Shown piece after piece: positions 1-32,000 of a stretch of DNA of 32,000 nt. The notes under the pieces were generated by a model that ran no database searches, was not told the DNA's origin, and worked only from the letters and a program-made list of their open reading frames with translations. Made by a program: the position numbers and the translations under genes. Source of the DNA: an uncultured bacterium (GTDB lineage Bacteria; Auribacterota; JACPWU01); contig CAZXEQ010000007.1 in NCBI GenBank assembly GCA_964640155.1, positions 150,001 through 182,000 on the forward strand, written 5' to 3'. The first letter of the stretch is position 1. The number at the start of each line of letters is the position of its first letter.

Positions 1-1524
1 TTCTAAAACAGGTTGACCATTCACAAAAACCATTTGAATTCCTTCAGAATCGAGTGTTGAATTTTGAAAAGTAGCGCGATCATTGATTTCTTCTATTTTC
101 ATTAATACAAGATCTGCATAAAAATTTTCTTTGATCAAACCCCTTTTCTTTAGTCCTAAACGCCTTGCTGTCAAACCCGTCATTTTATGAATGGCCTCTT
201 CTAGAGAAAGTATTTTAGATTCTATGACAAATTTCTTCAAAAAGCGTGGAAAGGTGCCATAAGTTCGAGGATGAACTACAGGAAGAAAGGTTTTCCCTCC
301 TCGAGTTCTAGACGAAGCATCTGAGCCAATCATCGCCAAAGGATTTGTAAGAATTCTTTCTAAATTAACTTCGTTCATCGAAAAGAAAATTGCGTTTACT
401 TGCATTTTTTCTTCCATCAAAAGATCAATAACAAATTCGCCCATTGATTTTTGGCTGATTTGTGAACATTCTTTCACGCTTTTCCCAATCCATTGTTTAT
501 TGTTTTCTCCGGGTAAATAGGCGATCAAGGTTAAAGGGAATTGTCCGCCTAAATGGTCTAATTCATAAATAAGATTTTTTCGTGTTTGAACATCTTTTAA
601 TCTTTCGACAGCTTTTAAATCTCCACCATCAAAAAGTTTTCGGGGAAGATAAGTATCCAATGAAGTATAAGAAGCAGTGTAAGGATAGCGATCCCAGGTT
701 ATATCCATTCCACTTTTGACTGTTTTCTCAAGTATTTCTAAGGCCGCATCAATTTTTTTCCAGTTTTTCTCACCTGCTGTTTTAAGATGAGAAATTTGTA
801 ATGGAACTTGTGCCTCTTGACTAATATCGATAGCTTCCTGAATAGACTCTAATAATTGATCTCCTTCGCTACGCATATGGGTTGCATAAAAACCGTCATG
901 TTCAGCAACGATTTTCATTAATTCAATCAATTCTGGAGCTTGAGCAAAACAACCCGGTGTATAAATCAATCCTGTTGAAAGACCGCATGCGCCTTGTTCC
1001 AAAGACTCATGTAGAATTTTTTTCATCCATTCTAATTCATTAGGAGTTGGGGGACGATTTTCATGTCCCATACAAGCAAGACGCAGTGTGCCATGTCCTA
1101 CTAAAGTCATCCAATTCATGCTGGGTTTAGCTTGAGCAATGCGATTTGCAAACGAAGTTAAATCGTTCCATTCTGCTTGAAGTCCATATAAATCCAATTC
1201 GGTTTGAAAATGAGGGATAAACTTTTCTTTAAGAAGAAAGGGTGAGTAGCCACAATTTCCACAAACTTCTGTTGTAATTCCTTGAGTGATTTTGCTAGAG
1301 ACTTGAGGATCAATAAAAAAATAATGATCTGTATGTCCATGAATGTCAATAAAACCTGGGGAAAGAACATGTCCATCTGCTTTGATGGTATGACGGGCAG
1401 GAAGGTTTATTTGAGAAGCAATTAAATGAATGCGGTCTTTTAAAATAGCTACATCAGCTGTTTGCCCTAAATTTCCTGTTCCATCGACAATATAAGCTTT
1501 TTTAAAAAGATAGTCTACTTCCAC
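1..1524 (-). CDS. N-acyl-D-amino-acid deacylase (D-aminoacylase) family amidohydrolase; C-terminus runs off the window
   Basis: Absent from the ORF track because it is open at the window edge. My reverse-strand translation is stop-free for 508 codons from GTG at 1524: VEVDYLFKKAYIVDGTGNLGQTADVAILKDRIHLI...HVLSPGFIDIHGHTDHYF...EVCGNCGYSP...GLSTGLIYTPG...YATHMRSEGDQLLESIQEAIDIS...ISHLKTAGEKNW... The DIHGH metal motif and overall pattern fit the amidohydrolase_3/D-aminoacylase family. An in-frame TAA (complement of 1558-1560) blocks upstream extension. Confidence 0.75.
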   Translation of the reverse strand, partial: MEVDYLFKKAYIVDGTGNLGQTADVAILKDRIHLIASQINLPARHTIKADGHVLSPGFIDIHGHTDHYFFIDPQVSSKITQGITTEVCGNCGYSPFLLKEKFIPHFQTELDLYGLQAEWNDLTSFANRIAQAKPSMNWMTLVGHGTLRLACMGHENRPPTPNELEWMKKILHESLEQGACGLSTGLIYTPGCFAQAPELIELMKIVAEHDGFYATHMRSEGDQLLESIQEAIDISQEAQVPLQISHLKTAGEKNWKKIDAALEILEKTVKSGMDITWDRYPYTASYTSLDTYLPRKLFDGGDLKAVERLKDVQTRKNLIYELDHLGGQFPLTLIAYLPGENNKQWIGKSVKECSQISQKSMGEFVIDLLMEEKMQVNAIFFSMNEVNLERILTNPLAMIGSDASSRTRGGKTFLPVVHPRTYGTFPRFLKKFVIESKILSLEEAIHKMTGLTARRLGLKKRGLIKENFYADLVLMKIEEINDRATFQNSTLDSEGIQMVFVNGQPVLE

Positions 1525-1666
1525 GATTGAGCTTCCGATCTTGAAAACAAGGTTGTTTTACAAAGAAGGTCATAATATACTAAACATTCATAAGATTTAC
1601 TCATCACTAAGTATAATGAGATCACTCCAAAACATCTGCTAAAAAATTTTATTTTTTTAAGGTTGA

Positions 1667-2122
1667 ATGTCTGTGAAAATGAATAAAAACTTAAATCAAA
1701 ATCAACAGGGCTTCACTCTCCTTGAAATTCTTGTGGTCATGGCCATTTTGAGTATTCTTGCGGTATTGGTTGTTCCAAAACTTTCGGATCGACCTAAACA
1801 GGCAAAAAGACTTAAAACAGTACTACAAATAAAGTCTTTTCAAGAAGCACTTGAACAATTCTACATTGACGAGGGGTTTTATCCAAAAACAGATGAAGGA
1901 CTGGAACCTTTGATTAGGAAAAAACAGGACACTGCTAAGCAATATTTAGATACAGATCGTTTGCCTCTTGATCCATGGAATCATCCCTACCTTTATCTTT
2001 CCCCGGGATTAGAAGGACGGTCTTACGATATTGTCTCTTTAGGACAAGACGGACAACGTGGGGGTCAAGGATGGGATAAGGATATTGAAAGTTGGAATCT
2101 TGACCAAGAAAAATCTTTCTAA
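1667..2122 (+). CDS. gspG: Type II secretion major pseudopilin GspG
   Basis: Prepilin-type leader ...NQNQQG|FTLLEILVVMAILSILA with Glu at +5. The C-terminal core LPLDPWNHPYLYLSPG...YDIVSLGQDGQRGGQG matches the conserved GspG pattern (DPWG..Y.Y..PG...[FY]D..SLG.DG..GG). SD-like AAGG at 1659-1662. Confidence 0.9.
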   Translation: MSVKMNKNLNQNQQGFTLLEILVVMAILSILAVLVVPKLSDRPKQAKRLKTVLQIKSFQEALEQFYIDEGFYPKTDEGLEPLIRKKQDTAKQYLDTDRLPLDPWNHPYLYLSPGLEGRSYDIVSLGQDGQRGGQGWDKDIESWNLDQEKSF

Positions 2123-2138
2123 TTTTTCCCCTCAATCG

Positions 2139-2573
2139 ATGCGTAAATTTCTAAAAACCAAGCATTCCTTTTCACGCTTAAACCAGCGACATCAAGGCTT
2201 TATTCTGTTAGAAGCTATTATCTGTCTTGCAATTCTTCTCATCATTCTTCCAAGCGCTTATACCTTTTTTACTCAAACTCGAAAGAATTGGGTGCTCACT
2301 CAACAACAAGAGCAAGCTATTCTCATTTCCAAAAATGAAATTTTGAAAACAGAAGCAGAGCTCACTCAAGGAATTAAGAATATTGATTTTATTCCTATTT
2401 ATGATTCTAAATTTCAAGTAACTCACTCTATGGAAGATGTCAATCAGCACTTAAAGAAAATAGCTATTGAGGTTAGCTGGAATAGTCCTCAAGGCAGGAA
2501 AAAATATGAAACAAGTCAACTTATGGCACCCCTTCAAGAAAAGAGCATGCCTCTCAATGAAGAAGTTAAATAA
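2139..2573 (+). CDS. Minor pseudopilin, GspI-like
   Basis: The track ORF (2058) is over-extended into gspG. The in-frame ATG at 2139 gives the leader MRKFLKTKHSFSRLNQRHQG|FILLEAIICLAILLII with Glu+5. Small size (144 aa) and the ...IAIEVSWNSPQGRKK... segment resemble GspI. The subtype assignment is tentative. Confidence 0.6.
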   Translation: MRKFLKTKHSFSRLNQRHQGFILLEAIICLAILLIILPSAYTFFTQTRKNWVLTQQQEQAILISKNEILKTEAELTQGIKNIDFIPIYDSKFQVTHSMEDVNQHLKKIAIEVSWNSPQGRKKYETSQLMAPLQEKSMPLNEEVK

Positions 2574-3042
2574 TTTAAAAAAATTATCAGGTTTTACTCT
2601 GCTTGAGCTTTTAATCGCTTTAAGTATCATTTTGCTCCTTTGGGGAAGCATCCTACATATCCATATAAGCATTAGAAAGTCTTTTAAAGAGCTCAAAGCT
2701 CAAAGTCAAAAATCAGAAAAAAGAACACAAATTTTTTCACATTTTGAAAAAGATTTAAATAGGATGATTAAAAATCTTCACGGTGAAAATTCTAGAATTA
2801 CATTTGAAACTTTGGATGGGGAAATTTCCTATAACTTTGAGGGAAAAGAACTTTATCGAAAAGAGAATCAAAAACACGAAAAAATAGATGATAGAAGAAT
2901 AGAAGGTAGTTGGGCGTATTACTCGAAAAAACAATGGCTCAAAACTTGGAATGATCCTAAACCTCCGCAAGCCATACTTATGACCATTCAAATGGATCAG
3001 GACCTATTCAAAATGATTTTTCCTATTCGGAACAGGGAATGA
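2557..3042 (+). CDS. Minor pseudopilin, GspJ-like
   Basis: The track ORF (2467) is over-extended. ATG at 2557 gives the 12-aa leader MKKLNNLKKLSG|FTLLELLIALSIILLL with Glu+5. 161 aa, positioned between the GspI-like and GspK-like genes. The subtype is inferred from order and size only. Confidence 0.55.
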   Translation: MKKLNNLKKLSGFTLLELLIALSIILLLWGSILHIHISIRKSFKELKAQSQKSEKRTQIFSHFEKDLNRMIKNLHGENSRITFETLDGEISYNFEGKELYRKENQKHEKIDDRRIEGSWAYYSKKQWLKTWNDPKPPQAILMTIQMDQDLFKMIFPIRNRE

Positions 3043-3872
3043 AAATGAGACAAAATTCTTCAAAATTAGAGGGTGGTTTCATTCTCATTCAGTTAATGAT
3101 AGGAGTCTTTTTTATTGCCATCAGTCTTTTGTTCTTCTCGAGTTTTCTTGCATCTGAGCAAAAAAGAGTTCAATCTCTCAAGGAAAATTTTGAGAAAGAT
3201 CTTCTCCATCGTTCAAAAATTTATGAAGCCATTGCACTTTTGACAGAGGATGCTACTCAAAAAGATGACTTAACAGAACCTTGGCATCAAATCCGAGGAT
3301 TAAATGATTCTTCTGGGCCTATTTATTTTGAGATAGAGGATGAATGCTCGAAACTGGATTTAAACCAACTATTACATTCAGATAAGAAATTTAAAGAAAA
3401 ATATGAGAGTTTTATCCAACGACTATTCAAAAACCTGCGAATTGCATCGATAGACTCACAAGCCATTCTAAACAAAGTTAAAAATGAAGGACCCCTTATT
3501 TCTTTAGAACAAATCCCTGCAATTCAAAAAATCAAGAAGGAAAGAGGGCTTGATTTGGAGAAATTTCTAACTGTTTACTCGGCAGGGCGTATCAATATTA
3601 ATACGGCTTCAAAAGAGGTTTTAGAGGTTTTGCTAGCCGAAGCCAGTCCATTTCTGATAAAAGAGATTCTCTATAAAAGGAAAAAGTCTGGTTTTAAGGA
3701 TAAAGAGCAGTTAAGAGAAGTCCCTTCAGATTTAATTGATTTTCTCACGACTCGAAGTATTTTTTTTCAAATTAAGAGTTTTGAAAAAGATCAACACAAA
3801 ATAAGAGTTATTTTAAACAGAGAATTAGGGGAAGTTAAAATTTGCCAATGGCTAGAAGAAGAGAAGTCATAA
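3039..3872 (+). CDS. Minor pseudopilin GspK-like
   Basis: N-terminus ...KLEGG|FILIQLMIGVFFIAISLLFF lacks Glu+5, as GspK proteins do. ...ECSKLDLNQLL... and ...GRININTASKEVLEVLL... resemble the GspK 'FNLN' and 'INVNTA..EVL' helix-hairpin-helix signatures. ATGA overlap with the upstream gene (3039-3042). Confidence 0.7.
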   Translation: MKMRQNSSKLEGGFILIQLMIGVFFIAISLLFFSSFLASEQKRVQSLKENFEKDLLHRSKIYEAIALLTEDATQKDDLTEPWHQIRGLNDSSGPIYFEIEDECSKLDLNQLLHSDKKFKEKYESFIQRLFKNLRIASIDSQAILNKVKNEGPLISLEQIPAIQKIKKERGLDLEKFLTVYSAGRININTASKEVLEVLLAEASPFLIKEILYKRKKSGFKDKEQLREVPSDLIDFLTTRSIFFQIKSFEKDQHKIRVILNRELGEVKICQWLEEEKS

Positions 3873-3883
3873 GTTTAGAGAAA

Positions 3884-5197
3884 ATGTCTGATAGCAAAAT
3901 TCAGCTTCTTCGTTTTATTTTAGAAGACGGTGAAGTTGAAATCCTTCATTCTGCAAGCATCGACTTGCCCCAAAAAGAGCATTCTTTTAAAGATATTTTA
4001 AAAAAGAATGTGGGACGAATAAGCGTTCCTTTTCCCTTAGAATCTTCTTATATTTATGAAACTCAAATTCCTCGGAATGCTTCTGGCAAGACGTTAAGTT
4101 ATGTTCTTCATATGACCCAAGAAGTTAATACGCCCAGAGAAGAAAAGAGCTTGAAAACCTTTTATCTCAAAGGGGAAGATAAAGAAGACAAAACCCAATA
4201 TTTTCAGATAAGTGTCTCAGATTCTCTCATTCCTTTTTCTGAGGAAATTGAGCTAGGTTTAGCAGCTACCAACCCTTTTGCCTTCTTTCAGTCTTTTTCT
4301 CGTATCTTTCATTTTCCGACAAATGAAACGAGTCTATTGCTTTATCAAAAAAAACAAGGATTAATCGTTGCCTGGGGGAAGAATGGAAAAGTCTCATGTA
4401 TAAGAAATCTTTCAAAATACCACTCTGATCAGTGGCCTATTCTTGCAGAACAAATCTTTTCAGCCGTTCCCGGAATTAAATATTTTTACAGTTGGTGTGA
4501 TGCAAGATTCCAAGCATTGTTAAATCAGTCTAAGCATTTAATAACTTGGACACATTTGCAAGAAAAGGGTCTCCCAAAGAATTTAAAGGGAAATGAAGAA
4601 AATTTAGAAGGAATTTGTGCTGCACTTGCTTTTGCTTTAGAATATTCAAACCCCGTTATTGAACTTTCAGGAAATCATCTTTCCTCTTTGAATCTTTCTT
4701 CTCTTAGACAAACATGGATCAAAAGCTTAAAGCTTGTCTCTTTAACTGGAATACTCCTTTTAAGTTTAGGTTGGACACAAGTTTATAAGGCAAAGAAAGA
4801 AATTTCAGCGATAAGTCAAAAATTCGAAGAAGTATTTTATAGTTTTTTTTCTGCAAAAACTCCTATGCTTGCCCCTCTTCAACAGCTTCAGGAAAAAATA
4901 GATCAACAAAAAAAATTACAGTCTTCAACTTCTGGTATTACTCATCATCAACTCCTAAAAACATTGAATCATCTTTACGAGTCTAAGCCAGCTCATGTTT
5001 CTGTAAATCTGATTGATTCATTGGATCATCAATTTAAAATAGAAGTCATGGGTGCATCATCTGAAGAAATCCGTCAATGGAGTGAAAAGATTCAAGATGG
5101 TGAATTTAAAGATATTCGATTGAGTGAAGAAAGGAATACGGGTTCGAACAATTCACTCACTTATTATTTAACCTTTACACTTGTTTCTTCATCATGA
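3884..5197 (+). CDS. GspL-like (PilM/PilN-like) bitopic assembly protein
   Basis: About 290-aa cytoplasmic part, a single TM helix (LKLVSLTGILLLSLGWTQVY), and about 130 aa of periplasmic domain. This is the GspL architecture, at the GspL position after GspK. No strong sequence motif was recognised. The start is ambiguous (TTG 3842, ATG 3848, ATG 3884); I chose 3884 because it does not overlap GspK. Confidence 0.45.
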   Translation: MSDSKIQLLRFILEDGEVEILHSASIDLPQKEHSFKDILKKNVGRISVPFPLESSYIYETQIPRNASGKTLSYVLHMTQEVNTPREEKSLKTFYLKGEDKEDKTQYFQISVSDSLIPFSEEIELGLAATNPFAFFQSFSRIFHFPTNETSLLLYQKKQGLIVAWGKNGKVSCIRNLSKYHSDQWPILAEQIFSAVPGIKYFYSWCDARFQALLNQSKHLITWTHLQEKGLPKNLKGNEENLEGICAALAFALEYSNPVIELSGNHLSSLNLSSLRQTWIKSLKLVSLTGILLLSLGWTQVYKAKKEISAISQKFEEVFYSFFSAKTPMLAPLQQLQEKIDQQKKLQSSTSGITHHQLLKTLNHLYESKPAHVSVNLIDSLDHQFKIEVMGASSEEIRQWSEKIQDGEFKDIRLSEERNTGSNNSLTYYLTFTLVSSS

Positions 5198-5628
5198 AAA
5201 AAATAATCATTGGGAGTCTTATTGCTTTTGCATTGTTGGTCAGTTTAATTGGACTTTTTTATCATGCGAGCAACCTTCATGATAAAGTAAGGACACTTAA
5301 ATCTGAATATGACGCGTTTGTGAAATTAAAAGAAAATTCTCAAAAGGGAATTCCGAAAAATAATCAAACCCTTCTGAAATCTATCGAAGAGCTTGTTAAG
5401 ACCTTAGAGCTTAAAAACAATCTAGAGTCTTTAAAATCGATTAATGATTGCATTGAAATTTCACTAAAAGATCTTTCTCAAGAAAGCTTAATCGAATTTT
5501 TAAAAAAGCTAGATGCTTTACCACCTTTTCGTATTCTTAAGTCAAATTTTGCTAGCAGCTCTTCGGGAAAGTTAGGCCTCAATCTTGTGCTTGCCCCGCC
5601 CACCGTACAAGCAGAGGCAACATCATGA
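5194..5628 (+). CDS. GspM/PilO-like small bitopic membrane protein
   Basis: N-terminal TM helix (IIIGSLIAFALLVSLIGLFY) followed by a coiled-coil-like region. 144 aa, ATGA overlap with the GspL-like gene. Assigned by architecture and position only. Confidence 0.35.
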   Translation: MKKIIIGSLIAFALLVSLIGLFYHASNLHDKVRTLKSEYDAFVKLKENSQKGIPKNNQTLLKSIEELVKTLELKNNLESLKSINDCIEISLKDLSQESLIEFLKKLDALPPFRILKSNFASSSSGKLGLNLVLAPPTVQAEATS

Positions 5629-6734
5629 ACATTACCATGGATGTTCAGCCTCTTTTAGGAAGAAAGAGTGGGGTGGGTTTTTACATTTGGGGTTTGATTC
5701 ATGCCCTTTCTCAAATAGACTCAAAAAATCAATATCATTTGGCTTTTTTTGATTTTAAAAATCGACAACATGTGATTCCTGATTTGGCGGCCAATTTTAA
5801 AAAGAGAAAAAGTGTTATTCCTGGCCGAATGGTAAGTGCCTTATGGAAAAAACTAAAATTTCCATCTTATGACTTTTTCTTTGGTAAAGCGGATTTATTT
5901 CATTTCCCTAATTTTATTATTCGACCGATTCGCGAGGGAAAGACGATTGCAACCATTCACGATGTATCCTTTCTTCGTTTTCCTCAATATACAGAACCCA
6001 AAAATCTAAAGTTTTTAACAGATAAGATAGAAGAGACTGTGTTGCGAGCGAATCAAATCATTGTTGATTCCGAGTTTACAAAATCAGAGCTTCTTTCTTT
6101 TTTTAAAATAGATTCCACTCGTGTTCATTCTATTCATCTGGGCATTGATTCTCATTTTCAACCGTCCTTAAATCACGAGGCCTCAAAAAAGATTCTTTTT
6201 GTTGGGACCATTGAGCCTCGCAAAAATCTCACTCATTTGTTCAAAGCATTTGATCTTTTTACAGAAAGAATGAAAGAACAAAATTATCAATTGATCATTG
6301 CTGGTATGAAAGGGTGGCTTTATGAAGAAACGTTCAGAAGCTTAGAAAAATGTAAATCAAAAGAGAGAATACATTTGTTGAACTATGTTGATGATCATCA
6401 ACTGATTCAACTCTATCAAGAAGCAGATCTCTTCGTTTATCCTTCATTTTATGAAGGATTTGGTTTGCCTCCTTTAGAAGCGATGGCTTCTGGAGTGCCT
6501 GTTATTGCAGCAAAAAGGGGGTCTTTAGGTGAAGTTTTGGGCGAGGCTCCTGCATGGATAGAGCCTGAAGATATAGAAGGTCTTGCTAAGAATATGGAAA
6601 GGGTTCTTTGCGATCAAGAGTATAAACAGATGCTTATTGCAAAAGGTCTCTTACAAGCTAAAAAGTTTAATTGGAAAACAACAGCTGAGCAGACGCTGGA
6701 TGTTTATTATAAAGCCATGGGGCTTTCATTATGA
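5625..6734 (+). CDS. Glycosyltransferase, family 4 (GT-B fold)
   Basis: N-terminus M.I..D...L.....GVG.Y, and C-terminal EX7E-type motif ...VYPSFYEGFGLPPLEAMASGVPVIAA... ATGA overlap with the upstream gene (5625-5628). Confidence 0.85.
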   Translation: MNITMDVQPLLGRKSGVGFYIWGLIHALSQIDSKNQYHLAFFDFKNRQHVIPDLAANFKKRKSVIPGRMVSALWKKLKFPSYDFFFGKADLFHFPNFIIRPIREGKTIATIHDVSFLRFPQYTEPKNLKFLTDKIEETVLRANQIIVDSEFTKSELLSFFKIDSTRVHSIHLGIDSHFQPSLNHEASKKILFVGTIEPRKNLTHLFKAFDLFTERMKEQNYQLIIAGMKGWLYEETFRSLEKCKSKERIHLLNYVDDHQLIQLYQEADLFVYPSFYEGFGLPPLEAMASGVPVIAAKRGSLGEVLGEAPAWIEPEDIEGLAKNMERVLCDQEYKQMLIAKGLLQAKKFNWKTTAEQTLDVYYKAMGLSL

Positions 6735-7879
6735 GAATTGCGATTGATGCACGGTGGATTACAAAAGAATCTTCTGGTATTGGGCAATATACAACGAATT
6801 TGATTCGTTATTTATCAAAACATTCAAATCATTCTAATACGTATTTCCTCATTTTTTCTAAAAGAGAGATTTTCGAGAAACTTAGTTTAGAATTAAACTT
6901 AAAAGAAAAAGAAAATTTTAAACCTATTTTTATATCTTACGATGTTTTCTCTTTCTTAGGACAAATCAAGCTTCCTTTTCTTTTGAATCGAATGAAAATA
7001 GATTTATTTCACTCTACCAATTTTATGATTCCTCTTTTTAGTCTTAAAACAAAAGTAGTAGCAACCATACATGATCTTATTCCTTTTCTTTTTCCGGAAT
7101 ATGCACCACGATCTAAAAAAAGTAGATTTTATTTTTTTTATAGTTTCCTGATGCAATGTATTATTAAAAAAGTGAATCATATTTTTGTGGATTCTAAAAA
7201 CTCTTATAATGATTTGATTCAAAATTTTAAAAAAGCGGACAAGAAAACAAGTATTTTGACATTTGGTATTGATCCTTCTTTTAATTCTCAAGAAACATCC
7301 CAACCCCAATTTTCAATTCAGAAAAAATTGTCGCTTGAAGGCCCTTTTATTCTTTATGTTGGAAGGCAAGACCCTTATAAAAACTTAATTCATCTTGTGA
7401 AAGTTTTTAAAGAGCTCTCAAAAGATTTTGACAATCTCTCTTTGGTTATTGCTGGATCTAGAGATGAAAGGTACCCAGAGCTTTGGCAAACGATTTCAGC
7501 ATTAAAACTTGATTCGAAGGTTATTCTCACAGGTTTTCTTTCGCAAAACGACCTTGTTCATCTCTATAAAAAAGCTTCTGTTTTAGCTTTGCCGAGCCGA
7601 TATGAAGGTTTTGGATTACCGCTGCTTGAAGCCATGTCCTGTGGAGTTCCTGTGGTCGCCTCCAACGCAGCATCTATTCCAGAGATTGTAGGAGATGCGG
7701 GGATACTATTGGATGCCGATGATGTTGGAAAATGGGTTGAATCTATCTCTTGTCTATTGAAGGACGAGTCACTTCGACTTAAGCTCATTGAAAAGGGCTA
7801 TCAAAGACTTTCTCTTTTTAATTGGGAAAAGACCATTGAACAACTTTTATTAGAGTATGAAAAAATATGTCAAAGATGA
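6731..7879 (+). CDS. Glycosyltransferase, family 4
   Basis: MRIAIDARW...SGIGQYTTNLIRYL N-terminus and ...ALPSRYEGFGLPLLEAMSCGVPVVASN... motif. ATGA overlap at 6731-6734. Very AT-rich: 29% G+C in my hand count of 7001-7100. Confidence 0.85.
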   Translation: MRIAIDARWITKESSGIGQYTTNLIRYLSKHSNHSNTYFLIFSKREIFEKLSLELNLKEKENFKPIFISYDVFSFLGQIKLPFLLNRMKIDLFHSTNFMIPLFSLKTKVVATIHDLIPFLFPEYAPRSKKSRFYFFYSFLMQCIIKKVNHIFVDSKNSYNDLIQNFKKADKKTSILTFGIDPSFNSQETSQPQFSIQKKLSLEGPFILYVGRQDPYKNLIHLVKVFKELSKDFDNLSLVIAGSRDERYPELWQTISALKLDSKVILTGFLSQNDLVHLYKKASVLALPSRYEGFGLPLLEAMSCGVPVVASNAASIPEIVGDAGILLDADDVGKWVESISCLLKDESLRLKLIEKGYQRLSLFNWEKTIEQLLLEYEKICQR

Positions 7880-8970
7880 AAATGGCTTTTATTCATGACT
7901 GGCTCAATGGAATGAGGGGAGGGGAGAAATGCCTAGAAACACTTCTAGAAATTTTCCCTAAAACGCCTATTTTTACACTTTTATATCAGCAAGAGAAAGT
8001 ATCTGAGTTGATTCGTCAATCTCCTATCACTTCGTCTTGGATTGGTAAATTGCCCTTTTGGCGTGAAAAATATCGGTATTATTTACCTCTTTTCCCCTTT
8101 GCGATTAAAAGTTTTGATCTTAGTTCATATGAAGCGATTTTAAGCATCAGTCATTGCGCCGCGAAAGCGGTTCGCATTCCACCCAAAAGCCTTCACATTT
8201 GTTATTGTCTGACGCCTATGCGATATTTATGGGGTTTCTACGAGGAATATTTTGGAAAAGGTCCCTATCATTGGCTAAAACATTTAGGCCTTCAACCTCT
8301 TCTTTCTTTTTTAAAAAAGTGGGATTTTGAAACTGCAAAAAATGTTCATCACTTTATTGCAATTTCAAACTATGTGGCTGAAAGAATAAAAAAAATCTAT
8401 GGGAGAGAGTCTAGGGTTATTTATCCTCCTGTAGATACTCACAAATATTTCTATGATGAAAGCGAAACAAAAGAGAATTATTTTTTAATTGCATCTGCTC
8501 TTGTGCCCTATAAGCGAATTGATATTGCAATTGAAGCATTTAACAAACTTAAACAACCGTTAAAAATTATTGGAGCAGGTACAGAGCTCAATCGTCTTAA
8601 AGCAAAAGCAGGTCCCACCATAGAATTCTTAGGATGGCAGTCTGACGTTAAGCTTCGAGAATATTATTCTAAGGCGAAAGCATTCATTTTCCCTTCAGAA
8701 GAGGATTTTGGAATTACTCCTTTGGAAGCTCAGGCTTGTGGTACGCCCGTTATTGCATACGGTAAAGGAGGGGCTTTAGAGACCATTCAGGATCAAAAAA
8801 CGGGAATTTTCTTTAATCAGCAACATGAAGAATCTCTGATCGAAGCTATTGAAAAATTTAACAACATCTCCTATGATAGGCGAGCCTTGCGCCAAAATGC
8901 GCTTCGTTTTCGAAAAGAAGTATTTCAAGAACAGTTCAAATCTTTTCTGAAAGAAAAGGGAATAGAATAA
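7876..8970 (+). CDS. Glycosyltransferase, family 4
   Basis: ...IHDWLNGMRGGEKCLE... N-terminus and ...FPSEEDFGITPLEAQACGTPVIAYGKGGALETI... motif. Start candidates are 7867, 7876 and 7882. I chose 7876 because it gives the same ATGA stop/start overlap as the preceding genes. Confidence 0.8.
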   Translation: MKMAFIHDWLNGMRGGEKCLETLLEIFPKTPIFTLLYQQEKVSELIRQSPITSSWIGKLPFWREKYRYYLPLFPFAIKSFDLSSYEAILSISHCAAKAVRIPPKSLHICYCLTPMRYLWGFYEEYFGKGPYHWLKHLGLQPLLSFLKKWDFETAKNVHHFIAISNYVAERIKKIYGRESRVIYPPVDTHKYFYDESETKENYFLIASALVPYKRIDIAIEAFNKLKQPLKIIGAGTELNRLKAKAGPTIEFLGWQSDVKLREYYSKAKAFIFPSEEDFGITPLEAQACGTPVIAYGKGGALETIQDQKTGIFFNQQHEESLIEAIEKFNNISYDRRALRQNALRFRKEVFQEQFKSFLKEKGIE

Positions 8971-8995
8971 TTTTAGAACTATTTTAGGGAAAAAT

Positions 8996-10411
8996 ATGGC
9001 TCGTCAGCGTTCAGTTGATTTTTGGCTTCTTGCTCTTCAAATTTTATTAGATTCTATTTTGCTTTATCTTTCCTTTTGTTTTGCTTTTTTTATTCGCTTT
9101 CATTCAGGCTTGTTTCAAGTCACTCGAGGAATGCCTTCATTTATTTCATATGCGGAAGTTTTTCCGGCTGCTACGGTTGTCATGCTTTTGGTCTTTAAAT
9201 CTATGGGATTGTATGTTAAAAAAGAATTTGGAAAGGAATTACAGCTTTTTCAAACCATCAAAGCTGTATCTTTAGGAACGTTTATTTTAACTTCTCTTAC
9301 CTTCCTTTATCGCGAAATTTCTTACTCACGACTCCTTGTGGTTATAGCTTGGTTTTTAGGCGCATTCATGATCGTCTTGGGAAGATTTTTAATGCGTTTT
9401 ATTAGAAAAAATATTTATCTTGTTTTAAAACTTCATAAAAATTTTCTTATTATTGGAGCTGGTGAATGCTCAAAGATTATTATGCAAAGTTTGCTTAAAG
9501 TTGATCCTGATCTTTATAAAGTTGTAGGAGTTCTAAACCACATAGAGCAAGTAGATTCATCTTTGACAGACTACAAAATATCATCCACTCTTCCTATTTT
9601 AGGATCTGTTGATCAACTGCCTGCATTACTGACATCACAAAAAATAGATGAAGTGATACTCACTGTACCAGGCTTAGAACATAAGAAAATTGTTGAAATT
9701 ATTTTGGCTTGTGAAAAGGAGATGGTGAATTTTAGAATGGTTCCTGATATCTTTGAGATCTTAACAACACAAGTTGAATTAGAAAATTTTCATGGAATTA
9801 CACTTTTAGGGCTTAAGCAATTTCCTTTAGAGAAAGCGATCAATCGTTTTTATAAGAGAACAGTTGATGTTCTGGGAGCAAGTTTTGGATTGATTCTTTT
9901 ATCGCCCCTTTTTTTGTTGATTGGTTGTTTGATTAAAAAAGATTCGGCAGGTACCATTTTTTATACACAAGAGCGCATTGGACAAGATGGAAAACATTTT
10001 ATGATGATTAAATTTCGAACCATGAGTCCTGATGCAGAGAAAAAAACGGGACCTGTGTGGGCAAAAGAGGATGATCCACGACGTACGCGCATCGGTGCAT
10101 TTTTGAGACGTTTTAATCTCGATGAGCTTCCTCAGCTTTGGAATGTTCTTAAGGCTGATATGAGTTTGGTGGGCCCCCGACCTGAAAGACCTCATTTTGT
10201 AAATGAGTTTAAGGGAAAAATTCCTAGATATATGTCACGGCATCGTATTAAATCAGGTATGACAGGTTGGGCCCAAGTGAATGGTCTTAGAGGAAATACT
10301 TCTATTTTAGAGCGAATAAAATATGATCTGTATTATCTTGAGAACTGGTCTATCTGGTTTGATTTAAAAATTATTTTAAAAACTTTTTTTGCTCGGCAAA
10401 ATGCTTATTGA
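8996..10411 (+). CDS. Polyprenyl-phosphate sugar phosphotransferase (WbaP/EpsB-type initiating transferase)
   Basis: Four or five N-terminal TM helices, a central Rossmann-like region, and the C-terminal bacterial sugar transferase domain with ...RRFNLDELPQLWNVLKADMSLVGPRPERP... and ...YYLENWSIWFDLKIILKT... Confidence 0.9.
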   Translation: MARQRSVDFWLLALQILLDSILLYLSFCFAFFIRFHSGLFQVTRGMPSFISYAEVFPAATVVMLLVFKSMGLYVKKEFGKELQLFQTIKAVSLGTFILTSLTFLYREISYSRLLVVIAWFLGAFMIVLGRFLMRFIRKNIYLVLKLHKNFLIIGAGECSKIIMQSLLKVDPDLYKVVGVLNHIEQVDSSLTDYKISSTLPILGSVDQLPALLTSQKIDEVILTVPGLEHKKIVEIILACEKEMVNFRMVPDIFEILTTQVELENFHGITLLGLKQFPLEKAINRFYKRTVDVLGASFGLILLSPLFLLIGCLIKKDSAGTIFYTQERIGQDGKHFMMIKFRTMSPDAEKKTGPVWAKEDDPRRTRIGAFLRRFNLDELPQLWNVLKADMSLVGPRPERPHFVNEFKGKIPRYMSRHRIKSGMTGWAQVNGLRGNTSILERIKYDLYYLENWSIWFDLKIILKTFFARQNAY

Positions 10412-10421
10412 AAAAGGTAAT

Positions 10422-10817
10422 ATGACTAAAAGTCCTAAAAAGAAAAACCCTGCTATTGCGTTTTTATTAGCCTATCTTTTCCCAGGGCTAGGTCATTTTT
10501 ATATGGGGAAAAGGGGACTTGGATTATTTCTTTTTGTCTCAATTGTGCTCACCTATGCCATCGGGATTTCTTTAGGGGGAGGTATTCTTTGGGATGAAAT
10601 GAATTTTTTAACGGTTTTGGCTTATATTGTAAAATTTTTTAACGGTTTTCCATTTTTAAGTACTTTGTTTTATCAAACTTTTTATGAGCTTTCGTTTTAT
10701 TTTAATGAAATGGGAACCACTTTTATTTTAATATCAGGGGCACTCAATTTACTGGTTATTATTCATTTGATCGAATTGTTGCTCAAAGGTAAGACAGAAT
10801 GCCAAGCGAATTCATAA
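10422..10817 (+). CDS. Small polytopic membrane protein (unknown function)
   Basis: ATG at 10422 follows the transferase stop, whereas track start 10389 overlaps it. Three or four hydrophobic helices, e.g. AIAFLLAYLFPGLGHFYMGKRGLGLFLFVSIVLTYAIGISLGG. No family assigned. Confidence 0.5.
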   Translation: MTKSPKKKNPAIAFLLAYLFPGLGHFYMGKRGLGLFLFVSIVLTYAIGISLGGGILWDEMNFLTVLAYIVKFFNGFPFLSTLFYQTFYELSFYFNEMGTTFILISGALNLLVIIHLIELLLKGKTECQANS

Positions 10818-10981
10818 AAAATGTTTTTCTGTTTCTTTATATTGCCTTTGTAGTTTCATTCGTATGGGTTTCTCTGACTCATGAAGGCCTTAAGAAAATC
10901 TTGCAAGAAGGAACAAAAAGTTTTTTAATCTTTGTAATTTGTGCAATCACTTTAGGAGTCATTGTTCATTTATTGAGCTAA
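10799..10981 (+). CDS. Small two-helix membrane protein (hypothetical)
   Basis: 60 aa with two hydrophobic segments (VFLFLYIAFVVSFVWVSL; FLIFVICAITLGVIVHLL). Same strand as, and tightly packed between, its neighbours. Coding status is unproven. Confidence 0.35.
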   Translation: MPSEFIKNVFLFLYIAFVVSFVWVSLTHEGLKKILQEGTKSFLIFVICAITLGVIVHLLS

Positions 10982-10985
10982 TATT

Positions 10986-11681
10986 ATGGGAACTCTCATT
11001 CATTTAGATTTTGTTGGAACACTCATTATTATCATCCTTGCTCTGTTTTCCGTCTATGGTTGGGCTGTTTTCTTAAATAAAATGAAGCTTTTAAGATCTA
11101 TTGATAAAAGTTCAAAAATTTTCTTAGAACGTTTTCGAAAAAGTGAAATGGATCCTTTGGGTTTTTATCGACAGAATTACGCAAAAGTAGAAGATCCTTC
11201 GCCTTTGGTCAAAATTTATAAAGTGGGTTGCCATGAATTAGAAGCCGTTTTAAAAACAAATGAAACGATTGCTCCTGGAGCGCAAAGAAGTGGGCCTGCT
11301 AAAATGTCTATTTTAGAATTAGAGAGCATTCAAAAGATTCTTCAGCGTACGACTTCTGAAGAAATGATGGCTCTTGAGAAATCTTTGGCTGTTCTCGCAA
11401 CAGCTTCTTCGGTAGGGCCTCTCTTAGGCCTTTTAGGCACAGTATGGGGCATTATGGATGCATTTGTGGGGATTGGAAAGAAGGGCACAGCTAGCATCAG
11501 TGCAGTTGCTCCAGGTGTGGCTGTGGCTTTGATTACAACAGTTATTGGTCTTCTAGTTGCAATTCCAGCTCTTATTGCTTATAACTTTTTTCAAAGCCGT
11601 TTCAATACCATCGCTATTAAGACTGATAATTTTGCCTCTGAATTTTTATCTGCAGTTGAGAAGAAACACGTTCTACGCTAG
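10986..11681 (+). CDS. MotA/TolQ/ExbB-family proton channel
   Basis: Three-TM topology and conserved C-terminal region ...LATASSVGPLLGLLGTVWGIMDAF...VAPGVAVALITTVIGLLVAIPALIAYNFF... Confidence 0.85.
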   Translation: MGTLIHLDFVGTLIIIILALFSVYGWAVFLNKMKLLRSIDKSSKIFLERFRKSEMDPLGFYRQNYAKVEDPSPLVKIYKVGCHELEAVLKTNETIAPGAQRSGPAKMSILELESIQKILQRTTSEEMMALEKSLAVLATASSVGPLLGLLGTVWGIMDAFVGIGKKGTASISAVAPGVAVALITTVIGLLVAIPALIAYNFFQSRFNTIAIKTDNFASEFLSAVEKKHVLR

Positions 11682-11699
11682 GATTCAGGATAGCTCCAC

Positions 11700-12110
11700 A
11701 TGATATCTACAAAGCAGCGCTCCAAAAAGATTGTCAGCGATATCAACATGACCAATTTGGTCGATGTCACCATGACTTTGCTGATCGTTTTTATTCTATT
11801 GGCTCCGGTGATTGAAACAGGAATTGATTTAAAATTGCCTCAAGCCTCTTCACAAAAGGTAGATACGCCACAAGAAGTAACAAGTCTTAGCGTTTCAAAA
11901 GAGGGAGTTATTTTCTGGAATTCAGAAATGATTAGTTTAGAAGAACTTCCAAATCGTATTGAAACAGAAAAAGAAAAAAAACCAAATCTAGCAATTTTAT
12001 TGCGAGGTGATACCAGCACTTCTTATGGTCAAATGGTTAAGGTTTTAGATATTCTTCGCAATGAAGGAATTGATCAAATTGACATTGCAACTGAAGCTGA
12101 GACAAAATAA
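11700..12110 (+). CDS. ExbD/TolR-family protein
   Basis: ...INMTNLVDVTMTLLIVFILLAP... N-terminal TM signature, 136 aa, immediately downstream of the TolQ/ExbB homologue. Confidence 0.85.
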   Translation: MISTKQRSKKIVSDINMTNLVDVTMTLLIVFILLAPVIETGIDLKLPQASSQKVDTPQEVTSLSVSKEGVIFWNSEMISLEELPNRIETEKEKKPNLAILLRGDTSTSYGQMVKVLDILRNEGIDQIDIATEAETK

Positions 12111-12125
12111 AATTTTTTTTGAATC

Positions 12126-12161
12126 AATTGTTAACCTTTTTTTTATTGCAGGTTAACAATT
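12126..12161. promoter_or_regulatory. Candidate BirA (biotin repressor) operator
   Basis: Perfect 11-bp inverted repeat AATTGTTAACC (12126-12136) - N14 - GGTTAACAATT (12151-12161), ending 1 nt before the ATG at 12162. Half-sites TTGTTAACC/GGTTAACAA resemble the E. coli bioO half-sites TTGTAAACC/GGTTTACAA with a similar spacer. The downstream operon contains bioF and bioA. Confidence 0.6.
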
Positions 12162-12944
12162 ATGCCCTCTCAAATTGTTTTGATTACAGGAGTGTCAGGG
12201 GGACTGGGCATTGAGTTAGCGTTAGCTTTTGCAAATAGGGGAGACATCGTTTTAGGCGTTTATCATCAAAATCATATTGCTATTACAAAGTTAGAAGAGA
12301 ACATTAAGAGAATAGGAGGTTTTTGTCAGTTTTATCAATGCGACATTCGTCAGGAGAAAGAGGTAAAAAAGCTTTTTCTTGCAATTGCATCGCGTTGGGG
12401 AAAATTGGATGGACTGATCAATAATGCAGGCATTATTCGGGATCAGAATATTTTAAAAATGTCTTACGAAGATTGGGATGAAGTTATCCAAGTTAATTTA
12501 ACAGGTTCTTTTTTTTGTTTGAAAGAAGCTATTTCTTTACTCACTAAAGAACAATTAAAAAAATCAAAATTCATTATCAATATTGTTTCGCTTCGAGGAC
12601 TTACTGGAAATGAGGGACAAACAAATTATTCTGCGTCAAAAGCCGGATTGATTGCTTTAACACAAACTGCTGCATTGGAGTTGAATCCTTTTGGAATTAA
12701 AGTTAATGCAGTTATTCCAGGACTTTTAGAGACGCAAATGAGCAAAGGAAGTAAGGCACTCAAAGACTTTTCAGAGCGTTTGCCATCTGATATTGCTCAA
12801 TGGATTGTAAAAATAGCTTCTCTCCAAGAAACCACAGGTCAATTATTTATTTTAGAAAATCGAGTGACTAAATATGCAAATTTGCCAATATCCTTCTCGA
12901 GTTGTAATTACGGGGATGGGAATTTCAACAGCGATTGGAACTAA
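12162..12944 (+). CDS. Short-chain dehydrogenase/reductase, 3-oxoacyl-ACP reductase (FabG)-like
   Basis: TGVSGGLGIELA (TGxxxGxG), NNAGI, and the catalytic S...YSASKAG (YxxxK). The 3' end overlaps the next gene by 71 nt. Confidence 0.85.
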   Translation: MPSQIVLITGVSGGLGIELALAFANRGDIVLGVYHQNHIAITKLEENIKRIGGFCQFYQCDIRQEKEVKKLFLAIASRWGKLDGLINNAGIIRDQNILKMSYEDWDEVIQVNLTGSFFCLKEAISLLTKEQLKKSKFIINIVSLRGLTGNEGQTNYSASKAGLIALTQTAALELNPFGIKVNAVIPGLLETQMSKGSKALKDFSERLPSDIAQWIVKIASLQETTGQLFILENRVTKYANLPISFSSCNYGDGNFNSDWN

Positions 12945-14037
12945 GATTTCCAAAGCTTGGGAAGCACTTGAAAAAGGAGAATCTGGAATAAAAACGCTTT
13001 CTTTTGATCAGCTCAAAATTCCAGCTGGATATGTCTCAAGTCTATCTTCTGAAAATAAAAAAGCTGAATTGCTTGCGTTGAATGCATCTGAAGAAGCCTT
13101 AAAAGATTCTGGTCTTGAAATAAAGAATATCCCCTCTGAAAGAATTGGAATTTGTGTGAGTTCTAGCAAGGGGGATTTTGAAGATATTCTAAACCCTACA
13201 AATGGATTTTTTTTGGAGAAAATTAATTCTAGACTGGTTCAATATTATCAAACTTCAGGACCTTCTCTTAATCTTGTGGGGGCTTGTTCAACGGGTCTTC
13301 AATCTGTCTCATGGGGAACACGCTGGATACAAGAAAATAAATGTGACATAGTTTTTGCTGGAGCCAGTGACTCGGTTCTTCATCCCTTTTTGATTCATGC
13401 CTATGAACAGGCAGGCATTCTAGCGAAAATTGACTCTAAATCTCCCCAGAAAAATATTAAACCTTTTGATCGAGATAGAACTGGAACCGTTTTGGGCGAG
13501 GGCAGCGGGGTGGTGATTCTGGAGTCTTTAGAATTAGCTCAAAAAAGAGGCGCGAAGATTTATGGAGAAATTTTGTCCTCCTATTACGGAATTGACCCTT
13601 TTCATCCGATTCGTATGAATCCAGATGGATCTAGTGTGGCACAAATCTTTCAACATCTTTTTCAAAAATCTCAATATTCTATGGATAATGTTGACTTGAT
13701 TCATCTTCATGGTACAGGTACAGTTTGGAATGATTTGATAGAAACACGTGGAATTAAAAGTTTTTTTAAAGAGCAGGCAAAAAAAATTTCATTTTGTGCC
13801 ACCAAACCTTTTACAGGACATTTAATTGGGGCCAGTGGCGTTGTAGAACTTATTTTTAGTCTATTAGCTATGAAGCATGGGTTTGTTCCCCCCACACTTA
13901 ATTTGGAAGAAACAGACCCTGAATGCGATCTTGATTATACCCCTGGTTATGGAAAAGAGAAAACCATACGGTCTTTGATTGGCTTGGCATATGGTTTTGG
14001 TGGTCATATCTCAGGAATTCTTGTGAGAAAGATATAA
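12874..14037 (+). CDS. Beta-ketoacyl-ACP synthase I/II-like (FabF/FabB family)
   Basis: RVVITGMGISTAIG N-terminus and a Cys-His-His triad context: GACSTG, HLHGTGT, KPFTGHLIGASG. C-terminal ...GFGGHISGILVRK. Confidence 0.85.
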   Translation: MQICQYPSRVVITGMGISTAIGTKISKAWEALEKGESGIKTLSFDQLKIPAGYVSSLSSENKKAELLALNASEEALKDSGLEIKNIPSERIGICVSSSKGDFEDILNPTNGFFLEKINSRLVQYYQTSGPSLNLVGACSTGLQSVSWGTRWIQENKCDIVFAGASDSVLHPFLIHAYEQAGILAKIDSKSPQKNIKPFDRDRTGTVLGEGSGVVILESLELAQKRGAKIYGEILSSYYGIDPFHPIRMNPDGSSVAQIFQHLFQKSQYSMDNVDLIHLHGTGTVWNDLIETRGIKSFFKEQAKKISFCATKPFTGHLIGASGVVELIFSLLAMKHGFVPPTLNLEETDPECDLDYTPGYGKEKTIRSLIGLAYGFGGHISGILVRKI

Positions 14038-14038
14038 T

Positions 14039-15226
14039 ATGAGACATTTTGATTTTTTAAATCAAGAATTGATGGATATTCACACTAAAAATCGCTTTCG
14101 CGAATTCCAAACGATTACATCAAATTCCGGACCATCTATTACTCTGGGGAATAAAAAACTTATTAATTTTGGATCAAATAATTATTTAGGACTTGCACAA
14201 AACTTCCAAGTGAAATGGTCCTCTATTATAAGCACATGGCAGTTTGGAACAGGTTCGGGAGCTTCTAGGCTTATCTCTGGCAATACAACCGCTCATGACG
14301 CTTTAGAACGCATGATTGCTTCATTTAAAGGGGCTGAATCAGCTCTTGTTTATCCTACAGGTTATATGGCCAATTTAGGGGTAATTTCTGCTTTAATCGA
14401 ACCAGAAGATGTTGTCATTCTAGATCGTCTTAATCATGCTAGCATCGTTGATGCCTGTCTTCTTTCCAAAGCGAAAATATGGGTTTATCCTCATAAAAAT
14501 CTTGAACGTCTCAACGAAGTTCTCGAAAATGCTAAAAAAAGGAATTTTCGTCGAAAATGGGTCATTACAGAAAGTCTTTTTAGTATGGATGGGGATATTG
14601 CTCCATTGCCAGAAATTCTAAAAATTTGTGAAAACCATCAGGCCTTTCTTATGATTGACGAAGCTCATGCTACAGGAGTTCTTGGAGAAAATGGAAGAGG
14701 AGCATTAGAATACTTTGACATTGATCCTAAAAGAGTTTCTATCATCATGGGAACTTTAAGTAAAGCATTGGGATCTTTAGGTGGATTTATTGCGGGGGAA
14801 AAAGAACTTATTGATTACTTGAGAAATCGATCTAAAACTTTTATTTATACAACAGGACTTCCTTCTTCAGTTTGCGCAGGATCTCTTAAATCAATTCAGT
14901 TGATTGTAAAATCAAATCAATTAGTTAAAAAACTTAAAGCAAATATTGATTATTTTTATGAGGGATTAACAAAAGTTGGCATGGATTGCCCAAAAGAAAA
15001 AACACCCATTATCCCTATCATTACAGGAACTGAGTTGGATACGATGAAAGCTTCTCAAAAATTAAAAGAAGAAGGTTTTTTTGTCCCAGGTATCCGTCCG
15101 CCTACGGTTCCAGAGGGAGAAGGGCGATTACGCATCAGTTTAATGGCAACACATACAAGACAACAGATGGACGGAGTATTGGGAACAATAAAATCTATTT
15201 TTAAAAATCATGAAATCACAAAATAA
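14039..15226 (+). CDS. bioF: 8-amino-7-oxononanoate synthase (alpha-oxoamine synthase family)
   Basis: ...GSGASRLISGNTTAHDALE...YPTGYMANLG...DEAHATGVLGENGRG...GTLSKALGSLGGF (PLP lysine). Adjacent to bioA and downstream of a BirA-like operator. Confidence 0.8.
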   Translation: MRHFDFLNQELMDIHTKNRFREFQTITSNSGPSITLGNKKLINFGSNNYLGLAQNFQVKWSSIISTWQFGTGSGASRLISGNTTAHDALERMIASFKGAESALVYPTGYMANLGVISALIEPEDVVILDRLNHASIVDACLLSKAKIWVYPHKNLERLNEVLENAKKRNFRRKWVITESLFSMDGDIAPLPEILKICENHQAFLMIDEAHATGVLGENGRGALEYFDIDPKRVSIIMGTLSKALGSLGGFIAGEKELIDYLRNRSKTFIYTTGLPSSVCAGSLKSIQLIVKSNQLVKKLKANIDYFYEGLTKVGMDCPKEKTPIIPIITGTELDTMKASQKLKEEGFFVPGIRPPTVPEGEGRLRISLMATHTRQQMDGVLGTIKSIFKNHEITK

Positions 15227-16553
15227 AACTAGGACTCTTCAAAAGTTCGATAAACAATATGTTTGGCATCCCTTTACCCAGATGAAAGACTGGGTCAAAG
15301 GCGATCCCTTAATTATTGAAAGTGGAAAGGGGAACACTCTTATTGATAGTGATGGCCATTCGTATTTAGATGGCGTTTCATCTTTATGGACTAATGTTCA
15401 TGGTCATCAAAAAAAAGAAATTGATCAAGCCATTCAAAAACAACTGAAAAAAATTGCACATAGCACACTTCTAGGTCTCTCTAATATTCCTTCTATCAAA
15501 TTAGCAAAAGAGCTTATTCAAATTGCTCCTAAAGGTCTTACAAAAGTTTTCTATTCAGACAACGGCTCCACAGCGGTAGAGGTTGCTCTTAAAATGGCCT
15601 ATCAGTATTGGCAACACATAGGGCCTGGGTCATCGAGAACAAAATTTATCGGTTTTAAGGAAGCCTATCATGGAGATACGATTGGCTCTGTCAGTGTTGG
15701 AGGAGTAGAATTATTTCATCATGCATTTAAACCTCTTCTCTTTGATGTCATTAGATTTGCTTCTCCATATTTTTTTAAGAATCAACCGGAAGTTTTGCTA
15801 GATCAAATAGAAAAAGAAATCATTCGAGAGAAAAATAAAATCATTGGCATAGTGATGGAACCTCTGATTCAAGGTGCTGCCGGCATGTTGACCCATCCCA
15901 AAGGCTTTCTGCGTTCCATAAGAAATTTATGTGATCGATATAATCTGCTCTTGATTGTTGACGAAGTAGCGACAGGTTTTGGAAAAACAGGAAAGATGTT
16001 TGCCTGTGAAAATGAAAATGTTAGTCCAGATCTAATGGCTATTGCAAAAGGTATTTCAGGTGGCTATCTTCCGCTCGCAGCAACTTTGGTAAAAGAAAAA
16101 ATTTATCAGGCCTTTTTAGGAGAGCAGCATCAGTTCAAAACTTTTTTTCATGGACATACTTATACAGGGAATCCTTTGGCTTGCGCAGCAGGACTAGCTT
16201 CATTCAAAATTTTTAAAAAAGAAAATGTCCTTAAAAAATTACAGAAGAAGATTCAGATTTTTAAGGAAGGCTTAAAATTATTCTCAAAACTTCCTCATGT
16301 TGTAGAAATTCGTCAATGTGGTGTCATGATCGGGATAGATCTTGTTAAAAATAAATCTCCTCGCAAAGACTATTTACCTGAGGAAAAAATTGGAATTCGT
16401 GTTTGTCAAGAAGCCAGAAAAAGGGGAGTTATCTTGAGACCTCTTGGAAATGTCATCGTTTTGATGCCTCCACTCTCTATTCAACATAATGAGATAAAAA
16501 AACTGCTCGGAAGCACGTATCATGCCATCCGAGCAGTTACAGAATCATTTTAA
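15210..16553 (+). CDS. bioA: Adenosylmethionine-8-amino-7-oxononanoate aminotransferase
   Basis: Hallmark BioA N-terminus ...DKQYVWHPFTQMKDW...IIESGKGNTLIDSDGHSYLDGVSSLWTNVHGH..., then ...DEVATGFGKTGKMFA...FFHGHTYTGNPLACAA... Confidence 0.9.
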   Translation: MKSQNKTRTLQKFDKQYVWHPFTQMKDWVKGDPLIIESGKGNTLIDSDGHSYLDGVSSLWTNVHGHQKKEIDQAIQKQLKKIAHSTLLGLSNIPSIKLAKELIQIAPKGLTKVFYSDNGSTAVEVALKMAYQYWQHIGPGSSRTKFIGFKEAYHGDTIGSVSVGGVELFHHAFKPLLFDVIRFASPYFFKNQPEVLLDQIEKEIIREKNKIIGIVMEPLIQGAAGMLTHPKGFLRSIRNLCDRYNLLLIVDEVATGFGKTGKMFACENENVSPDLMAIAKGISGGYLPLAATLVKEKIYQAFLGEQHQFKTFFHGHTYTGNPLACAAGLASFKIFKKENVLKKLQKKIQIFKEGLKLFSKLPHVVEIRQCGVMIGIDLVKNKSPRKDYLPEEKIGIRVCQEARKRGVILRPLGNVIVLMPPLSIQHNEIKKLLGSTYHAIRAVTESF

Positions 16554-16569
16554 ACGCGAAACAGAATTC

Positions 16570-17613
16570 TTAATCAAATACGGCTAAACTCACTCCAAAA
16601 GAGCTGTGCCCATCTGAATATCCAAAATCAAATCCGAATCCTGTGTAGGGTCCTGACTCATAAACATAATATCCATCTACATAGGCATAGGAACTTCCAC
16701 ATGTATCAGCCCAAGAAACAAGTTGATCCCAACCCCAAGGTTGATAGGTTGTGTAAGAAGCATATCCATAGGGGTAGTAGTAATAACTGGAATATTCATT
16801 CGCGAGTTTTTCTCTTTCTAACTCGAGTTTTTCCTGTTCCAAAATATACTCATTTTTAGCAGCAATATCTTGATCTGCTGATGCTCTAGCTGCTTTTTGT
16901 TGTTCAATGCTGGGGACTTTAGGGCCTGCAACGCTTTCACCTACAGGACTCCAACCTGGAGGAGGGGCAATTGCAACTTTTGCATTTCCACGAGCCTTAA
17001 GATAGTCTTCTCTTGAGATCTTCATTCCTTGAGATTCTTCCGTCATCCCCAATTTTTCATACAATTGAGCAATAACTTGTGCTCCTTTATCGCTTTGAGT
17101 TTGATCCACGATTGTTTTAGCTACAGACAAAACACCTGCAGCACCATCATGATCTCCTATTTGAATAAGCCCATTAGCTGCTTCTGTCATTCCAATCCAA
17201 TCATTCTGTGATTGAGCAGTTTGTTCGGCTAAATGAAAAGCTTGGTTGCTGCTTTCTTTTTTTCCTTGATCAGGTGGTAAACTTGCAAACGCGTATCCAA
17301 CCGCAATCGCAATTCTCCAATCCTGCTTTTGCTCGGCCATTTGAAAAGCTTGATCAAATAAACCTGATGCCTGAGCTGGTTCGCCAAGTTTTAAAAGAGC
17401 ATTCCCAGCATCCAAACATCCTCTTGGCTCACTTGCTTGAGCAGCAAATTGACCTGCTTCTTGAAAATGTTGAATAGCTTCAGCTTTGTTTTTTGCCTTA
17501 ATGGCTTGAAAACCTTTTGCAAAAGAATCATGCATGGATCGAGTGGGATCTTCCGAAAAACCTCGAGTTGCGATTAAGCTTATCATTAGAATAAAAAGTG
17601 CATATCGTTTCAT
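16570..17613 (-). CDS. Secreted repeat protein (TPR/Sel1-like helical repeats) with an aromatic/Gly-rich C-terminal tail
   Basis: The track start (GTG 17622) lies inside a strong SD (AAGGTG). ATG at 17613, 6 nt downstream of it, gives the signal peptide MKRYALFILMISLIATRGFS|EDP. Repeated A/Q-rich helical units (...AFQMAEQKQDWRIAIAVGYA..., ...AFHLAEQTAQSQNDWIGMTEAANG...). Last ~75 aa: YSSYYYYPYGYASYTTYQPWGWDQ...GYYVYESGPYTGFGFDFGYSDGHSSFGVSLAVFD. Confidence 0.6.
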   Translation of the reverse strand: MKRYALFILMISLIATRGFSEDPTRSMHDSFAKGFQAIKAKNKAEAIQHFQEAGQFAAQASEPRGCLDAGNALLKLGEPAQASGLFDQAFQMAEQKQDWRIAIAVGYAFASLPPDQGKKESSNQAFHLAEQTAQSQNDWIGMTEAANGLIQIGDHDGAAGVLSVAKTIVDQTQSDKGAQVIAQLYEKLGMTEESQGMKISREDYLKARGNAKVAIAPPPGWSPVGESVAGPKVPSIEQQKAARASADQDIAAKNEYILEQEKLELEREKLANEYSSYYYYPYGYASYTTYQPWGWDQLVSWADTCGSSYAYVDGYYVYESGPYTGFGFDFGYSDGHSSFGVSLAVFD

Positions 17614-17690
17614 ATTTTTCACCTTCAGTTAGTGGGTTAAAAATACCTCACCTAAACCTGCTTTGGGAGGCTAAAACTCAAGTTTAAACT

Positions 17691-17740
17691 TCAAAAACCC
17701 CCATTTCGATCGTTTATTAACCTATTGAAATTTGACGGGG
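17691..17740 (-). terminator. Terminator-like hairpin in a divergent intergenic region (possible leader attenuator)
   Basis: On the minus strand, CCCC (17740-17737) and ATTTC pair with GAAAT and GGGG(G) (17702-17698) around a ~19-nt loop with a 5-nt bulge, followed by TTTTTGA (complement of 17691-17697). It lies upstream of the minus-strand repeat-protein gene, and no minus-strand gene lies upstream of it to terminate. Confidence 0.25.
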
Positions 17741-17839
17741 AATACAAGGTTTTTTAAATGAGTAGTTTCTGTGTTTCTTCAAACAAATTGACAACACTTT
17801 CAGCCTATGATTGTATAGATGCGCATTTGGGGAATATTT

Positions 17840-18337
17840 ATGGCAAAAAATTCTGCTGAAGGTAGTCAAGCTCCCTCAAAAGGGGGAGATGGCGCAGGAA
17901 AAAATTGGTTAGCCGTTTTAAGAATTTTTATGGGGGCTTATTTTATTAACACGAGCCTCAGTAAATTTACGGCTTCTTATCTGGGTGAATTTTCAAGAAT
18001 GGTTAGTCGCTGGGCTCATGATAGTTCTTTTGAACTTTATCGCAATTTCATCAGCGATTTTATAGTTCCTCATGCAAAGTTTTTTGCTTATTTTACTGCT
18101 ATTGGAGAATTCTATATTGGGATTACACTGATCATTGGTTTTCTTTCGGGTTTGTCAGCATTACTAGGAATTTCCCTTTATTTGAATTATTATCTGGGCG
18201 GCAGTGAAGGAAATATCATGTGGCAAATAGGGCATGTGATTATTTCTCTTTTAGTAGTCTTTTTTACAAAAGCAGGTCGAGTTTTAGGTTTTGATAAATA
18301 TTTATCTAAAAAAATCCTTTTTAAATATATTGTTTAA
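17840..18337 (+). CDS. DoxX-family-like integral membrane protein
   Basis: ATG at 17840 is preceded by GGGGA (17829-17833) at 6-nt spacing. Four hydrophobic helices beginning ...NWLAVLRIFMGAYFINTSLSKF... as in DoxX/DoxD-like proteins. Family assignment is moderate. Confidence 0.5.
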   Translation: MAKNSAEGSQAPSKGGDGAGKNWLAVLRIFMGAYFINTSLSKFTASYLGEFSRMVSRWAHDSSFELYRNFISDFIVPHAKFFAYFTAIGEFYIGITLIIGFLSGLSALLGISLYLNYYLGGSEGNIMWQIGHVIISLLVVFFTKAGRVLGFDKYLSKKILFKYIV

Positions 18338-18339
18338 TT

Positions 18340-19362
18340 ATGTCACTTCTTGAAATTTCAAAATTAATAGAACCAATCGCTGAGCCTTTGAATCAGGTTG
18401 AGCAAATGCTTGCTGAAGAAGCAAGTGCTTCTGAATTTCCTTTTATCAATCGTGCATCTCAACACATCACTCTAGATCATGGGAAAAGGCTTCGCCCCAT
18501 TCTTGTTCTTTCAGCCGCAAAAGCTTTTGGAAAAGTAACAATCGAACACATTAAATTATCTGTGATCATCGAACTCATTCACACAGCCACACTTCTTCAT
18601 GATGATGTTCTAGATGAAGCTCAAACCCGACGGCACCGAACAAGTATCAACTCGGTTTGGGGGAATACAACTTCAGTTCTTTTGGGAGATTATCTTTTTG
18701 CAAGAGCCCTCATGCTACTCTCCTCCTTAGGATCAAAAGATTTATTTTTTCTAGTTTCTGAAGCAACAAAAGATGTATGTGAAGGAGAAATTTTACAAAT
18801 TCAAAATGCACGAAAGATCGATCTTGACGAAGCAAATTATTTTGAAATTGTTCGTAAGAAAACGGCTTCTCTTTTTACGGCATGTTGCAAAGGAAGCGCT
18901 ATCATTTCAGGGTTAGATACATCTCTTGTCAATGCCATGGCAAAATATGGTGAATTGCTGGGAAATGCTTTTCAAATTGGAGATGATATTTTAGACATTA
19001 TGGGAAGCTCCTCTGAGGAAGGAAAAACATTAGGGACAGATTTAGAAAAAGGGAAAATGACGCTTCCTTTAATACATCTCTTGAAACATTTAAGTTCCGA
19101 AGAAAAAAAACTTCTTGAAGATATTATCGTTCAATCCAATCATGATGTTCCGGAAAGTAAAATTCAGCTTCTTTTAGCCAAGGGCAGAGGATTGCCAGAA
19201 ACATTCGAAGTTGTAAGCAATTTATGCAAAAATGCCAGTTTGGAATTAGGACGTTTTCCTTCCAACTTTGAACTAACACTTTTTAAAGTTATCCCTCAAT
19301 ATGTTCTTTCGCAGGCTCAACAACACTTAAGTGAAACAAATTCTCTTCTGAAGGTTTCATAA
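18340..19362 (+). CDS. ispB: Long-chain polyprenyl diphosphate synthase (IspB-like)
   Basis: Both aspartate-rich motifs are present: ...TATLLHDDVLDEAQTRR... and ...GNAFQIGDDILDI... Length of 340 aa is typical. Product chain length is not inferable. Confidence 0.85.
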   Translation: MSLLEISKLIEPIAEPLNQVEQMLAEEASASEFPFINRASQHITLDHGKRLRPILVLSAAKAFGKVTIEHIKLSVIIELIHTATLLHDDVLDEAQTRRHRTSINSVWGNTTSVLLGDYLFARALMLLSSLGSKDLFFLVSEATKDVCEGEILQIQNARKIDLDEANYFEIVRKKTASLFTACCKGSAIISGLDTSLVNAMAKYGELLGNAFQIGDDILDIMGSSSEEGKTLGTDLEKGKMTLPLIHLLKHLSSEEKKLLEDIIVQSNHDVPESKIQLLLAKGRGLPETFEVVSNLCKNASLELGRFPSNFELTLFKVIPQYVLSQAQQHLSETNSLLKVS

Positions 19363-19379
19363 ATCTATATCACATTCAG

Positions 19380-19505
19380 CGGGGTGGCACGACTGGGGGA
19401 CCCCCATCGAGCGCCAGCAGGTATCGTCGATATACTCAAAAATTTTCATGAGACTTTTTTTCGGTACCGATGCCGTCGATGGGGGTGAGGAGTGACAGGA
19501 CCCCG
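19380..19505 (+). ncRNA. GC-rich extended hairpin: candidate structured RNA or elaborate intrinsic terminator (family unassigned)
   Basis: Hand count gives 72/126 G+C (57%), and 66/96 (69%) in the arms, in a much lower-GC genome. Perfect 10-bp pairing CCCCCATCGA (19401-19410) / TCGATGGGGG (19476-19485). Further pairing: 19412-13/19474-75, 19417-19/19471-73, 19420-26/19462-68 and the outer CGGGGT (19380-85) / ACCCCG (19500-05). Two G-U wobbles (19379-19506, 19424-19464) work only for a plus-strand transcript. A T-rich tract follows (19506-19520). Confidence 0.35.
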
Positions 19506-19545
19506 TTCGCTTGTTCTTTAAAAATCTCTGGATATCTTCCCCTTC

Positions 19546-22521
<2,976 letters not shown>

Positions 22522-22547
22522 TAGGCCGAGCGTGACAATCTAGATGG

Positions 22548-23129
22548 TTATTCATAGATCTGAATAATTTTTTTTAAATCAAAAGTATCTCCCCAAATTT
22601 TTTGGCCATAATGTCGGAAAAAATCAATCATATATTTTTTCATCACAAATAATTGTTCCGATCGAGGACTTTTGCTAAGGGCTTTGCGCCAAAGTTGGGC
22701 TAGTTTAATGGGATCAAAAGGATTCTTTTTGAAAACTTCGATCATGTCTTGGCAATCTGATACCAGATAGCGTCCAATCTTTCCAATACTCCAGTACAAT
22801 GGATGAGCGAGATAAACTTTAATTTCATTAAAAGTTTTATAGAGAATAATATTTTTGTCAAAATCAAGGAAACTTAATGAAGACCATCGATCAACATTGT
22901 CACTAAATTGAGCCTGAACTCCTGTTTGATGGACCACTTTAGCAACAGCTTCGGAAAACGCATTGAATGAACACGCCTCTTTAAATTGAAATTGAAAATC
23001 GACATCGAGTGTTGGACGAACTCCTCCAAAAAGAAGTGCAGCAGCTCCTCCAATAAGAATAATTTCTGTCGGATGTTTCCACTCGTTAGAAAGCTTTTCA
23101 AAAAAAACATCAATATCATTCTTTTTCAT
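22548..23129 (-). CDS. Minimal nucleotidyltransferase-fold protein (candidate toxin/effector)
   Basis: ...EIILIGGAAALLFGGVRPTLDVDFQF... fits the pol-beta superfamily signature hG[GS]-x9-13-Dh[DE]h (13 residues between GG and DVD). 193 aa. ATGA overlap with the upstream HTH gene. Confidence 0.5.
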   Translation of the reverse strand: MKKNDIDVFFEKLSNEWKHPTEIILIGGAAALLFGGVRPTLDVDFQFQFKEACSFNAFSEAVAKVVHQTGVQAQFSDNVDRWSSLSFLDFDKNIILYKTFNEIKVYLAHPLYWSIGKIGRYLVSDCQDMIEVFKKNPFDPIKLAQLWRKALSKSPRSEQLFVMKKYMIDFFRHYGQKIWGDTFDLKKIIQIYE

Positions 23130-23608
23130 GAAATGTATTTCCAGAGATGTTTATCAATTCGATCTAATAAATGTGTAATCAATTTTTGAGAGTAAAGCGT
23201 CTTTAATTCACTCCATCTTTTTGCTACGAAGGTTCTTCGATGTGGATAGAAGAGAGGACGTGGTACATTTACCGCACGCAATTTAGTGAGAACAAGTAAT
23301 TCTATTTCATCACACAACTTGTTTTCTTCATCAGAAAGTTCTCTTTTTCCTGTAATTATTTGCAATGCAATTTTATCCAGTTCATGTCGATTTAAGTTTT
23401 CAAGAGGTGAGTGATGAGGCTCTAAATTTACCCAAGAAATTTTTAAAGCCTCACAAATACGATTTAAAGTACGGACCGTAATGTCTCGTTTTTGGTTTTC
23501 AATAGCAGAAATGGCTGATTGGGGGAGTCCACATATTTTTCCAAGCTCGACTTGGCTTAAATGAGATTTCAATCGATTAAGTTTAAGCTCTAATGAGATC
23601 GAATTCAT
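23126..23608 (-). CDS. XRE-family helix-turn-helix protein with a ~95-aa C-terminal extension (candidate antitoxin/regulator)
   Basis: ...LKSHLSQVELGKICGLPQSAISAIENQKRDITVRTLNRICEALKISWVNL... is a typical HTH_3/XRE motif. First gene of a two-gene minus-strand unit. Confidence 0.75.
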   Translation of the reverse strand: MNSISLELKLNRLKSHLSQVELGKICGLPQSAISAIENQKRDITVRTLNRICEALKISWVNLEPHHSPLENLNRHELDKIALQIITGKRELSDEENKLCDEIELLVLTKLRAVNVPRPLFYPHRRTFVAKRWSELKTLYSQKLITHLLDRIDKHLWKYIS

Positions 23609-23614
23609 GATTCT

Positions 23615-23642
23615 ATTATATTAAATATTATATATTTGTCAA
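23615..23642 (-). promoter_or_regulatory. Consensus sigma70 promoter positioned for a leaderless HTH-NTase transcript
   Basis: Minus strand reads TTGACA (complement of 23637-23642) - 16 nt - TATAAT (complement of 23615-23620) - AGAATC - ATG (start at 23608). There is no room for, and no sign of, an SD. Confidence 0.55.
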
Positions 23643-23699
23643 AAAATAAATTAAATAAAAATAATGTTATTTCTGTATTATATTTATATGGAGAAAGTT

Positions 23700-25319
23700 A
23701 TGACTATTTTAATGGTTGGCTTGATTCTTGGAAAATATGATGTATATTACTCAGGACCAATGAAAACCATGCTGGATATTCTTATTTTCTATTTTATTCT
23801 TCAGAGCTCATTCCTTCAGGCAAGTGAGACTGACAAAAGAGAATTTGATTTATCAAAATCTTCCATCACCCAAAAGACTTTTACTGCACACAGTCATCTT
23901 CAAATCCAAAAGAATTACTTACTCCTTTCAAAAATTCCTGTTCCGTCTCTTTTCAATGTATCACTCGTATTGAATGTATTTGCAAATGTGCACGCAGAAG
24001 AGCAAAGAGCTTTAGCAGAAGCTTATGTACATGCATTTCAGGACTGGGTCATCAAAACAGGGCAGGGTCAAAGTACTGAAGCAATTTCAGAAAAAACACT
24101 TCGTTTAATCGATGAGTGGGAAAGCAAAAGAAAGACAGAACAAGGACAATTATCAGAACGTGAACAAAGAATTTTTTCTATGCTTAGAGAAGCAAGTTCT
24201 ATAAAAGTAACGGAGCCCGCCGCGAGGCTTACTGAAAATGATATTCAACTATTATGTTGTCTTGGCCTTTTGCATGTAGATGCTATCTTTTTGTTTATTA
24301 ATGATTTCTATTTTGAATATCAAGATTTGGTTGGAAATTTAGTTAAAACATCTAAAAATAATGAAGAAATTCAAAGATGGAAGAATGCATGGAATACTAA
24401 GTTAGAGGAAAGTCGTCTGCAATGGGTTTTTAATCAAGACTTAGGATTAATGTATAATCCTTCCGTTGCTATAGCTTATGATCCTAAAGAAATTAAAACA
24501 AAAAGAGTTGGTCCCTTTGTCTATTTTGAAATTCCAGATATGCCAAACAGACGTTCTCGTCGTATACATCGAGAAAGTTGCATTCGTTCTGATTTTTTAG
24601 ATGTTTTAGAGGAGGACACAATTATGGATGATTCTATTAATAGTATTCTTGTCGTGACTCGAAGATGGCCTCGAGTAACTTATGATTCTCTTCTAATCAG
24701 CAAAGAATGGAAACCTCAAAAATTAATACGAGACCTTATTCGTTCTCAATTAAAATGGGCTAGTCGAAATGCCATTTTGTGTTTTCATCGGGGGAATCGA
24801 TTTGTTGACCATCAGCATTCTCATCTTTATCCTGTGGGTTCTTTCCCAATAGCAGAGCTTGCTGGAAGTTTTATTTCTTCTACCTGCTTACATGGATTGG
24901 AAATAGGAAGTCTTTCGAATTATCCTGTCCACCATATTGCATTTTCGAGTTCTAACGCTGAAAATTTAGAGGAAGCAACTTTAACTATGTCTGAATTTTT
25001 AGAGGAGAAACAGATAAGATTTCACCAGCTTGTTTTTTATCATCCTCTGATCAAGAAAATAATGGTTTGTTTTGTTTTTTGGAAAGATGTTCGGGATTAT
25101 CCTCTTCCTTTTACCTTTGAAACTCCAGGAGCTATTACAGTTGAAGTTCCTACCGATCTTTCAGAAGAAACCATTCGTCATCATTTAAAAGCTATTTCTG
25201 TCCCTCAAGAAACAGTCGATCGTATTCGAGATGAATTTTTGGAAAGAAGATGGAGGAGAGTTATCCCAGGCAGACAGGATGTTCCTCTTTCCTTTGAATT
25301 TTTTGAAGAAGCTGCTTAA
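23700..25319 (+). CDS. Hypothetical protein, 539 aa, with a hydrophobic N-terminus (orphan)
   Basis: ATG at 23700 is preceded by GGAGA (23690-23694) at 5-nt spacing; track start 23664 is probably over-extended. An internal ATG at 23760 would give a signal-peptide-like MKTMLDILIFYFILQSSFLQA|SE. I recognised no conserved domain. Confidence 0.6.
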   Translation: MTILMVGLILGKYDVYYSGPMKTMLDILIFYFILQSSFLQASETDKREFDLSKSSITQKTFTAHSHLQIQKNYLLLSKIPVPSLFNVSLVLNVFANVHAEEQRALAEAYVHAFQDWVIKTGQGQSTEAISEKTLRLIDEWESKRKTEQGQLSEREQRIFSMLREASSIKVTEPAARLTENDIQLLCCLGLLHVDAIFLFINDFYFEYQDLVGNLVKTSKNNEEIQRWKNAWNTKLEESRLQWVFNQDLGLMYNPSVAIAYDPKEIKTKRVGPFVYFEIPDMPNRRSRRIHRESCIRSDFLDVLEEDTIMDDSINSILVVTRRWPRVTYDSLLISKEWKPQKLIRDLIRSQLKWASRNAILCFHRGNRFVDHQHSHLYPVGSFPIAELAGSFISSTCLHGLEIGSLSNYPVHHIAFSSSNAENLEEATLTMSEFLEEKQIRFHQLVFYHPLIKKIMVCFVFWKDVRDYPLPFTFETPGAITVEVPTDLSEETIRHHLKAISVPQETVDRIRDEFLERRWRRVIPGRQDVPLSFEFFEEAA

Positions 25320-25413
25320 ACTTGAGATTGTAGTAGCTCACACATCCCAAATCGTATATCTTATATAGCTAAAAATTGAATCACTCTTATTCATTACTTT
25401 GCAATGAGGTTAA

Positions 25414-26406
25414 ATGGAACGCGTTTTAAGTGGAACTCGACCGACAGATCGTCTGCATCTAGGTAATTACGTTGGGGCAATACAAAATTGGAAAACACTA
25501 CAAGATAAGCTTGGAACGGAGCTAGATCAGTGTTTTTTTATGATTGCCGACTGGCATGCCATCACGACTGAGTACGAAAATCCTAAGCAACTTCGAGAAA
25601 ATATTCGCCAGGTTGCGATTGATTATTTAAGCGCCGGAATTGATCCTGAAAAATCGATACTCTTTATTCAATCTCATGTCAAAGAACATGCAGAGTTAAA
25701 TCTCTTACTGGGAATGCTTACCCCGATTGCTTGGCTAGAGCGCAACCCTACTTACAAAGAACAATTGGAAGAAATTAAGGGTAAAGATATACGAACTTTT
25801 GGATTTTTAGGTTATCCTATTTTACAAGCTTCAGATATCTTGGCTTATAAGGCAACGCTTGTTCCGGTAGGGGTGGATCAGCTTCCTCATCTGGAACTTT
25901 GCCGAGAAATGGTTCGCCGATTTAATTTTATTTATAAAAAAGAAATTTTTCCTGAACCTAAAGATTCTTTAACGAAAACGCCCAAGCTTGCGGGAATGGA
26001 TGGGCGTAAAATGAGTAAGAGTTATGGAAACGCAATTTATCTTTCTGATTCAGGATCTATTTTAGAAAAAAAAGTGATGGCCACAATCACAGATCCAGCT
26101 CGGAAAAGAAGAGCTGATAAAGGTCATCCAGAAGTTTGTACAGTTTATTCGTATCATGAACTTTTTAGTAAACCTGAACTTGAAACTATTTCTCATGAAT
26201 GTCGAGAAGCCCTACGAGGCTGCACCGACTGTAAAATGAATTTATTTAAAAATATGTCATCAGGATTAGCTCCGCTTCATGAAAAGCGAAAAGAATTGGA
26301 GTCTAAGCCTCAAAAGGTAGAAGAAATTTTAGAATCAGGAGCTATAAAGGCTCGAAAAGTGGCTCAATCAACATTGGCAGAAGTTAGAGAAACGATGGGA
26401 CTATAG
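25414..26406 (+). CDS. trpS: Tryptophan-tRNA ligase
   Basis: Class I signatures ...GTRPTDRLHLGNYVGAI... (HIGH-like) and KMSKSYGN, with ...QASDILAY...VPVGVDQLPHLEL... Confidence 0.95.
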   Translation: MERVLSGTRPTDRLHLGNYVGAIQNWKTLQDKLGTELDQCFFMIADWHAITTEYENPKQLRENIRQVAIDYLSAGIDPEKSILFIQSHVKEHAELNLLLGMLTPIAWLERNPTYKEQLEEIKGKDIRTFGFLGYPILQASDILAYKATLVPVGVDQLPHLELCREMVRRFNFIYKKEIFPEPKDSLTKTPKLAGMDGRKMSKSYGNAIYLSDSGSILEKKVMATITDPARKRRADKGHPEVCTVYSYHELFSKPELETISHECREALRGCTDCKMNLFKNMSSGLAPLHEKRKELESKPQKVEEILESGAIKARKVAQSTLAEVRETMGL

Positions 26407-27131
26407 TGGAAGACTATAAAGTTAAATTAGAAATTTTTGAAGGACCCCTTGATCTTCTTCTTTATTTAGTAAAGAAGACAGAAGTAGATATTTATCACAT
26501 TCCTATTGTTCAAATCACAGATCAATATTTAAAATATTTAGAATTGATGAAAATGTTGGATTTGGATATTGCGGGAGAGTTTTTATGGATGGCATCTAAT
26601 TTAATTTATATTAAGAGTAAAATGCTACTTCCACCCGATGAGCGTCCGGAAGAAGAAATAGAAGACGAGATGGATCCTCATCAAGAACTGATTCGGCAAC
26701 TTCTTGAATATAAAAAATTTAAAGAAGCTGCTGAAAGTCTTGAGGAAATGGAAGAAAAGAGAAAACAGTATTTCCCAAGAGAAGCTTCACTAGAAGTCGA
26801 CAGTTCTGATATTAGCTTAGATCTTAAACCTGTCAGTCTTTTTGATCTTTTGAGTGCTTTTTCTGAAATATTGCAAAAAATCGGCGTTCGAGAAAGCCTC
26901 AAAAAAATATTTGAAGAAGAAGTATCTGTTGAAAAAAAAATCGAAATGATAGATAAAATGATTTCAGTAGCTGGAAGTTTTGCGTTTCAAGAGCTTTTTG
27001 CCGAGACTTCTTCGCGCATGGAAATCATTGCTACGTTTCTTGCTGTGCTAGAATTGATTCGTCTCAAAAGAATAAAAGTTGCACAATCTGAAGCTTTTGG
27101 AAATATACTTATTCAAAGGAATGCTGCATAA
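26406..27131 (+). CDS. scpA: Segregation and condensation protein A
   Basis: GTG start overlapping the trpS stop by 1 nt. ...LEIFEGPLDLLLYLVKKTEVDIYHIPIVQITDQYL... and ...EIIATFLAVLELIRLKRIKVAQ... are typical ScpA termini. Confidence 0.9.
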   Translation: MEDYKVKLEIFEGPLDLLLYLVKKTEVDIYHIPIVQITDQYLKYLELMKMLDLDIAGEFLWMASNLIYIKSKMLLPPDERPEEEIEDEMDPHQELIRQLLEYKKFKEAAESLEEMEEKRKQYFPREASLEVDSSDISLDLKPVSLFDLLSAFSEILQKIGVRESLKKIFEEEVSVEKKIEMIDKMISVAGSFAFQELFAETSSRMEIIATFLAVLELIRLKRIKVAQSEAFGNILIQRNAA

Positions 27132-27132
27132 A

Positions 27133-27756
27133 ATGATACAAGAACAAGATATTGTAAAAATCAAATCTATTATTGAATCTCTATTAGTGGTTTCAGGAGA
27201 ACCTCTTTCAATTGATGAAATTAAAAGTTCACTGGATCAAGAATGGGACATCTCCACACAAGAAATTACAGATCTGCTCGAAGCCCTCAAAAATGAATAT
27301 GCTTCTGGAAATCATGGGTTTCAAATCATGGAAATTGCGGGGAAATTGCAATTTTGTACTCATCCGCAAAATGCAGAATGGGTTAAGCGTTTACTTCAAG
27401 TGCGTAATAGTGAAGGCCTTTCCAAGCCTGCGCTTGAGACTCTAGCCATCATTGCTTATCGCCAGCCTATTACAAAAGTTGAAATTGAGGGAATTCGAGG
27501 TGTTAATGCGGATGGTGTCTTGAAAAAACTGACTGATAAAGGTTTGATACGAACCCGTGGACGAAAAGAAGTTTTAGGTCATCCTTTTCTTTATGGAACA
27601 ACCGAAAGATTTTTAGAATATTTTGGTTTAAAAAGCCTTAATGATTTACCGCAAAAAGAAGAACTAAAAGTGATTCCTTCAAATACTAAAGAGGAAACTA
27701 TAAAAGAGGAAACCAGTGAACCTACAGAAGTTGCGACAGAAAATAGACCAAGTTGA
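27133..27756 (+). CDS. scpB: Segregation and condensation protein B
   Basis: ...IIESLLVVSGEPLSIDEI..., ...LSKPALETLAIIAYRQPITKVEIEGIRGVNADGVLKKL...GRKEVLGHPFLYGTTERFLEYFGL... Start at 27133 (just after the scpA stop) or 27121; track start 27079 is over-extended. Confidence 0.85.
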   Translation: MIQEQDIVKIKSIIESLLVVSGEPLSIDEIKSSLDQEWDISTQEITDLLEALKNEYASGNHGFQIMEIAGKLQFCTHPQNAEWVKRLLQVRNSEGLSKPALETLAIIAYRQPITKVEIEGIRGVNADGVLKKLTDKGLIRTRGRKEVLGHPFLYGTTERFLEYFGLKSLNDLPQKEELKVIPSNTKEETIKEETSEPTEVATENRPS

Positions 27757-28783
27757 TCAAAAGCTTGTTGATTTGATTAATGAAAGAACGAAAATCGTTC
27801 TCGAGATTGGTAAACAAAAAATTAAAAACGGTCAGGAAATTTACTCTCCGGAGCGAGAGGTAAGTGTTTATCAAAATATTCTTGATAAAAATAACGGACC
27901 TTTGCCAGCCGAAGCGTTAAAATCTATTTTTTGCGAAATCATGTCCAGTGCATTGGCGATGGAAAAGGAATTAAAAGTCGCTTATTTGGGACCTAAGGCA
28001 ACTTTCACTCATCAAGCTTCAATACAAAAATTTGGATCTAGTGTTGGATATGCTCCTATGGATAGCATCTCGGATATTTTTCTGGAGGTAGAGAAGGGAA
28101 GGGCAGATTATGGAGTTGTTCCGATTGAAAATAGCGTCGAGGGAGCAGTCAATCATACGCTTGATGTATTCATAGAGTCTGAACTTAAAATTTGCTCAGA
28201 GATTCTCTTGAAAATAAATCATACTTTGCTCTCGAATGTAGAGCTTGATCAAATTCAAAAGATTTATTCAAATCCACAGGTTTTTGGTCAATGTCGAAAT
28301 TGGTTGAAGAAAAATTTACCCCATGCTGAACAAATTGAAGTTTCAAGTACTTCTCGAGGAGCAGAAATTGCGGTCAAAGAGCCTCATGCTGCATCAATTG
28401 GAAATCTTTTGGGAGCCCATGTCCATGGACTCAAAGTTCTAGCAGAAAACATAGAAGATTTTAGCAGCAATATCACTCGATTTTTAGTGATTGGGCAGCA
28501 CGCCGCTAAACCTACGGGTAAGGATAAAACATCGGTTGTTTTCTCTATTAAAGATAAAGTTGGGGCATTGACAGAGGTGCTTTTACCCTTTAAAAAACAT
28601 AAAATTAATCTTACTAAAATTGAATCTAGACCTTCTAAAAAGAAAGCTTGGGAATACTATTTCTATGTTGATTTTTTAGGTCATCAAGAAGAATCTTCTG
28701 TAAAGAAGACCTTGCAAGGTCTGGCAAAGCATTGTAATTTCTTAAAAGTTTTAGGAAGTTATCCGTTTATGACAAGAGACTAA
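27716..28783 (+). CDS. pheA: Bifunctional chorismate mutase / prephenate dehydratase (P-protein)
   Basis: N-terminal CM domain (...LRQKIDQVDQKLVDLINERTKIVLEIGKQK...), PDT domain (...VAYLGPKATFTHQA...VVPIENSVEGAVNHTLD...) and C-terminal ACT (...LTKIESRPSKKKAWEYYFYVDF...). GTG 27716 overlaps scpB by 41 nt. TTG 27731 is an alternative start. Confidence 0.9.
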   Translation: MNLQKLRQKIDQVDQKLVDLINERTKIVLEIGKQKIKNGQEIYSPEREVSVYQNILDKNNGPLPAEALKSIFCEIMSSALAMEKELKVAYLGPKATFTHQASIQKFGSSVGYAPMDSISDIFLEVEKGRADYGVVPIENSVEGAVNHTLDVFIESELKICSEILLKINHTLLSNVELDQIQKIYSNPQVFGQCRNWLKKNLPHAEQIEVSSTSRGAEIAVKEPHAASIGNLLGAHVHGLKVLAENIEDFSSNITRFLVIGQHAAKPTGKDKTSVVFSIKDKVGALTEVLLPFKKHKINLTKIESRPSKKKAWEYYFYVDFLGHQEESSVKKTLQGLAKHCNFLKVLGSYPFMTRD

Positions 28784-28823
28784 AAAAGTTATAAGTTGTA
28801 AGCAATATTGAGAGGAGTAAAAA

Positions 28824-29843
28824 ATGATTATCGTTTTAAAACCAAGTGCAACACCGGCACAAAAAGAACATATCACTAAATTTTTAGAAGAATACCATCT
28901 TAAAGCGGTTGTGAGTCATGGCGTCGAGAGAACTATTGTGGGTGTGATTGGTTCCGAAGAAAATGTGCTCAAGGCCAAACCTCATGTTGAAGCGCTCGAA
29001 GGCGTAGAATCCGTCGTTCGAATTTTGAAACCCTATAAAATTGTCAGTCGTGAATTTAAAAAAGAGAACACGATTGTTGATGTCAAAGGGGTAAAAATTG
29101 GTGGGAATGAAATCATTGCCTTTGCTGGCCCTTGTTCCATCGAAAATAAAAAAATGCTGACCGATGTAGCCATTGAAGTAAAAAAGGCAGGTGCCAAAAT
29201 TTTACGTGGTGGGGCTTATAAACCCAGAACCTCTCCTTATGCATTTCAAGGGCTAGGTGAACATGGCCTCGAAGTCATGGCCGAGGTGGGTGAAGAAGTA
29301 GGATTGCCCATATGTACCGAAATCATGGATATACGTGACATTGCAAAGTTCGAAAAATATGCGGATATTCTTCAAATCGGTGCTAGAAACGTCCAGAATT
29401 TTTCTCTTTTAAAAGAAATTGGTCATTGTAAAAAGCCTGTTCTTCTTAAACGGGGGATGATGACTACAATTACCGAATATCTTCAAGCCGCAGAATATAT
29501 TCTTAGCACGGGAAACCCGAATGTCATTTTATGCGAACGTGGTATTCGTACTTTTGAAGACATGACTCGAAATACCCTGGATTTAAGTGCTATTCCATTA
29601 ATCAAATCACTCAGTCATCTTCCCATTATTTCAGATCCAAGTCATGGAACAGGCAAGAGAGATCTTGTGGCTCCTATGGCTAAAGCATCTGTTGCATGCG
29701 GTGCAGATGGTCTGATTATTGAAGTTCATCAATGTCCAGAAAAAGCATTGTCTGATGGTGCACAATCCCTCTATCCTCATATGTTTAAATCTATGATGGA
29801 TGACTTAAGACCTATTGCAAGGGCAATAGGAAGAGAAATATAA
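28824..29843 (+). CDS. aroF: 3-deoxy-D-arabino-heptulosonate-7-phosphate synthase, type I-beta, with an N-terminal regulatory domain
   Basis: Catalytic core ...IAFAGPCSIEN...KILRGGAYKPRTSPYAFQGLG...LQIGARNVQNF...PVLLKRG...CERGIRTF...DPSHGTG... A ~70-aa N-terminal extension (MIIVLKPSAT...VVRILKPYK) resembles the ferredoxin-like regulatory domain of Thermotoga-type DAHPS. SD GAGGAG upstream. Confidence 0.9.
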   Translation: MIIVLKPSATPAQKEHITKFLEEYHLKAVVSHGVERTIVGVIGSEENVLKAKPHVEALEGVESVVRILKPYKIVSREFKKENTIVDVKGVKIGGNEIIAFAGPCSIENKKMLTDVAIEVKKAGAKILRGGAYKPRTSPYAFQGLGEHGLEVMAEVGEEVGLPICTEIMDIRDIAKFEKYADILQIGARNVQNFSLLKEIGHCKKPVLLKRGMMTTITEYLQAAEYILSTGNPNVILCERGIRTFEDMTRNTLDLSAIPLIKSLSHLPIISDPSHGTGKRDLVAPMAKASVACGADGLIIEVHQCPEKALSDGAQSLYPHMFKSMMDDLRPIARAIGREI

Positions 29844-29862
29844 AAACGGGGAAGCGTGAAAC

Positions 29863-30699
29863 GTGAAGAAGGTTTGCATTATCGGCATGGGCCTCATTGG
29901 CGGCTCTCTGGGAATGGCTTTTAAAAAGAAATGTCCTGATCTTAAAATAACAGGCGTTGCCAGAACTTCCACAGCCTGTAAAAATATTCTTTCACTTAAA
30001 GCTGCTGACACAGCGACCACGGATCTCATTGAAGCCGTAAAATCAAATGATTGGATTATTTTAGCTACACCTCCTTCTAGTTTTGAAAATATTCTAAAAC
30101 TTATTACGCCTATTTTAACTTCGTCTCACATTGTCACAGATGTCGGAAGCATCAAAGCCCCTGTCATGAAAATTTATAAAAAATTTCTTCAGAAAAAAGG
30201 CATATCTTATATTGGCTCTCATCCTATTGCAGGTTCAGAAAAGAAGGGGATTGAAGCTGCAAGAAGTAACTTGTTTGAAAATGCAACATGCGTGATTACA
30301 CCAGACAAAAATACTTCCCCAAAAACCTTAAAACAAACACAAGAACTTTGGAAAAAAATTGGTATGAAGCCTGTGTTTAAAAAACCCGAAGAACACGATG
30401 CCATTTTTGCTTGCATCAGTCATCTTCCTCATCTTATTTCTTGGGGTTTAGCAGGCACTCTTCCCAAAAATCAATTTTGGGATGGTTTAGCGGGGGAAGC
30501 TTGGCGTGATATGACTCGAGTTGCTCACAGCTCCCCAGATTTGTGGAGTGAAATCTTTTTATGTAATCAAAAAAATCTTTTAAAGTTTCTTCAAAAATTC
30601 TCTAGAATCCTGGAAAAACTTAAGACATCAATCAAACAAAAAAAATTAGCATCACTTACTCGCAATTTAAGACTTATCCAAGAAGAATTAAAGCGTTAA
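29863..30699 (+). CDS. tyrA: Prephenate (or arogenate) dehydrogenase
   Basis: GTG start; KKVCIIGMGLIGGSLG Rossmann motif; ...DVGSIK...GSHPIAGSEKKG...; ...HDAIFACISHLPHLIS... Confidence 0.85.
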   Translation: MKKVCIIGMGLIGGSLGMAFKKKCPDLKITGVARTSTACKNILSLKAADTATTDLIEAVKSNDWIILATPPSSFENILKLITPILTSSHIVTDVGSIKAPVMKIYKKFLQKKGISYIGSHPIAGSEKKGIEAARSNLFENATCVITPDKNTSPKTLKQTQELWKKIGMKPVFKKPEEHDAIFACISHLPHLISWGLAGTLPKNQFWDGLAGEAWRDMTRVAHSSPDLWSEIFLCNQKNLLKFLQKFSRILEKLKTSIKQKKLASLTRNLRLIQEELKR

Positions 30700-30702
30700 G
30701 AA

Positions 30703-31368
30703 ATGAAAAAGATTCTTTACCGACTTGCGAACATTCTTGTCTATCGAGGTGCATATTTTTTATCCAAAATTCTAGCAACCGTTCTCTTTAGGATAAGAAT
30801 CATTGGATCAAACAATGTACCAAAGCAAGGTTCATTCATCATTGCCCCCAATCATGCCAGTCTTTATGATCCACATATCGTAGGTTGTTCCATTCGAAGA
30901 GAAATTTATTATTTAGCCAGATCTACGCTGATGAAAAACAAAGTGCTTACAATTCTTTTTCAACTGTGGAATTGCATCCCTGTTGATAGAGATAAGCCTG
31001 CTGCGAGCAGTCTTAAAAAAGCTGTTCAAGTTTTAAGAGAAGGAAAACCTTTAATGATTTTCCCCGAAGGAACTCGTAGTGTGGATGGGGAACTTCAAAA
31101 GGGGAAATTAGGTATTGGCTTTATTGCCCAAAAATCTCAAGCTCCTATTATTCCTGTGTATGTTCATGGTTCATATGGGATTCTTCCAAAAGGAGCAAAA
31201 TTTCCGCGTCTTAAAAAAGTAACTGTTTTGATTGGTAAGCCTCTTTATTTTAAGAATCTCTATGCTCAAAAGGGAAATGAAGAAATCTATCAAGCCATCA
31301 GTGATGAAGTAATGAATCAAATTTCTATCTTAAAGAGCCATGTCCTCAAAGAAAATCAAAAATCTTAA
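30703..31368 (+). CDS. plsC: 1-acyl-sn-glycerol-3-phosphate acyltransferase
   Basis: Acyltransferase motifs APNHASLYDP (HX4D) and MIFPEGTRS. N-terminal hydrophobic segment. Confidence 0.85.
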   Translation: MKKILYRLANILVYRGAYFLSKILATVLFRIRIIGSNNVPKQGSFIIAPNHASLYDPHIVGCSIRREIYYLARSTLMKNKVLTILFQLWNCIPVDRDKPAASSLKKAVQVLREGKPLMIFPEGTRSVDGELQKGKLGIGFIAQKSQAPIIPVYVHGSYGILPKGAKFPRLKKVTVLIGKPLYFKNLYAQKGNEEIYQAISDEVMNQISILKSHVLKENQKS

Positions 31369-31382
31369 CTTGTAAAAATTTT

Positions 31383-31411
31383 TTGACATTTGAATACAAG
31401 CATGGTAGCTT
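31383..31411 (+). promoter_or_regulatory. Candidate extended -10 promoter for rpsA
   Basis: TTGACA (31383-31388), a 17-nt spacer containing TGg (31403-31405), then TAGCTT (31406-31411). Followed by a ~60-nt leader with a 7-bp hairpin (31420-31426 / 31431-31437) and the SD AAAGGAGG (31451-31458). Confidence 0.35.
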
Positions 31412-31472
31412 ATTGCCCACGCTTCCCCAGGGAGGCGAATACGATTGCCAAAAGGAGGCAGAATAGGCATTT

Positions 31473-32000
31473 ATGCTTACAGAAGAAACTATGACCCAAC
31501 AAATTGATAATGAGGACTTTAAGTCGTTATACGAGAGTACGTTTAAGGAATTTAAGGAAGAAAATGTAGTAAAGGGGACTGTCATCTCCATTAAAAAAGA
31601 TGAGGTTCTTGTCGATATTGGTTACAAATCAGAGGGGGTCATAGCTCTAAGTGAATTCACTGAAGGCGCTCCTAAACCAGGAGACGTCATCGAAGTTTTC
31701 CTTGAAAGTAAAGAAAACGATGATGGTGTAGTCGTACTTTCCAAGCAAAAAGCAACAAAGGTTTTAGGTTGGGAAAGAATTATTTCTTCATGTAAAGAAG
31801 GTCAAACCATCGAAGGCCGCGTATGCAGAAAAGTCAAAGGCGGACTTATGGTAGACATCGGAATGGAAGCTTTTTTACCCGCCTCTCAAATTGATGTAAA
31901 ATCCCTGCGCGAAATTTCAATTGATGATTATCTTTATAAAGTCTATCAATTCAAAGTCATCAAAATTAATGCAGAGAAAAAGAATATTATTCTCTCCAGA
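31473..32000 (+). CDS. rpsA: 30S ribosomal protein S1, N-terminal part (runs off the window)
   Basis: Absent from the ORF track (open at the edge). My translation from ATG 31473 is stop-free for 176 codons: MLTEETMTQQIDNEDFKSLYESTFKEFKEENVVKGTVISIKKDEVLVDIGYKSEGVIALSEF...VVVLSKQKATKVLGWERI...RKVKGGLMVDIGMEAFLPASQID...FKVIKINAEKKNIILSR. These are canonical S1 OB-fold repeats. Confidence 0.9.
   Translation, partial: MLTEETMTQQIDNEDFKSLYESTFKEFKEENVVKGTVISIKKDEVLVDIGYKSEGVIALSEFTEGAPKPGDVIEVFLESKENDDGVVVLSKQKATKVLGWERIISSCKEGQTIEGRVCRKVKGGLMVDIGMEAFLPASQIDVKSLREISIDDYLYKVYQFKVIKINAEKKNIILSR

Follow-up and report, generated by a model that had tools for sequence, protein, structure and literature searches.

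A FabF-derived ketosynthase in a putatively BirA-repressed biotin operon: a candidate enzyme for the pimelate arm of biotin

The stretch of DNA analysed here, referred to as the window, is 32,000 nucleotides long and carries four plus-strand open reading frames at positions 12162-16553. The first (12162..12944, 260 aa, adh_short/KR domains) encodes an SDR that resembles 3-oxoacyl-ACP reductase and is annotated as a ketoreductase. The second (12874..14037, 387 aa, ketoacyl-synt N and C domains) encodes a KAS I/II-type ketosynthase, assigned to a FabF-derived clade with a lysine in the acyl pocket. These are followed by bioF (8-amino-7-oxononanoate synthase, 14039..15226, 395 aa, TIGR00858) and bioA (adenosylmethionine-8-amino-7-oxononanoate transaminase, 15210..16553, 447 aa, TIGR00508). 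The KAS gene overlaps the SDR gene by 71 nt, the gap between KAS and bioF is 1 nt and bioF overlaps bioA by 17 nt, in agreement with the four tightly packed or overlapping genes described in the initial annotation. An alternative KAS start at 12916, which corresponds to the public gene call P0001 of 373 aa, would reduce the first overlap to 29 nt. We prefer the start at 12874 because it retains the N-terminal RVVITG motif, as in the homologues P0003 and P0005. A frameshift or fusion behind the SDR/KAS overlap was ruled out, as both reading frames are intact and occur as separate genes in the orthologous locus L002. The operon is taken to end with bioA because a convergent gene terminates at 16570.

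A BirA-type operator, TTGTTAACC-N14-GGTTAACAA, is located at 12128..12159 within an extended palindrome (12126-12161) and ends 2 nt upstream of the SDR start codon. Compared with the published consensus TTGTAAACC-N14/15-GGTTTACAA (PMC545781), 8 of 9 positions are matched in each half-site. No other such site occurs in the 32 kb, where 0.01 would be expected by chance, and the BirA-type operator proposed earlier directly ahead of the operon was thereby confirmed. A similar site was found at the same position in L002 (8829-8858), and another directly upstream of the KAS gene in locus L087 (7971-8000). Searching for the palindrome in operons of the L003, L008, L013 and L088 types gave no site, and control by BirA, as predicted from these sites, is supported for the window, L002 and L087 only. 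Just upstream of the operator, a consensus scan gave promoter-like hexamers on the plus strand (TTGACA-18-CAAAAT and TTGCAA-17-TAAAAT, 12079..12113). The number of sites from the promoter and terminator scan was not above chance in this region, and the hexamers are only suggestive of a candidate promoter.

Family models assign the last two genes with confidence. bioF scores 449.6 bits on TIGR00858 (equivalog cut-off 426.45) and bioA 543.4 bits on TIGR00508 (cut-off 405), both above the threshold. The SDR reaches 181 bits on the FabG model TIGR01830 and the KAS 285.1 bits on the fabF model TIGR03150, both far below the respective equivalog cut-offs of 297.75 and 493.75. These low scores speak against the simplest explanation of the locus, namely that the SDR and KAS genes are ordinary housekeeping fabG and fabF lying ahead of bioF and bioA by chance. 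Such an assignment would be in line with FabG and FabF being the best family matches, and with an AlphaFold2 model of the KAS (pLDDT 94.4) that adopts the FabF fold with a TM score of 0.94 to the P. aeruginosa and E. coli enzymes. Residues of the acyl pocket and the genomic context, described below, bear on the same question.

The KAS belongs to a clade of 79 sequences that is distinct from canonical FabF. All motifs previously quoted for it were found, that is GACSTG with Cys138, HLHGTGT with His279 and TGHLIGASG with His316. The codon of the catalytic Cys138 lies at 13285..13287 (plus strand) and corresponds to E. coli FabF Cys163. The catalytic and gatekeeper set comprises Cys138, His279, His316, Lys311 and Phe375, with Cys-His-His-Lys intact. 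Throughout the clade, Cys163, His303, His340, Lys335, Asp311, Thr305/307 and Phe400 (FabF numbering) are invariant. An inactive KAS resembling a chain-length factor was considered and ruled out, as the Cys is retained.

In FabF, the back gate of the acyl pocket consists of Ile108 and Phe202, whose alteration shifts chain-length specificity (bioRxiv 10.1101/2021.02.13.431092; PMC4606726). In our alignment, position 108 is Lys in 79 of 79 clade members and in 0 of 121 canonical sequences, which carry I/L/V/M at 108, Phe at 202 (121/121) and Ala/Gly/Ser at 198. The residues of the window KAS at positions 108, 202 and 198 are Lys99, Tyr177 and Leu173. The Lys99 codon (13168..13170, plus strand) lies in the motif SSSKG, and the placement of this residue in the pocket rests on the alignment to FabF Ile108. 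Among the 74 non-basal clade members, Lys108 and Gly107Ser are found in 74/74, Gly105Ser in 72/74, Phe202Tyr in 71/74, Gly198Leu/Met in 68/74 and Ala193Ser in 66/74. A search from the basal member P0101 returned 116 more FabF-like proteins, of which 115 are canonical without Lys108 and one carries the Lys (P0271); with P0271 counted apart, canonical FabFs without Lys108 amount to about 235 in total. The neighbours of P0101 are canonical FabFs, with no Desulfobacterota among them. Basal Lys-bearing members that retain Phe202 (P0101/P0073, P0022, P0009) have no visible linkage to biotin genes, and for this reason Lys108 alone is no proof of a role in biotin synthesis. The combination of SSSKG and Tyr202, as judged from the aligned residues, is a simple signature that separates the clade enzymes from housekeeping FabF. 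By the same residues the KAS is a predicted FabF descendant in which the condensation machinery was kept and the acyl pocket was rebuilt. Replacement of the hydrophobic back gate required for long chains by Lys and Tyr argues further against a housekeeping FabF.

The genomic context of the clade points in the same direction. The KAS gene lies inside or adjoining biotin genes in each of the 10 independent non-basal lineages whose context was retrievable, whereas bioF was nearby in 0 of 78 canonical fabF loci among the matches listed in a genome scan. The constant proximity of this KAS clade to bioF or bioA, raised as a check in the initial annotation, was borne out in these lineages. The 78 loci served as a negative control; the scan used the clade alignment, its peptide patterns are common to all FabFs, and the matches listed were mostly canonical FabFs of at most 36% identity, with L008 and L013 as the clade members among them and none from Desulfovibrio. 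Five layouts were observed: SDR-KAS-bioF-bioA, bioB-SDR-KAS-bioF-bioA-bioD, bioB-SDR-KAS-bioF-bioD-bioA, bioB-KAS-bioF-x-bioA-bioD and KAS-bioU-like-bioF-bioD. Biotin operons with the KAS but without the SDR are those of L087 and L088. The hosts are Chlamydiota-labelled, Omnitrophota-like and Elusimicrobia MAGs, and none of the complete clade operons contains bioC, bioH, bioW, bioI or bioZ. A metagenome scan with P0011 gave 8 loci, each closely related and with an identical operon layout, tblastn of plasmids gave canonical fabF only, and the best 150 matches of a profile search in a library of 1.84 billion representatives were giant multi-KS polyketide synthases. Among the matches listed, acpP adjoins fabF in 52 canonical loci; the SDR/KAS pair has no acpP, fabD or fabH neighbours. 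Moreover, with a BirA operator ahead of them, housekeeping genes would be silenced by abundant biotin, and essential lipid synthesis with them. Given these differences and a biotin linkage conserved across phyla, we consider a housekeeping fabG/fabF pair highly improbable.

The absence of the known pimeloyl-source genes and of bioB and bioD, reported in the initial annotation for the window, was confirmed by scans. No window product gave a Pfam or NCBIfam match indicating BioC, BioH, BioW, BioI, BioZ or BioE-like genes; this result combines direct scans, which did not extend to the ORF at 2467-3042, with existing Pfam tables for genes that are identical or syntenic at L001 and L002, and with inspection by eye of the two end-cut ORFs. 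The window also lacks bioB, bioD, birA and an ACP gene, and no dehydratase or enoyl reductase accompanies the SDR/KAS pair. A tblastn search detected no AcpP homologue in the window and none at the clade loci L001-L005, L008 and L013, and PP-binding domains are absent from the existing Pfam tables for L002, L003, L087, L088, L091, L094 and L103. Altogether, neither a dedicated ACP nor a FabZ-like dehydratase was found at the window locus or at 17 related loci. The earlier view of the pair as a biotin-regulated, dedicated elongation module holds as far as the biotin linkage and the operator are concerned, but not as a self-contained module, since dehydratase, enoyl reductase and ACP are missing.

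Outside the window, the source genome may encode a canonical BioC/BioH, BioW, BioZ or BioE route.

With bioC and bioH potentially elsewhere in the genome, the pair could elongate the malonyl-ACP methyl ester made by BioC, or it could make another acyl chain, used by a BioF-like enzyme of a pathway other than biotin synthesis. BioF-family enzymes do serve other pathways too, and the models for Kbl and serine palmitoyltransferase also give scores for the window bioF. However, a neutral methyl ester gives no reason for an invariant pocket Lys, and complete operons (bioB, bioF, bioA or bioU-like, and bioD together with the KAS) lack a methyltransferase or esterase. Furthermore, bioF and bioA score above equivalog cut-offs that are specific to biotin synthesis, and the operator belongs to the BirA type. 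An accessory function of this kind therefore appears quite unlikely.

Similar to the KAS, the SDR differs from its housekeeping relatives at distinct positions. The catalytic residues of FabG, Ser138, Tyr151 and Lys155, are kept in 12/12 biotin-operon SDRs. All 12 have an Arg at FabG Gly240, which is seen in 0 of 48 housekeeping FabGs, and in 10/12 the FabG Arg15 is changed to Gly or Ser. The match of the window SDR to TIGR01830 spans profile positions 1-187 of 239, leaving the C-terminal HVNGG region unmatched. From these residues the biotin-operon SDR is classified as a type separate from FabG, with an altered C-terminus. Since two related biotin operons have no SDR, the KAS is regarded as the conserved core.

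It seems probable from these features that the KAS and SDR build the pimelate arm of biotin. More specifically, we propose, with a probability of about 0.6, that the operon is BirA-repressed and that its FabF-derived KAS acts on short omega-carboxy-acyl-ACPs, delivering pimeloyl-ACP to BioF without methyl esters. The gene content, operator, clade signature and conserved biotin linkage are observations; which substrates are used, how many rounds are run and whether housekeeping ACP, FabZ and FabI take part are matters of inference. The first two genes would supply the pimeloyl thioester for BioF. The KAS pocket would be short, with a cationic, hydrogen-bonding end wall that might hold the free omega-carboxylate of a C3-C5 acyl group, and BioZ is known to anchor the omega-carboxylate of glutaryl by polar side chains (PMC12625853). 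Malonyl- and/or glutaryl-ACP would serve as primer and be condensed with malonyl-ACP, giving 3-oxoglutaryl-ACP and then 3-oxopimeloyl-ACP without the methyl-ester disguise of BioC/BioH. The 3-oxo-omega-carboxyacyl-ACP would be reduced by the co-translated SDR, and each round would be completed by housekeeping FabZ and FabI on housekeeping ACP. BioF would then join pimeloyl-ACP with alanine, and BioA would aminate the product. E. coli FabG, FabA and FabI can complete 3-oxopimeloyl-ACP (PMC7645780), which may explain why some operons need the KAS only.

The same KAS-only operons (L087, L088) would also fit a single BioZ-like step, in which glutaryl-ACP or glutaryl-CoA is condensed with malonyl-ACP to 3-oxopimeloyl-ACP and the C5 primer comes from lysine- or glutarate-type catabolism instead of malonyl-ACP. 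BioZ itself is a precedent, with housekeeping FabG, FabA and FabI finishing the product (PMC7645780), and a C5 chain would fit a pocket closed by the Lys/Tyr back gate. On the other hand, KAS I/II primers are normally acyl-ACP and not CoA (PMC12625853), and no CaiB-like transferase, glutaryl-CoA-forming gene or acyl-ACP synthetase adjoins any examined operon. The frequent dedicated SDR also suggests an intermediate that is a poor substrate of housekeeping FabG, for example 3-oxoglutaryl-ACP. We regard the single step as rather unlikely. A more far-reaching reading can be put forward tentatively: one FabF-derived KAS with Lys108 and Tyr202, using malonyl-ACP as carboxyl-retaining primer, might suffice to divert FAS II to pimeloyl-ACP. 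If true, this would represent an unrecognised, widespread and methyl-ester-free origin of pimelate in uncultured phyla (Chlamydiota-related, Omnitrophota and Elusimicrobia), and the Desulfovibrio pathway would have this KAS as its minimal core.

The origin of pimelate is the variable part of biotin synthesis, and the FAS-like Desulfovibrio cluster has posed a biochemical question since 2004. The window locus is a stripped-down, one- or two-gene version, which makes the route directly testable. Proteins of the clade are now labelled as generic beta-ketoacyl-ACP synthases, an annotation that can be corrected. Because of this generic labelling, biotin prototrophy is probably under-predicted in MAGs of several uncultured phyla.

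Compared with known systems, the clade KAS has the fold and catalytic residues of FabF, and the SDR keeps the Ser-Tyr-Lys residues of FabG. Both differ from these enzymes in their low identity (~30-35%), in scores below the family cut-offs and in gene positions outside the fab cluster. In addition, the stretch around positions 113-137 is shortened in the subclade of the window KAS, and in the SDR the FabG residues Gly240 and Arg15 are changed, the former to Arg. BioZ, the KAS III-type enzyme of alpha-proteobacteria, is likewise a dedicated condensing enzyme in biotin operons. It takes a primer with a free omega-carboxylate and passes 3-oxopimeloyl-ACP to FAS II, as is proposed here from pocket residues and gene linkage. 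However, BioZ is a FabH homologue with Cys-His-Asn and a CoA primer, whereas the KAS described here is a FabF homologue with Cys-His-His-Lys. The clade KAS would be a second condensing enzyme, independent of BioZ, that was adapted to omega-carboxy acyl chains. The closest parallel in gene content is the Desulfovibrio cluster DVU2558-DVU2565, which includes the FabF-like DVU2563, the FabG-like DVU2561, the ACP DVU2562 and two FabZ-like proteins (Rodionov 2004, PMC545781; Trotter 2023, PMC10102598). The initial annotation had correctly pointed to FAS-like genes in Desulfovibrio biotin operons (PMC545781), but was out of date as to their status: genetic evidence has since shown that biotin synthesis needs the cluster, including its KAS and FabG-like gene (Trotter et al. 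2023, PMC10102598). Both systems combine a KAS I/II-type enzyme with a FabG-like reductase in a BirA-controlled biotin operon without bioC/bioH, and both are proposed to reach pimeloyl-ACP by elongation without methyl esters. The Desulfovibrio cluster has a dedicated ACP and FabZ-like proteins, whereas the window and the 17 related loci lack both and some also lack the SDR. Its hosts are Desulfobacterota and Chrysiogenetes, in contrast to the Chlamydiota-labelled, Omnitrophota-like and Elusimicrobia MAGs found here. Likened by gene content, the window operon would best be read as a minimal relative of the Desulfovibrio FAS-like cluster.

Four plus-strand genes are packed together at 12162–16553, as described in the initial annotation. 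They encode a FabG-like reductase (SDR, 12162–12944, 260 aa), a FabF-like ketosynthase of the KAS I/II type (KAS, 12874–14037, 387 aa), BioF (14039–15226) and BioA (15210–16553). The end of SDR overlaps the start of KAS by 71 nt, bioF follows KAS after a 1-nt gap, and the end of bioF overlaps bioA by 17 nt. Because a convergent gene ends at 16570, the operon consists of these four genes. Public gene calls place the KAS start at 12916 (P0001, 373 aa), whereby the RVVITG N-terminus is lost; we preferred the start at 12874 because it keeps this motif, which is conserved at the N-terminus of P0003 and P0005. The SDR reading frame continues for 22 codons after its conserved C-terminal motif, into the start of KAS (12874–12944). 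The BirA-type operator proposed ahead of the operon was also recovered. A palindrome, TTGTTAACC-N14-GGTTAACAA, is located at 12128–12159, ends 2 nt upstream of the SDR start codon and agrees with the BirA consensus TTGTAAACC-N14/15-GGTTTACAA (PMC545781). It is the sole such site in the window, where 0.01 would be expected by chance. The bioF and bioA products pass their NCBIfam equivalog cut-offs (449.6 bits against 426 and 543.4 bits against 405, respectively), and SDR and KAS reach only about 60% of the score demanded by the NCBIfam FabG and FabF models (181 bits against 298 and 285 bits against 494).

In the rest of the window, no lookalike of BioC, BioH, BioW, BioI, BioZ, BioE, BioB, BioD, BirA or an ACP was observed, in agreement with the earlier statement that the window lacks the known pimelate-route genes, bioB and bioD. 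The flanks code for type II secretion pseudopilins, glycosyltransferases, ExbB/ExbD, DoxX, polyprenyl synthase, LigA, an integrase and aromatic amino-acid enzymes, at a window GC content of about 36%. A XerC/D-type tyrosine recombinase, a divergent HTH protein and two ORFs without family match (193 and 551 aa) at 21616–25319 may form a small mobile or regulatory island. Locus L002, from a "Chlamydiae bacterium" MAG (GCA_016178055.1), is syntenic with the window over about 20 kb, and the proteins of the four operon genes are 46–70% identical between the two. The best named relatives of the window LigA are from Chlamydiae/Chlamydiota MAGs (60–67% identity), followed by Omnitrophica (55%). The source belongs to an uncultured lineage that carries the NCBI label Chlamydiota.

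The relationship of KAS to other ketosynthases was assessed in a neighbour-joining tree of 199 sequences, comprising the best 120 database matches and the KAS genes of 80 genome loci and carrying no support values. A clade of 79 members including the window KAS splits from the canonical FabFs. Exactly the same split is given by one alignment column, the position of Ile108 in E. coli FabF, which is Lys in 79/79 clade members (Lys99 in the window) and in 0/121 canonical sequences, where I, L, V or M is found. The surrounding motif is S-S-S-K-G in the clade versus G-S-G-I-G in FabF. Among 116 more FabF-like sequences, from a search seeded by a basal clade member, P0271 alone has the Lys. Further pocket positions are changed in the 74 members outside the basal group (E. 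coli FabF numbering): Phe202 to Tyr in 71, Gly107 to Ser in all 74, Gly105 to Ser in 72, Ala193 to Ser in 66 and Gly198 to Leu or Met in 68, while most carry Val, Ile or Leu for Thr270 and Phe or Met for Pro272. The clade shows no variation at Cys163, His303, His340, Lys335, Asp311, Thr305/307 or the GFGG gate with Phe400; the window counterparts of these residues include Cys138, His279, His316, Lys311 and Phe375, so that the Cys-His-His triad is intact, as had been read from the sequence. The AlphaFold2 model of the window KAS (pLDDT 94.4, pTM 0.95) matches FabF structures with a TM of 0.94 at about 30% identity, and its nearest PDB entries include the B. subtilis FabF I108F mutant. No solved structure was found within the clade, and neither NCBIfam nor Pfam holds a dedicated model for it.

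Non-basal clade membership coincides with a position among biotin genes. In 10/10 independent non-basal lineages with genomic context, KAS sits among bio genes. The order is SDR-KAS-bioF-bioA in the window and L002, bioB-SDR-KAS-bioF-bioA-bioD in L003/L095 (P0011) and their relatives L096–L098 (70–81% identity), bioB-SDR-KAS-bioF-bioD-bioA in the Elusimicrobia MAG locus L008, and SDR-KAS-bioF-GGDEF-bioA-bioD in L013. L087 (P0015) carries KAS-bioU-like-bioF-bioD, L088 (P0017) bioB-KAS-bioF-x-bioA-bioD and L103 (P0046) bioB-SDR-KAS-bioU-like-GIY-YIG-bioF. L091 (P0013) reads SDR-KAS-bioF up to the contig end, and L094 (P0063) bioB-SDR-KAS-PilZ with one more cut ORF before the contig end. Among the matches listed, 0/78 canonical fabF loci have bioF in their flanks, and acpP adjoins fabF in 52/78. 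The contrast of 10/10 with 0/78 corresponds to a naive hypergeometric probability of about 2e-13, which ignores phylogenetic dependence. The window KAS is not a housekeeping FabF, and the explanation that SDR and KAS are simply housekeeping genes is poorly supported. BirA-type palindromes are also present in L002, at the orthologous position, and in L087, immediately 5′ of KAS; operons of the L003, L008, L013 and L088 types yielded no such site.

Some bio operons show further features. The bioA of L008 is broken into two ORFs (12949–13653 and 13661–14374), which is probably a frameshift introduced by long-read assembly rather than a true pseudogene. In L087 (9189–10172) and L103 (3612–4601), BioA is replaced by a BioU-like protein (388 bits on NF047886, under the cut-off of 600); KAS therefore accompanies both known ways of making DAPA. 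Directly 5′ of bioB, Omnitrophota-like operons carry a conserved sulfur-gene block (L003 2089–9262, L088 302–5800, L094 1–5203, L013 6118–8903) with a ThiS-like protein (PF02597) and one or two PALP (CysM/CysK-like) genes; most also have a small NIL-domain protein (PF09383), which is not called in L088. L003, L088 and L094 add sulfate activation, namely ATP sulfurylase and, where the locus extends that far, APS kinase and PAPS reductase; L094 also has a JAB protease. This block could couple protein-thiocarboxylate sulfur supply to biotin synthase.

Five basal Lys-bearing sequences (P0101, P0073, P0022, P0009 and P0045) retain Phe202 and are nearer to canonical FabF. The four with context, all but P0045, show no visible bio linkage (KAS at L086 10001–11197 on a 4.5-Mb contig, L092, L093 and L104 344–1537). 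P0101 and P0073 are stand-alone genes after prmC, P0022 has no bio neighbour, and the SDR-KAS pair of P0009 is followed by ExbB/ExbD without downstream bio genes. They may be intermediates in evolution, or else biotin genes located apart from the others. ExbB/ExbD genes lie beside SDR-KAS upstream in the window (10986–12110), in L002 and downstream in the unrelated basal L104 (2842–3902), a shared neighbourhood that is probably coincidental.

SDR is located directly upstream of KAS in 8/10 lineages, often with a 4-nt overlap, and is missing from the L087 and L088 operons; KAS is therefore the conserved core and SDR a frequent partner. We compared 12 SDRs (window, L002, L003, L008, L013, L091, L094, L096–L098, L103, L104) with 48 housekeeping FabGs. 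SDR retains Ser138, Tyr151 and Lys155. At the position of FabG Gly240, Arg is found in 12/12 SDRs versus 0/48 FabGs, within a C-terminal motif F-x-x-(E/D)-x-R where housekeeping FabG has H-V-N-G-G. FabG Arg15, which we take to bind the NADPH 2′-phosphate, is Gly or Ser in 10/12 SDRs. Together, these replacements may indicate carboxylate binding and an altered cofactor preference.

Ile108 and Phe202 form the "back gate" of the FabF acyl pocket, and gate changes shift chain-length specificity (bioRxiv 10.1101/2021.02.13.431092; PMC4606726). By alignment to FabF, Lys99 is predicted to lie in this pocket, and a Lys/Tyr back gate, three gained Ser and a bulky residue for Gly198 would fit a short acyl group ending in a carboxylate. 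In BioZ, the glutaryl omega-carboxylate is held by two Ser side chains (PMC12625853). KAS would elongate malonyl- and/or glutaryl-ACP with malonyl-ACP, without methyl esters; that SDR and KAS are instead helpers of a methyl-ester route is poorly supported. SDR would act as reductase on the 3-oxo-omega-carboxy intermediates, perhaps on the C5 one that FabG handles poorly, and housekeeping FabZ, FabI and ACP would finish the cycle. E. coli FabG, FabA and FabI convert the BioZ product 3-oxopimeloyl-ACP to pimeloyl-ACP (PMC7645780), a precedent that would explain how KAS alone can be enough in an operon. The chief alternative is a BioZ-like role, in which KAS performs one condensation only, on a C5 primer supplied from outside. 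The initial proposal of a biotin-regulated SDR-KAS pair for pimelate elongation is supported by the bio linkage, with two qualifications: SDR is missing from two operons, and neither a dedicated ACP gene nor one for a FabZ/MaoC-type dehydratase occurs in the clade's bio-linked loci examined. The observation is confirmed and its interpretation supported.

KAS is not a BioZ because catalytic triad and fold differ; it probably works like one. For the FAS-like genes that the initial annotation mentioned in Desulfovibrio bio operons, Rodionov et al. 2004 (PMC545781) listed homologues of ACP, KAS, KR and dehydratase. Transposon fitness showed that DVU2558–2565 and the nitroreductase-like DVU1220 are required without biotin; similar clusters were reported only from Desulfobacterota and Chrysiogenetes, and the authors state that the biochemistry is undefined, as had been supposed (Trotter et al. 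2023, PMC10102598). A full-text literature search found no description of either the Lys signature or bio-operon genes of the FabF type outside these phyla. The window system can be seen as a reduced variant of the Desulfovibrio-type biotin cluster, from which it differs in having KAS with or without SDR and in occurring in different phyla.
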